Shown here: positions 1 through 64,000 of the stretch, in pieces
Position numbering within the stretch: position 1 is the stretch's first letter
How the letters are laid out: each line of letters opens with the position of its first letter
Source: an uncultured Thermoleophilia bacterium
Lineage (GTDB): Bacteria > Actinomycetota > Thermoleophilia > UBA2241
Direction: 5' to 3'
DNA length: 64,000 nucleotides
Assembly: GCA_963715985.1 (NCBI GenBank)
Contig: CAVQSP010000013.1
Coordinates: 576,001-640,000, forward strand
Translations under genes and position numbers: made by a program
Notes under the pieces: model-generated
Told to the model about the DNA's origin: nothing
Seen by the model: only the letters and a program-made list of their open reading frames with translations
Databases searched by the model: none

Positions 1-473
1 GTGACGATGTGGCGGCGCAGGGTGTTGTTGATGTGGTCGATCATGGCCGCCAGCGTCGTGGTCTTGCCCGAGCCGGTCGTCCCCGTGACGAGGACGAGGC
101 CGCGGGGCTCGAGGGCGAGCCGCTTGAGGATCTCCGGCAGGTGCAGCTCCTCGAACGACGGGATCTTGGTGGTGACCTGGCGCATGGCGATGCTGATGCT
201 GCCGCGCTGGCGGAACACGTTGACGCGGAAGCGCCCCAGGCTGACGGCGGAGTAGGCGAAGTCGATCTCGTTGTGCTCGCTGAACCGGCGGATCTGCTTG
301 TCGGTCATGATGGACGCCGCCACGTCCTTGGTGTCTTCGGGCGTAAGGGGGGGATCGTCCATCAGGGAGAGCTCGCCGTCCACGCGCATCACGGGCGGGC
401 TGCCCGCCTTGATATGAAGGTCCGACGCGTTGCGCGCCATCATGTCGCCGAGCAGTTCGTCGATGGGTCTCAC
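1..473 (-). CDS. pilT: Type IV pilus retraction ATPase PilT/PilU family (5' part; continues past the window start)
   Basis: Manual minus-strand translation from GTG at 473: MRPIDELL...ASDLHIKAGSPPVMRVDGEL...GRFRVNVFRQRG...PRGLVLVTGTTGSGKTTTLAAMIDHIN (Walker A). Absent from the ORF track because it is truncated. Confidence 0.92.
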   Translation of the reverse strand, partial: MRPIDELLGDMMARNASDLHIKAGSPPVMRVDGELSLMDDPPLTPEDTKDVAASIMTDKQIRRFSEHNEIDFAYSAVSLGRFRVNVFRQRGSISIAMRQVTTKIPSFEELHLPEILKRLALEPRGLVLVTGTTGSGKTTTLAAMIDHINNTLRRHIV

Positions 474-573
474 GTTGCAGCCCCAGAGTCGCTTGCGGTT
501 CCACTCACCTTCTTCGGCAAGTGACGGGAAAACCATACACCTTCGCGCCCGCCCGAGGCGCGGCAGATGTTGC

Positions 574-699
574 GACTAGCCAACGCAGCCCGGGCTGAGC
601 GCCTCGCGGCCCGCCAGGGCCCCGCGCGAGGCGGACTAGCCAACGCAGCCCGGGCTGAGCGCCTCGCGGCCCGCCAGGGCCCCGCGCGAGGCGGACTAG
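574..699. repeat. Perfect 60-bp tandem duplication (2.1 copies) containing a GC hairpin, starting at the stop codon of the NlpC/P60 gene
   Basis: gactagccaacgcagcccgggctgagcgcctcgcggcccgccagggccccgcgcgaggcg at 574 and 634; internal inverted repeat cctcgcg/cgcgagg. Confidence 0.9.
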
Positions 700-1730
700 A
701 AGCGTCCGCCGATCCAGGCGTCGCGGCCCGTGAACGTGCCGTAGCGCACCACGTCGCCGGTGTGCGGCGCCTCGATGCAGGTCGTCCCGCCCACGAAGAT
801 CGCCACGTGGTGGCTGAAGCTGGCGTTGCCGAAGAAGATGAGGTCGCCCGGCCGTAGGTCACTGAGCGGCACGGGGACGCTCGCGCGCTGCTGGTCGGTG
901 GCTCCGTGGGACAGTTGGATGCCGATCTGCGCGTAGCAATACATCGTCAGGCCGCTGCAATCGAAGCCGCCGGTGCCGGCGCCGCCCCACACGTACGGCA
1001 CGCCGAAGTAGCGCTGGGCGATGGCCACGATCTCGGGGTGACCCGGGCTGTTGGGGTCGACGTTGGGGATGGGGCCGTTGTAGCCCTGCAGGGCGAGCTT
1101 GGCACGCAGCGCGGCCTGCGCCTGCATCTTCTTGATCTGCTTCTTGAGGCCGCGGGTCATGCTCTCGAGGTCGGCCTCGAGACTCGCGATGCGGTCCTTC
1201 TCGGCGGCCCGCTCTACGACGAGTAGGGCTGCCTGCTTCTTGTCGGCCCTGAGTCTTACGCGCCGGTCCTTGATGTTGCGGCGGTACTTGGCGATGGCCT
1301 TGACGGTGTCCACGTCGCTGTTGCCGAGACGGTTCATCATGTCGAGCTGCGTGATCAGCTCGTCGAAGCTGTCCGCCGCGAAAAGGACGTCCACCACTCC
1401 GACGTCGCGCGCCTTGTAGATGTTGCGGGCGCGCGCCTTGAGCTGCTTGTTCGCGGTCCGCAGGTCGTGTTCTGCGGCGTCCAGGAGCCGCTGGTTCTGG
1501 TGGATCTTCTCGTTGACGGTGTCGAGTTGCGCGGACGCCTGGTTGTACTTCTCGGTGGCGATCTCAGCCTGCGTGTAGGCGGTCTGCAGGCGGGCCTGGA
1601 CGGCCTTGAGCCTGGCCTTCTTCTGGGCGATGGGCGACGCGGACGCACCGGCCGCGAAGAGGAGTGAGATGACGAAGACGCCGGCGAGCACCGCCAGAAT
1701 GAGTCGTCGCCGGGAGGACGTGCTTGTCAC
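696..1730 (-). CDS. Secreted coiled-coil NlpC/P60 peptidoglycan endopeptidase (CwlO/RipA-like), copy 2
   Basis: Signal peptide, long coiled coil, C-terminal GVPYVWGG...FDCSGL...LRPGDLIFF...HHVAIFVG...IEAP. Confidence 0.93.
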   Translation of the reverse strand: MTSTSSRRRLILAVLAGVFVISLLFAAGASASPIAQKKARLKAVQARLQTAYTQAEIATEKYNQASAQLDTVNEKIHQNQRLLDAAEHDLRTANKQLKARARNIYKARDVGVVDVLFAADSFDELITQLDMMNRLGNSDVDTVKAIAKYRRNIKDRRVRLRADKKQAALLVVERAAEKDRIASLEADLESMTRGLKKQIKKMQAQAALRAKLALQGYNGPIPNVDPNSPGHPEIVAIAQRYFGVPYVWGGAGTGGFDCSGLTMYCYAQIGIQLSHGATDQQRASVPVPLSDLRPGDLIFFGNASFSHHVAIFVGGTTCIEAPHTGDVVRYGTFTGRDAWIGGRF

Positions 1731-1804
1731 TCTGTCGGGTCCTTTCGAGCGCGGCCGCAGGGGGACGCGCGATGTGCTCGGGAGGTGCGGGTGCTGACAG
1801 TATT

Positions 1805-1849
1805 CGAGCCCGGGCGGCGGCTCCCTGCGGGAGCCGCCGCCCGGGCTCG
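1805..1849 (-). terminator. 21-bp perfect GC hairpin between the two NlpC/P60 genes
   Basis: cgagcccgggcggcggctccc-tgc-gggagccgccgcccgggctcg; no long U tract. Confidence 0.7.
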
Positions 1850-1857
1850 CTCAGCTT

Positions 1858-2922
1858 CTAGAAACGACCGCCGATCCAAGCGCCGCTGATGGAGCCGTAG
1901 CTCACCACGGCACCTGTATGTGGGGCGTGGATCATGCTGCCGCCGCCGACGTAGATGCCGACGTGGTAGCTGTAGCCTGCGCTGCCGAAGAAGACGAGGT
2001 CGCCGGGCTGCAGCGCGCTGATCGGCACCGGCGTGCTGGCGCGCTGCTGGTCGGTGGCCCCGTGGGAGAGGCCGATGCCGAGCTGCGCGTAGACGTACAT
2101 GGTGAAGCCTGAACAGTCGAAGCCGCTGGGGCTGGCGCCGGCCCACACGTAGGGCACGCCGAGGTAGCGCTGGGCGATGGCCACGGCCGAGGAGCGGCCG
2201 GAGCCGCCCGGATCGGGCACGGAACCGCCGCCGCCAGTGAAGCCGCCGGTGCTGCCGCCACTGCTGCTGGCCGCCTCGGCGGCCTGCGCTGCGGCCCTTG
2301 CGGCCGCGGCGGCCTGCTGCTGCAGCCGCTGGATGTCGTTCTTGAGGCCGGCCGTCATGCTCTCGAGCTGGTTCTGCAGGCTGAGGACCTCGTTCTTCTG
2401 GGTCTCGCGCTCGGCGACCAGCCTGGCGGCGGCCTTCTGGTCCGCCTCCAGCTTGACGCGGCGGTCCTTGATGTCGCGCTTGTACGCGGCGATGGACTTC
2501 ACGGTGTCGACGTCGCTGTTGCCCAGGCGCTCCATGAGGTCGAGCTGGGTGACCAGCTCGTCGAAGCTGCTGGAGGCGAAGAGGACGTCGACGATGCCCA
2601 CGTCACGCGACTTGTAGATGCTCTCCACACGAGACTGCAGCTGGGCGTTGGCGACGTCGAGGTTGTACTTGGCGACCTTGAGGAGGCGCTGGTTCTGGCC
2701 GATCTGCTGCTGCACGGTGTGCAGCTGGCTGCTGGCCTGATTGAACTTCTCCACGGCCATGTCGGCCTTGTGGTACACGTCCTGGAGCTTGGCCTGGACG
2801 GCAGCCAGCTTGGCCTTCTTTTGGGAGATCGGGGAGGCGGAAGCCTGAGACGCAAGAGCGAGGGTGAAGAGGAGGGCGGAGAGGATGACGAGGATGACTG
2901 CGTGTCGTCGTCTACCGTTCAC
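1858..2922 (-). CDS. Secreted coiled-coil NlpC/P60 peptidoglycan endopeptidase (CwlO/RipA-like), copy 1
   Basis: Signal peptide, coiled coil, Gly/Ser linker, GVPYVWAG...FDCSGF...LQPGDLVFF...YHVGIYVG...MIHAP; RBS gaaggagg. Confidence 0.93.
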   Translation of the reverse strand: MNGRRRHAVILVILSALLFTLALASQASASPISQKKAKLAAVQAKLQDVYHKADMAVEKFNQASSQLHTVQQQIGQNQRLLKVAKYNLDVANAQLQSRVESIYKSRDVGIVDVLFASSSFDELVTQLDLMERLGNSDVDTVKSIAAYKRDIKDRRVKLEADQKAAARLVAERETQKNEVLSLQNQLESMTAGLKNDIQRLQQQAAAAARAAAQAAEAASSSGGSTGGFTGGGGSVPDPGGSGRSSAVAIAQRYLGVPYVWAGASPSGFDCSGFTMYVYAQLGIGLSHGATDQQRASTPVPISALQPGDLVFFGSAGYSYHVGIYVGGGSMIHAPHTGAVVSYGSISGAWIGGRF

Positions 2923-3048
2923 TGCATCGCCTCCTTCGGGCGTGTCACGGGGGCGGACACGCTTGCTGAGGTGAGCCCTGAGTCACTGCTCCGGGTCTGA
3001 TCGAGCTTTCCGCCAGGGAAGAAGCTGCTCACCAAACTCAAGTACGAG

Positions 3049-3077
3049 ACCCTATCATCAGACCTCCGGCCTGACAA
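3049..3077 (-). promoter_or_regulatory. Putative primary-sigma promoter for the NlpC/P60 genes
   Basis: Minus strand TTGTCA-17 bp-TAGGGT, implying a ~120-nt leader. Confidence 0.55.
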
Positions 3078-3103
3078 CCATCCCGGGCACTCTCTTCGTC
3101 CGG

Positions 3104-4534
3104 TCACGACCGTCTGGACTCGCCGCCGGCGCTCACGCTGCGCACCGTCCCGGGCGGCGTGGGACGTGGCCACATGCGCTTGAGCGCCTTGATGAACGCC
3201 TTGTTGCGCTCGTCCTTGCGCCAGTTGCGGATGATGACCATGCCCCAGCCGTGGAAGAGCAGCTGCTTCGTGAAACGGAACGTGAAGATGTACTTGAGCC
3301 ACGTGCGCAACGAGTAGAAGCGCATGTAGCCGCGGAGCACCTCGATCTGCAGCTCGTACGGCGTCATGAGCTTGGGCTCGAAGACCACGTGGTGGGCATC
3401 GTAGAGCTCCCAGCGCTTGTCGAAGATGCGGCCCGCCGCGTCCAGCTCCTCGAACTGCGGCGTGCCCGGCAGCGGCGTGAGGATGTTGAGCATCACGGTG
3501 TCGATCTTGTTCTTGATGGCGAACGTCACCGTGTCGCGCACGGTCTGCACGGTGTCCGTGTCCGCGCCGAGCACGAACATGCCGTGGCTCTTGATGCCGA
3601 AGTCGTGAAGCACCTTGATGGCGCGCTCGATGTCCTCGACCGTCTGTGACTTCTCATAGCCGTCCAGGGTGGCCTGGTTGACCGACTCCAGGCCCAGGTA
3701 CACGAGCTCGCAGCCCGTGCGCCGCATGAGGTCGAGCAGCTCCGGGTCGCGGACCACGTCGGTGCGCACCTGAGCCGACCAGGGGATGACGAGGTTGCGC
3801 TCGACCATCATGGTGAGGAGCCGCTTGAGGCGCTTCTTGTCGGCCGCCATGTTGTCGTCGTAGAAGAAGATGCGCCTGGGGCGCTTGTCCTCCAGCTCGG
3901 CGATGACACTCTCGGCGCTGCGGAAGCGGTACTTGCGCCCGAACATCGCCGTCACCGAGCAGAAGTTGCAGGCGAACGGGCAGCCCCAGCTGGTCATGAT
4001 CGGCATCGTCTGCAGCCGCTCGTTGCCGACCAGCAGCGAGAGGTCGGGGAAGGGCAGCGTGTCCAGGTCGGTACAGCGCTCGCGCAGCGGATTATCCACC
4101 GTCTCGCCGTCGCGGCGGAACGAGAGCCCGCCCACGTCCTCCAACCGGCGCGAGCCGTCAAGCGCCTCGATGAGCTCGAGCATGAGCTCCTCGCCGCCCT
4201 CGCCGCGGGCCACGTAGTCGGCATGCCCCAGAGCCTCCTCCGCCATGAACGTGACGTGGGACCCGCCGATGATCACGGGGATGCCGCGGGCCCGAAGCTC
4301 GTCGGCGAACTGGAAGGCGGTGCTGGCCGTGGACGTGGTGCTCGAGAGGCCCACGAGGTCGGACGTGTACACGTCCTCCCAGTCGATGGGAGCCATGGTG
4401 GGGTTGTAGACGAGCACGTCGTGGCCGTGGCTCTTGAGGGTCGCCGCGATGATCGGCAGGCCGAGGCGCGGCAGGAGCACCTTGGCCCACACGTGCATGC
4501 CCGGGGGTTCAGGCTCGATGAGACGGATCTTCAT
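3104..4534 (-). CDS. B12-binding-domain radical SAM protein
   Basis: Start re-called at ATG 4534 (MKIRLIEPE...PRLGL); VIIGGSH, ARGEGG, TSWGCPFACNFC (CxxxCxxC), FYDDN, GLES. Confidence 0.92.
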   Translation of the reverse strand: MKIRLIEPEPPGMHVWAKVLLPRLGLPIIAATLKSHGHDVLVYNPTMAPIDWEDVYTSDLVGLSSTTSTASTAFQFADELRARGIPVIIGGSHVTFMAEEALGHADYVARGEGGEELMLELIEALDGSRRLEDVGGLSFRRDGETVDNPLRERCTDLDTLPFPDLSLLVGNERLQTMPIMTSWGCPFACNFCSVTAMFGRKYRFRSAESVIAELEDKRPRRIFFYDDNMAADKKRLKRLLTMMVERNLVIPWSAQVRTDVVRDPELLDLMRRTGCELVYLGLESVNQATLDGYEKSQTVEDIERAIKVLHDFGIKSHGMFVLGADTDTVQTVRDTVTFAIKNKIDTVMLNILTPLPGTPQFEELDAAGRIFDKRWELYDAHHVVFEPKLMTPYELQIEVLRGYMRFYSLRTWLKYIFTFRFTKQLLFHGWGMVIIRNWRKDERNKAFIKALKRMWPRPTPPGTVRSVSAGGESRRS

Positions 4535-4650
4535 GACGCTCCTTGAAACGGGGAGTGGGCCTTCGGGGATTTCGCGCGGGAGCGCTTCCACAACGAATAG
4601 CATACCGCACCGCACACGTGCGGCCGGCCGGCGTCCCGTGGGGCCGGCGA

Positions 4651-5643
4651 CTAGAAGAGCGACCTGATCGCCACGCCGGCGAGGTAGACGGCAGCGCCGA
4701 CGAGGCCGGCCGCCGGCAGCGTGAGGATCCACGCGGTGACGATGTTGCCGGCCACGCCCCAGCGGACGGCGGAGAGGCGCTGGGTGGAGCCCACGCCCAT
4801 GATCGAGGCCGTGATCGTGTGCGTGGTCGAGACGGGGACGCCGAAGTGCGTCGCGAGCTGGATGACGCTGGCGGCCGTCGTCTCGGCGGCGAACCCGTGG
4901 ATGGGGTCCAGCTTGATGACCTTGGATCCGAGGGTGTGGATGATGCGCCAGCCGCCGGAGTAGGTGCCCAGTGCCATGGCGATCGCGCAGACGATCTTGA
5001 CCCAGGCCGGGATGTAGAACGTGTCGATGGTGCCGCTCGCGAAGAGGGCGAGGGCGATGATGCCCATCGTCTTCTGGGCGTCGTTGGCGCCGTGGGAGAA
5101 GGCCATGAACCCCGCCGAGATGGGCTGGAGGCGGCGGAACCACGTGTTGACGGGCCCCTGCGCGCGCTTGCGCACCAGCCAGATCAGGCCCGTCATCAGC
5201 AGCCACGCGCCGACGAACCCGAAGAGCGGCGAGAAGACCATCGGCAGGATGATCTTGTCGAAGACTCCGCTCCAGATGACGCCGCTGACACCCGCACTGG
5301 CGATCATGGCCCCGATGAGGCCGCCGAAGAGCGCGTGGGAGGAGCTGGAGGGGATGCCGAAGCGCCACGTGATGAGGTTCCACGCGACGGCGCCGACGAG
5401 GGCGGCCGAGACGACCTGCAGGGTGACGAGGTCGGTGTTGACGATCCCTTCGCCCACGGTCTTGGCGACACTGGTGGACACCAGTGCGCCGAGCAGGTTC
5501 AGCCCGGCCGCCATCAGGATGGCGAAGCGCGGCGAGATGGCGCGCGTCGACACCGAGGTCGCGATCGCGTTGGCGGTGTCGTGGAAGCCGTTGGTGTAGT
5601 CGAAGACGAGCGCCAGGGCGACGATCGCGATGAGAAGGACCAC
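4651..5643 (-). CDS. pit: Inorganic phosphate transporter, PiT family
   Basis: NGFHDTANAIAT, GIPSSSSHAL, SHGANDAQK and PVSTTH signatures. Confidence 0.96.
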   Translation of the reverse strand: MVLLIAIVALALVFDYTNGFHDTANAIATSVSTRAISPRFAILMAAGLNLLGALVSTSVAKTVGEGIVNTDLVTLQVVSAALVGAVAWNLITWRFGIPSSSSHALFGGLIGAMIASAGVSGVIWSGVFDKIILPMVFSPLFGFVGAWLLMTGLIWLVRKRAQGPVNTWFRRLQPISAGFMAFSHGANDAQKTMGIIALALFASGTIDTFYIPAWVKIVCAIAMALGTYSGGWRIIHTLGSKVIKLDPIHGFAAETTAASVIQLATHFGVPVSTTHTITASIMGVGSTQRLSAVRWGVAGNIVTAWILTLPAAGLVGAAVYLAGVAIRSLF

Positions 5644-5657
5644 GGCCCGGGCTCAGG

Positions 5658-6278
5658 TCAGTTGTGCTTGAGGACGATGCTCTCGATCACGTTGGCCACG
5701 TGCTCGCAGTCGTCGATAGCGCCTTCGAGGGTCTCGTAGATGTCCTTCCACTTGATGATGTCGGTGCACATGGTGTCGCCCTCGAACAGGCTCGCGATGG
5801 CCTCGCGCTCGATGCGGTCGCCGTCGTTCTCGAGGCTGTTGACGGCGATGATGCGCTCGTCGAGGCCCTTGGGCTTCTCCAGGTTGTCCATGCACTCGCG
5901 CAAGATGGGCGTCGCTTTGGCGATGACCTCGGCCTGGCGCTTGGCATACGTGGTGATCTCGTCGATGCGGTAGATGATCACGAGCCCCGCGGCCTCTTCG
6001 ATGCTGTCGAGGACCTCGTCGGCGGTGGCCACGAGGTCGTAGATGTCCTCGCGGTCGATGGGCGTGATGAACGACTTGTTGAGGCGGCGCACGATGTCGT
6101 GGACGATCTTGTCGCCCACGTGCTCGTGCTCGAGGATGGCCGCGGCGACCGACGAGCGACCGCTGCCGTCCTCGTTCATGAATCTCACGAGGAGCTGCGC
6201 CGCAGCATCGAGATTGGCGGCGAGCTCCGAGAACAGCCGGAAGTAGTCGTGTTCCTTCGGAACGAGGCTGAGTCTCAC
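5658..6278 (-). CDS. DUF47 / YkaA PhoU-like Pit accessory protein
   Basis: EHVGDKI...FITPIDREDIY, LENDGDRI, IKWKDIYETLE; directly upstream of pit. Confidence 0.93.
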   Translation of the reverse strand: MRLSLVPKEHDYFRLFSELAANLDAAAQLLVRFMNEDGSGRSSVAAAILEHEHVGDKIVHDIVRRLNKSFITPIDREDIYDLVATADEVLDSIEEAAGLVIIYRIDEITTYAKRQAEVIAKATPILRECMDNLEKPKGLDERIIAVNSLENDGDRIEREAIASLFEGDTMCTDIIKWKDIYETLEGAIDDCEHVANVIESIVLKHN

Positions 6279-6549
6279 ACGGGCTCCTTTCCCCTACCGT
6301 GCCCTGTGCCGCGGTAATGCTATCCGAATCGGGAGGCTGCGCAACCACGGCACGGGGCTCCGCGGGCGGCCGGAGGGGCCGGCCGCACGGTTGCGCGATT
6401 CTGTTCGATTCCGATAGCCTGCTGCGGCGCGCGCAGGGGCGGAGGGCTCCGGCGCGCCTGTGAACGGAGACCCGCCGCGCTGCGACGTCCGCGCCGCACA
6501 CGGCGGAGGTGAGCTTGAGGACCGGCGCGTGACCCGAGGAGGACCCCCC

Positions 6550-7202
6550 ATGTCCCAGCAGCTCTACGAGCAGATGAAGCAGAGCGTCATCGACGGCGAG
6601 GTCGAGGACGCCGAACGCCTCGCCCAGGAGGGCCTCGACGCCGGCCTGCCCGCCGGCGACATCCTCGACGCCGGTTTCGTGAAGGGCATCGAGGAGGTCG
6701 GCGAGCTCTTCGGGCGCGGCGAGTTCTTCCTCCCCGAGCTCGTGCAGGGGGCGGAGGCGATGAAGGCCGCGGTGCGCGTCCTGCAGCCCGCCCTCGACGC
6801 CTCCGGCGGCGGCCGCCAGGCGCTCGGCGTGGCCGTCGCCGGGACCGTGGCCGGCGACATCCACGAGATCGGCAAGACGATCGTCTGCAGCATGCTCTCC
6901 GCCGCCGGCTTCACCGTCACCGACGTGGGCTGCGACGTGCCCGTCGAGACCTTCATCGCGACCTGCAAGGAGACCAACGCCGACCTGCTCCTGCTCAGCG
7001 CCCTGCTGACCACGACGATGCCCAACCAGCAGAAGACGATCGCAGGCGCTGAAAGAGGCCGGTCTGCGCGACAAGCGTGAAGGTGATGATCGGCGGCGCC
7101 CCCACGACGCGGGCCTGGGCCGACGAGATCGGCGCCGACGGCTACGCCGAGGACGCCATCGAGGCGGTCGTCGCGGCGAAGGCGCTGCTGGGGGTGGAGT
7201 AG
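6550..7202 (+). CDS. Methyltransferase cognate corrinoid protein (MtbC/MttC/MtaC-like); two apparent indels near 7045-7077
   Basis: GEFFLPELV...GTVAGDIHEIGKTIV (DxH B12 motif), SALLTTTM, then in shifted frames LKEAGLRDK and VKVMIGGAP...WADEIGADGYAEDA to TAG 7200-7202; RBS ggagga. Confidence 0.9.
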
Positions 7203-7234
7203 CAGCTCAGCGGGCAGCGGACCTGAAGCGACGT

Positions 7235-7274
7235 CCGAGGGGGCGGCGGCGCGGGAGCGCCGCCGCCCCCTCGG
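7235..7274 (+). terminator. 18-bp perfect hairpin after the corrinoid gene
   Basis: ccgagggggcggcggcgc-ggga-gcgccgccgccccctcgg. Confidence 0.7.
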
Positions 7275-7341
7275 CCGTACGGGCTCCGGCGCCTCGCCGG
7301 TGATGTGTACCGGCGCCGCACTTTCGGTAGAGTGAGCGACG

Positions 7342-8532
7342 ATGGGGACCGACCACGCCGCATACTTCGAAGAGGTCGAAGCGCGCTTCGAGCGCGCCCT
7401 CGACTTCGACCTGGGGCTCGAGGAGGAGTTCCAGGTCCTCGAGCCCGAGACGCTCGCCCTCACGTCCGGCTTCGAGGCGTTGCGCGACGCTGCGCCGGAG
7501 CGCCTGCGCGGCCGTATCGCCGGTGAGCTCCTGCGCTCGGAGATCGAGGTCTCCACACCACGCACCCTGCACTTCGGGCAGGCGTCCATGCACCTGCTCC
7601 TCAACCGCTCGGAGTTGTTCGCTCTCGCCGACCGCGAGGGCTACGCCCTGGGCGCCACCGGCACGCATCCGTTCTCTGCCTGGAAGGACCAGGAGATCAT
7701 CGACACGCCGCACTACCGCCTGGTGGAGGACCGCCTCAAGTACGTGGCCTGGCGCAACAACACGTGGGCCGCGCACGTGCACATCGGGGTGCGCGGCTGC
7801 GACCGCGCCGTGGCCGTGTGCGACGCGCTGCGGACCTATCTGCCGCACATCCTCGCGCTGTCGGCCAACTCGCCGTTCATCGAGGGCGTGTGGACCCAGC
7901 TGCATTCGGCCCGCACGCAGACCTTCATGCGCATGTTCCCGCGCTGCGGCATCCCGGATGTGTTCGGCACCTGGGCGGAGCATCGCGGGTTCTACGAGGA
8001 GCTCGTGGACACCGACTGCATCCAGGAGTTCACGCAGATCTGGTGGGCCGTGCGCCCGCACCACCGCTTCGGCACCGTGGAGATCCGCATCTGCGACGCC
8101 CAGACCGAGGCGTGGCAGAGCCTCGCCATCTCGTCCCTCACGGTGGGTCTGGTGGCGCATCTCGCGCGCGTCTACGACGAAGGCATGCCGCTGCCCATCC
8201 TGCCGACGCGGTACGTGGAGGAGAACCTGTGGCGGGCCATCCGCTACGGGATGGACGGCAAGCTCGTCGACTGGGCCACGCGCAGCGAGATGACGGCCGG
8301 CGACGCCGTACGGCATCTGCTCGAGCTGTGCGCGCCGTACGCCGACGAGCTGGGCCTCACGCCGCACCTCGCCGACGTGGAGCGCATGCTGCGCGAGGGC
8401 AACGGTGCCCAGCAGCAGGTAAAGGCTCACCTTGAGGGTGAGAGTTTGGAGCAGGTGTTCGCCGGGACCGTGGCCCGGGCCCACGCGATCTCGCTGCCCG
8501 AGAAGGCGCCGGCGCAGGAGGACCAGGCATGA
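7342..8532 (+). CDS. ybdK: YbdK-family carboxylate-amine ligase (glutamate-cysteine ligase GCS2)
   Basis: LGLEEEFQ, GATGTHPFS, HVHIGV, LALSANSPF, IWWAVRPHHRFGTVEIRICDAQ, EENLWRAIRYG. Confidence 0.93.
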   Translation: MGTDHAAYFEEVEARFERALDFDLGLEEEFQVLEPETLALTSGFEALRDAAPERLRGRIAGELLRSEIEVSTPRTLHFGQASMHLLLNRSELFALADREGYALGATGTHPFSAWKDQEIIDTPHYRLVEDRLKYVAWRNNTWAAHVHIGVRGCDRAVAVCDALRTYLPHILALSANSPFIEGVWTQLHSARTQTFMRMFPRCGIPDVFGTWAEHRGFYEELVDTDCIQEFTQIWWAVRPHHRFGTVEIRICDAQTEAWQSLAISSLTVGLVAHLARVYDEGMPLPILPTRYVEENLWRAIRYGMDGKLVDWATRSEMTAGDAVRHLLELCAPYADELGLTPHLADVERMLREGNGAQQQVKAHLEGESLEQVFAGTVARAHAISLPEKAPAQEDQA

Positions 8533-9202
8533 GTGACACCAACGACGCAGGCCGCGCGCCGACCGAAGAGGAACTCGCGCGCGCTTTTCAGGATCTCAAG
8601 AACGTCCACGCGATCGACGTGGTCAATGAGCTGCTGGTGAGCCTCTACAGCTTCGCCTCCACCAAGCTCGGTCTGAGTGACGCGACGGCCGAGCTCCGGG
8701 ACCTCGGCGACGCCCACTTCGCCATCGAGGCGTTTGGGGCGTTGCTCAAGGTCGTGGACCGGGAGTTCGGCGAGGTCCAGACGCAGGCACTGCGCGACAC
8801 GCTGGCGCAGCTGCAGCTCGGGTACGTCCAGGCGCTGGACCTGCCGGGCGAGCGGCCGACGGAGCCGGCGGAGGCGGAGCCGGCCGGTGAGCCGGCGGGC
8901 GCGGAGTCGGGCGGCGAGCGCAGCCCCCGGAGGCGCAGGCCGTGCCGGACGCCGAAGGGTCGATGCCGGCGGGCGAAGCGGCACCGGCGGAGGACGAGGA
9001 GCCGGCGGGCGAGGAGGCAGCGGCCGAGGTGGCGCCCGAGATGCCGGAGTCTGAGAGGTCCGCCGCCGGGAAACCGCCGGCCAAGAAGGCTGCGGCGAAG
9101 AAGCCTGCCGCCAAGAAGCCTGCCGCCAAGAAGCCTGCCGCCCGCAAGCCTGCGGCGAAGAAGCCGCCGGTCAAGAAGCCACCGGCGGACCCGGCCGGCT
9201 GA
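8529..9202 (+). CDS. DUF1844-like protein with acidic linker and Lys/Ala/Pro-rich histone-H1-like tail (frameshift ~8910-8940)
   Basis: KLGL...[17 protein letters not shown]...[13 protein letters not shown], then frame 8942..9202 ending [36 protein letters not shown]; 15-bp DNA repeats aagaagcctgccgcc. Confidence 0.7.
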
Positions 9203-9250
9203 GCCGGCGCACGGGCCCCAGGGCTCGCCGGCGTCGCCGGGCGAGCCGCC

Positions 9251-10075
9251 TCACGCGGTGGGCGTGCCGTCCCCCGGGCCCGCCGACCCGCTGACATCTC
9301 CGTACAGTTCCGGGCGGCGGTCGACGAAGTAGGTGTGCCCGCCGCCGTCGCCGGCCCGGACCTCGTCCACCAGGGCCGCGTCGAGGTCCGCGTACAGGAT
9401 CTCGTCACCCGCAGACGCTTCGGCCACCACCGTACCGCGCGGGTCCACGATGCGACTCATGCCCAGGTAGTCGCCGCGCTGGCCCGGCCCCGCGGTGTTG
9501 GCGGCCGCCAGGTAGCAGCCGTTCTCGAGCGCGCGGGAGACCGTGACCGTGCGCCAGATGTGCTCGCGGCGCGCCGCGAAGGCGGACGGCGCGAGCAGGA
9601 GGCGCGCGCCGCGCAGGGCCAGTACGCGCGCGATCTCGGGGAAGCCCAGCTCATAGCAGACCAGCGTGCCGGCCGGCCAGCCGGCGAGCGCGCCGGTCCA
9701 GAAGCCGGAGCCGGGTGCGAACCACTCCTTCTCCACCTGGAAGAGGTGGGTCTTGGCCGCGACGAGCGACGCCTGTCGCGGTCGTAGCACCGCCACGGCG
9801 TTGAGCAGCGCCTCGCCCTGCATCACCGGCAGGCCGAGCACGGCGCTCACGCCGAGCTCGTCCACGGCGGCCTGCAGGCGCGGCAGCGAGCGCCCGGCCT
9901 GCGCGGCCTTGAAGGCCAGCTGCTGGTCGAGCACGTAGCCGCCCAGGTAGAGCTCGGGGAAGAGGACGAGGCCGGCGCCGGCCTCGGCGCACGCCTGTAG
10001 CGTGCTCAGGCAGTGGGCCGCGCGCGCCGGCACCTCGGCGGCCACGTCGCGGACCTGGACGACCGCGAGGCGCAC
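9251..10075 (-). CDS. Carbon-nitrogen hydrolase (nitrilase/amidase family)
   Basis: Start re-called at GTG 10075; E-K-C triad motifs LFPELY, KTHLF, VCYELGFPE; SRALENG; DRRPELYG. Confidence 0.92.
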   Translation of the reverse strand: MRLAVVQVRDVAAEVPARAAHCLSTLQACAEAGAGLVLFPELYLGGYVLDQQLAFKAAQAGRSLPRLQAAVDELGVSAVLGLPVMQGEALLNAVAVLRPRQASLVAAKTHLFQVEKEWFAPGSGFWTGALAGWPAGTLVCYELGFPEIARVLALRGARLLLAPSAFAARREHIWRTVTVSRALENGCYLAAANTAGPGQRGDYLGMSRIVDPRGTVVAEASAGDEILYADLDAALVDEVRAGDGGGHTYFVDRRPELYGDVSGSAGPGDGTPTA

Positions 10076-10079
10076 GCGC

Positions 10080-10748
10080 TCAGGCTCCCGGCAGGCCCCA
10101 GAAGCGGCGCTCGTCCAGCGAGTCGCCGGGCTCCACGACGATGAACTCGTCGTCGTACGGCCCGCCCATGAGCTTCTCGAAGAAGCGCAGCGAGCCGGTG
10201 AGCGGCTCCAGGGGGAGGTCGTAGAAGGCGCACACCTCGTCCAGGTACGCGCGCTTGTCTGCGACACCGGGCACGCCGGGTGTCTCGATCACGGCCACGC
10301 GCGTGTAGTGCTCCATGATCATGCGGGCGACCATGGCCGCCTTCTCCTCGCCGAACTTGGGCACGATCTTCAGGTACTCCTTGTAGGGGTCCTGGATGAA
10401 GTCGATCCACCCGCGCGTGTAGTAGTAGGTGCCGGGCTGGGCGCGGTGCTCGGTGAGGTAGTCCTCGCGCGAGCCCAGGACGAGGGAGATGCAGTCGTCC
10501 ACCGCCGGCAGCACGAGGCGGTGCGGGCCGGCGTCCAGGCCGGCGGCCCCGTTGCTGCAGCGCCCGCAGCACAGCAGGATCTCGCGCTCGCCCTCGGTGT
10601 CGTCGATGCGCTGCTGGATGGCGGCGCGCATCTTGTCCGGGTAGTCGTGCAGCGCGCCCTCGAAGAAGTCGACCTCGTAGCCCGGGTTCACGCACTCCAC
10701 TTCGTTGCGCAGCACTTCGCAGCTGATGATCTTGCGGTGACGGTCCAT
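10080..10748 (-). CDS. DUF1638 domain protein (often associated with corrinoid systems)
   Basis: IISCEVL...GALHDYPDKMRAAIQ...CGRCSNG...DDCISLVLGS...PGTYYYTRGW; likely leaderless (TGcTACCAT-6 nt-ATG). Confidence 0.82.
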   Translation of the reverse strand: MDRHRKIISCEVLRNEVECVNPGYEVDFFEGALHDYPDKMRAAIQQRIDDTEGEREILLCCGRCSNGAAGLDAGPHRLVLPAVDDCISLVLGSREDYLTEHRAQPGTYYYTRGWIDFIQDPYKEYLKIVPKFGEEKAAMVARMIMEHYTRVAVIETPGVPGVADKRAYLDEVCAFYDLPLEPLTGSLRFFEKLMGGPYDDEFIVVEPGDSLDERRFWGLPGA

Positions 10749-10912
10749 GCGCTCATGGTAGCAGGCCCCGGAGGCCCGGTCGTCCCGCGGCAGACGTGTG
10801 CCCCGCCGTCTCGCCTGCGGTAGCATGGGCAGCGCTCTTTCGCGCAGGGCTACGATGTCGCGCGCGGGCGGCGGAGCGCCGCCCGCGCGCGTGAGCTACC
10901 CGGGAGGATCTC

Positions 10913-11767
10913 GTGAGTGTGGACAAGGTGCTTGTCGCAGGAGCCGGCCAGATGGGCGCCGGCATCGCCCAGGTGTCGGCCGTGGCCGGCCTGGACGTCG
11001 TCATGACCGACGTCGCCGAGGAGTTCGTGGAGCGCGGCCTGGCCGGCATCACGAAGGGGCTCGCACGGCTTGTGGAGAAGGGCCGGATGGAGGCTGCTGC
11101 CCGTGACGCCGCGCTCGCGCGCATCACGACGAGCACGGACATCGCCGCCGGCGCCGACGCGGACCTCTTCATCGAGGCGGCGCCGGAGTCCATGGAAATC
11201 AAGGAGGACCTGCTCGGCCGCGCCGCCGCCACGCTGCGCGAGGACGCGATCCTCGCCACCAACACCTCGAGTCTCCCGGTGAGCAAGCTGGCGGCCTTCG
11301 TGACCGTCCCCCAGCGCTTCGTGGGTATCCACTTCTTCAACCCACCGGCGGCGATGGCGCTGGTGGAAGTCATCCGCGGCGAGAAGACGAGCGACGCGAC
11401 GATGGCCGCGGCGCGCGCCTACGCCGAGGCTGTGGGCAAGACGCCGATCAGCGCTTCCGACTCACCCGGCTTCGTGGTGAACCGCATCCTCTTCCCGATG
11501 ATCAACGAAGCGGCGCGCGAGTACCAGGAGGGCGTCGCCAGCGCCGAGGACATCGACACCGGCATGAAGCTCGGCGCCAACTGGCCCATGGGCCCCCTGG
11601 CGCTCGCCGACCTCGTCGGGCTGGACACCACGAGCGCCATCCTCGCGAGCCTCGCCCGTGAGCTGGGCGAACCCAAGTTCGAGCCGGCCGCGATCATGGG
11701 CGAGCTCGTGGCGGAGGGCAAGCTCGGACGCAAGAGCGGCGCCGGCTTCTACGAGTACGGCAAGTGA
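10913..11767 (+). CDS. hbd: 3-hydroxybutyryl-CoA dehydrogenase
   Basis: GAGQMGAGIAQ, ATNTSSL, GIHFFNP, DSPGFVVNRIL, PMGPLALADLVGLD, GRKSGAGFYEY. Confidence 0.93.
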   Translation: MSVDKVLVAGAGQMGAGIAQVSAVAGLDVVMTDVAEEFVERGLAGITKGLARLVEKGRMEAAARDAALARITTSTDIAAGADADLFIEAAPESMEIKEDLLGRAAATLREDAILATNTSSLPVSKLAAFVTVPQRFVGIHFFNPPAAMALVEVIRGEKTSDATMAAARAYAEAVGKTPISASDSPGFVVNRILFPMINEAAREYQEGVASAEDIDTGMKLGANWPMGPLALADLVGLDTTSAILASLARELGEPKFEPAAIMGELVAEGKLGRKSGAGFYEYGK

Positions 11768-11774
11768 CGTCGTA

Positions 11775-12303
11775 GTGAGCCCCGTCGCATCAGGGATACG
11801 TCCAGGTCTATACCGGCGACGGCAAGGGCAAGACCACGGCCGCTCTCGGCCTCGTGCTGCGCGCCCTCGGCCAGGACCTGCGTCCGGCGGTGCTGCAGTT
11901 CATGAAGTCCGACCCCGACTGGGGCGAGATCGTCACGCTGCGGCGGCTCGAGGTGCCGGTGGTGCAGTGCGGCCTCGACCACTGGGTGCTCAAGGGCAAG
12001 GCCACCGACGACGACCGGGCCGCGGCCGCTGAGGGTCTGGCGCGGGCGCGGCGCCTCGTGGAGAGCGGCGACTACGACGTCGTCGTGCTGGACGAGCTCT
12101 GCACCGCGCTCTCGTTCGAGCTCGTCTCCCTCGACGACGTCCTCGCCCTGCTGGCCGCGCGGCCGCCGGGAGTGGAGCTGGTGCTCACCGGCCGCGGCGC
12201 GCCGGAGGCGCTCGTCGCGGCCGCCGACCTGGCCACGGAGATGCGGCCGCTCAAGCACTACTACGAGGCCGGCGTCAAGGCGCGCCCGGGCATCGAGTTC
12301 TAG
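11775..12303 (+). CDS. cobO: Cob(I)alamin adenosyltransferase CobO/BtuR (1-nt indel near the start)
   Basis: YVQVYTGDGKGKTTAALG lies in frame upstream of the track ORF; LQFMK, YDVVVLDE, ELVLTGR, ADLATEM..KHYY...ARPGIEF. Confidence 0.92.
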
Positions 12304-12313
12304 GAGTCGCGGC

Positions 12314-12445
12314 GTGACGCACACCCTCATCTATCCGCACACCACCGTCCACAACGCCGCCGGCCACCTGGAGATCGGCGGCTGCGACGTGGTGGACCTG
12401 GCGCACGAGTACGGCACGCCGCTCTTCATCTACGACGAGCAGACG
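12314..12445 (+). pseudogene. Truncated duplicate of the first 44 codons of lysA
   Basis: 132 bp identical to 13309..13440 except 2 substitutions, then abrupt divergence. Confidence 0.9.
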
Positions 12446-12696
12446 GAAGGTGGCCACGCGAGCGACGAAGGTGAGACGGCGCCTGCGGAGAGCTTCTGAG
12501 CGCGAGCAAGCGCGGTGGCCTGCGAGTGGCGAACGCCGCGCGGTCGTCACGGCACATGGTTTCGCCGATGAGGCGTGCGGGGGAAGACGTGACGGTGGCA
12601 CGGTCTGGCGGGCGAGTGCAGGGTCGCGTCACAGGTCGATGACGGGCGACGGTCGCGCACAGGCCGCCGCGTACGACTGGGACCAGGGAGGCCGCC

Positions 12697-13125
12697 ATGG
12701 CGTACACGATCATCGCGGGCTTCGACGACTCCGCAGCCTCTAGGGCGGCCATCGACATGGCGGTCGTGATGGCGAAGAGGTTCGAAGGCCGCATCGTCGT
12801 CGCCTGCGGACTGGCGCCCAACTACGCGCCCCGACGCGTCATCGAGCACGAGTTCCAGTGGGAAGAGACGCGTCAGGCCTGTGAGCTGGGCATGCGCGAG
12901 GTCATCGACGGCTGTGGCGATGCCTGCCAGCTCATGGAGGCAGTGGCGGTGCCGCTCTCTCCCGTGGACGCACTCGTGGCCTTGGCCAAGGAGCGCGAAG
13001 CGGACTTGATCGTGATCGGCACCAACGGCGAGAGCAGGGTGAAGGGTCTGCTCATGGGCTCAACGGCCTTCGGCGTCATCCAGCGCAGCCCGGTGCCGGT
13101 GCTCGTGGTGCCACCGTCCGCTTGA
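12697..13125 (+). CDS. Universal stress protein (UspA family)
   Basis: TIIAGFDDSAASRAA...ADLIVIGTNG...LLMGSTAFGVIQRSPVPVLVV; RBS ggagg. Confidence 0.92.
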   Translation: MAYTIIAGFDDSAASRAAIDMAVVMAKRFEGRIVVACGLAPNYAPRRVIEHEFQWEETRQACELGMREVIDGCGDACQLMEAVAVPLSPVDALVALAKEREADLIVIGTNGESRVKGLLMGSTAFGVIQRSPVPVLVVPPSA

Positions 13126-13292
13126 CGGCGTCGCCTCTGCGGCCCTGGGGCCGTGCGCCTTGCCGTGGCTTGAGGAACCGAGTGTAGTCGCGGATCGGCG
13201 CTCTCCGTTCGGCCGCACGGTCGGCGGGCGCCGTGTCCGCGAAGCCGGCGGGCCTCCACGGGCGGCCCCGCTCCGGGACGCCAGGTCCCGGA

Positions 13293-13301
13293 TGGTAGGA
13301 T
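13293..13301 (+). promoter_or_regulatory. Extended -10 promoter, probably giving a leaderless lysA transcript
   Basis: TGgTAGGAT then 7 nt to the GTG start; no SD sequence. Confidence 0.5.
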
Positions 13302-13308
13302 TGCCGCC

Positions 13309-14628
13309 GTGACGCACACCCTCATCTATCCGCACTCCACCGTCCACAACGCCGCCGGCCACCTGGAGATCGGCGGCTGCGACGTGGTGGACCTGGCGCA
13401 CGAGTTCGGCACGCCGCTCTTCATCTACGACGAGCAGACGCTGCGCGACCAGTGCCGCGCCTACCACACGGCGTTCGGGGCGCTCACCGACCTCTACGAG
13501 ATCGTCTACGCGAGCAAGGCCTTCAGCTGCCGCGCCATGTGCGAGCTCGTCGCCCAGGAGGACCTCTCCCTGGACGTGGCCACCGGCGGCGAGCTGGCCG
13601 CCGCCCGCGCCGCCGGCTTCCCGCTGGCGCGGGTCTACTTCCACGGCAACAACAAGTCGCCGGCCGAGATCGAGTTCGGCCTGGACCTGGGCATCGGGCA
13701 CTTCGTCGTCGACTCGTTCGAGGAGATCGACCGCCTGGAGAGCGCCGCCGCGGCGCGCGGACAGCGCCAGGACGTGCTCGTGCGTGTCACGCCCGGCGTG
13801 CGCCCCAACACGCACGACTTCATCCAGACCGGCCAGCAGGACAGCAAGTTCGGCTTCGGGCTGGCCGACGGTCGCGCCCACGAGGCGGTGCGGCGCCTGC
13901 ACGACGCGCCGCACCTCGAGCTCGTGGGCGTGCACGCCCACATCGGCTCGCAGATCTTCGAGATGGACTCGTACCGGCGCGAGGTGGAGGTGCTCTTCGT
14001 CGCCATCGACGAGTGGCGCCGCGACTTCGGCTTCGTGTGCTGCATCTTCAACATCGGCGGCGGCCTGGGCATCCGCTACACCGCCGCCGACCAGCCCAGC
14101 TCCATCGCCGAGTTCGCCGCCGTGAGCGTCGAGGCGGTGCGCGACGGCGCCGAGCGGCACGGCCTGCCCGTGCCCAAGCTCTTCGTGGAGCCCGGGCGCA
14201 GCATCGCCGGCAAGGCCTGCGTGACCGCCTACACGGTGGGCACCGTGAAGGAGATCCCCGGCGTGCGCACCTACGTGGCCGTGGACGGCGGCATGAGCGA
14301 CAACCTGCGGCCCATGCTCTACGACTCGCGCTACGAGGCGATGCTCGCCGACAAGGCGCTGGCGGAGGAGACCGAGGTCGTGACCATCGCCGGCAAGCAC
14401 TGCGAGTCGGGCGACGTGCTGGTACGCGACGTGCACATCGCGCCGCCGGAGGCGGGCGACATCCTCGTCACGCCGAGCACCGGCGCTTACGGGTACGCCA
14501 TGGCCAACAACTACAACGCGCAGCCGCGCCCGGCCGTGGTCATGGTGGCCGGGGGCGAGGCGCGCGTGATCATCGAACGAGAGACCTGGGACGACGTGCT
14601 GCGGCTGCAGCGCCCCTTGGGGCACTGA
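13309..14628 (+). CDS. lysA: Diaminopimelate decarboxylase
   Basis: YASKAF (PLP Lys), HGNNKS, DSKFG, HAHIGSQI, EPGRS, GKHCESGD. Confidence 0.97.
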   Translation: MTHTLIYPHSTVHNAAGHLEIGGCDVVDLAHEFGTPLFIYDEQTLRDQCRAYHTAFGALTDLYEIVYASKAFSCRAMCELVAQEDLSLDVATGGELAAARAAGFPLARVYFHGNNKSPAEIEFGLDLGIGHFVVDSFEEIDRLESAAAARGQRQDVLVRVTPGVRPNTHDFIQTGQQDSKFGFGLADGRAHEAVRRLHDAPHLELVGVHAHIGSQIFEMDSYRREVEVLFVAIDEWRRDFGFVCCIFNIGGGLGIRYTAADQPSSIAEFAAVSVEAVRDGAERHGLPVPKLFVEPGRSIAGKACVTAYTVGTVKEIPGVRTYVAVDGGMSDNLRPMLYDSRYEAMLADKALAEETEVVTIAGKHCESGDVLVRDVHIAPPEAGDILVTPSTGAYGYAMANNYNAQPRPAVVMVAGGEARVIIERETWDDVLRLQRPLGH

Positions 14629-14656
14629 CCGTCCTGCGATTCCGGAGGGCATCACT

Positions 14657-15934
14657 GTGGAGAAGGTAGGGATCGGGCTGCTGGGGTACGGCACGGTGGG
14701 CTCCGGCGTGGGCAAGCTGCTGGCCAGGAACGCCGACGACATCACGCTGGCCACGGGCAGACAGGTCTACCTCAGGCGCGTCCTCGAGAAGGACCCCGGC
14801 TTCAGCGCTCCCGGGCTGGACCCGGCGCTGCTCACCACGCGCTTCGAGGACATCATCGAGGACCCCGAGATCGACGTCGTGGTCGAGCTCATCGGCGGGG
14901 TGGGCGCGGCCCTCGACTTCCAGCGCCGCGCCCTCCAGGCCGGCAAGAACGTGGTGACGGCCAACAAGCAGCTCCTGGCGCAGCACGGCGCCGAGCTGTT
15001 CGAGGCGGCCGAGGAGACCGGCGTGCACCTGCGCTTCGAGGCCAGCGCCGTCGGCGCCGTGCCGGTGATCAAGGTCCTGCGCGAGTCGCTGGTGGCGGCC
15101 GAGGTCAAGACGATCTTCGGCATCGTCAACGGCACCACCAACTACATGCTGAGCGCGATGGCCGAGACGGGGGCCGACTACGACGACGTGCTCAAGGAGG
15201 CCCAGCGCCTGGGCTACGCCGAGGCCGACCCGACCGAAGACGTGGGCGGCAAGGACGCGGCCGCCAAGATGGCGATCCTCGCCTCCATCGGCTTCCACAG
15301 CCGCACGCGCCTCGGCGACGTGGACTACGAGGGCATCACCGGCGTCACCGCCGTGGACATCGCCCACGGCAAGCGGCTCGGCCTCGTGGCCAAGCTGCTC
15401 GGCGTGGCCAAGCTCATCGACGGCAGCATGAACGTGCGCGTGTACCCGGCCTTCATCCCCAGGACGCACCCGCTGGCCGGCGTGGTGGGCGCCTACAACG
15501 CCGTGTTCCTGGAGAGCGACGCCTTCGACAAGATCATGCTGTTCGGCCCGGGGGCCGGCAGCGTGCCCACGGCCTCGGCCGTGATCGGCGACATCATCTC
15601 CGTGGTGAACACGGTGAAGGGCAGCTTCGTGCAGAACTGCCTGTGCTACAAGGAGCGGCCGTTCTTCCCCGCCGCCGACATGGTGTCGAGCTTCTACCTG
15701 CGCATGCAGGTGAGCGACCAGCCGGGCGTGCTGGCCAAGATCGCCGCCCTGTTCGGGGACCACGGCGTGAGCATCGCCTCCATGGTCCAGGAGGGCGGCG
15801 GCGAGGCGGCCGAGCTGGTCCTGCTGCTCCACCCGGTACGCGAGGCGCAGTTCTTCACCGCCCTGGAGAAGATGAAGACGTTGCCGGAGGTGCTCGGCGC
15901 CCCGGCCTACATCCGTGTCGAGGGCGAGGGATGA
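14657..15934 (+). CDS. hom: Homoserine dehydrogenase with C-terminal ACT domain
   Basis: GLLGYGTVGSG, VVTANK, GIVNGTTNY, GYAEADPTEDV, GPGAG; DQPGVLAKIA ACT domain. Confidence 0.97.
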   Translation: MEKVGIGLLGYGTVGSGVGKLLARNADDITLATGRQVYLRRVLEKDPGFSAPGLDPALLTTRFEDIIEDPEIDVVVELIGGVGAALDFQRRALQAGKNVVTANKQLLAQHGAELFEAAEETGVHLRFEASAVGAVPVIKVLRESLVAAEVKTIFGIVNGTTNYMLSAMAETGADYDDVLKEAQRLGYAEADPTEDVGGKDAAAKMAILASIGFHSRTRLGDVDYEGITGVTAVDIAHGKRLGLVAKLLGVAKLIDGSMNVRVYPAFIPRTHPLAGVVGAYNAVFLESDAFDKIMLFGPGAGSVPTASAVIGDIISVVNTVKGSFVQNCLCYKERPFFPAADMVSSFYLRMQVSDQPGVLAKIAALFGDHGVSIASMVQEGGGEAAELVLLLHPVREAQFFTALEKMKTLPEVLGAPAYIRVEGEG

Positions 15935-15948
15935 AAACCCGCCGCAGG

Positions 15949-16075
15949 CAAGCTTTCGAGCGGGGCGCCGCAGGTGCACAGCTCCGTACCCCCGTAGAAA
16001 GGCCGCCGAAGGCGCGCCTTCGTGCGGGGCGGCGCAGCAGCACCGCACTCAAGCTATCGAGCAGGGCGCCGCAGG
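15949..16075. repeat. Two 26-bp direct repeats (2 mismatches) 101 bp apart between hom and pfk
   Basis: caagctttcgagcggggcgccgcagg (15949) and caagctatcgagcagggcgccgcagg (16050). Confidence 0.75.
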
Positions 16076-16102
16076 CGACCGCTCTCCAACCAGGAGGCAG
16101 CC

Positions 16103-17302
16103 ATGAACAAGGGTCCCAAAGGCCGCATCGGCATCCTGACGGGCGGCGGCGACATCCCGGGTCTCAACCCGGCCATCCGCGGCGTGACCATGCGCGCGCT
16201 GCGCGAGGGCTTCGACGTGGTCGGCATCCGCCGCGGTTGGGCGGGACTCGTAGAGCTCGTGCGCGACGAGAGCGCCGACCTCAGCCCGTACTGCATCCCG
16301 CTCACCGAGGACATGGTGGAGGCCAACGCCTACAAGGGCGGCACCTTCCTCCACTCCTCGCGCACCAAGCCCAGCGCCGTGCCCGCCAAGGACGTGCCGG
16401 CGCACATCAAGGACAAGTACACGGCGGAGAAGAACGACCTCACCGACGAGGTCATCGCCAACCTGCAGTTCCTGGGCGTCGACTATCTGGTCCCGATGGG
16501 CGGCGACGACACCCTGAGCTACGGAGTGGAGCTGGGACGGCGCGGATTCCCCGTGGTCGCCGTCCCCAAGACGATGGACAACGACGTGCCCGGCACCGAC
16601 TACTGCATGGGCTTCAGCACCTGCGTGTCGCGGACCATCGAGATGGCGCGCCAGGTGACGAGCTCGGCGGCGTCCCACGAGCGCATCGTGGTGCTGGAGG
16701 TGTTCGGTCGCTACGCCGGCTTCACGGCCTTGCTGCCCACGCTCGCCGGCGCCGCCGACCGCTGCCTCATCCCCGAGTACAAGTTCGACATGGAGCGCCT
16801 CACCGAGCTGCTGGTGGCCGACCGCAACGCGCACCCGGACAAGTACTCGGTGTGCCTCGTCAGCGAGGGCGCCATGCCGGAGGGCGGCGACATGGTGTTC
16901 GAGTCCGGCGAGAAGGACCAGTTCGGGCACGCCAAGCTGGGCGGCATCGGGCCGCGCGTGAGCGCCAAGATCAAGGAGCTCTCGCCCAGGTACAACGGCG
17001 GCCAGAAGATCGACATGATCAGCATGAACCTCGGCTACCTGGTGCGCAGCGGCGCCCCGGACGCCGTGGATGCCATCGTGCCGACCGTGTACGGCAACCT
17101 CGCCGTGGACTGCATCCTCAGGGGTGAGACCGGGCGCATGGTGGGCCTGCGCGACGGCAAGTACGGGTCGGTGCCGATCGAAGAGGTCGTCTCGACCAAG
17201 AAGGTCGTGGACGTGGAGCGCTGCTACGACACCGAGCGGTATCGTCCCCGCTACGACGGGCTCGCCGGGCTGCCGATGCTGGTGCTCGGCGGTTCGGTCT
17301 GA
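16103..17302 (+). CDS. pfkA: 6-phosphofructokinase, probably pyrophosphate-dependent
   Basis: ILTGGGDIPGLNPAIR, GGTFLHSSR, GGDDT and PKTMDND (Asp and Lys signature of PPi use), LEVFGRYAGF; RBS aggagg before ATG 16103. Confidence 0.92.
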   Translation: MNKGPKGRIGILTGGGDIPGLNPAIRGVTMRALREGFDVVGIRRGWAGLVELVRDESADLSPYCIPLTEDMVEANAYKGGTFLHSSRTKPSAVPAKDVPAHIKDKYTAEKNDLTDEVIANLQFLGVDYLVPMGGDDTLSYGVELGRRGFPVVAVPKTMDNDVPGTDYCMGFSTCVSRTIEMARQVTSSAASHERIVVLEVFGRYAGFTALLPTLAGAADRCLIPEYKFDMERLTELLVADRNAHPDKYSVCLVSEGAMPEGGDMVFESGEKDQFGHAKLGGIGPRVSAKIKELSPRYNGGQKIDMISMNLGYLVRSGAPDAVDAIVPTVYGNLAVDCILRGETGRMVGLRDGKYGSVPIEEVVSTKKVVDVERCYDTERYRPRYDGLAGLPMLVLGGSV

Positions 17303-17313
17303 CGGGGGGACGC

Positions 17314-18520
17314 GTGGACGGGAGCGACCTGCTGCGGCGGCGCCTGCTGCTGGTGCCCGACGGCATGGCCGACGAGCCCCAGGCGGCGCTCGGCGGTCGC
17401 ACGCCGCTGGAGGCGGCGCACACGCCGTTCATGGACGGGCTGGCGCGCGGCGGCGTGGTGGGCCGCGCGCGTACCGTGCCGGAGGGCATGCCGGCCGGCA
17501 GCGACGTGGCCAACCTGGCCGTGCTGGGCTACGACCCGGCGGCCGTGTTCACCGGGCGCAGCCCGCTGGAGGCCGCCAGCATCGGCGTGACGCTCGGCCC
17601 GCACGACGTCGCCTACCGTCTGAACTTCGTCACCGTCAGCGGCGGGGTGATGAAGGACAACACCGCCGGGCACATCCCCGACGACGAGAGCCGCCGCCTC
17701 GTCGCGGCGCTGGCCGATGCGCTGGGCGGCGGCCCCTTCGAGTTCCACCCCGGCGTCAGCTACCGCAACCTCATGGTGTGGCGGGGCGGCGAGCTGGTGC
17801 CGTGCACGCCGCCGCACGACATCCTCGACCGGCCCGTGGCCGGTTGCCTGCCGGGCGAGGCCGCCGGCTGCGGCGGCGCGGACGGCGCCCGCGCGCTCGG
17901 CGACCTGCTGGCGCGCGCCGACGAGGTGCTCGCCGGCCTCCGCCCGGGCACCAGCGCCTGGTTCTGGGGCGAGGGCACGGCGCCGCGCATGCCCGCGTTC
18001 AAGGACCTGTACGGCCTGCGCGGCGCCGTGGTGGCAGCCGTGGACCTGGTGCGCGGCATCGGCCGCCTGGCCGGGATGGACGTGCTCGACGTGCCCGGCG
18101 CCACCGGCGGTCTGGACACCGACTACGGCGCCAAGGCGCGCGCCGCCATCGGCGCCCTCGAGGACCACGACCTCGTGTGGGTGCACGTGGAGGCGCCCGA
18201 CGAGGCCGGTCACATGGGCGACCTGCGCGAGAAGGTGCGCGCCATCGAGCGCGTCGACGCCGAGGTGCTCGGGCCGATCATGCAGTCGGACATGCACCCG
18301 GCGGCGCATGGTGCTGCCCGACCACTACACGCCGCTGGCCACGCGCACGCACTCGGACCCGCCGGTGCCGTTCGTGGTCAGCGAGCCGGCGCCGGGCCTC
18401 GGCGGCGGCGGCGCCATGACGTTCGGCGAGTCGGACGCGGCCGCGACCGGTCTCCTCGTGGACAGCGGACCCGAACTCATGCGGCTCTTTCTGGAGACGA
18501 CGGGGCAGACTTTCGGGTAG
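17314..18520 (+). CDS. apgM: Cofactor-independent phosphoglycerate mutase, ApgM type (frameshift ~18300)
   Basis: PDGMADEP...TPLEAA, GSDVANL..LGYDP, GRSPLEA, HVEAPDEAGH, then in another frame VLPDHYTP..RTHSDPPVPF. Confidence 0.88.
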
Positions 18521-18539
18521 GGGGCCCGGCTCCGAGACC

Positions 18540-20831
18540 ATGACCACGCCACGAGAACAGCCCGAGCGCGCCACAGGCGCGGAGCCCGCACCCGCCCGCG
18601 ACGGGCGCGCCGGCGCGCGCCGCGACATCGTCGCCCCCATGGCGGGGGCTGAACGCCCCGCAGGGCCTGCCGGCGAGCCCGTGGTCACGACGTCGGCCGA
18701 ACGCTACGTGATGAGCGGCGGGCAGGCCGCACGCCTGGTGGTCAAGGAAGGCGACATCTTCCTGTACAGCGACTCCCTCGGCCAGGCGTCGGGGGGCGAG
18801 AACTCGGTGCTCGGCCTGTACTACCAGGACACGCGGTATCTGAGCCGCCTCGAGCTGACCATCGCCGGCCGCAAGCCGGTGCTGCTTTCCTCGACCGCGG
18901 AGCGGGGGTACGCCGCCACCATCGAGCTGACCAACCTCGAGTCGCACACCCCGGACGGCCGCACGCTGCCCCAGGCGACCGTGCACGTGCGGCGTACGCG
19001 CTTCCTCATCCGACTGCGTGCACGAGCACCTGCGCGTGCGCAACTATCAACGCCGTGGACGTGGAGCTGGTGCTGGACCTTCACTTCGACGCCGACTTCG
19101 CCGACCTGTTCGAGGTGCGCGGCCAACGTCGCCGCAGGCGCGGGTCGCGGCTGCCGGACAGGGTCGAGCGCGGACTCACTGGCGCTGCCCTATCTGGGTC
19201 TCGACGAGGTGCCGCGCGAGACGCTGGTGACGTTCACCGACCCGCCGGAGTCGATCAAGCAGGGGCGCGCCCGCTACCGGCTGCGCCTGGCGCCCGGGGA
19301 GCGGGTGACCCTGGCCTTCGACGTGCGCGTGGTGACGCCCGGACGCGCCGGAGTGCCCGAGGACGACGACGCCGGCGTGCGCCTTGCCGCCCTGCGCCGC
19401 GAGCACGAGCGCTGGGACTCGGGCGCCACCGACATCCTCACCGACAACGAGCAGGTCAACAGGGTGCTGCGCCGCGGCCAGGACGACCTGCGCATGCTCT
19501 CCGCGGTGGTCTCCGGGCAGCGGATCCCGCTCTCGGGGCTGCCGTGGTTCGCGGCGCCCATCGGCCGCGAGCTGCTGCTCGTGGGACTGGAGACCCTGCT
19601 GCTGGACCTGCGCTGGGGGCGGGCCGCGGTGGACTTCCTGGGCGGCTTGCAGGGCGCGCAGGAGCGGCCGTACCGCGAGGAACAGCCGGGCAAGATCATG
19701 CACGAGCTGCGGCGCGGAGAGCTGGCCGGCATCAAGGCCATCCCGCACACGCCGTACTACGGCTCCATCGACGCCACGCCGCTCTGGCTGCTGCTGGTCG
19801 CCGAGCTCACCATGTGGACCGGCGATCTGGACGGCTTCGACTACCGCCGCGACGCGGTGGACGCCGCGCTCGCCTGGCTGGACACGTACGGCGACGCGGA
19901 CGGCGACGGCTTCATGGAGTACGGCAAGCGCTCGCGCGCCGGCCTGCGCAACCAGGGCTGGCGCGACGCCGGCGACGCCGTGCTGCACGCTGACGGCACG
20001 CGGGCCGAGGGCCCTATCGCCCTCGCCGAGACGCAGGGCTACGTGTACTACGCCAAGCGGCGCCTCGCGGCCATCTACGGCGAGCTCGGCGACGTGCAGC
20101 GGGCCGAGCGTCTGAGCCTGGAGGCGGCCGAGCTCAAGCGCCGCTTCAACGAGCGCTTCTGGATGGAGGACGAGGAGTTCTTCGCCATGGCTCTGGACGG
20201 CGAGAAGAAGCAGGTCAGGTCCGTGTGCTCGACCATCGGCCACGCCCTGTGGTCGCGCATCGTGGCCGACGAGCACGTGGAGGCCGTCGTGAGGCGGCTC
20301 ATGGCGCAGGACATGTACACCGGCTGGGGCGTGCGCACGTTCAGCAAGGACATGCAGGGGTTCAACCCCATCAGCTTCTACAACGGCAGCGTGTGGCCCT
20401 ACGACACGGCCATCATCGCCAACGGCATGAAGAAGCACGGCTACGTGCAGGAGGCCAACCGCCTCGCCTGGGGGCTCGTGGAAGCTGCGGCCGCGCACGA
20501 GTACGAGCGCCTCCCGGAGATGTTCTGCGGGTTCACGCGGCGCGCCATCAACAAGCCTGTGGCCTTCCCCATGGCGTGCTCGCCGGACGCCGGCGCCGCC
20601 GGCGCGCTCTTCCTCATCCTGCAGAGCATGGTGGGCATCTACGCGCAGGCCGAGGAGAACATCGTGTACGTGCACAACCCGGACCTGCCCAAGTGGCTCG
20701 GCGAGGTCACCCTGAGCAACCTCAAGGTGGGGCGCACCACCATGCGCCTGCGCTTCCGCCGCGAGGGCAGCCAGACCACCTTCGCCGTGCTCGACAAGCA
20801 GGGTCCCGGACGGATCGTGGTGGTGGAGTGA
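18540..20831 (+). CDS. Amylo-alpha-1,6-glucosidase / glycogen-debranching-enzyme-like glycoside hydrolase (compensating indels ~19010-19170)
   Basis: GLYYQDTRYLSRL, (shifted frame) FDADFADLFEVRG, GLPWF, EEQPGKIMHELR, PYYGSIDATPLW, NQGWRD, YNGSVWPYD, RLPEMFCG. Confidence 0.88.
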   Translation: MTTPREQPERATGAEPAPARDGRAGARRDIVAPMAGAERPAGPAGEPVVTTSAERYVMSGGQAARLVVKEGDIFLYSDSLGQASGGENSVLGLYYQDTRYLSRLELTIAGRKPVLLSSTAERGYAATIELTNLESHTPDGRTLPQATVHVRRTRFLIRLRARAPARAQLSTPWTWSWCWTFTSTPTSPTCSRCAANVAAGAGRGCRTGSSADSLALPYLGLDEVPRETLVTFTDPPESIKQGRARYRLRLAPGERVTLAFDVRVVTPGRAGVPEDDDAGVRLAALRREHERWDSGATDILTDNEQVNRVLRRGQDDLRMLSAVVSGQRIPLSGLPWFAAPIGRELLLVGLETLLLDLRWGRAAVDFLGGLQGAQERPYREEQPGKIMHELRRGELAGIKAIPHTPYYGSIDATPLWLLLVAELTMWTGDLDGFDYRRDAVDAALAWLDTYGDADGDGFMEYGKRSRAGLRNQGWRDAGDAVLHADGTRAEGPIALAETQGYVYYAKRRLAAIYGELGDVQRAERLSLEAAELKRRFNERFWMEDEEFFAMALDGEKKQVRSVCSTIGHALWSRIVADEHVEAVVRRLMAQDMYTGWGVRTFSKDMQGFNPISFYNGSVWPYDTAIIANGMKKHGYVQEANRLAWGLVEAAAAHEYERLPEMFCGFTRRAINKPVAFPMACSPDAGAAGALFLILQSMVGIYAQAEENIVYVHNPDLPKWLGEVTLSNLKVGRTTMRLRFRREGSQTTFAVLDKQGPGRIVVVE

Positions 20832-21622
20832 TGAGCGGCGAGCGCCTCACCATCGCCCACATCTCCGACCTGCATGCGGGCTCGCCCTACTTCGTCCCCA
20901 GCCTCATGGACCGCGTGGTGGTGGAGCTCAACGAGCTCGCCCCGGACGTGGTGGTGTGCACCGGCGACCTCACCGAGATGGGCTTCCGCCAGGACTACGT
21001 GCAGGCGCGCGAGTACCTGGAGCGCATCGAATGTCCGCAGCTGGTCGTCATCCCCGGCAACCACGACGCACGCAACGTGGGGTACGTGCACTTCGAGGAG
21101 CTCATCGGGCCGCGCTGGCAGACGCTGCACCTCGACCAGGTGACCATCGTCGCGGAGGACTCCACCGAGCCCGACCTGGATCACGGGCAGATCGGGCGGG
21201 CGCGCTACACGTGGCTGCGCGAGCAGTTCTCGCGCCCGGCCGCGTTCCGCGTGTTCATGCTGCACCACCACCTCCTGCCGGTGCCCGGCACGGGGCGGGA
21301 GCGCAACATCGTCTACGACGCGGGGGACCTGCTCGAAGAGCTGCAGGCCTGCCGCGTGAACCTCGTGCTCTCGGGCCACAAGCACGTGCCCTACGCCTGG
21401 CGGCTGGAGAGCCTCTTCGTGGTCAACGCCGGGACGTGCAGCTCTCTGCGCCTTCGGGGGAACACAAAGGCGTGCTACAACATCGTCCGTCTGGACGGCG
21501 ATACCGTGAACGTAGTGCGCAAGTTCCCGTTCCACGGCACGGAGACGCTCATCGACTTCGTGCCGTCCACGGCGTCGTTCGAGAAGTACGTCTGTCCGGT
21601 GCCCGGGGAGGAGCCGAGATAG
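20831..21622 (+). CDS. Calcineurin-like metallophosphoesterase (CpdA/Icc-like)
   Basis: AHISDLH, TGDLT, PGNHD, MLHHHL, LSGHKH; ATG overlaps the upstream stop (tgatg). Confidence 0.92.
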   Translation: MSGERLTIAHISDLHAGSPYFVPSLMDRVVVELNELAPDVVVCTGDLTEMGFRQDYVQAREYLERIECPQLVVIPGNHDARNVGYVHFEELIGPRWQTLHLDQVTIVAEDSTEPDLDHGQIGRARYTWLREQFSRPAAFRVFMLHHHLLPVPGTGRERNIVYDAGDLLEELQACRVNLVLSGHKHVPYAWRLESLFVVNAGTCSSLRLRGNTKACYNIVRLDGDTVNVVRKFPFHGTETLIDFVPSTASFEKYVCPVPGEEPR

Positions 21623-23116
21623 AAGCAGAAGCTCCCGCGCGCCGTGGTCCTCGTGGACGGCGAGCACTACCCGCCGGTGGTGGCCGCCGCCCTCGAAGGG
21701 CTGCGGCGGCGGTACCAGTCGTGGTCGCCGGGCTGTTCGCCGGCGGGCGCGAGAAGCTGCGCGGCGGCGAGGGCGAGGCGCTCGGCGGCCTCGCCGCCGA
21801 GCTCGGGCTGTCCGCGCCTCGACGCCGTCGACCCCGTGCGGGGCGACTCCGGCCGAGACCTTGGACGCCACGCGGGCGGCCTGCGCGCGGCGCGCGCCGC
21901 GGTGCTCGTGGACCTCTCGGACGAGCCGGTGGTGGGGTACCGCGAGCGCTTCCTCCTGATGAGCGCCGCGCTCGCCGAGGGCGCGCGCTACGAGGCCGCC
22001 GACACGGAGGTGCGGCCGCAGGAGTTCGCGCGCCTCGGGCGCCATGCCGGCGCTCGTGCGTGCTCGGCACCGGCAAGCGCGTCGGCAAGACCGCCGTGAG
22101 CGGCTGGCTGGCGCGGCGTCTGGACGCCGCCCTGCGGGAGCAGCGGCGGCGTGATCGTCGTGGCCATGGGCCGCGGCGGGCCGCCGGAGCCGGAGCTCGT
22201 GCCGGGCCGCGACGGGCTCGGCGTGGCCGAGCTGCTCGCGGCCTCGCGCCGCGGCCGGCACGCCGCCAGCGACTGCTACGAGGACGCGGTGCTCGCCGGC
22301 GTGCCTGCCGTCGGCTGTCGCCGCTGCGGCGGCGGCCTGGCCGGGGCGCCGTTCGACGACACCGTGCGCGCCGCCCTGCCGCTGGTGGAGGCGAGCGGCG
22401 CCGCGCTCGCCGTCGTGGAGGGCAGCGGCGCCGTGGTGCCGCCGGTGGCCTGCGACGCGACCCTGTGCGTGTCCGGCGCCGCCCAGCCGCCCGAGTACGT
22501 GGTCGGCCTGCTCGGCACGTACCGGCTGCTGCTCAGCGACGCGCTCGTGCTCACGCAGTGCGAGCCGCCCTTCGCCGACGAGGCGGGCGTGGCCGCGCTG
22601 GCCGCGGCGGCCCGCGCCGTGCGACCCGGCCTGCGCGTGGTGCCCACCGTGTTCCGGCCACGGCCGGCGCAGCCCGTGCGCGGGCGTCGGGTGGCCTTCT
22701 TCACCACCGCGCCGGAGGCCGCCGTGCCGCGGCTCGCGCAGGCGCTCGCCGAGGACCACGGCGCCGAGGTCGTGCTCGTCTCCACCGACCTCGCCGACCG
22801 CGCCCGGCTCGCGCCCGCCGTGGCGCGCGCCGCCCGCGAGGCCGACGTCTTCCTCTGCGAGATCAAGGCCGCGGCCGTGGACGTGGTCGCCGAAGGCGCC
22901 GAGGCGGCCGGCCGCGAGCTCGTGTTCTGCGACAACGAGCCGGTCTCGCTCGGCCCGGACCTCGGCGGGGTCGTGGACGAGCTGGCCGCGCTGGCCGCGG
23001 AGCGCTTCGCCGCCCGCGGCCCCACCCGCGGCCCCGCCGGCGGCACCTCCGCGCGGCCCCGCCGGCGAGCGCCACACGCCCGGCCACCTACGGGGGAGGT
23101 GCGCGATGGACGGTGA
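21620..23116 (+). CDS. cpgS: Cyclic 2,3-diphosphoglycerate synthetase (split by several indels; start approximate)
   Basis: Stitched motifs: LVDGEHYPPVV, FAGGREKL, DLSDEPVV..RERF, GTGKRVGKTAVSG, VAMGRGGPPEP, HAASDCYEDA, GCRRCGGGLAG, EGSG, CEIKAAAVDVV, FCDNEP, matching archaeal CpgS as I know it. Confidence 0.88.
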
Positions 23117-24019
23117 CGCAGACGTGCGCCTCATCGACCCGGACGACCCGGCCCCGTTCAGCAAAGGCCTGATGGCGCAGACGCTGATGGCCACCGGCCT
23201 CGCGCCCGAGCACGCGTATCTGGTGGCGGCCGCCGTGGAGCGGCGCCTGCGGCGCCAGGGTGCGGCGGCCCTCACCCTCGCCGACCTTCACGAGATCGCC
23301 TGCGAGGAGCTCGGGCAGCTCGAGGGCGACACGCTCATCCAGCGCTTCCGCCAGTGGCAGAAGCTGCGCCGTCTCGAGACGCCGCTCATCGTGCTCATCG
23401 GCGGCGCCACCGGCGTCGGCAAGAGCACGCTCGCCACCGAGCTCGCGCACCGTCTCGGCATCACCCGCGTGATCAGCACCGACATGGTCCGCCAGACCAT
23501 GCGCGCCTTCTTCGCCGCCCGAGCTGATGCCGGCCATCCACACGTCCTCGTTCGACGCCTCCGCGGCCGTGCGCGTGCCCATGCCGCGCGACACCGACCT
23601 CACCAGGGTCGGGTTCATCGAGCAGACCAAAGCCATCAGCGTGGGCATCGAGGCGATCGTGCAGCGCGGCATCGACGAGGGGCAGCAGATGGTGGTGGAG
23701 GGTGTGCACCTGGTGCCGGGGTTCCTCGACCGCGCGCGCTGGGGCGAGGCCATCGTGCTCGAGTTCGTGCTGGCCGTGGGCGACAGGACCAGACACCGCG
23801 GCAACTTCACCGTGCGCGACTGGGAGACGGGCGGCCTGCGCCCGCTGCAGCGCTACGTGGAGCACTTCGCCGAGATCCGCCGCATCCAGAAGTACATCGT
23901 GGGAAGGGCGGAGGCCCAGGGCGTACCCGTGGTGGACGCGCCGAGCCTCGACGAGAGCCTCAGTGAGGTGCTCGGCACCATCCTGCACCGCGTGGAGGAG
24001 TGGCAGACCCGCCGGCTGA
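23106..24019 (+). CDS. pgk2: 2-phosphoglycerate kinase (ATP-cone plus P-loop); frameshift ~23520, stop position uncertain
   Basis: PFSKGLMAQTL..TG, LIGGATGVGKSTLATELAHRLGITRVISTDMVR, PAIHTSSF, EAIVQRGIDEG..MVVEGVHLVPGF, YVEHFAEIRRIQKYI. Confidence 0.88.
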
Positions 24020-24274
24020 ACCGTCTGCGGTCGCGGTCCACGCAATCGGGTATACTCAAGTCACTCCCCTTCCGGTCGCTCATCCGCGCGACGTCCCGTG
24101 ACGTGAGGCCCGGAGAAATCTGCAGTAGGAATCTCTTGCACGGTGTGACATACTCTGCTCCGGAGTCCGCACGGACCCCGCCCTTCATCACAGCATCCAC
24201 CTCTACTCGTTCGACATCTCCCGCACGTACTGGCTGCGAGCCGCGTGGGGCGATGTCAGAGGTCTCGGGAGCCC

Positions 24275-25970
24275 ATGGACACTGACGAACAGACAGATCA
24301 GACGACCGTACCCACCACGCCCGCCGTGCCGTCCATGGAGACGGCACCCGCAGGCGCCCGTAGCGACCAAGCCGGCCCGCAAGCCGTCCGCGCGCAAGAC
24401 CGCGGCGGCGGCCGCCGCCAACGGCGACGGCGCCGACACGGCCTCCGCCGACCGAGCCGGCCGCCGGCCGCCGCGCCGGAGCCCCGCCGTCGAGCCCCGG
24501 CCACGCCGCCTGCCGGCGACTCGCTCCGGCCACCGCCCCCGAGGCGCTGCCGGTCAGCGCGGCCCCGCGCGCAGCTTGCCGCGCGCCGACGCCCCTGCGT
24601 TTGCAGGCGCGCCCGCCGAGACGGCCACGTCCACCATCGAGGCGCCGTCGGCTCCACCGGCCGAGGGCGGCGCGTCTGACGCCCCGCCCACCTCCGCCGA
24701 CGGCGACGGCGACCGCTACGGCGGCCAGCAACGTCCGGGCCAACAGGGTCAGCAGGGCCAGCAGCGCCAGCAGGGCAAAGGCAAGAACCGCCGCGGCCGC
24801 GACAAGCAGCGCCAGGGCGGCGGTGGCGGCGGTGGCGAGCAGGTGCGCGACGACCGCCCGTCCATCCCGTGTACCGGCATCCTCGACGTGCTCCCGGACG
24901 GTTTCGGGTTCCTGCGCACCAACGGGTTCACGCAGGGCGACCGCGACGTCTACGTGTCGCTCAGCCAGATCCGCCGCTTCGGCCTGCGCCGCGGCGACGA
25001 GATCCTCGGCCAGGTGCGCGAGCCCAAGGACAACGAGAAGTACAACGCGCTGCTCAAGATCGACATGGTCAACGGGGTCGACCCGGACACGGCGCGCAAG
25101 CGCCCGCTGTTCGAGCAGCTCACGCCGCTGTACCCCGAGGAGCGTCTGCGTCTGGAGACCGAGGAGCACGACACCGCGGCGCGCATCATGGACCTGCTGT
25201 GCCCCGTCGGCAAGGGCCAGCGCGGGCTCATCGTCTCGCCGCCCAAGGCGGGCAAGACCACCATCCTCAAGAAGCTGGCCAACTCCATCGCCGTCAACAA
25301 CCCCGACGTGGACCTCTTCGTGCTGCTCGTGGACGAGCGCCCGGAGGAAGTCACCGACATGGAGCGCTCGGTGGTCGGCACCGTGGTGTCCAGCACCTTC
25401 GACCAGCCCAGCGAGAACCACGTCCAGGTCACCGAGCTGGTGCTGGACCGCGTCAAGCGCCTCGTCGAGATGGGCCGCGACGTCGTCGTGCTGCTCGACT
25501 CCATCACGCGCATGGCGCGCGCCTTCAACCTCAACACGCCGGCCAGCGGCCGCATCCTCTCGGGCGGCGTGGACAGCACGGCGCTGTACCCGCCCAAGAA
25601 GTTCTTCGGGGCCGCCCGCAACATCGAGGAGGGCGGCTCGCTCACCATCCTCGCCACGGCGCTGGTGGACACCGGCTCCCGCATGGACGAGGTCATCTTC
25701 GAGGAGTTCAAGGGCACCGGCAACCTCGAGATCCGCCTGGACAGGCGGCTCGCCGACAAGCGCATCTTCCCGGCCATCGACATCGAGATGACCGGCACGC
25801 GCAAGGAGGAGCTGCTCATGGAGCCCGCCGAGGCGGCCGCCGTGTGGAAGCTCCGCGGCGTGCTGCACAGCCTCGAGCCGTCGGCGGCCATCGAGCTGCT
25901 CATCAAGAAGGTCCGCGAGACCAAGAGCAACGCCGAGTTCCTCAGCGCGCTGCAGAAGAACTCGCGCTAG
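24275..25970 (+). CDS. rho: Transcription termination factor Rho with long low-complexity N-terminus (indels in the N-terminal part)
   Basis: [70 protein letters not shown]. Confidence 0.96.
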
Positions 25971-26034
25971 TCGGACCGCTCGGCCGCGGACGCTGCGCAC
26001 GGGCGAGGTCTCATGCTGAGCGGGGGATCGCATC

Positions 26035-26838
26035 GTGACGGGTGAGTCCGGCGGCGTCTGGCGGGTGCCGTTCGTCAAGGCGTCCGCCTGTGGCAACGAT
26101 TTCCTGCTCATCGAGGAGCGGTTCGCTCCCGTGGACCTCGCCGTGATCACGCGTCGCGCCTGCGACCGCCACGAGGGCGTGGGTGCCGACGGTGTGGAGT
26201 GGCTGTCGGCCGACGACGAGGCCGACATCGCCGCCAGGCTCATCAACGCCGACGGCTCCTCCGCCGAGATCTCCGGCAACGGTACGCGCTGCGTCGCCGC
26301 CCTGCTCGCGTCGGCCCACGACCACGAGACCTTCACCGTGCGCACAGGCTACGGCATCCGTATCTGCCAGCTTGTCTCGCGCAAGGATCCCGACTTCGAG
26401 TTCGACATCGACATGTGGGCGCCGCACATCGGCGAGCCGGAGACCCTCGAGCTCTCCTGCGGGCCCGTGACGGGCACGCCGGTGTCGACCGGCAACCCGC
26501 ACTTCGTCGTCCTCGTGGACGCATTTGCGCCCGGGTGGCAGGGGATGGCCGCGGAGCTCGAAGCGCATCCGCGGTTCCCCGAGCGCACCAACGTGGAGCT
26601 CGTGCGCGTCGTCGCGCCCGACGAAGTGGAGGCGCGCGTCTTCGAGCGCGGCGCGGGAGAGACGCGCTCGTCCGGCACCGGCTCGGTCGCCGCGGCCGTG
26701 GCCGCCATCGCCGCCGGCCTTGTGCGCTCGCCGGTGCGCGTCGTCACGCCCGGCGGCGCGCAGACGGTGGTCTGGGACGGCGCCCTGACGCTGCGGGGCA
26801 CGGCGCGGCTGGTCTGCGCCGGGTCGTTCTACCTCTGA
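26035..26838 (+). CDS. dapF: Diaminopimelate epimerase-like protein with Ser at both catalytic Cys positions
   Basis: GNDF, DRHEGVGADG, NADGSSAEISGNGTRC, TGNPH, FPERTNVE, ERGAGETRSSGTGS. Confidence 0.85.
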   Translation: MTGESGGVWRVPFVKASACGNDFLLIEERFAPVDLAVITRRACDRHEGVGADGVEWLSADDEADIAARLINADGSSAEISGNGTRCVAALLASAHDHETFTVRTGYGIRICQLVSRKDPDFEFDIDMWAPHIGEPETLELSCGPVTGTPVSTGNPHFVVLVDAFAPGWQGMAAELEAHPRFPERTNVELVRVVAPDEVEARVFERGAGETRSSGTGSVAAAVAAIAAGLVRSPVRVVTPGGAQTVVWDGALTLRGTARLVCAGSFYL

Positions 26839-26847
26839 GCCGGTGCG

Positions 26848-26870
26848 CCGTGGCGGCTTCGCCGCCACGG
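26848..26870 (+). terminator. Hairpin after dapF
   Basis: ccgtggcggc-ttc-gccgccacgg. Confidence 0.55.
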
Positions 26871-27063
26871 TCGGCCGGGGTAGCATGAGAATCCAGCGGT
26901 AGATGAAGGATCTTCATGGTGCGCAGGAACGCGTGGCTGTGATCCACCCGGGGATCGCCGGCATCCTCGGGTGGAGAGAGTCGAGGCAGTGCCCGCGAGC
27001 GAGCTCGTCGAGGCCGGGACGCTTTTCTCGCGGGATGACCGAACGGGGCCGGCGCTGCGCCCG

Positions 27064-28380
27064 TCAGAGCGCCCGGCCGCCGATGCCGTTCACGCCGAGC
27101 GCGACGAGACGCTCGACCAGGGCCGGCCGGCCGATGTGCTGCACCTCGCAGCCCGCGGCCAGCGCCATGGCGGCACCCACGCCGGCGGCCTGACCCATGA
27201 TCATGCACTGGGGCATGCCGCGCCCGGTGGCGTAGGTCTCGAGGTCGACCGAGCGTGCCCTGCCGGCGAACAGCAGGTTCTTCACCGACCGCGGCACCAG
27301 CGTCCTGAACGGGACGGTGTAGTACTCGCCGGGCGGCAGGGCGGCCTCGTGCGAGTAGAAGCTCGAGGTCTCGTCGCGGAACACCTCGTCGAGCGGGCTG
27401 TCCGCGGCCACGATACCGTCTTCGAACTTCGTGGCCGCGGCCACGTCCTCGCGCGTCAGCGTGTAGAGGCCCTCAAGCCGCCTGCCCTCACGCACGCCCA
27501 CCACCGGGCCGATGCGCGAGACGTAGGCGTGCTCGAACCCGGGCATCTCGTCGCGGCAGAACGAGGCCAGCGCCATCACCTGGCGCCGTGCCTTCAGGGT
27601 CGCGCCGGCGACGCTTCTCATGTCGCTGCCGTCCACCCCGGTGACCGTGACCGTGTTGAAGTAGACGGAACCCTGCCGCAGGCCCTTGAGCATGTAGATC
27701 TGCGGCAGCGTCTCGGGGAGCCTGCCCTGGGCGATGCCCTTCTGCGCATACCGCGTGTGGTAGGGGTCGGATGCGTCGGCGAACGCCAGGGACCAGTCCA
27801 CGTTCTCCATGAAGAACGTGAGCGTGGCGCCCATCGTGCGGCCGTGGCTGTCGCCGGTGGCGCTCGGCACGCCCGCCAGGGCGGCGACGTCTCCGTTGCC
27901 GGTGCAGTCGACGAAGATGCCGGCGGTGAGGCGCTCGCTGCCCTGAGGGGAGACGACGTCGACGGAGCGCACGGCGCGGTCGTCGACAACCACGTTCACC
28001 GGCAGGTGGTTCAGCAGCAGCTCGACGCCGGCGCCCGCCAGCAGCTCGTACAGCTCCGACAGCATCACATCGTAGTCGTACACGACCTCGTCGCCGAAGT
28101 TCTCGAGGTCGCACGGGCGGCGCTCGGCGGCTGGCGGGTCGTGCGTTTGCAGCCGGTTCACGAGCTCTTCGAAGAAGCCGCCCACGCTGGTGCCGCACGG
28201 GTAGCCGGAGCCCAGCATCATGCCGGGACAGGACGAGATGACACCGCCGATGACGTTCTGGAGCTCGACGAGGCGCACGGAACAGCCCTCGCGCGCCGCC
28301 ACCACGGCGGCGGCGATGCCGGCCGGGCCGGCGCCGAAGACGAGAACGTCGGTGTGTGAAGGAAGCACGGGCGATGGCAT
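27064..28380 (-). CDS. FAD-dependent oxidoreductase (FAD_oxidored-type)
   Basis: DVLVFGAGPAGIAAAVVAAR, FVDCTGNGD, GVREGRRLEG.Y.LT, YTVPFRTLVP..VKNLLFAGR, MGQAAGVGAA. Confidence 0.88.
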   Translation of the reverse strand: MPSPVLPSHTDVLVFGAGPAGIAAAVVAAREGCSVRLVELQNVIGGVISSCPGMMLGSGYPCGTSVGGFFEELVNRLQTHDPPAAERRPCDLENFGDEVVYDYDVMLSELYELLAGAGVELLLNHLPVNVVVDDRAVRSVDVVSPQGSERLTAGIFVDCTGNGDVAALAGVPSATGDSHGRTMGATLTFFMENVDWSLAFADASDPYHTRYAQKGIAQGRLPETLPQIYMLKGLRQGSVYFNTVTVTGVDGSDMRSVAGATLKARRQVMALASFCRDEMPGFEHAYVSRIGPVVGVREGRRLEGLYTLTREDVAAATKFEDGIVAADSPLDEVFRDETSSFYSHEAALPPGEYYTVPFRTLVPRSVKNLLFAGRARSVDLETYATGRGMPQCMIMGQAAGVGAAMALAAGCEVQHIGRPALVERLVALGVNGIGGRAL

Positions 28381-28386
28381 GACTAT

Positions 28387-28755
28387 CTACGCCTGCGAAG
28401 GGCGGGCGGGCCGTGGCCGGCGTCGACGAGCGTCTTGCCTCCCGATCTGGAGCTCGACGGTCCGCTCCGGGAACGCGGCCCGGACCTCCAGTCGCCCGCC
28501 GAGCGCCTCGACATACCGCTGCAGCGTCGACAGCCTGACGTCCGCCTCGCCGCGCTCGATCTGTGAGACGTTCTCCTGCGTCACGTCGAGGCGCTCGGCG
28601 ATGGCCGCCTGTGTGAGGTCGAGCTCCCTGCGCAGTTCGGCGAGCATGGCTGGCTTGTGCTCGTCCACGCGCGCACGCCGACCGGGATCGGTATCGATGT
28701 GCGTGCGCAGCCCGTCGAAACTCCGGGACCGCTGCGGTGTTTCACGACTCGTCAT
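28387..28755 (-). CDS. XRE-family HTH antitoxin/regulator (HigA-like)
   Basis: LAELRRELDLTQAAIAERLDVTQENVSQIERG...LSTLQRYVEALGGRLEV. Confidence 0.85.
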   Translation of the reverse strand: MTSRETPQRSRSFDGLRTHIDTDPGRRARVDEHKPAMLAELRRELDLTQAAIAERLDVTQENVSQIERGEADVRLSTLQRYVEALGGRLEVRAAFPERTVELQIGRQDARRRRPRPARPSQA

Positions 28756-28900
28756 CGGTCAGCCCTTCATCGGCGATCGCGTCCATGTGCCGCTCATGAA
28801 GATGTTCGGCGAGCGGGACGGCCGTCTCGTACCAGGTGTTCCATCTGCCGCTCTTGTCGCCGCCGAGCAGCGGTATCGCGTGTTCGCCTGCGAGCGGATC
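28742..28900 (-). pseudogene. 3' remnant of a RelE/HigB (Gp49-like) toxin gene
   Basis: Manual translation DP...AIPLLGGDKSGRWNTWYETAVPLAEHLHERHM..., overlapping the HTH start; no N-terminal half visible. Confidence 0.65.
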
Positions 28901-29032
28901 CGTGATCCATCACGCCTCGAACCGGTCTGTGTACTCGACTCGCCACACCGGTCCGACATAAGCAGTATCTTCTGCGACTCAAGCCACGTCCACCCCGTCT
29001 GCGGCGGGCGAAACGGCGACGATCCCGGGGAG

Positions 29033-30040
29033 CTACCCCAGCCCCCACGCCTGCTCCAGACCGGTTGCGAACGCGACCGGCGGCCGCGGGTCCTCGCAGG
29101 GCAACCCCGTGAGCATGTTGCGGTCGCCGATGGCGGCGACGGCCGCGTCCACGTCGCCGCCGTCGAACAGCGCCGTCTGGATGGCCTCGAGGCAGCCGAG
29201 GGTCTGCGCGGCGGCCGCCTCGGCGATCTCCGCGAACGTCTCGGTCCGCTGCTCGCCGGGCACGGCCGGGTAGTACCACGTCCGCCGCCCGGCCAGAAGC
29301 CCGGCGGCGACCGGGTGCGGCTCGCGCGGGTAGATCTGCGTCCTGATGGTGCCCTCGGCGTCGGCGAAGGGCGTGGCGGCGACGCGGGCCAGTGCTCTCG
29401 AGAACGCGGACCGGGGGTCGCTCATCGCGCCGTACGCGAACACCATGTCGCGGAAGGCGCGGCGCCCCGCCGCCGCGGAGAACATCACGCCGTGCACGTC
29501 GCGCATGACCCGCTCCCAGAGACCCGTGACGACGGTGAGCTGAACCGGCGTCATGACGAGCAGCCTCTGCGCCCTGATCCAGCCCGTGTCGCGCGAGTGG
29601 CGGCGTGCCAAGGTCACGTCGAGGGAGCCCTCCAGCACCCCGTGCCGCCGCCGGGCCGCGGGCTCGACAGGCGCAGCGTTCCCGGTGATGTCCCCGGTCC
29701 AGTACTGGATCCAAGGGTGCGCGCTCGCGTCCAGGCAGAGGTGGGCCGCGTAGCCGCAGGTGAACGCGGTGATGACGCTCGCCTCGGCGGCCGTCGCAGA
29801 GGTCGCCGCCGTCAGCATGCTGTGGAAGACCTCACTCGTCTCGTGCTGGTGGACGAGTCCCGCGAGGTCGGCGCGGCTGCGCTGCCCCGGCCAGACGCCC
29901 GCGTAGAAGAAGAAGTCCGGACCTTGGGCGCCGACCTTGAAGGCGTCGTGCTCGGCGCCCAGGAGGCGCGCCAGCGGCCCTTCGGGCAGGCGCGCCCGCG
30001 CCGCCTCGGCAACCTCGTAGTGTGCCAGCATGTCGGGCAT
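29033..30040 (-). CDS. Zinc-dependent phospholipase C family protein
   Basis: MPDMLAHYEVA, GAQGPDFFFY, GYAAHLCLDASAHPWI, HGVLEGSLD. Confidence 0.82.
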   Translation of the reverse strand: MPDMLAHYEVAEAARARLPEGPLARLLGAEHDAFKVGAQGPDFFFYAGVWPGQRSRADLAGLVHQHETSEVFHSMLTAATSATAAEASVITAFTCGYAAHLCLDASAHPWIQYWTGDITGNAAPVEPAARRRHGVLEGSLDVTLARRHSRDTGWIRAQRLLVMTPVQLTVVTGLWERVMRDVHGVMFSAAAGRRAFRDMVFAYGAMSDPRSAFSRALARVAATPFADAEGTIRTQIYPREPHPVAAGLLAGRRTWYYPAVPGEQRTETFAEIAEAAAAQTLGCLEAIQTALFDGGDVDAAVAAIGDRNMLTGLPCEDPRPPVAFATGLEQAWGLG

Positions 30041-30113
30041 GGTCCGCGGCATCATACCTCCGCGGGCGCGACGCTCCGACCGGCCGGGAGCGCGCCGACG
30101 ACGCGCCTTCTCC

Positions 30114-30425
30114 TCAGGGGCCGATGGTGTAGGAGACGCGCTTGAGGACCTTGTAGGTCCGTCCGTCCCCTCGCAGCACGGTGTAGACGGACTTCGCGGC
30201 GCCCGCGTACCCGACGTGGAACGCGGCGGTCACCTTCGCTCCGCCGGACTTGCGCAGTGTGAACGTCACGCGGCTCGTCTGCCCGTTAGGGAGTGTGACC
30301 GCGCTGCTCAGCTCTTTCGCCCCGGCGGCGCGTCCCTTCACGCTGACGCTGCTCTTGGCCACGGCCGCAGGTGCGGCCAGCAGCAGCACCAACAGGACCA
30401 GGAAGAGGATCTTCCACATGCGCAT
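30114..30425 (-). CDS. Small secreted basic hypothetical protein
   Basis: MRMWKILFLVLLVLLLAAPAAVA signal peptide, beta-rich mature part, aagga RBS. Confidence 0.65.
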   Translation of the reverse strand: MRMWKILFLVLLVLLLAAPAAVAKSSVSVKGRAAGAKELSSAVTLPNGQTSRVTFTLRKSGGAKVTAAFHVGYAGAAKSVYTVLRGDGRTYKVLKRVSYTIGP

Positions 30426-30827
30426 GGCGGACATCCTTGTCGGCGAGCCGGCGTCGCCTTCCGGCCGCGGACCTCTCACGACCTCGATCGTACGTTCGCG
30501 GAGCTGATGAACCAGCGAATCGGCGTTGGCGCGGAGCGTGCGATCGCTGCTCTCGTAGGCCACCGACCGCGCAAGACCGCTACGCTCTCACGTCCGGCGG
30601 GGCAGCAGCGCATGTCAGGTGATCCAGGAATCGAGCCTCACGGGCGAGCGGATCGGACGAGACCGCCGGGCCTTCGGTTCCTGATCTGAGCATCAGGCTC
30701 CCTGACCGCGGGTTTGCCGCCGGGAACGATTTCAGGCGGCGTACACGTTCGTGGTATCATGCCGATTCGGCCCGCTCGCGGGTCGTTCGCGTCAGCCCGG
30801 GTTTGCTCCCAGAAGGGATCCGTTCAG

Positions 30828-31076
30828 ATGAAGAAGGATATCCATCCGCAGTACGAAGAGGCGACCGTGCACTGCTCGTGCGGCAACACGTTCACCACGC
30901 GCAGCACCAAGAAGGAGCTGCGCGTCGAGCTTTGCTCACAGTGCCACCCGTTCTACACCGGCAAGCAGAAGCTGGTGGACTCGGGCGGCCGCGTGGACCG
31001 CTTCAAGAAGCGCCTCGAGAAGAAGTCCGAGCCTGTCAAGGCAGAGCCCGCCAAGGCAGAAGCGGCCAAGGCCTGA
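30828..31076 (+). CDS. rpmE: 50S ribosomal protein L31 (zinc-binding type A)
   Basis: MKKDIHPQY...CSCGN...[27 protein letters not shown]. Confidence 0.98.
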
Positions 31077-31089
31077 GCGGAGCCGTGCC

Positions 31090-31854
31090 GTGAGCGCCGA
31101 GCTCCGCGTCTCGCTCCTCCAGCACACCCCCGACCCGGACCGCGCCGTCGCGGTGGCGGGTCGGCTGTGCTATGCGCCCGTCTCGGCCGCCGACCTCAAG
31201 CAGGGCATGAGCGACGAGGACGTGGCCAAGCTCGTGCGCGTCCTCGTGCGCAGCGGCCACCACTCGGCCCTGGAGCACGCCGCCTTCAGCTTCGCCGTGG
31301 ACGGCGTGTCGCGGGCCCTCACGCATCAGCTGGTGCGGCACCGCGTGGCCAGCTACAACCAGCAGTCGCAGCGGTACGTCACCTTCGGGGCGGGCGACAG
31401 TTTCATCGTCCCGCCCTCCGTGGCCGCCAACGCTGAGGCGGAGGCCGTCTTCCTCGAGGCCATGGAGCACGCGCGCGTGGCCTACGACAGGCTCGTCGAG
31501 CTGGGGCTGGCCGAGGGCCGCACGCGCGAGAGCGTGCAGGAGGACGCGCGCTTCGTGCTGCCCAACGCCGCCGAGACCAAGATCGTCGTCACCATGAACG
31601 CGCGCGAGCTGCGCCACTTCTTCCACGTGCGCTGCTGCAACCGCGCCCAGTGGGAGATCCGCGCGCTCTCCTGGGAGATGCGGCGCATGGTCAAGGACCT
31701 CGCGCCCAACCTCTTCGAGGGCAGCGGCCCCGGCTGTCTGTACGGCGACTGCCCCGAGGGCAAGATGACCTGCGGCAAGCCGTACAAGGCCGCCGACGTG
31801 GACGGGCCGGCGGCCGGGAGCGGCGCCGGCGCCTCAGGCGCCGCGCGCGGCTGA
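31090..31854 (+). CDS. thyX: FAD-dependent thymidylate synthase
   Basis: GHHSALEH, HQLVRHRVASYNQQSQRY, EDARFVLPNA, MNAREL, AQWEIR. Confidence 0.96.
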   Translation: MSAELRVSLLQHTPDPDRAVAVAGRLCYAPVSAADLKQGMSDEDVAKLVRVLVRSGHHSALEHAAFSFAVDGVSRALTHQLVRHRVASYNQQSQRYVTFGAGDSFIVPPSVAANAEAEAVFLEAMEHARVAYDRLVELGLAEGRTRESVQEDARFVLPNAAETKIVVTMNARELRHFFHVRCCNRAQWEIRALSWEMRRMVKDLAPNLFEGSGPGCLYGDCPEGKMTCGKPYKAADVDGPAAGSGAGASGAARG

Positions 31855-31885
31855 GTCGGGCCGCGCGGCTTCAGCACCCTCCTCC

Positions 31886-32854
31886 ATGACACGCCTTCTC
31901 CATACCGCGCTCGCGCTGGTCGCTCTGGCCGCCCTGTGGGCGCGCCGCGCCCAGGTCGGCGGCCAGGCCGTGATCGAGGGCGTCATGATGCGCGGCGTGG
32001 ACAACTGGTCCCTGGCCGTCCGCCGCCCGGACGAGACCATCGGCGTGCACGACTTCGCGCTCGTGAGCTGGATGAAGCGCTACCCCATCCTCAAGACGCC
32101 CGTCATCCGCGGGGTCGTGGCCCTCGTCGAGTCGCTGGTCATCGGCGTGAAGGCCCTCACGATGTCGGCCAACGAGTCCCTCGGCGTGGCCGAAGAGGAG
32201 TCGCCGGCGCTGGGCAAGAAGGAGATCGGCTTCACGCTGGTCATCGCCGTCGCCTTCGCCGTGGGCCTCTTCTTCCTCGCCCCGCTCTTCCTCACCGGCC
32301 TCTTCCGCCACTGGCTCGGCACCGGCTGGGGCTTCTGGGTCATCGAGGGCTGCGTGCGCGTGGGCATCTTCCTCGCCTACATCGCCGTCATCAGCCAGTT
32401 CAGGGACCTGCGCCGCGTGTTCGAGTACCACGGCGCCGAGCACATGAGCATCCACGCCCTGGAGCACGGCGAAGTGCTCATCCCGGAGAACGTGGAGAAG
32501 TACAAGACGCTGCACCTGCGTTGCGGCACCTCGTTCCTGCTCATCGTGATGGTGGTCTCCATCTTCGTGTTCGCGATCGTCAAGTGGCCGGCGTGGTACT
32601 ACCTGATCCTCAGCCGCATCGTCCTGGTGCCGCTCATCGCCGGCATCAGCTACGAGATCATCAAGTTCGCCGGCCGCCACGAGAACAGCGCCGTGGTGCG
32701 CGTCCTCATGGCGCCTGGTCTGGCCCTGCAGTGGATGACCACCAAGCCGCCGGACCGCGGCCAGGTGGAGGTCGCCATCGCGGCGCTGGACCGCATCATC
32801 GAGCTCGAGCCCCAGGACCGCCCCCCGGTCAAGGGCGTCGAGGTCATGGCCTGA
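31886..32854 (+). CDS. DUF1385 membrane protein
   Basis: VGGQAVIEGVMMR, RVFEYHGAEH, RCGTSFL, PGLALQWMTT; usual position before prfA. Confidence 0.92.
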   Translation: MTRLLHTALALVALAALWARRAQVGGQAVIEGVMMRGVDNWSLAVRRPDETIGVHDFALVSWMKRYPILKTPVIRGVVALVESLVIGVKALTMSANESLGVAEEESPALGKKEIGFTLVIAVAFAVGLFFLAPLFLTGLFRHWLGTGWGFWVIEGCVRVGIFLAYIAVISQFRDLRRVFEYHGAEHMSIHALEHGEVLIPENVEKYKTLHLRCGTSFLLIVMVVSIFVFAIVKWPAWYYLILSRIVLVPLIAGISYEIIKFAGRHENSAVVRVLMAPGLALQWMTTKPPDRGQVEVAIAALDRIIELEPQDRPPVKGVEVMA

Positions 32855-32863
32855 GGCCCCGCC

Positions 32864-33949
32864 GTGGCCGCCGTCGAGAACCTCATCGAAGAGATCGAGC
32901 GCACGTTCGCCGAGCTCAACGGGCTGCTCGCCGACCCCGACGTGCTCGGCGACCACACCCGCTACGCGGACGTCGCACGGCGGCACGCCGAGCTGCAGGC
33001 CGTGCACGCGCTCACGCAGCGCTACCGTGAGGCCGAGGCCACCGTGGCCGACGCCGAGGGGATGCTCGCCGACGAGTCCTCAGACGCCGAGATGCGCGCC
33101 TTCGCGCAGGACGAGCTCGGCGAGGGCCGCAGGCTGCTCGACGAGCTCAGCGAGGAGATCCGCGTGAGCATGCTCACGCGCGACCCCAACGACGGCAAGG
33201 ACGTGATCATCGAGATCCGCTCCGGCGCCGGCGGCAACGAGGCCTGCATCTTCGCCGGGGAGCTCTCCCGCATGTACCTGCGCTACGCCGAGAGCAAGGG
33301 CTTCGAGACGGAGATCCTCAGCTTCAACGAGAACGACGACGGCGGCTTCAAGGACATGACCATCGAGGTCCGCGGCCAGGGCGCCTACTCGCTGCTCAAG
33401 TACGAGGGCGGCGTGCACCGCGTACAGCGCGTCCCGGTCACCGAGGCGACGGGGCGCATCCACACCTCCACGGTCACCGTGGCGGTGCTGCCCGAGGCCG
33501 AGGACGTGGACGTCCAGGTCCATCCCAACGACCTGCGCATCGAGATCTTCCGCGCCCGCGGGCCGGGCGGCCAGAGCGTCAACACCACCGACTCGGCGGT
33601 GCGCATCACGCACCTGCCCACCGGCGTCAACGTCAGCTGCCAGGACGAGAAGAGCCAGCTGCAGAACAAGGACAAGGCCATGCGCATCCTGCGTGCCCGC
33701 CTCTTCGAGCTGGAGCAGGCCAAGCAGGACGCCGAGCGCGGCGCGGCACGGCGCAGCATGGTGGGCAGCGGCGACCGTTCGCAGAAGATCCGCACCTACA
33801 ACTTCCAGCAGAGCCGCGTCACCGACCACCGTGTCGGACTCACGAGCCACCGCATCGCCGAGGTGCTCGAGGGTGACCTCGACGAGTTCACCGAGGCGCT
33901 GGCGGCCGAGGACCGGCGTGAGCAACTCGCGGCCGCCGCGGGCGAGTGA
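32864..33949 (+). CDS. prfA: Peptide chain release factor 1
   Basis: [14 protein letters not shown] (PxT), [27 protein letters not shown]. Confidence 0.97.
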
Positions 33950-34006
33950 CGGCAGAGCCAGTCGGGCGGTGCGCGGCACGACGGCTGGTGCACCCGAACG
34001 TCACCC

Positions 34007-34069
34007 TTGTCGTCGCGGGGGCCGGCGCGCATACTGTCAGCAGGCATAGAGACCAGTCGTAGACCAGTC
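34007..34069 (+). promoter_or_regulatory. Putative promoter and operator of the TA operon
   Basis: TTGTCG-17 bp-CATACT (34007-34035), then direct repeat agaccagtc at 34050 and 34061. Confidence 0.5.
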
Positions 34070-34091
34070 TGAATCGTCAACGAGGTGCGCG

Positions 34092-34332
34092 ATGGCGACT
34101 GTCGGTGCCTACGAAGCCAAGACCAAGCTGCCCGAGCTGCTCAAGCGCGTCGAGCTCGGGGAGCACATCACCATCGCCCGGCACGGCAGGCCCGATCGCG
34201 GTGCTCATCCCCATCGGCGAGTACCCGCGCAGCGACCCCGCGGCGGCCGGGGCCGCGCTCAAGGAGTTCGCGCGGGCGCACGCCGCGGCGACTTCGACAT
34301 CCGGGCGGCGATCGAGGAAGGGCAGGCACTGA
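34092..34332 (+). pseudogene. Phd/YefM-family antitoxin, frameshifted
   Basis: MATVGAYEAKTKLPELLKRVELGEHITIARHGRP / IAVLIP... / DIRAAIEEGRH*; at least two indels. Confidence 0.78.
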
Positions 34333-34751
34333 TGGGCGTGCTCGTCCTCGATTGTTCGGTGACGATGGCGTGGCTGTTCCGACGAAGAGTTCGACGTCCT
34401 TCTCGGAGCGGGTCCTCGACGAGGTCATTGCCGGACATGGCGGTCGCTGCCGTCGATCTGGCCGCTGGAGGTCGGCGAACGTGCTGCTGCTGGCTGAGCG
34501 GCGCGGGCGCATCTCGCAGGCCGACGGCTGCCGTTTTCTGGCGCTCCTCGCGGGGCTGAGGATCGATGTGAGCACCCGAACGAGCGGCAGCTGTTCGACG
34601 ACTTGATCCCCCTGGCGCGGGAGACCGGGCTCACCGTGTACGACGCCGGATACCTCGAGCTGGCCGCGACGCACTGGGCTGCCGCTTGCCACGCTGGACC
34701 GGGCGCTGGAGCGCGCCGCGCAATCAGGTCGGCGTGGCGCTGCTCGACTGA
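34332..34751 (+). pseudogene. vapC: VapC PIN-domain toxin, multiply frameshifted
   Basis: MGVLVLDCSVTMAWLF, WPLEV, ANVLLLAERRGRI, LARETGLTVYDAGYLELA, LPLATLDRAL spread over several frames; tgatg coupling to the antitoxin. Confidence 0.78.
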
Positions 34752-34774
34752 CAGGCGGCGGGAGGGGCGCTACG

Positions 34775-35716
34775 ATGGGCGAGCCGCCCATATCGGTGAG
34801 CGAGGCGTTGCGCAGCGCCGTCAGGCGGCTGCGCGAGAGCGGCTCACGCTCGCCCCGGCTGGACGCCGAGCTGCTGCTCGCCACGGCCCTCGGCGTCGAG
34901 CGGACAGACCTGCTGCGCGCCCCCGAGCGGGAGCTCACGTTCGTCGAGCTGCGCCGCTTCCAGGACTACATCGAGCGGCGCGCCGCCCACGAGCCCGTGG
35001 CCTACATCCGCCGCCGCCGCGCCTTCCGCACGCTCGAGCTCGAGGTCTCGCCCGCCGTGCTCATCCCGCGGCCCGAGACCGAGACGCTCGTGGACGTCGC
35101 CCTGGAGGCGCTCGCCGCCGTGCTGGTGAGGCCGGGGACGGGCGCCTACGAGCCGGTGGCCCTGGACGTCGGCACCGGCTCGGGCTGCGTGGCGCTCGCG
35201 CTCGCCGCGGAGAACCCGTTCGTGCGGGTGGTCGCCGTGGACGTCGACCCGGCCGCCGCTGAGGTGGCGCGCCGCAACGCGGCGCGCCTGGGCCTCGGCG
35301 CCCGCATCGACGTCGTCACCGGCGACCTGCTCGGCGGCCTCGGCGAGGAGCGGCGCTTCGACGTGATCGTGAGCAATCCGCCGTACGTGCCCGCGGCCGA
35401 GTACGAAGCCCTGGAGCCCAACGTGCGCGACTACGAGCCGCGCCTCGCCCTGTACGGCGGCGAGGACGGTCTGGACGTGTACCGCCGCCTCATCCCGGCC
35501 GCCGCACGGGCGCTGGAGCCTCACGGCGTCCTCGCCGTCGAGGTCGGGGCCGGCCAGGCCGACGCTGTGAGCGGGCTTCTGGCGGGGACCGGCGTCTTCG
35601 AGCCGGCCGCCCTGCGCGCGGACCTGGCCGGCACGCCGCGCGTGGTCTCAGCGCGCCGCGCCCCGGCGGCGGACCGGGCCAAAGCGCCGGAGGCTTCCGC
35701 GGACGACATGCAGTGA
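34775..35716 (+). CDS. prmC: Release factor glutamine methyltransferase
   Basis: PRLDAELLL, EPVAYI, VLIPRPETETLV, DVGTGSG, VSNPPY, EPRLALYGGEDGL. Confidence 0.96.
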   Translation: MGEPPISVSEALRSAVRRLRESGSRSPRLDAELLLATALGVERTDLLRAPERELTFVELRRFQDYIERRAAHEPVAYIRRRRAFRTLELEVSPAVLIPRPETETLVDVALEALAAVLVRPGTGAYEPVALDVGTGSGCVALALAAENPFVRVVAVDVDPAAAEVARRNAARLGLGARIDVVTGDLLGGLGEERRFDVIVSNPPYVPAAEYEALEPNVRDYEPRLALYGGEDGLDVYRRLIPAAARALEPHGVLAVEVGAGQADAVSGLLAGTGVFEPAALRADLAGTPRVVSARRAPAADRAKAPEASADDMQ

Positions 35717-36457
35717 GCGCCCGCAGCGAGAAGGCACGTGCCGTGGTGCTCAGCTCGCGCCCGCTCGGCGAGGCAGACCGCATCCTGCGCCTGTTCACGC
35801 GCGAGCTCGGGCGCGTGGACGCCGTGGTCAAGGGCGTGCGCAAGACGACGTCGCGCTGGGGCGGGCGCCTGGAGCCGTTCAACGTGTGCGACCTGCTGCT
35901 GCACCCCGGCCGCAGCCTGTACACGGTGACGCAGGCACACCTCGTGGACGTCTTCCTGCACCTGCGCGAGGACCGCGAAGCGCTGACGGCGGCGGCGGTC
36001 GTGTGCGAGGCCGCCGCCGGCCTCACGCCGGAGCACGAGCCGGAGGAGCGCATGTTCGCGCTCTTGCGCAACACGCTGAGCGAGCTCGACCGCGGCTTCC
36101 GGGGCCCTGCCGCGTCGGCGCCGCTGGTGCTGGGTGCGCTCCTCAAGCTGCTGTACGAGGCGGGCTACCAGCCTGTGCTGGAGCAGTGCGCGTCGTGTGG
36201 GGGCGGCGGACGGGCCCTGGGGTTCTCCGCGGCGCGCGGCGGCCTGGTGTGCGAAGCGCTGCCTCGGTGATTCCGTCCCGGTGACACCCGAGGCCGTGGC
36301 GGCGTTCAGTGACGGCCTCGACCGGCCGCTGGCCGAGCTGCGCCTGGCCGATCCGTCGCCGGGCGTGGCGGAGGCACTGCGCGACGCCCACGAGCTGTAC
36401 GCCTATCACACGGGGACACGGCTGCGCGCCCTGCGGTTCGCGCGCGCGTCGCTGTGA
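35713..36457 (+). CDS. recO: DNA repair protein RecO (frameshift ~36255)
   Basis: LGEADRILRLFTRELGRV..VVKGVRKTTSRWGGRLEPF; Zn-finger CASC...VC; C-terminus in frame 36134..36457. Confidence 0.93.
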
Positions 36458-36696
36458 TGCAGAGGGGACTGGACAGGAACGGCGTTCGCGTCGCCGTCGC
36501 GTCCGTGTCCGGACGTTCGCGTCGCCGTCGCGCCGTTCCTCACGGGCCCTCGTGTCCGGCGGGGGCCGTGCCACACACCGTACAGGTGTCGGGCCCCGGG
36601 GCGGATAGAACGTTCGTCGCAGCCCGGGGGCGGGTTGCTCCGTTGGTCGAGCGTGTGCGACTTTGTTAGGATTGGCGCTCCCGACGCGGAGGAGCA

Positions 36697-37620
36697 GTGA
36701 GTAACCACGGAAGCGGCGCGGACGCCCGCCGGGACATCCCCACGTTCCAGCAGGTCATCGGTCGTCTGCAGGCCTTTTGGGAAGATCAGGGCTGTGTGAT
36801 CCTGCAGCCGTACCACACCGAGGTCGGGGCGGGCACGTTCAATCCCGCCACCTTCCTGCGGTGTCTCGGCCCGCGTCCCTGGCGGGCCGCCTACGTGGAG
36901 CCGTCCACGCGGCCCACCGACGGGCGCTACGGAGAGAATCCGTACCGCCTGGGCCACTACTACCAGTACCAGGTGGTCATCAAGCCGTCGCCGGCGGACA
37001 TCCAGGACGTGTACCTGCAGTCGCTCGTGGCGCTCGGCATCGACCTGCGCGAGCACGACGTACGCTTCGTCGAGGACAACTGGGAAGGCCCCACGCTCGG
37101 CGCCTGGGGCCAGGGCTGGGAGGTCTGGGTGGACGGCATGGAGGCCACCCAGTTCACCTACTTCCAGCAGCTGGGTGGCCTCGATCTGGACCCCATCACG
37201 GTGGAGCTCACCTACGGCCTCGAGCGCCTGGCCATGTACCTGCAGGGCGTGGACGACGTCTACGACCTCGTGTGGTCGCGCTGGGACGAGGACGGCGCCG
37301 AGGTCGTGGTGACCTACGGCGACGTGTATCGGGAGAACGAGCGCGAGTTCAGCCGCTACAGCTTCGAGGTGGCCGACACGGAGATGCTGTACCGGCACTT
37401 CCGCGAGTTCGAGGCCGAGGCCGAGCGCTGCCTCGCCGAGCGCTTGCCCGTGCCGGCCTACGACCACGTGCTCAAGTGCAGCCACGCCTTCAACATGCTG
37501 GACGCGCGCGGCGTCATCAGCGTGACCGATCGCACCATGCACATCGCCCGTGTGCGCGACCTCGCGCGCAAGGTCGCGGGCCAGTATCTGGACGTCACCG
37601 GCCAGGGGGGTGGGACTTGA
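36697..37620 (+). CDS. glyQ: Glycine--tRNA ligase alpha subunit
   Basis: [63 protein letters not shown]. Confidence 0.97.
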
Positions 37621-39786
37621 GCACCCTGCTGGTCGAGATCGGCTGCGAAGAGCTGCCGTACAAGGTGTGCGAGTCGCTGGTGCGCCAGCTCCAGGGCGAC
37701 GGCGAGGCGCCCGGCCTGGTGCGCCGGCTGCTGGACGAGGAGCGCCTCAGCGAGGCCGGCGCCCCGGCGCCGCGGGTGCTCGTGTCGCCACGCCGCGTCG
37801 CCGTGCTCGTGGAGGACGTGCCCGAGCTCCAGATAGCCCGCACCGACGACTTTCGCGGGCCCAAGGCGGAGGTGGCCTACGACGCCGCCGGCGAGCTGAC
37901 CAAGGCCGGGCTGGGGTTCGCGCGCTCGCGCGGCGCCCAGCCCGAAGACGTGCGCCGCGAGGTGGTGGACGGCACCGAGTTCGCCGTGGTGCGCGTGGAG
38001 GCGCCCCGCGCCGCCGCCACCGACGTGCTGCCGGGCCTGCTCGCCAGGCTCGTCACCGGCCTGCAGATCCCCCGCGGCATGCGCTGGGGGCGCCGGCCCG
38101 CCGGCGAGGACGAGTACCTGCGCTTCTCGCGGCCCATCCGCTGGTTCGTGGTCATGCTCGGCGACCAGACCATCGAAGGCTCGTTCTACGGGCTCCCCGT
38201 GGGCGACGTCACGCAGGGGCACCGCGTCCTCGGCGCGCCCATCATCATCGACACCGCCGGTCACTACGAGCGCCACCTGGCCGAGCAGAAGGTCATCGTC
38301 TCGCAGCACGAGCGGCGGCGGCTCATCGTCGAGGGTCTCGACGCGCACGCCGCCGCGCTGGGCGGCGAGTGGTCCGACCCCGGCGACGTGCTCGCCGAGA
38401 TCGTCTATCTGTCTGAGTGGCCCAGCGTGGCCGGCGGCGCGCATCGACGAGCGACACCTGCGCCTGCCCGACACCGTCCTCATCACCGCGATGCAGAGCC
38501 ACCAGCGGTACCTGCCGGTGCGAGACGCCGAGGGGCGTCTGCTGCCGGCCTTCCTCTACGTGAGCAACGGCGACCCGGCGGCCGAGGAGCTCGTCACGCA
38601 CGGCAACGAGCGCGTGCTTGGCGGCCGCCTGGACGACGCCGAGTTCGCGTACGACCGCGACGTGGCGGAAGGCCTGGACACCATGGCCGACAGGCTCGGT
38701 GCCGTGGCGTTCCACGAGAAGCTCGGATCGCTGGCGGACAAGGCCGCGCGCCTGCAGGGGCTGGTGGCCGGGCTGGCCGCGGCGCCGGGCGTCAAGGGCG
38801 ACGGCGGCAACGGCTCCGAGGCGCCGCTGGCGGAGACGCTCCGTGCTGCCGCGCGCCTGGCCAAGGCCGACCTCGTCAGCCAGGTCGTGATCGAGTTCCC
38901 GGTGCTGCAGGGCGAGATGGGCGGTATCTACGCACGCTCCGGCGGCCTCGGCGAAGCCGTGGCCGCCGCCGTCGGCGAGCACTACCGGCCGCTCTCGGCC
39001 ACGGCGCCGCTGCCGGGCACGCTGGCCGGGGCCCTGCTGGCCGTGGCCGACAAGGTGGACAACATCGTGGGCGCCTGGGTGGCCGGAGAGAAGCCGTCCG
39101 GCTCGCGCGACCCGTACGGCCTGCGCCGCGCCGCCATGGGCATCGTGCGCGTCGCCCTGGAGTACGGCCTGCGCTTCTCGCTGACCGGCGTGCTGCAGTC
39201 GGCCGTGGACCAGTTCGAGCTGCAGGGGGTGGAAGGGCTCGACGACGAGCGCCGCGCCACCATCGTGGCCGGGACCGCCGCCTTCGTGCGCGAGCGTCTG
39301 CAGGTGCTGCTGCTCGATGAAGGCCAGCCTTTCCCCAGCGTCGAGGCGGCACTGGCGGCGCCGGCCGGCGACCTGCCGGCTCTGGCCGCGCGGGCGCGCG
39401 CCTTCGCGGCGATGGCCGGGCGCGACTTCTTCGAGGACGCCGTGACCGCGTACAACCGCTGCGCGGCGCTGGCCGCCAAGGACGCAGAGGCCGGGTCGCG
39501 GAACGTGGACCCGGCCCTGTTCAGCTACGATGCCGAACGCGGGCTGGCCGCGGCCGTGGAGGCCGCGCGCGGCCCGCTGCTCGAGGCGCTCTCCCACCTG
39601 GAGCTCGAGAGCGCCGTCAAAGAGGCGGCCGGCCTGCGGCCGGCCGTGGACCGCTACTTCGAGGACGTGCTGGTGATGGACCCCGACGAGGCCGTGCGGG
39701 CCAACCGCCTGGCGCAGCTCGCCGCCGTCACCGCCCTCATCGGCCGCATCGGCGAGTTCAGCCGCCTGCCGCTGGCCCAGACGTGA
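37617..39786 (+). CDS. glyS: Glycine--tRNA ligase beta subunit (frameshift ~38440)
   Basis: TTG start; [26 protein letters not shown], then [36 protein letters not shown]. Confidence 0.95.
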
Positions 39787-39853
39787 GCACGCAGCCACTC
39801 AGAAACAGACGCGCGCCCGTCGCGCGGTGACGGATCGCATCTCGGGAGGATCC

Positions 39854-42577
<2,724 letters not shown>

Positions 42578-42591
42578 AGGGGCGGCGCCGC

Positions 42592-43149
42592 GTGGCGAAG
42601 CTGGGCGGCGATGTCACCAGCGTGCTCCGGGACGGGCGCGCGCTGTGCGTGCGCGACGCGCGCCCGCGCGACGCGCGCCCGCTCGCGTCCCTGCTCGACG
42701 CCGTGGCCGCCGAGCCCCAGCCGGCGCTGCTCATGCTGCCCGGGCAGTTCGGCGCCGGCGTGTGGCGCAAGCGCATCACGGAGGCGCTCACCGACCCCGG
42801 CTGCCTGCAGCTCTCCGCCTGTGTGGGCGACGAGCTCGCCGGCAACCTCGGCTTGCGGCCCGACGGGCACCCCTGCTCGGGCCACGTCGCCATGCTGGGG
42901 ATGTCCGTGGCCGCCGCCTTCCGCGGGGTCGGGGTCGGCGGCGCCTTGCTCGAGACCGCGGCCACCTGGGCGGCCGCGCGCGGCGTGGTGAAGCTCACCC
43001 TCGGCGTGTTCCCCCAGAACGGGCGCGCCGTGGCGTTCTACGAGCGTCACGGCTTCGTGCGCGAGGGCTTGCGGCGTGCGCAGTACGTCCGCGCCGGGAA
43101 GTATCATGACGAGGTCCTCATGACGCGCTTCCTCACACCCGTCCCCTGA
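42592..43149 (+). CDS. GNAT family N-acetyltransferase
   Basis: LGMSVAAAFRGVGVGGALL, KLTLGVFPQNGRAVAFYERHGFVREG. Confidence 0.88.
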   Translation: MAKLGGDVTSVLRDGRALCVRDARPRDARPLASLLDAVAAEPQPALLMLPGQFGAGVWRKRITEALTDPGCLQLSACVGDELAGNLGLRPDGHPCSGHVAMLGMSVAAAFRGVGVGGALLETAATWAAARGVVKLTLGVFPQNGRAVAFYERHGFVREGLRRAQYVRAGKYHDEVLMTRFLTPVP

Positions 43150-43153
43150 CCCC

Positions 43154-43681
43154 GTGGACCGCGGCCGTACTCTTCGCACCGTGGTCACGGTGGCGGCGAT
43201 CGTGCTCGCCGTGCTGCCGGCCGCCGTCGCGTTCGGCTTCGGCTGGCTGACGTTCGGTCACCCGTCCGTGCCCGCGGGCGGCACCGTGCCGCGCGACGCC
43301 ACGCCGCCGGAGGCGTGGGCGCTGTTCGCGCTCTTCTACGTCGCCTGGATGTTCGGGCTCATGGTGCTCCTCATCTGGACCTTCGACCGCCTGGGGCACC
43401 ACTGGCGCAGCTGGGACAGGGCGCCGCGCAAGGAGAAGAAGCGGCGCCTGCGGCTCACCGCCGGCCTGGGCTTCCTGGCCGGCCAGGAGAAGGCCCGCAC
43501 GCAAGCCGCTACGGACGCGGCGCGCAGACGGGCGACCGCGGACGCCGCGCGCAAGCGTGCGGCGTCCGAAGCGGCGCGCGACACGGCGCGGGCACGGGCC
43601 GCCGGCAGCGCCTCCGGTGCGCGCCCGCGGGGCGGCCCCGGCGGCGCCTCGCCGGGCTCCGGCCGCGGGGGAGGCGCCTGA
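43154..43681 (+). CDS. Hypothetical membrane protein (two TM segments, basic tail)
   Basis: Two hydrophobic stretches; fills the gap between the GNAT gene and dnaG with 4-bp and 1-bp spacing. Confidence 0.6.
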   Translation: MDRGRTLRTVVTVAAIVLAVLPAAVAFGFGWLTFGHPSVPAGGTVPRDATPPEAWALFALFYVAWMFGLMVLLIWTFDRLGHHWRSWDRAPRKEKKRRLRLTAGLGFLAGQEKARTQAATDAARRRATADAARKRAASEAARDTARARAAGSASGARPRGGPGGASPGSGRGGGA

Positions 43682-43682
43682 C

Positions 43683-45519
43683 GTGCCGCTCATCTCCCGC
43701 GCCAGCATCGACCAGGTCCAGGCGGCCGCCGACATGCTCGAGATCGTCGGCCAGTACACGCAGCTCAAGAAGGCCGGGGCCAACTACAGCGGCCGCTGCC
43801 CGTTCCACGAGGAGAAGACGCCGTCGTTCTCCGTGAACCCTGCGGAGAAGCTCTACTACTGCTTCGGCTGCGGCGCCGGCGGCAACCTCTTCGGCTTCGT
43901 GGAGGCCAAGGAGAACCTCGACTTCGCCGGCGCCGTGGAGTACCTGGCGGACCGCTACGGCATCCAGCTCGAGTACGAGGAGACCAGCCCGCGCGGCGAC
44001 GCTGAGCGCCGCCGCCGCGACCGCCTGCGCTCCCTGCTCGAGCAGGCCACCGCAGTACTACGAGCGCGTGCTTCGCGAGGGCAAGGCGGCCGCGCCGGCC
44101 CGCGAGTACCTGCTCCAGCGCGGCCTCGGGGACGAGGTCTGCGCCGCCTACCGCGTCGGCTTCAGCCTGCCCGGCTGGGAGAAGCTGCGCGAGGCCGCCG
44201 CCGGCAAGAAGTTCAGCGACCAGGAGCTGCTCGACGCCGGCCTCGTGGTGCCCGGCCAGCGCGGCCGCCCGTACGACCGCTTCCGCGGCCGCATCATGTT
44301 CCCGCTGGCCGACGACCGTGGCCGCACCCTGGGCTTCGGGGCCCGCACCATGGGCGACGAGAAGCCCAAGTACCTCAACTCGCCGGAGACGCCGCTGTAC
44401 CACAAGAGCGAAGCCCTCTTCGGCCTCCACGCCGCCAAAGCGGCCGCGGCCCGCGAGGACCGCATCTACGTGGTGGAGGGCTACACCGACGTCCTCGCCC
44501 TCGCGCAGGCGGGCGTGCAGAACGTGGTGGCCAGCATGGGTACGGCGCTCACCGAGCAGCAGCTCTCGCGCCTCTCGCGGGTCACGCGCAACCTGTACCT
44601 GTGCTTCGACGCGGACGCCGCGGGCATCGGCGCCATGAGCCGCGCCCTCACCCTGGGGCGCAGGATGGAGCTCAGCCTGCACGTGGTGCGCGTCCCGGAC
44701 GGGCTGGACCCGGCCGACTACGTGCTCTCGGGGGCGGGAGGCGACGGGTTCCGCGCGCTTGCCGACGAGGCACAGACGCTGTTACAATTCCACGTCCGTT
44801 TGGCGCTGACGTCTCATGACCTCGACAAGCCCGGCGAAAGGGCACGCGCAGTGGCGCGACTCAAGGAGGTCCTCTCCGAGACGGCGACGCCGATCGAGCG
44901 CGACGAGGAGCTGCGGTACATCGCCGATGCGCTGCGGCTCTCTCCGGAGAGTGTCGGCTACCTGCTCGCGGGCGGCGGGCGCTCCGCAGGCGGCGGAGCC
45001 GCCGACGACGACCGCCGCCGGCCGCCACAGGGCGGCGGCGCCGCGGCCGCCATCGGAGGTGCCTACGAGCTCGAGGTCCGTTTTCTGGCTGGTTGCCTCG
45101 CGTGCCCGGACAAGGGCCGTGATGTGCTGGCCGGGGTCGACGAAGGGTTCTTCGCCACGGCCGGCACGCGCGCGGCGTTACGCTCTATAAAGACGCGGTT
45201 GGCCGTCGGCGACGCAGGGAACAAGAATCAGGCGCCGGACGACGGGGCAGGAGTCGACGAAGGTGGTGAAGTCCTCGCAGAGGTCATCGTGCGAGCTGCC
45301 GGAGACCGCTTCACCGCCACCGTGGTGGACGAGCTCTTCCTGCGTCTACAGGACGCGCAGGTGGGCAGGCTGATTGGGCGGCTCAAGGCCGCGATGCATG
45401 GTGACGAGACCAGTACTACTACACAGGCCCGTGAGCTCGCGCAGCTGGAAGGTGTGAGACGCCGGTTGCGGGAGGCCCTCCGGGCCATCCCCGTGGACGA
45501 AGAGCCCCAGGAAGGGTAG
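43683..45519 (+). CDS. dnaG: DNA primase (frameshift ~44055)
   Basis: [11 protein letters not shown]...YCFGC zinc finger, [36 protein letters not shown]. Confidence 0.96.
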
Positions 45520-45529
45520 GACGAGCGTT

Positions 45530-46651
45530 TTGACCGAATTCGCAGAAGATCGCACCAAGGCCGCCGAACCGGCGGAGCTGTCCATCGACGAGGTCCGTCT
45601 GCTCCTGGACGAGGGCCTCGCGCAGGGCTATCTGGCGAGCGATCACATCGCAGACGCTCTGCAGGACGTCGAGCTCACTCCCGACCAGATCGACGGCATC
45701 TACAACCTGTTCGCCGACAACGGCATCGACATCATCGAGGGCGACGTGGTGGCGGGCGAAGAGGGCCCCGAGGCCAAGCCCGAAGAAGAGGTCATCCCCA
45801 AGCTCGACCTCTCGGTCAAGACGCCCACCAACGACCCGGTGCGCATGTACCTCAAGGAGATCGGCAAGGTCCCGCTGCTCACCGCCGAGGAAGAAGTCTC
45901 CCTGGCCAAGCGCATCGAGCGCCGCGACATGGAGGCCAAGCGCAAGCTCATCGAGGCCAACCTGCGCCTCGTGGTGTCCATCGCCAAGCGCTACGTGGGC
46001 CGCGGCATGCTGTTCCTGGACCTCATCCAGGAGGGCAACCTCGGCCTCATCCGCGCCGTGGAGAAGTTCGACTACCGCAAGGGCTACAAGTTCAGCACCT
46101 ACGCCACGTGGTGGATCCGCCAGGCCATCACCAGGGCCATCGCCGACCAGGCGCGCACCATCCGCATCCCCGTGCACATGGTCGAGACCATCAACAAGCT
46201 CATCCGCGTCCAGCGCCAGCTGCTGCAGGACATCGGCCGCGAGCCCACGCCTGAGGAGATCGCTCACGAGATGGGCACCACGCCGCAGAAGGTCCGCGAG
46301 ATCCTCAAGATCAGCCAGGAGCCGGTGAGCCTGGAGACGCCGATCGGCGAGGAAGAGGACTCGCAGCTCGGCGACTTCATCGAGGACGAAGACGCCACCA
46401 TGCCGGTCGAGGCCGTGAGCGAGATCATGCAGAAGGAAGAGCTCAACATGGTCCTCGGCACGCTCACCCACCGCGAGCGCAAGGTCATCGAGCTGCGCTT
46501 CGGACTCAAGGGTGAGCACCCGCGCACGCTGGAAGAGGTGGGGCAGAAGTTCGGCGTCACACGCGAGCGCATCCGCCAGATAGAGGCCAAGACCCTGGCC
46601 AAGCTCAAGGCGTATCGCGACTCGCAGCGTCTGCGCGACTTTCTCGACTAG
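45530..46651 (+). CDS. rpoD: Primary RNA polymerase sigma factor
   Basis: [66 protein letters not shown]. Confidence 0.98.
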
Positions 46652-46731
46652 CCGGCATGACTCCGCCCACGAGGGGGGCGCGGCAGGCGCACCCCACTGA
46701 CGCCGCCGGCCAGTTGCCGTGCCCGCCTCGT

Positions 46732-46760
46732 TTGTCGCACCGTTCGCGGTGGCCTATAAT
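46732..46760 (+). promoter_or_regulatory. Primary-sigma promoter of tRNA-Asn
   Basis: TTGTCG-17 bp-TATAAT, 15 bp upstream of the tRNA. Confidence 0.8.
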
Positions 46761-46775
46761 TCTCGTCCAGAGCGG

Positions 46776-46851
<76 letters not shown>

Positions 46852-46860
46852 GTCTTCAGC

Positions 46861-46892
46861 GGGGCGCCGCGGCCTTCGGGCCGCGGCGCCCC
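46861..46892 (+). terminator. Hairpin with cUUCGg tetraloop after the tRNA
   Basis: ggggcgccgcggcc-ttcg-ggccgcggcgcccc. Confidence 0.75.
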
Positions 46893-47007
46893 TGCCGCGT
46901 ACGGAGCCGGGCACCCCTCGGTACGGTTCTACTTTCGCCAGTCGGGTACACACGGTGAAACGTACGTCTGTGGCCGCGGCAGCGCGGTCGTCAAGTGAGG
47001 AGGGACC

Positions 47008-47518
47008 ATGGCGGATCCGATCGAAGAGGCCAGAAGCGAGGCTGAGGCCGACGCGGCTGCTGCGGGCGACCGGTTCAACCGGCTCGTCGAGTCGCTCGGC
47101 GGCACCGCCTCGGCGAGCGCCGTGTTCGGCGACTCCGGTCGAGAAGGACGGCGTCACCGTAGTTCCCGTAGCACGCGTGCGCTACGGCGTCGGCGGTGGT
47201 GGAGGCCGCGGCGCCGGGCGCAAGAAGAAGCGCGACGGCGGCGACGCCGCCCAAGAAGTCGGGTACGGTCACGGCGGCGGGGTGCAGGCCGCCCCCGTCG
47301 GCTACATCGAAATCAGCGGTGGCAAGGCCGAGTACAAGCGGATCGTCGATCCGGTGCGCCCGATGGCGGTGCTCATGCTGTTCCCGCTCGTCGGCGTGGT
47401 CTGCTTCGCCCTGATGGCGGTCATCAGCCTGCAGACCGCCAAGTCGGCGCGCAAGATGTTGCCTGCGATGCCGCACCTGCCCCACCTGCCGCTGCCGTCG
47501 TTCCGCTGGAACGACTAG
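47008..47518 (+). CDS. YtfJ/GerW-like protein (frameshift ~47133)
   Basis: ASAVFG / PVEKDGVTVVPVARVRYGVGGGGG...GGGVQAAPVGYIEI; C-terminal TM helix; RBS gaggagg. Confidence 0.75.
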
Positions 47519-47562
47519 CGGCCGCAGGCACACCGCTCACGAGCGCCAGGGCTCACCTGACG

Positions 47563-47657
47563 GCGAGAGGGCGGGGCCGCTCCCTTTCGGCCCCGCCCTC
47601 TCGCGGCCCTTGTGGTGGGGGCGCCGGCCGCGCGGTGCGGCCGCCGGCGCTCCCACC
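47563..47657. terminator. Two adjacent hairpins between the convergent ytfJ-like and amtB genes
   Basis: gcgagagggcggggccg/cggccccgccctctcgc (47563-47604) and ggtgggggcgccggc/gccggcgctcccacc (~47614-47657). Confidence 0.65.
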
Positions 47658-47663
47658 TTCAGC

Positions 47664-48905
47664 TCAGGTCAGGTTGTAGGCCGTCTCCCCGAACTCCGAC
47701 TCGTCCAGGCCCGTGAGCTCGACGCTGTCCGGCACGCGCACCGAGCCGAACAGGTTGATCACCTTGAGGATCGCCCACGTGGCCACGAACGCGTACGCTG
47801 CGATCACCACGGCCGTGATGATCTGCCACGTGAAATGGTGCGTCTGACCGGTGATGAGGCCCTCGCGGCCGACGGCGATGGCGGGGTTCACCGAGCGCAG
47901 GGCGAAGACGCCGACCAGGATGATGCCCAGCGTGCCTCCGACGCCGTGGGCGGCCCACACGTCGAGGGCGTCGTCCCACTTCATCTTCTCCTTGAAGATC
48001 ACGGCGAAGAAGCAGATCGAACCGGCCAACAGGCCTACGATGAACGACGCCCACGTGGGCACGTAGCCGGCGCAGGGCGTGATGCAGGCCAGCCCCGCCA
48101 CGGCGCCGGTCAGCGCGCCCACGAGGCTCGGCTTGCCGTCCTTCCACCACGTGATGGCGAGCCACGTGCACATCGCGATAGAGCCGGCGATGTCGGTATT
48201 GATGAAGGCCTGCGCCGCGATGCCGTTGGCGGCCAGCGCCGAGCCGGCGTTGAAGCCGAACCACCCGAACCACAGCAGGCCGGTGCCCAGCGCGACGAAC
48301 GCCACGTTGTGGGCGACTCCGCGCTCGCCCTTGCCGAAGTGGCGCCGTCCGACGACGTACACCGAGGCCAGAGCGGCGAAGCCGGCGCTCATGTGGACCA
48401 CGGCGCCGCCGGCGAAGTCCAGCACGCCCTGCTGGTACAACCAGCCGCCGCCCCACACCCAGTGCACGAAGGGGATGTAGACGATGACGCTCCACAGCAC
48501 CAGGAACCACAGGTAGCTCTTGAACTTGACGCGGTCGGCGAACGCGCCGGTGATGAGCGCCGGGGTGAGGATGGCGAACATCTCCTGGTAGACGAAGTGC
48601 GCCTCGGCCGGGATGTTGGGGGCCCAGGGCCCGGGCAGCTGTCCGACGCCGGTGAGCGCCGCCCAGCTGAAGTTGCCGAAGATCCCCCAGATGTCTCCCG
48701 AGAAGGCGATCGAGTAGCCGAAGAACACCCAGATCGTGGTCACGACGCCCATCGAGATGAACGACTGCATCATGATCGCGAGGAAGTTCTTGCGGCGGAC
48801 CAGCCCCCCGTAGAAGAAGGCCAGTGCGGGTGTCATCAGCGCCACCAGCGCGGCACAGATGAGGACGAACGCGGTGTCGCCCGCGTTCACGGTGAGTCCG
48901 CCCAT
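47664..48905 (-). CDS. amtB: Ammonium transporter
   Basis: GDTAF..LMTP.LAFFYGG, YQEMFAILTPALITGA, DFAGG.VVH, LWFGWFGFNAGS, DDALDVWAAHG. Confidence 0.97.
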   Translation of the reverse strand: MGGLTVNAGDTAFVLICAALVALMTPALAFFYGGLVRRKNFLAIMMQSFISMGVVTTIWVFFGYSIAFSGDIWGIFGNFSWAALTGVGQLPGPWAPNIPAEAHFVYQEMFAILTPALITGAFADRVKFKSYLWFLVLWSVIVYIPFVHWVWGGGWLYQQGVLDFAGGAVVHMSAGFAALASVYVVGRRHFGKGERGVAHNVAFVALGTGLLWFGWFGFNAGSALAANGIAAQAFINTDIAGSIAMCTWLAITWWKDGKPSLVGALTGAVAGLACITPCAGYVPTWASFIVGLLAGSICFFAVIFKEKMKWDDALDVWAAHGVGGTLGIILVGVFALRSVNPAIAVGREGLITGQTHHFTWQIITAVVIAAYAFVATWAILKVINLFGSVRVPDSVELTGLDESEFGETAYNLT

Positions 48906-49096
48906 GCGGGACCCCGTTATGTATCGTGCCTGGGACCCGGGAGGGAACCCTCAAGGGAGTGCGTCGGCGAACCTCACCCGCGTGCCAGACTCTGGCCGGG
49001 CGTCGATGGGGATACCCTCCAGCCACCTAGCCCGAATGGCGCGATTCTCACGCCTTGTGAACGCGAGTGCAATGTGCCCGGATGGCCCGGAACGGG

Positions 49097-49129
49097 ACGG
49101 GCGGCGGGCCAGAATGGCCCGCCGCCCGT
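49097..49129 (-). terminator. 15-bp hairpin downstream of the gctB-like gene
   Basis: acgggcggcgggcca-gaa-tggcccgccgcccgt. Confidence 0.65.
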
Positions 49130-49168
49130 GAGATCGTCGATGCCGGCGAGGGCCGGTGCTCCCCAGCC

Positions 49169-49994
49169 TCAGCCCAGGATCAGCCGCTGCGGGTCGACGT
49201 CGTCGCGCAGGATGCGGAGCTCCTCGGCCGTCGGCGGCACCGCCACCGTGGCCCGCGAGAGGTCAAGCGGGAAGCCGGTGTTCTCCTGCACGCGCTCGGG
49301 CGCGACGCCCGGGTAGCGCTCGGCGAGGTACATCTCGTGCGTGTCGTCGTCGAAGCGCAGCACGCAGAGGTTGGTGACCACGGCTATCGGTCCGCCGCGG
49401 CGGTAGCCGGCACGGCGGCGCGAATCGCCGCCCTCGAGCCAGCCGGGCGTGGTGAGGTAGTCCAGCTTCTCCACGAACTTCTTGACGCCGTGCTGCATGA
49501 AGATGATGTACCCGCTGGCCAGCGAGCCGGCGTCGCAGGCGCCGCCGCTGCCGCTGAAGCGCACCGTGGGCGTCCGGTAGTCGCCGATGACCGTGGAGTT
49601 CATGTTGCCGTACTTGTCGACCTGCGCGGCGCCGAGGAAGGCGATGGTGTGCAGGCGCCGGTTGGCGACGTAGCTGAAGGCCTCGACGAGGCCGGCGTTG
49701 AGGTTGCTGAAGGCCATGACGCGCGGATCGGCCACGGCCATGGGCAACTCGTCCAGCGGCGGGCCGATGCCGCCGGTCTCGAAGAAGATGTGCGCCTGCG
49801 GGGCGTGGATGCGCTTGGCCACCGCGGCCGCGAGCATGGCCACGCCGGTGCCGGCGAAGAGCACGTCGCCGTCCTTGATGAAGCGGCCGGCGGCGATGGC
49901 CATCATCTCGCGGGGGGTGTAGACGGGCGGCCTCGGCGGCCTCGGCGGCTGCGGCGGCCTCGGCGGCTGCGGCGGTCTCGTTGTTCTCCGGCAT
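49169..49994 (-). CDS. gctB: Family I CoA-transferase beta subunit, glutaconate CoA-transferase-like (indel ~49922)
   Basis: YTPREMMAIAAGR..KDG, FAGTG, FFETG (catalytic Glu), FLGAAQVDKYGNMNST, GSGGACD, FVEKLDYLTTPG. Confidence 0.88.
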
Positions 49995-49999
49995 CGCGC

Positions 50000-50977
50000 T
50001 CACCTCCGGTCCAGGCCCGGCGCGTAGCCGGCCACCGTGTTGGCGCGGATGCGGGCCAGCTGTGCGCCGCCCACCTTGTCCAGATACGCGTCCCAGCTCT
50101 CGACGCCGTACACCCACTCCTCGAGCTAGGCGGCCCAGGACTCATCGTCCTTGGCCACGACCTTGTAGTGGTTCAGGTGCGCGGGGTCGTAGTCGTAGAA
50201 GTAGCGGCAGGCGGTGGGGTGGGCGCCGTAGGGCACCGGCACCACCGCGTCGACGAGGAAGGGCGGCAGCGCGTTCTGGTCGGGGTCGAGGCGCAGGTAG
50301 TGCTCGGGGACGATCTCCTCGCAGGTGACGATGACGGCCCCGGCGGCCTTGCACTGCTCGAGGTCCGCGAAGGTGAGGCCCTTGATGCGCACGGTGCCGT
50401 CGGTGCTCACCTGCTGCGCGTGGATGATGGAGACGTCCGGCGTGAGCGCCGGCAGGAGCACCACCTCGTCGTCCTTGGCGCCGAAGGGGTCGTCGATGAC
50501 GATCACCTTCTCGCACGGGATGCCGTCCTCGCAGCGCAGCTCGGGCGGGAAGCCCGACTTCTCCACCACGTCGGTGCCGAGCCCCGACTTGCTGGGGATG
50601 AACGGCACGTTGAGGGCGCCGGCCAGGAAGCGCAGGCTCATCATGTTGTTGGTGTAGTCCTCCACCAGCACCTCGCCGCGCTCGACGGCCTTGCGGAAGC
50701 GGATGCAGGTGGGGGCGAAGCGGCCGTTGCCGCCGTAGGCGATGTCGAGGCGGCGCACGCAGCCGGCGCCGATCAGCACGTCGAGCGCCTGGCCGTTGGA
50801 GTGGGCCACCAGGTGCAGGTCCTTGACGCGGCGGCGGGCGATCTCGTACACGGCCGCCATCGGGTTGCGGTTGATGGTGAAGCCGCCCACGGCGATCTGG
50901 CAGCCGTCGGGCACGAAGCGCCCCACGGCTTCGCCGATGCTCATGAGCTTGCCGTCCAGGCCGTTGTGCTCAGCCAT
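50000..50977 (-). CDS. gctA: Family I CoA-transferase alpha subunit, glutaconate CoA-transferase-like; in-frame TAG at 50126-50128
   Basis: GGFTINRNPMA, RFLAGALNVPFIP, DVSIIHAQ, VTCEEIV, PYGAHPTAC..YDYD; the same frame continues past TAG as LEEWVYGV...YLDKVG...GY to TGA at 50000. Confidence 0.88.
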
Positions 50978-51250
50978 GCTCTGTCCCCTTCGTCGTGTGC
51001 GGGCGAGCGCCGGAGGCCGAGGGGGTGCCTTAACGCGAAAGCCCCCAGCAGGCGTCGCCACCTGAGCTGGGGGACAGGGCCTGACGGAGAGGCCGGCGGG
51101 AACGCCGCCGGCCCGGACCCTGTGGCAGCGCATCCATGATACACGGGGGCGGCGGCGGTGCAACGTGTGGGCGGCGCGCCCGCTTGGCGGGCGCGCCGCC
51201 CGGGTACGCTGTCGCACACACCGCTCGCGCCGGAGCGAGGAGGCGGTCGA

Positions 51251-51628
51251 ATGAGCGAGGCGGATGCAGAAGCGGTGCTCGACGGTCACACGCCTGAGGT
51301 CTACGGCCTCGCGCAGTGGCTGCGGCGGGCCGTGAAGTCGGCGGACCGCGACCTGAGCGAGCGCGTCTACAAGGGCCGGCACGGCTTCGGCTACCACCAC
51401 CCGGACGCCGGCTACGTGTGCGCCGTCTTTCCACGCGAGGACGACGTGCTGCTGGCCTTCGAACACGGCGCCGACCTCGCCGATCCCGAGGGGCGCCTGA
51501 CCGCGGGCGGCAAGCAGGTGCGCTCCCTCGTCTTCACGGAGCGCAGCTCGCACCCGTTCGCGGTCATCCGCGGCTTCGTGAGGGCGGCCGTGGAGGACGG
51601 CGTGAGGCGCCGTCAGTCCGGCCGCTGA
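51251..51628 (+). CDS. DUF1801 (YdhG-like) protein
   Basis: ERVYKG..GFGYHHPDAGYVCAVFP...LAFEHGADLADPEGRL..GGKQVR; RBS ggaggagg. Confidence 0.78.
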   Translation: MSEADAEAVLDGHTPEVYGLAQWLRRAVKSADRDLSERVYKGRHGFGYHHPDAGYVCAVFPREDDVLLAFEHGADLADPEGRLTAGGKQVRSLVFTERSSHPFAVIRGFVRAAVEDGVRRRQSGR

Positions 51629-52255
51629 CTCGCGCGCCTTTGCGTGCGGACGCACGCCGGGACGGGGTCGTGCTTCGTCGCCCACGACGCCGTCGCGAGA
51701 TCTGTCTGCGCTTGGCGGTCCCACTGCCTCATTCGAGTGAGGGCCGTTGCATACGACGATCCGTGGCGTTGGCTTCGTCACAGCGGCGCGGTCCGCACAG
51801 GGTCCGCCAGACGATGGTTCCATTGATGGCTCCGCCTACGTTGACCCGCGAAGTCCGTCGTGCTATGTGAATCGTCACACAAGGCCGTGCTCGACTTCCA
51901 TGGAGGGGGCTTCGGAGATGGGTTGCAGCTGCTCACCGTCTGCAGGACGACTCCGGCTGCGAGCTGGGGGTCGGCCTCGGGCCGCGCAGCAGCACTTCGC
52001 GCGTCGACGCAGATCGGCGGGACCTCTCCGGCGCCACCCTCATCCAAGCTACCGACTTGGTCTCCGGCCACGGTCGTCGGCCGCACAGCTGCTCTGGGTG
52101 CACTCGCTCTCGTCCGCGCGCAGGTGCTCACGGGGGGAAGGAGCCGGTCCGTCCCGGGGACGCATCTTATGACGGTGTCCCGGGGCCTGGTGTTGACGAA
52201 TGGCGCCGCTGTGCCCGCGGCGTGTCATGGGGTCGTCTGAGCGACAGGGGGGATC

Positions 52256-55200
52256 ATGCGCAGGTCAGTCCGTGCTCTCACGCTTCTTCTGACCGCCGTC
52301 TGCGCGGTGGCGCTGGCCGGAACTCTGATCGCTTTCTGGGCGGAGCCTGCTCGAGCCGCCTACGGCGGCCTCGCAGCCGCTCTTGCCGACGTGACTCCGC
52401 CGCTGACCACCTGTAACTACGACGGCGCCTGGCGCAACGCTCCCGTCACCCTCACGTTCAGCGCCACTGACGCCGGCTCCGGCGTCGACTACACCGAGTA
52501 CTCGGCCGACAACGGCGTCACCTGGACGCGCGGCGCCTCGGTGGTCGTCTCGGCGCCGGGCGTGACCCCGATCCTCTACCGCTCCGGCGACAAGGCCACC
52601 CCTGCCAACGTCGAGAGCGCCAAGAGCGTGAGCGTGAAGATGCTCGGCGTCGCCCTCTATGCGGGCAGCAACACGACCATGAGCGGCAGCAGCAAGGTCA
52701 CCAGTCCCCTGATCGGCGGCCAGCCGAGCGCGGCCCTCTACGTGGCCGGCAAGCTGACCACCAGCGGCTCGGTCGATCTGAGCAAGACCGTGCAGTACGT
52801 CCAGGCGAAGGGCGCCGCGGTGCCGCCCCTGAGCCGGTTCATGCCCGACGCGCGCATCGCCCTGCTGACGCAGGCCTCACAGGCCGCCCAGCAGACCGGC
52901 ACCGTCTACAAGGGCCTCACCTACAGCGGCACCCAGAACGTGACCTTCACGGCGCCGATCACGGTGAACGGCAACCTCACCATCTCCGGCTCCGGCACCT
53001 ACACCTTCGCCTCGGTCTACGTCACCGGCAACGTGACCATCAGCAACGTCTCGGCGAAGGTCAGCTTCGCCGCACTGCGCGTCGGTGGCTCGCTCACCGT
53101 GAGCGGTGGCGGAGCCATGCAGTGGGGTCCTACCTATGTCGCCGGCAACACCACGCTCTCGGGCAGCGGCCAGTGGAACGTGGGGCTGCTCGTCACCGGC
53201 GGCAACTTCACCCTCAGCGGCAGCCAGACCATCGCCGGCGACAGGCTGGGCGCCGGCGCCGAGACCGGCCACCATCCTGCTGACGGGCCAGGGCAAGGCG
53301 CTGACCATCAGCAACACCGGCACCTTCTACGGCCTGCTCTGCAACCGCTACGGCGGCTTCACCCAGAGCGGCACCGGCATCATCAATGGCTCGGTGCTCT
53401 GCGGCGGGTCGTACATCGCCAGCGGCAGCTCGACGATCAGCCTACGACCCAGCGTGGCGAGGCTCACGCTTGACGTGACACCGCCCCACGGTGACCATCG
53501 CCTCGCCGGCAAGCTGGGAGCCTCAGCAACGACCGAGCCCCGTGCTCAGTTCACGACGCCGGACGACCCCGGCGGAAGCGGGCTGGCGATGGGTTCGCTG
53601 CAGGTCAAGCTCGACGGCGCCGTTGCAGCGGTGAAGTCGGGAGACACGCTGCGCAACCTGTCGGACGGGGTGCACACGGTCTCCGTGACGGTCGCCGATC
53701 TCGCCGGCAACGCGACTACGGCGACCACGAGCTTCACGATCGGCAAGACGACGCCCATCGTGACGCTCACTTCGCCAAACGTGACCGACGGCGGCAGGAC
53801 AAGCTACAACAGGCCGGTCTTCCGACTTCAGAGCCTCCGACCCCGGCGGCAGCCAGCTTCCCTGTGAGGTGACACTGCGTGGCGAGGCCGGCGAAGCGCC
53901 TGTCGCGGCAACGTCGGACCGGCCGCTGCCGGATGTCTTGAAGGATGGACACTACACGCTCACCGTCACGGCCCGAAATGGGCCCGGGAACGAGACGTCG
54001 AAGTCCTGCGCCTTCACCGTCGATACCGTGACGGCACTCCCATTCACCGTGTCGTCGAGCGCTCTGTACGAAGGTGACGAGATCGGTCTGTACGCCGATT
54101 CCACGGGAGCCACGGGCAACGCCGGCGGGAGTTGGGTCGGCAAGACGTGGCAGTGGAGCGTCGCTCAGCCCAGCCACGACGAGCCCACCACGTTCGACGG
54201 ACCCATCGGCTACGTGACGCTGCCGACCGCGGGCGACTACCACGTTCGCATGACCGTCACCGACGCGGCGACCGGCGCGATCTGCGTTGCGGACAAGACG
54301 CTGTCCGCGCAGCCGGAGCCGCCAAGGGTCCACGCTCTCAACGTGGAGGTCCTGAACGGCCGACCCACGACGCTCTTGGCGAGGTTCCTCGACCGCGGTT
54401 GGGAGCAGACGCACACCGCGACCTGGACGATCGACGGGGTCGGCTCGTTCGGCGGAGCAGTCAGCCGAGGACAATTACCCCGCCATCGACTCTGGCTGCG
54501 TAACAGGCCAACACCCCATCACTCGACGCATCCCACGAGCCCTATCAAGGTCACCTCACTGTGACAGATTCCACGGGCCAGAGCGCCCGGACCGACTTCA
54601 CGATCACGCCGGTCTCACCTGGTTCGAACGTCGACGAAGGCCGCTCCGGGAGCGACACGATCAAGCGGCCAGCGGACAGCCCAGTAGCATGCGGTGGACA
54701 GGTGCACCTGTCGCTACATCCAGTCGGCCGCTGACGTCGACGTCTTCGAGGTCCAGACGCCCGGCGGTAAGCCGCTGCCCTACGGCACCCAGGTGCTCGT
54801 GACGCTCCGCGACCTGCCCGCGGACTTCGACCTGGCAGTGATCCAGGACCTCGGCGCTGAAGTCGCTCTGGACGACGGTCTCGCAGGTTCGTCGCATGCC
54901 AGTGCGGGCCGCATCCCCGGCATCGGCCGCATCCCCGGCATCGGCCTGTACGACCTCGGCCGCATCCCCGGCATCGGCCGCATCCCCGGCATCGGCCGCA
55001 TCCCCGGCATCGGCCGCATCCCCGGCATCGGCCGCATCCCCGGCATCCCGCTGCTGGACGCCGGCCGCATCCCCGGCATCCCGCTGCTCGACGGTGGCCG
55101 CATCCCCGGCATCCCGCTCTTCCGTGACCCTGTCCTCTCGATGCTCTTCGACGACCTGACGCCGGTGGAGGGCAACCCCGAGGCGCCGCCGAACAGCAAC

Positions 55201-58200
55201 AGTCTCGACGGCTATCCACTGTCCGACATGAGCTTCACCGATCTCTCCGACGATACGGGCAGCAGCATCAAGTTCGAGGAACTCGGCTTCGACAACCAGG
55301 CAGTGGCCGACATGAGGGTCGCCGGCTTCTCCGCGCATTCGGGGACCAGCTCCGAAGTCGTGCTGGCGGATACGGACTTCGTCAACGGGCACACCTACAT
55401 CATGATCAAAGGCGCGAACGGAGCCTTCTCTGCGACCGAGCCCTACACGCTTCAGGTCGAGACGTCGGTGCCGAACGACACGCCCGAGGCCATCAACGCC
55501 GGCATATCGCCCTCGCCGACGCCGGTGGTCGCCAACGCCGGCAGTACGCCTGTGATCGAAGCGACCCCGCCGGCGGGCGTGACGCCGCTGACGCTCTTCG
55601 TGACCCAGGCGGATCGCATCGATGCCATCTATGCGGATTCGAGCCGCCCGAACTACAAGCCCTTCGAAGACACGATCCTGCACCCCGTGGGCGGGCGAGG
55701 GCTGGAGCAAGCGTGCGCTGACCCCCTCGTCCGCGGCGAAGTGATCTCGGTGCCGGCAAACATCTACGATGCCTGGGACCGTGCTCCGTGGGACACGACG
55801 CTGGCGAACGGCGTCGCCGAGCACATCCGCGACGACGTGATCCGGCCCTACCTGCGCGACCATCCGTCGGTCAAGTACGTCGTGCTCATCGGCAGCGACG
55901 ACATGATCCCTCAGCATCGCGCGCCCGACGGTACTACGCTGTGCAACGAGAGCGCCTACGCCGCCGGCTCCTACTTGAAGTCCAGCAGCCCTCAGCTTGC
56001 CGGCATGCTGGACTCGATGGTGCTCACCGACGACTACTACGTCGACGCGCAGCCCAGCGCCTACAACGGGCGCCCCCTCTACATTCCCGACATCGCCGTG
56101 TCACGGCTGGTCGAGAAGCCGGCCGAGATCGCCGGCCAGATTCGACAGTTCCTCACCAAGAACGGCGTCCTCGACGGCGGGAGCGCGGTCGTGACCGGTC
56201 AGGACTTCATGACCGACGGGGCCACCCGCGTGAAGAACATCCTGGCCACCGCCGGCCTCACACCCAATGCCCTCGCCGATCCGGCCAGGGACTATCTGCG
56301 CTCGTGGACGGCGAACGACGTCCGAATGGACCTGCTGAACAAGCCGGCCAACAGCAGCAACAGGCCGGCCGATGTCGGCAACATCAACGCCCATTTCACG
56401 CACTACGGCGGCCTCTCCGCCTCCGGCTACACACTCGCGAAGGCCGGTCAGGACTGGGCGAGTGAGTTCTTGTCGACCACTGACATCGCGAGCGCCGAGT
56501 CGTTCGTCGGCAAGCTGGTCTTCTCGATGGGCTGCCACGCCGGGCTCAACGTGCCCGACGACCGCGTAGCTGGCACTTCTGACGCCACCGCCAGCGTCGA
56601 TCCACGCCTCGACGTCGCCCAGGCAGTGGCGCGAACACAGGGAGTCCTGATCGGCAGTACCGGGTTCGGATTCGGCGACACCGAGGCGATCTCCTGTACC
56701 GAGGCGCTCGTCGGGAACTTCGTCGACCAGGCGTCCACGAGCGACACGGCCAGCAAACTGGCCACGCCGGAGACAGGTCAGCCGATCGGGCTCGCCCTGG
56801 CCGCGGCCAAGCGTGAGTACCTCGGCTCCCTCTCGGCGGTCACGGCTTACGATGAGAAGTCGAGCATCGAATTCACGATGTACGGCATGCCGCAGTATCG
56901 CCTGGCGTGCACGACTCATCCCTACGTTCCGGGCGTCCAGACTGGCGGGATCGACCCGCAGGGCGCCGGTATCGACTTCGGGATCCCGGAGACGGGCTTC
57001 TCTCTGACTGTCTCGGACCAGGGTGTGGACACGCCGTTTGGCGCGACCCTCAAGGAGGCGAACCCGGACCGCACGGCCCGCTTCCTTGCGGCCTACCGTA
57101 CGGTGAACGGCGTGACCAGTGGAGACGCCGAAGCCACGTACGGCGAGCCGATCCAGCCCAGGATCTCGATCTACCTCGGTGTTCAGGGTAGCAACCCGGT
57201 CAAGTCGGCGATCGTCACGGGTGGCACCTACCACGACTACGCCGGCTTCGATCCGGCCATCTCGACCGTGATGCCCACGACATATGGGGGCGTCCCAGAA
57301 CTCCAGAGCGCGGGTGGCGGCTGGTCGCCGCCCAGTCCGGTGACGGTGTCGACGATCGGCAAGGAACAATGGCTGAATGTGCTTCCCGGCCAGTTCCTGG
57401 CCACGTCACCCAGCGACGCGTCGACGATTACGGGGACCGAACGGGTCTGGAGTAGTCTGCAGGTGACGCTCGTCAGAGGCTCGACCAGTGGCACGAGCGA
57501 CACCATTGCCCCGACGGTCCACAGCGTGACGCTTTCGAACGACGGCGACTGGTGGACAGCGACGATCGACGCAGACGACAACGGCAGCGCCGCGGGCGGC
57601 GGCATCACTCAGATCGATGTCACACAGGTCGGCGCTTCGCCCGCGGTCCACAGCGACCAGGCTTTTGATCCGGCGGCCTCTGGGCCCTATCAGGTCCGGT
57701 CCTACCTGCCTGGTCTCGAGACGACAGACGTGGCCGTGATGGTCGCCGTGACCGACGCACAAGGGAACGTGACGACGGCTACGGCCAAGGGCAGCCTCAT
57801 CGTCCTGGACACCACGCCGCCGGCGATCAGCATCACCTCGCCGGCCGACGGCTCGACGTTCACAACGGCCACGCCACAGCTGGTCTGTGACACCGGCGAT
57901 GCTGCGCCGGCCAGCGTTGTGGTGAAGGTCGACGGCAATGTGGTCGCCAAGACATCCGGCCAGAATCTCGACGCCCTGGCCGACGGTCAGCATACCGTGA
58001 CAGTCAGCGGCGCGGACGCGGCCGGCAACACCGGCTCCGCCACGTCCACATTCACTGTGGCCGCGGCCCTGTTCGCCACCCACGTCGACTACGCCACCGC
58101 CTTCAACCCGTTCGCAGTCGCCGCTGGCGACTTCAACGGCGACGGCGTGAAGGACCTGGCAGTGGCCAATCACGGTGCCGATAGCGTCAGCGTTCTGCTG

Positions 58201-60150
58201 GCTCACGGCGACGGCACCTTCCAGGCCAAGGTCGACTACGCGACCGGGAGTGAATCGTGGGCGGTCGCCGTCGGCGACTTCGACGGCGACGGCGTGAAGG
58301 ACTTGGCGGTGGCCAACGCCAGCGCCTGGACCGTCAGCGTCCTGCTGGGCAACGGCAACGGCACCTTCGGGGCCAAGGTCGACTACGCGACCGGAAACAC
58401 CCCGCAAGGGGTCGCCGTCGGCGACTTCAACCGCGACGGTGCCCAGGACCTGGCGGTGGCCAGCGCCGGCGCGAATGCCGTCAGCGTCCTCCTGGGCAAC
58501 GGCGACGGCACCTTCCGGCCCAACGTCGACTACCCGACAAGCGGCGGTCCGATCAGGGTCGCCGTCGGCGACTTCAACCGCGACGGCGCTGAGGACCTGG
58601 CGGTGGCCAACGGCAACAACACCGTCAGCGTGCTGCTGGGCACCGGCAACGGCACCTTCCAGGACAAGGTCGACTACCCGACCGGCACCAGCCCGTTCGG
58701 GGTCGCCGTTGGCGACTTCAACCGCGACGGCGCTGAGGACCTGGCGACGGCCAACGCCAACGCCAACACCGTCAGCGTGCTGCTGGGCACCGGCAACGGC
58801 ACCTTCCAGGACAAGGTCGACTACCCGACCGGCACCAGCCCGTTCGGGGTCACCGTCGGCGACTTCAACGGCGACGCCATCCAGGACCTGGCGGTGCCCA
58901 ACGGCGTCGACGACACCGTCAGCTTGCTGCTGGGCATCGGCAACGGTACCTTCCAGACCAAGGTGGACTCCGTGGTCGGCGGTAGCCCGTACGGGGTCGC
59001 CGTCGGCGACTTCGACGTCGACGGAATGCAGGACTTGGCGGTGGCCAACAACCTCGACGACACCGTCAGCGTGCTGCTGAACGCTTTGCCTTCTCTCGGC
59101 TCGCTTCAGTTCGCCAGCCATGCGGAGTGGGCCACCGGAAGCGGCAACATCCATTCGGCCGCCGTCGGCGATTTCGACGGCGACGGCAAGCAGGATCTGG
59201 CGACGGCCAATGGCGGCAGCAGCGTCAGTGTCCTGCTGGGTATCGGCAGCGGCACCTTCCCCACCCATGCCGAGTACACGACCGGTTCCACGCCGTACTC
59301 GATCGCCGTCGGCGATTTCAATCGGGACGGCAAGCAGGATCTGGCGACGGCCAACTCCAACGGCAGCAGCGTCAGTGTTCTGCTGGGCACGAGCGGCGGC
59401 GTATTCGGCGCCGCGACTGACTTCACGACCGGCGCCGGCTCCACTCCGTTCTCGATCGCCGTCGGCGATTTCAATCGCGACGGTAGGCAGGACCTGGCGG
59501 TGGCAAAGGGCGGCCCTCACAGCGTCAGCGTCCTCTTGGGCAATGGCGACGGCACCTTCACGACCGGGAGCATCTACGCGACCGGCACGAACCCGCACTC
59601 GATCATCGTCGGCGACTTCAACGGCGACGGTAAGCAGGATATGGCGACGGCCAACAACTGGAGTGGCGGGGGCGTCAGCATCTTCTTGGGCAATGGCAAC
59701 GGCACCTTCGCGGTCAGGGTGGACTACATGACCGAGACCGATGTCAATCCAATGTCGGTCGCCGTGGGCGACTTCAATCGCGATGGCAGGCAGGACCTTG
59801 TTGCAGGCACCTGGGGTGGCAACAGCGCCAGGGTCCTGATCGGCGACGGCGACGGCACGTTCACGGCCGGGAGCAACGTCGCGACCGGCAGCTACGCCGG
59901 ATCGGTCGCGGTAGGCGACTTCAACGACGACGGCAGGCAGGACGTGGCGATCGCCAACGTCAACGATCAGACCATCAGCATCCTGCCGGGCAACGGTAAC
60001 GGTACATTCGCAGCCAAGGTCGACTACACGATCGGCCTCACCCTGTACGCGGTCGCCGTCGGCGATTTTAATCGGGACGGTAAGCAGGACCTTGCGACGG
60101 CCAACGCGAGCAGCAACGTCAGCGTCCTGCTCAATACGACTCCACGATGA
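52256..60150 (+). CDS. Giant secreted multidomain protein (~2600 aa if stitched): Ig-like domains, beta-solenoid-like region, GRIPGI repeats, C25/caspase-fold peptidase, Ig-like domains, 14 FG-GAP/VCBS repeats
   Basis: Track ORFs 52256..53473, 53106..53867, 53869..54564 and 54694..60150 each carry coherent domain text that changes frame mid-domain; signal peptide at 52256; [41 protein letters not shown]; GDFNxDGxxDL x14. Confidence 0.75.
54907..55113 (+). repeat. Nine identical 18-bp units ggccgcatccccggcatc (GRIPGI), arranged 2+5+1+1 with 15-bp spacers
   Basis: Units at 54907, 54925, 54958, 54976, 54994, 55012, 55030, 55063 and 55096. Confidence 0.95.
58070..60135 (+). repeat. Fourteen FG-GAP/VCBS repeats (two 7-repeat sets)
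   Basis: Seven GDF[ND]xDxxxDL motifs, linker [10 protein letters not shown], seven more; 84-bp exact DNA duplication 58621-58704 = 58768-58851. Confidence 0.92.
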
Positions 60151-60231
60151 GGTGGTCCAGGTGCGCGTCCGACTCAAAGGTGTAGACGATCGCTGAGCGC
60201 GAGTGAATGTGGCAGCGGAGGAGGTCGGCGT

Positions 60232-63200
60232 GTGGGTGACAGAAGTGAGGAAGTAGTCACCTACCTGCCGGCCTTCCTCGTGCACACGGTCGCAGGGCAG
60301 CCGGCGTCCGGTCTCCCGTGGTACGTGGAGGTCGACGGTACGATGGTCATGGCCGACCTCTCCGGCTTCACCGCGCTCTCCGAGCGGCTCGCCCGTCTGG
60401 GCGATGAGGGTGCCGAGCGCCTGACCGACGTCATCAACTCGTTCTTCGAGAAGATGCTCAAGACGGCGTCGCGCTTCGGCGGCGACACCCTCACCTTCGG
60501 CGGCGACGCCATCCTGCTGCTCTTCGACGGGCCCGAGCACGCCACCCGGGCAGCCGTCGCAGCGCTCGAGATGCTGAAACAGGTCCACCGTGCGGCCGCG
60601 ATCGAAGCCGATGACGGCAAGGTCAAGATCGGCATGTCGGTCGGCGCCCACAGCGACAGGTTCGTGCTCGCCGGCGCCGGCCTGGCCGACGAGCGCGCCC
60701 ACCTTGTCGTGATCGGCCGCGGCGCCGAGCTGACTGCTCTCGCCGAGGCGCAGGCCGAACGTGGCCAGTTGGCTGTCTCATCCAGCTGCAAGGATTTGCT
60801 CCCGAACGGGTCGACGGTCGTGCCGACCGGCGACTTCTGGCGCATCGAGGAGTCGGGGGCCCGTGCGCTGCCGCGCCTCGCCTGCGAAGGCACGTCGATC
60901 TCCGACAGGCAACTCCGACAGCTCAGCCCCTTCCTGCCCTCTTACGCCCGCATGACGAAGGGGCGCGGGGAGGAGAGGATGCAGCTCATGCCTGAGCACA
61001 GACGCGCGGTGATTGTCTTCGTCAACATCCTCGGCCTGAACGACGTGATCGCGCGAGACGGCCCCGGTGCTGCCGTCGAGCAGCTGCAAGCCTACGCAGC
61101 CGTCCTGACCAGGCTGGCGGTGCGGCATCGGGGCTTCGTCGTGAGCAGCGACATCGCCACTAAGGGCTCCAAGCTGATCGTCACCTTCGGTGCGCCGGTG
61201 GCCCACGAGTACGCTCCGGCCAACGCCTGCCGCTTCGCCCTCGACCTGGACGACGAGCTACGACGTTCCGGGCTGGGTCTTGCCCACAGGATCGGAGTCA
61301 ACGGCGGGCACGTCTTCGCAGGGGAGGTCGGTCCGTCGTTCCGGCGGCAGTACACGGTGATGGGCGATGCGGTGAATCTGGCGGCCCGGCTGATGGGCGC
61401 TGCCGAACCGGGAAACGCGCTTGTCAGCCGCACGCTGTTGAACTACGTGAGCTCCGACCTGTGCGCGCGTGAGTTGCCGCCCATCAAGGTGAAGGGCAAG
61501 GAGAAGCCAGTCGCGGTCTGCGTGCTTGAGGCGGAAGAACCGGAAGGTCCCCACATCCACGGCGGCATGGGAAGGACCCCCAGTGAAGGACGCCTTTTCG
61601 GCCGGCGGGCCGAGCTTGACCGGCTGGCGCGGAGTTGGGAGCGGGCGCGCCGCGGCAAGGGACGGGCGGTCCTCATCGCAGGCGATGCAGGCGTTGGCAA
61701 GACACGGTTGCTCGAAGAGGGCCTGCAGGCGATGTCCGCCGGCGACCGGGTGTACCGTGCCGCCTGCTTCGAGCACCTGCAGGCGGTCCCGCTGGCGCCT
61801 TGGGTCGAGCTCCTGCAGCCTATCCTCGGCGTCTCCCGGACCGAACCGACGAGCCAGCGTACGAGCAAAGTGGGCGCGCATCTCGAAGCCCATCTGCCGG
61901 ATTTCGTCGAGTTCGGTTCGCTGCTCAATCCCTTGCTGAACGTGACGCTACCGCAGAGTCAGGTCATTGGATCGCTCGACGCGCAAGCGCGGCGCGAGAA
62001 GCTGTTCGAGGTGATTGCGAGTGTCGTAACGGAGGCCGCCGGCGTCCGCGGCCTTGTCATCGGGGTTGAGGACGTGCACTGGATGGACGAGAGCTCGCTC
62101 GCGCTCGCTGCTCACCTCGCGCGCGAGGTCTCGGGGACTCGCGTCCTCTTGCTGCTCACCACACGGCCAACCGACGTTCATGTCGACCTCGGACCGGCGG
62201 CGACAACGATGGTCCTGGCCGAGCTCTCGGCGCCGGAGTCGCTCGCCATGATGCGCGATGCGTTGCGGGTGGCCGACCTGCCGGCTGAGGTGGGCGAGGC
62301 ACTCTACGCCAAGACGAGGGGCAACCCTCTCTTCCTCGAGGAGGTCATCTACTCGCTGCGGGCGCCAGTCGTGCTCGAGCGCATTCTGGGCGCCTCGTCG
62401 GTAGCGCGCGCGGCGGAGCTAGCCGCTCTGGAGATCCCCGACCGGGTGCAGGGCCTGCTCATGTCGCGCATCGATCGGCTGCCGCCCGATACGAGGGAGG
62501 TGCTCAAGGCCGGGTCGGTCGTCGGCCGCTCGTTCGATGATGCCGTGCTGAGCGGGATCGACGACGAGCTGCTGCGCGCCGTTTCCGTGCAGCGGGCGCT
62601 CGACGAGTTGATCGAGGCGGCCCTGGTGGTGTCGGGCGAGGACGGTGACACCAGAGCCGTGAGCTTCCGCCACGCTCTGGTGCAGGACGTCGCCTACGAG
62701 AGCCTGCCGTTTGCCCGCCGCCGTCAGCTGCACGGCCACGTGGCGCGCTACCTTGAAGCCACCCAGACGGTCCCCGACCATGGCCTGCTGGTGCACCACT
62801 ACCGTCACGCGTGCGATGCCGGCAAGACCCGCATTCACGCGGTCCGCGCATCGGAGTCTTCGGTCGCGGTCTACGCGAACCTGGAGGCCATCGACTACCT
62901 CGCCGTTGCGCTCGACACCGCCACGAGCCGGACGCCGCACGACGCCTGTCTCCGCAGCCGCTCTCGAGGAGCTCATGGGCGACAGCCTCGAGACGCTCGC
63001 CCGCTACGACGAAGCGGTCGCCAGCTTCTCGCAGGCCCGGCGGCGCTGGGCGTCGCTTGCGGTGCGAGCGGTCGCCGAGTCGGTGCTGTCCGAGCTGTCG
63101 CCCATCGACGAGGCCGACGCCCGCGACAGCCTGCTGTGCTGGAAGATCGCCGTAGCCATGGAACGCGGGCGCGGCGCCTACACTCAGGCCCTCCGCTGGC

Positions 63201-64000
63201 TTGAAAAGGGGGTGGCGGCGCTGCCGCCGGATCACCTGCGTCTGACCGCGCGGCTGCGGATCACGAGAGGCGGCTTTCTCTCCCGACTCGGTCGCTTCCG
63301 GGAAGCCGTCGAAGTCGGGGAAGAGGGTGTCGCGCTGGCTCGGCAGGACGGCGACGCCGCCCTCCAGGCCTACGGCCTGACCTTGCTCGGCGTCGCCTTC
63401 GACGGTCTTGGCAACTTCGACCGCAGCCTCGCCTGCCACGCCGAGGCCGTCAAGCTCTACGAGCAGGCCGGCGACCTTCACGGTCTGGCCATGAGCCATG
63501 GCAACCTGGCGGACAGCTTCTTCTTCCTCGGCGATCTTCGGGCCGCGCTCGAACACGACGAGCTCTCGCTGGCCTTGCACGCGCGCATCGGGAGCGCCAG
63601 CTGGATCGCAAGAGAGCACGCCAACCTCGGCGTGGTGCTCCTCCAGATGGGCGAGGTGGAGGGGGCGCTCGAGCACCTCCAGGAGGCGCTGAGGCTGCGA
63701 TCCTGCCAAGGCGTCAATCCAGTGGTCATCGGCATGGCGCTCGTCTTCCTCTGTCAGACTCACCTGTGCTCGGGGGACATCGAGGCGGCGTCGCGAGAGA
63801 TCGCCGAGGGACGGCGAGTGCTGGAGGGCATCAATTCCCGCGGCCTCCTGCTCGACGTCGGCATCGCGGAGGCCGAGCTTCATCAGGCGAAGGGTGAGCT
63901 GGAGGAGGCCGCGGAGTCGTGCCGCTGGGTCCTGGCCGAAGCGACGTCGATGGGGGCGGAGCTGAACCAGGTGCAGGCCTTGTGTGCGCTCGGCCGGGTG
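60232..64000 (+). CDS. Tandem class III nucleotide cyclase + STAND (AAA_16) NTPase + TPR protein, soluble-adenylyl-cyclase-like; frameshift ~62965; runs past the window end
   Basis: MADLSGFTALSE, FGGDA, KGSK...FGAP, RQYTVMGDAVNLAARLM, KVKGK, LFGRRAEL, GDAGVGKTRL, EDVHWMD, GNPLFLEE, FRHALVQDVAYESL, then TPR-like helices. Confidence 0.9.

Follow-up and report, generated by a model that had tools for sequence, protein, structure and literature searches.

A phosphoesterase-cpgS-2pgk gene trio upstream of rho in a Thermoleophilia-type actinobacterium: a candidate module for cyclic 2,3-diphosphoglycerate metabolism

A 64,000 nt stretch of DNA from a soil or wetland actinobacterium of the Thermoleophilia type (hereafter the window) carries a gene for cyclic 2,3-diphosphoglycerate (cDPG) synthetase (cpgS) that overlaps a 2-phosphoglycerate kinase-family gene (2pgk) and is preceded by a conserved metallophosphoesterase gene (PE; Table 1). 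The most probable reading, in our view, is that these genes constitute a native and intact module in which 2PGK and CpgS would make cDPG and PE would serve as the return arm, and that the indels interrupting two of them are artefactual. An initial annotation of this DNA had described an archaeal-type pair of cDPG biosynthesis genes that overlap one another directly upstream of rho. Both genes, their overlap and their position relative to rho are as described, but the conserved phosphoesterase makes the pair a trio. Also, the term 'archaeal-type' is correct only historically: in this bacterial phylum the family is passed on vertically and occurs widely. The copy in the window is an ordinary, already annotated member of its family that has been damaged in assembly.

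Table 1. Positions of the three genes and of their downstream neighbor in the window.
Feature	Coordinates	Strand	Remarks
Metallophosphoesterase gene (PE)	20831..21622	+	First of trio; Pfam Metallophos
cpgS	21644..23116	+	Match to PDB 8ORU/8ORK; eight pieces as assembled
2pgk (2-phosphoglycerate kinase-family gene)	23106..24019	+	NCBIfam NF003259, NF008994
rho (transcription termination factor)	24576..25970	+	Pfam Rho_RNA_bind 109 bits, ATP-synt_ab 75 bits

The genes are closely packed. Specifically, the ATG of PE overlaps the stop codon of the preceding ORF (TGATG), and the ATG of 2pgk lies 11 nt inside the 3′ end of cpgS, where it is preceded by a ribosome-binding-like run (GGGGGAGG). The 3′ limit of the pair in the initial annotation coincides with the 2pgk stop codon once an extra base near position 24000 is discounted. 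The rho gene is a conserved 3′ neighbor that provides context and stands outside the pathway; its true start may lie further 5′. The GC content of cpgS is 0.75-0.81, compared to 0.68-0.73 for the flanks, and vertical inheritance across the class is a stronger argument than composition that the gene is native. A scan of positions 20300-24900 returned no promoter-like sites and no plus-strand terminator, although such a scan is uninformative at this GC content.

Identity of the three gene products

All six CpgS motifs on which the initial annotation had relied are present in plus-strand translations of positions 21500-24350. Five of these (DGEHYP, MGRGGP, HAASD, GCRRCGGG and EIKAAAVD) share the reading frame beginning at 21644, and the sixth (GTGKRVGKT) occurs in a shifted frame near 22070-22100. 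A 321 aa C-terminal piece encoded by positions 22151-23116 matches the solved cDPG synthetase of Methanothermus fervidus (PDB 8ORU/8ORK; 206 bits, E 1.1e-59). Its match to 9SXB, a third CpgS entry, has an E-value of 2.2e-49. Furthermore, the intact relative P0002, which is 88% identical, aligns with residues 33-446 of 8ORK at 290 bits. The initial annotation had named DUF1611/LpxK-like proteins as a competing assignment; a match of this type was obtained with a single relative and reached only 19 bits (E 8e-4), far below the scores for CpgS.

The residues that contact ligands in the M. fervidus enzyme are E45, K46, K145, R146, K149, T150, D208, E305, T353, E404 and K406 (PMC10690619). Four of these (E45, K46, K145 and R146) bind 2,3-diphosphoglycerate (2,3-DPG), with E45 and K46 contributed by the partner subunit (PMC10690619). 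Every listed residue was found in the window translations, and a set of 111 full-length bacterial homologues retains each of them in 110 or all 111 members. K145, R146, K149 and T150 lie in the Walker A motif GTGKRVGKT (P-loop consensus GxxGxGK[T/S]), and the substrate, Mg and nucleotide ligands outside the P-loop are located in the motifs GGREKL, HAASD, QCEPP, FFTTAP and CEIKAAAVD. Residue P335 of the same publication could not be placed by the numbering used, but the local VFRPxP motif is conserved. Full-length similarity to a solved CpgS and the published ligand residues together establish the identity of this gene. Most full-length homologues carry a precomputed match to PF27272; when the CpgS pieces and P0002 were scanned locally against Pfam and NCBIfam, no family was returned, seemingly because these libraries hold no CpgS model.

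The two halves of 2pgk as assembled (positions 23106-~23516 and 23527-~24000) match NF008994 and NF003259 with E-values of 1e-38 to 1e-43, and score 132.4 and 136.1 bits, respectively, on NF003259. An intact relative (L006) covers model positions 14-299 of 306, includes the P-loop, and scores 292.7 bits, and a second relative (L027) scores 300.0 bits. Both values fall short of the curated cut-off of 343 bits for this 2-phosphoglycerate kinase equivalog. However, 2PGK is the top-scoring family by approximately 150 bits over paralogous models, as the intact relative gives 292.7 and 303 bits with the 2PGK models, 145.6 bits with NF008995 and 80.5 bits with mevalonate-3-phosphate 5-kinase. The 2-phosphoglycerate kinase assignment made earlier is therefore upheld as membership in the 2PGK homology family (COG2074 type), though not as a certified equivalog. 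A search of solved structures with 2PGK returned no match at E-values up to 0.001.

The PE protein matches Pfam Metallophos with 66.4 bits (cut-off 21.5) and Metallophos_2 with 51 bits. By eye, its translation contains the metal-binding motifs DxH, GD, GNHD and GHxH and no evident membrane segment. Among solved structures, it comes closest to Rv0805/Icc, a cyclic-nucleotide phosphodiesterase (E 2e-11), followed by GpdQ, a glycerophosphodiesterase (E 1e-6), and matches in the ESM Atlas are confined to clusters named 'Actinomycetota metallophosphoesterase'. PE proteins form their own orthologous group, are 60-88% identical across the class, and travel with cpgS-2pgk. We propose PE as a candidate cDPG hydrolase.

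Co-inheritance and the predicted cDPG cycle

The arrangement of the trio is conserved among 38 related loci, where cpgS is preceded by PE in 36, is followed directly by 2pgk (adjacent or overlapping) in 30, and has rho downstream in 29. Among 301 genomes of the class, PE is present in 175, CpgS in 172 and 2PGK in 173, with near-identical tallies for each family. For CpgS and 2PGK, the family-level pattern of presence and absence is identical except for one extra weak match. The same 10 of 36 sampled genomes of the bacterium's own genus lack all three genes, and PE was not found in five of five cpgS-less genomes that were examined. The median dN/dS is 0.16-0.19 for PE, cpgS and 2pgk alike (28 pairs each), and the three genes are under purifying selection in the relatives. 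In Rubrobacter-type genomes (G001-G004), 2pgk and cpgS are found on different contigs.

A CpgS homologue is present in 227 of 401 genomes sampled from the phylum (213 of 387 when 14 unpublished genomes are left out). Thousands of bacterial homologues already bear the name CpgS at NCBI and JGI; the initial annotation had cautioned that the genes might not be new. These named records come mostly from environmental MAGs, and cultured Streptomyces strains also carry a homologue named by NCBI. The Rubrobacter homologues mentioned in the initial annotation do exist, and all organism-named records from Rubrobacter and Coriobacteriia among the best 120 matches of each search are labeled MAG.

To view gene context across domains, we used 80 metagenome loci around diverse cpgS genes. 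Both PE and 2pgk are near cpgS in 29 of these, ten of which have the order cpgS-2pgk-PE and no rho. When only the 44 loci with adequate flanks are counted, PE and 2pgk are both present in 16, 2pgk alone in seven, PE alone in one, and neither in 20. Thus PE is not always linked to cpgS, an observation that counts against the module reading. One of these loci, L048, is a Thermococcales-like contig with an archaeal-type WtpABC as neighbors, and here PE is linked to cpgS-2pgk in an order that differs from that of the window. The 2PGK of this contig scores 410.1 bits, which exceeds the equivalog cut-off, and its PE has a single match in the genome of the window, namely the window PE (E 2e-53).

Taken together, these data point to a native, vertically inherited and operon-like module. 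By homology, the 2PGK-family kinase would convert 2-phosphoglycerate and ATP to 2,3-DPG. CpgS would then cyclize this product at the expense of ATP, forming the intramolecular pyrophosphate of cDPG, as described for the M. fervidus enzyme. PE would most likely act as the return arm, either by opening cDPG or by dephosphorylating 2,3-DPG. The trio could therefore operate as a make-and-break cycle for a pool of phosphate, energy or stress protectant, rather than supplying a thermoprotectant alone. The overlap and tight co-inheritance of cpgS and 2pgk are what a two-step pathway predicts. The earlier proposal that the two-step route is complete agrees with both gene identities, which held in every comparison, and the prediction that this bacterium synthesizes cDPG is well supported by its genes. 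Populations nearly identical to this one are found in wetland metagenomes, a setting where the need for a thermoprotectant is not obvious. To our knowledge, NMR surveys of Rubrobacter solutes have not reported cDPG, an observation that would weigh against synthesis if the surveyed strains carry the genes.

It is distinctly less likely, but deserves the most serious consideration among the alternatives, that the homologues are intact and have a function other than cDPG accumulation. The substrate of CpgS might be a different vicinal diphosphate, or the enzyme might work chiefly in reverse and generate ATP; 2PGK might use another substrate; and PE might be an unrelated cyclic-nucleotide phosphodiesterase. 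Consistent with such variants, the bacterial 2PGK homologue scores under its equivalog cut-off, and its wider family includes enzymes for other substrates such as mevalonate-3-phosphate 5-kinase. Family members also occur in our control genomes of Thermus, Deinococcus, Haloferax and Sulfolobus, none of which we know to be cDPG makers, and so 2PGK by itself is not diagnostic of cDPG. Furthermore, the nearest solved relatives of PE act on cyclic nucleotides or glycerophosphodiesters, and the carriers are mostly mesophilic. The M. fervidus CpgS has also been reported to be reversible (PMC1224877). In contrast, the near-invariance of the four 2,3-DPG-binding residues in the bacterial homologues, the overlapping and jointly inherited cpgS and 2pgk, and the recurrence of the same gene pairing in Thermococcales all favor cDPG synthesis.

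Assembly indels and origin of the locus

The initial annotation had noted that both genes are hidden behind frameshifts. These interruptions are real features of the assembly, and we mapped them against ten relatives and against contigs from sequencing runs. Seven indels specific to the window are located in cpgS (+2 at 21716; +1 at 21811, 21832, 22036, 22057 and 22141; -1 at 21880) and two in 2pgk (+1 at 23517 and +1 near 24000). The cpgS indels and the one at 23517 are absent from all ten relatives compared. Informative contigs were available in Logan for runs X1, X2 and X4, the last of which does not cover most of the cpgS indel sites; from the raw Illumina data of run X21, 0 reads aligned, and no RNA data set was listed for this stretch. 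Independent contigs of X1 and X2, which represent wetland populations 97-98% identical to the window, do not have the indels. Moreover, the cpgS pieces tile the intact 481 aa relative P0003 in order over residues 1-481, with 422 of 473 positions identical (89%) and no stop codons.

We conclude that the nine indels are almost certainly consensus errors and that the genes should be intact in the living organism, because the relatives and the X1 and X2 contigs do not share the indels, the pieces tile without stops, and the gene upstream has been hit in a similar manner. The source of the errors is probably a noisy metagenome assembly of the long-read type; the same sort of breaks are found in other relatives of long-read style (L021, L024, L031 and L038).

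We regard it as improbable that the indels are real and mark true pseudogenes, in a lineage that is losing the module as ten of the 36 sampled congeners have lost all three genes. This explanation gains some weight from the concentration of nine indels within approximately 2.4 kb, when no window-only indel is present in the flanking PE (compared with nine relatives) or in the core of rho. Also, the contigs used for checking show 2-3% base divergence from the window, and it is not provable that they represent the same strain. However, decay that has produced nine indels should also have brought substitutions and stops, whereas the correct frames are stop-free and closely similar to the intact relative, and one cpgS piece of 51 aa is identical to P0003 at 51 of 51 positions. 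The cpgS indels sum to +6, such that the frame is regained downstream, and comparable clusters of window-only indels occur in the gene upstream of the trio. Finally, PE is intact here, although elsewhere it has been lost jointly with cpgS and 2pgk.

Recent acquisition from archaea, or the mis-binning of archaeal DNA, is very improbable: the enzymes were first characterized in archaea and one related record (L023) is labeled 'uncultured archaeon', but the neighbors, including rho, are conserved bacterial genes, the window alone covers positions 576001-640000 of its contig (C13), most related loci retain the gene order, and the genes are found across the majority of families in the class and in over half of the phylum genomes sampled. 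The archaeal label of L023 is probably wrong, because this record carries rho. A CpgS tree was built from 64 full-length representatives of 150 listed and nine labeled sequences, with SH-aLRT support only and a midpoint root, and 28 of its 70 forks are open. No donor or direction of transfer was taken from this quick version of the tree.

Occurrence of cDPG and comparison with known systems

Hyperthermophilic methanogens have been described as the only organisms that contain cDPG (PMC10690619), and in one study cDPG synthetase serves to indicate thermophilic ancestry (PMC7554672). No report of bacterial cDPG was found in the literature searched. The presence of a ligand-complete CpgS in 172 of 301 sampled class genomes contradicts the methanogen-only view at the level of genetic capacity. 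A broader proposal, which we offer only tentatively and consider doubtful at present, is that mesophilic Actinomycetota of soils and wetlands commonly contain cDPG. It would be turned over by a three-enzyme cycle of 2PGK, CpgS and PE, with PE as cDPG hydrolase or 2,3-DPG phosphatase, and the pool might serve as a phosphate or energy buffer or as a protectant against desiccation or oxidative stress. If this were true, it would become less safe to read cpgS in a genome as a sign of thermophily. Were cDPG indeed made, its physiological role would need rethinking, this industrially interesting extremolyte would gain easy, aerobic and mesophilic sources, and the conserved PE would offer a candidate degradative enzyme that can be tested directly. 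The result for this window by itself is modest.

The only cDPG hydrolase described so far, with an activity like that proposed for PE, is that of Methanothermobacter thermautotrophicus, where cDPG is opened to 2,3-DPG and its carbon and phosphate are returned to gluconeogenesis (PMC1224877). This activity is membrane-bound and is inhibited by K+ and Pi (Van Alebeek 1994, Sastry 1992, cited in PMC1224877), and no gene named for it was found in the literature searched. The soluble appearance of PE differs from the membrane-bound state of this hydrolase and counts against the proposed role. PE shares its fold family and motifs with class III cyclic-nucleotide phosphodiesterases and GpdQ of the calcineurin-like superfamily, but its similarity to Rv0805/Icc and GpdQ is distant and it forms a separate orthologous group.

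The bacterial 2PGK resembles the kinase of M. fervidus and other archaea (NF003259/PRK04220, COG2074) in that it spans the full length of the model and has the P-loop, and in that 2pgk adjoins cpgS in Thermococcales also. It differs in its score on NF003259, which is more than 100 bits lower than that of the Thermococcales-like copy. Compared with M. fervidus CpgS (PDB 8ORK/8ORU; De Rose et al., 2023, PMC10690619), the bacterial proteins belong to the same length class (~450-480 aa) and share the N-terminal domain, the P-loop core with Walker A motif GTGKRxGKT, and the published ligand residues. Unlike the archaeal enzyme, they carry a variable insertion after GGxEKL and a variable Arg/Pro/Gly-rich C-terminal tail, and the host in this case is a high-GC and apparently mesophilic bacterium in which cpgS follows a phosphoesterase gene and runs into 2pgk.

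Identity and arrangement of the genes

Three-frame translation of nucleotides 21500-24350 reveals every CpgS motif quoted in the initial annotation, which had proposed, from sequence alone, a pair of genes for cyclic 2,3-diphosphoglycerate (cDPG) synthetase (cpgS) and 2-phosphoglycerate kinase (2pgk) hidden by frameshifts. The longest unbroken cpgS piece (321 amino acids) matches the M. fervidus sequences 8ORU/8ORK (E 1.1e-59) and the third CpgS entry, 9SXB (E 2.2e-49). Both halves of 2pgk match NCBIfam 2-phosphoglycerate kinase models (E 1e-38 to 1e-43), and rho is present downstream. The observation of the two genes is confirmed and its interpretation was essentially right, but the pair is really a trio. 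A metallophosphoesterase gene (PE) lies directly 5′ of cpgS in 36 of 38 related loci, and the remaining two loci begin inside or beside cpgS.

Coordinates of features in the window and, where a locus is named, in related loci
Feature	Position	Strand	Remarks
Upstream ORF	18540-20831	+	763 aa as listed
PE	20831-21622	+	ATG overlaps upstream stop codon (TGATG)
cpgS	21644-23116	+	starts 22 nt after PE stop
Window-only indel	21716		+2, cpgS
Window-only indel	21811		+1, cpgS
Window-only indel	21832		+1, cpgS
Window-only indel	21880		-1, cpgS
Window-only indel	22036		+1, cpgS
Window-only indel	22057		+1, cpgS
Window-only indel	22141		+1, cpgS
Longest unbroken cpgS piece	22151-23116
Window-only insertion	23059-23078		20 nt, CpgS C-terminal tail
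2pgk	23106-24019	+	ATG 11 nt inside cpgS, preceded by GGGGGAGG run
Window-only indel	23517		+1, 2pgk
2pgk-rho gap	24019-24576		~550 nt, 2pgk stop to listed rho start
rho	24576-25970	+
Aldolase/transaldolase, L027 (Coriobacteriia MAG)	7801-8463		fructose-6-phosphate aldolase / transaldolase, TIGR00875, 257 bits; slot before rho
glpX, L032 (Rubrobacter-type MAG)	2938-3975		class II fructose-bisphosphatase where 2pgk otherwise stands
glpX, L033 (Rubrobacter-type MAG)	5751-6797		as in L032
Phosphoesterase, L048 (Thermococcales-like metagenome contig)	8674-10194		506 aa, two Metallophos stretches, cpgS-linked

Ligands for 2,3-DPG, Mg2+ and ADP are catalogued in the accessible text of the CpgS structure paper (PMC10690619): E45 and K46, both contributed by the partner subunit, the P-loop residues K145, R146, K149 and T150, and D208, E305, P335, T353, E404 and K406. 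All are found in the window's CpgS, P335 aside, which could not be placed by numbering; among 111 full-length bacterial homologues, each of the others is kept in 110 or all 111 (nine loci plus 102 of the 120 database matches listed, at least 440 amino acids long). An intact relative 88% identical to the window's protein aligns with 8ORK over residues 33-446 (290 bits). The alternative identity that the initial annotation had set against CpgS, DUF1611, reaches at most 19 bits, in one relative only, and was rejected.

The kinase of an intact relative covers positions 14-299 of the 306 in the 2PGK model at 292.7 bits, below the NCBI equivalog cut-off of 343 bits; paralogous families score 145.6 and 80.5 bits on the same protein. 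Judged by these similarities, the window's kinase is a clear member of the 2PGK homology family. This family is also matched in five of 14 control genomes (Thermus, Deinococcus, M. jannaschii, Haloferax and Sulfolobus), and its assignment as 2PGK therefore rests on linkage to cpgS. A comparative genomics study, in its accessible text, places 2PGK (COG2074) among the archaeal-type genes of Thermus and Deinococcus (PMC1274311).

Among the 38 loci, 2pgk lies directly 3′ of cpgS in 30 and rho downstream in 29. Five of the eight loci without 2pgk in that place end within cpgS, and the last three are Rubrobacter-type; glpX stands between cpgS and rho in both Rubrobacter-type loci whose ORFs were scanned. 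All four Rubrobacter-type genomes searched carry a 2PGK homologue and cpgS on separate contigs. In other lineages, genes of gluconeogenesis or the pentose-phosphate pathway occupy the interval between the cDPG genes and rho. Relatives show a gap of ~0.8 kb ahead of the conserved Rho core, similar to that in the window, which probably encodes a long, low-complexity N-terminal Rho extension.

Origin of the frameshifts

The source genome (4.35 Mb, 22 contigs) is 88.8% complete with 7.3% contamination, and GC content across the region is 68-81%. DNA alignment with ten relatives mapped eight window-only indels to cpgS and 2pgk. The flanking PE (777 nt) and rho core (1107 nt) have none. In indel-corrected frames, eight cpgS pieces, one of six residues matched by eye, tile residues 1-481 of an intact relative in order, with 422 of 473 aligned residues identical and zero stop codons. 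Contigs from two public wetland metagenomes, which share 97-98% identity with the window, lack bases present here at 21717 (two), 21810, 21838, 22036, 22055, 23515/23517, 24000 and intergenic 21629, in agreement with the ten-relative alignment; the differences listed include none at 22141. Comparison with nine relatives shows a separate cluster of 1-2 bp indels, again confined to the window, in the upstream ORF (near 17892, 18306, 19008, 19057, 19172, 19336 and 19353, among other places), so its listed translation is partly out of frame. Breaks of a similar kind occur in four relatives from long contigs (L021, L024, L031 and L038).

We consider it highly probable that the breaks in cpgS and 2pgk are clustered consensus errors. 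A strain-specific pseudogene is an unlikely though possible alternative, given that the metagenome contigs are not provably from the window's own strain. Since its length is not divisible by three, the 20-nt insertion may either be a further assembly artefact or alter how the variable Arg/Pro/Gly-rich tail is read. This tail differs in length and sequence among relatives and is repeated in one of them.

Distribution and inheritance

All three genes were surveyed in a single set of 301 genomes from the class, the window's own included, with E-value limits of 1e-10 (CpgS), 1e-20 (2PGK) and 1e-30 (PE).

Genomes with matches in the class and in seven of its families
Group	Genomes	CpgS	2PGK	PE
Class	301	172	173	175
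f1	55	45	45	45
f2	56	0	0	0
f3	52	49	49	49
f4	55	51	51	50
f5	23	0	0	1
f6	24	21	22	24
f7	26	0	0	0

The surplus PE matches in f5 and f6 are much weaker, at E 1e-68 to 1e-72, than nearly all others, which reach ~1e-94 or better; they are probably a paralogue. A direct search found PE in none of five cpgS-less genomes. In the window's genus, PE, cpgS and 2pgk are missing from the same 10 of 36 sampled genomes (G007, G013, G019, G043, G055, G079, G103, G115, G191 and G286; completeness 77-100%). The genomes of these congeners tend to be smaller (1.7-2.9 Mb; carriers, 2.4-4.4 Mb), which suggests that the whole module was lost during genome reduction. Median dN/dS over 28 pairs per gene from eight intact relatives is 0.18 (PE), 0.19 (cpgS, C-terminal part) and 0.16 (2pgk).

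The closest relatives' records are mostly MAGs labelled ‘Thermoleophilia bacterium’. Labels among the 38 loci are Thermoleophilia (17), Actinomycetota (9), ‘Actinomycetes’ (4), Rubrobacter or Rubrobacteraceae (4), and Coriobacteriia, Acidobacteria, ‘archaeon’ and Deltaproteobacteria (1 each). The ‘uncultured archaeon’ locus has the bacterial order PE-cpgS-2pgk-rho; because it encodes Rho, its label is probably a misclassification.

Clustered public proteins yielded 6,323 CpgS-matching clusters (E ≤1e-5) among 8,000 scored candidates, many already named ‘2,3-diphosphoglycerate synthetase [Thermoleophilia bacterium]’ by NCBI or ‘cyclic 2,3-diphosphoglycerate synthetase’ by JGI. Clustering at 50% leaves 182 representatives of the family (E ≤1e-30); names looked up for 20 of the 150 representatives listed include Asgard archaea, Thermococcus, Cloacimonadota, Acidimicrobiia and cultured Streptomyces strains. 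An even phylum sample has CpgS in 227 of 401 genomes (E ≤1e-30), or 213 of 387 without 14 genomes flagged unpublished. Given this occurrence across class and phylum, cpgS is common in these bacteria and for the most part passed on vertically within the phylum. ‘Archaeal-type’, as the genes had been called, therefore survives as a historical label only, while their identities hold. The resolution of a quick CpgS tree was too low to show which way any transfer went. Assembly errors aside, the window's cpgS-2pgk belongs to a large bacterial family as an ordinary member that is already annotated.

The phosphoesterase and known cDPG systems

A profile of the Thermococcus/Asgard-like clade retrieved 80 metagenome loci around diverse cpgS genes, 44 of them flanked by at least 2.5 kb upstream and at least 3.5 kb downstream. 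PE and 2pgk both lie near cpgS in 29 of the 80 (16 of the 44), 2pgk only in 11 (7), PE only in 1 (1) and neither in 39 (20). Fourteen of the 29 also have rho, in the order PE-cpgS-2pgk; 15 are without rho, ten of them ordered cpgS-2pgk-PE. One of the loci with the latter order is the Thermococcales-like contig L048, where archaeal-type genes for a WtpABC tungstate transporter, scoring above equivalog cut-offs, lie alongside and 2PGK reaches 410 bits. Its phosphoesterase has a duplicated or extended Metallophos domain (bacterial PE is ~263 amino acids), and its sole match in the window's genome is PE (E 2e-53, 44% identity). That linkage persists across domains despite a different gene order speaks for a functional tie of PE to cpgS-2pgk, and the many cpgS loci without PE argue that this tie is not obligatory.

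Among solved structures, PE comes closest to Rv0805/Icc, a cyclic-nucleotide phosphodiesterase (E 2e-11), and GpdQ, a glycerophosphodiesterase (E 1e-6). The calcineurin-like superfamily includes pyrophosphate-bond hydrolases such as LpxH/LpxG and ApaH. LpxG appeared as a weak NCBIfam match in our family scan. Hydrolysis of cDPG to 2,3-DPG and 3-PG is described in the accessible part of a review, the sole paper found on hydrolase terms, as is a membrane-bound M. thermautotrophicus cDPG hydrolase inhibited by K+ and Pi; that part names no gene for the enzyme (PMC1224877). On these grounds we propose tentatively that PE would catalyse the return half of a cDPG cycle, a candidate role that we infer and hold to be possible rather than probable.

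No report of bacterial cDPG was found, synonyms included, in the searchable literature, a scope outside which subscription journals and supplements lie. By title and abstract, the papers listed for ‘diphosphoglycerate synthetase’ concern archaea or are general extremophile reviews, and several of those listed for ‘cDPG’ with ‘diphosphoglycerate’ concern red-cell or haemoglobin physiology. As far as their accessible texts go, cDPG genes are adjacent and pressure-regulated in P. yayanosii (PMC4890121), and cDPG synthetase serves as a thermophily trait in a study of ammonia-oxidising archaea (PMC7554672). Whereas the literature confines cDPG to hyperthermophilic methanogens, the kinase-synthetase-phosphoesterase trio is conserved across a mostly mesophilic phylum, in over half of the genomes sampled, a pattern of interest for tests at the bench.
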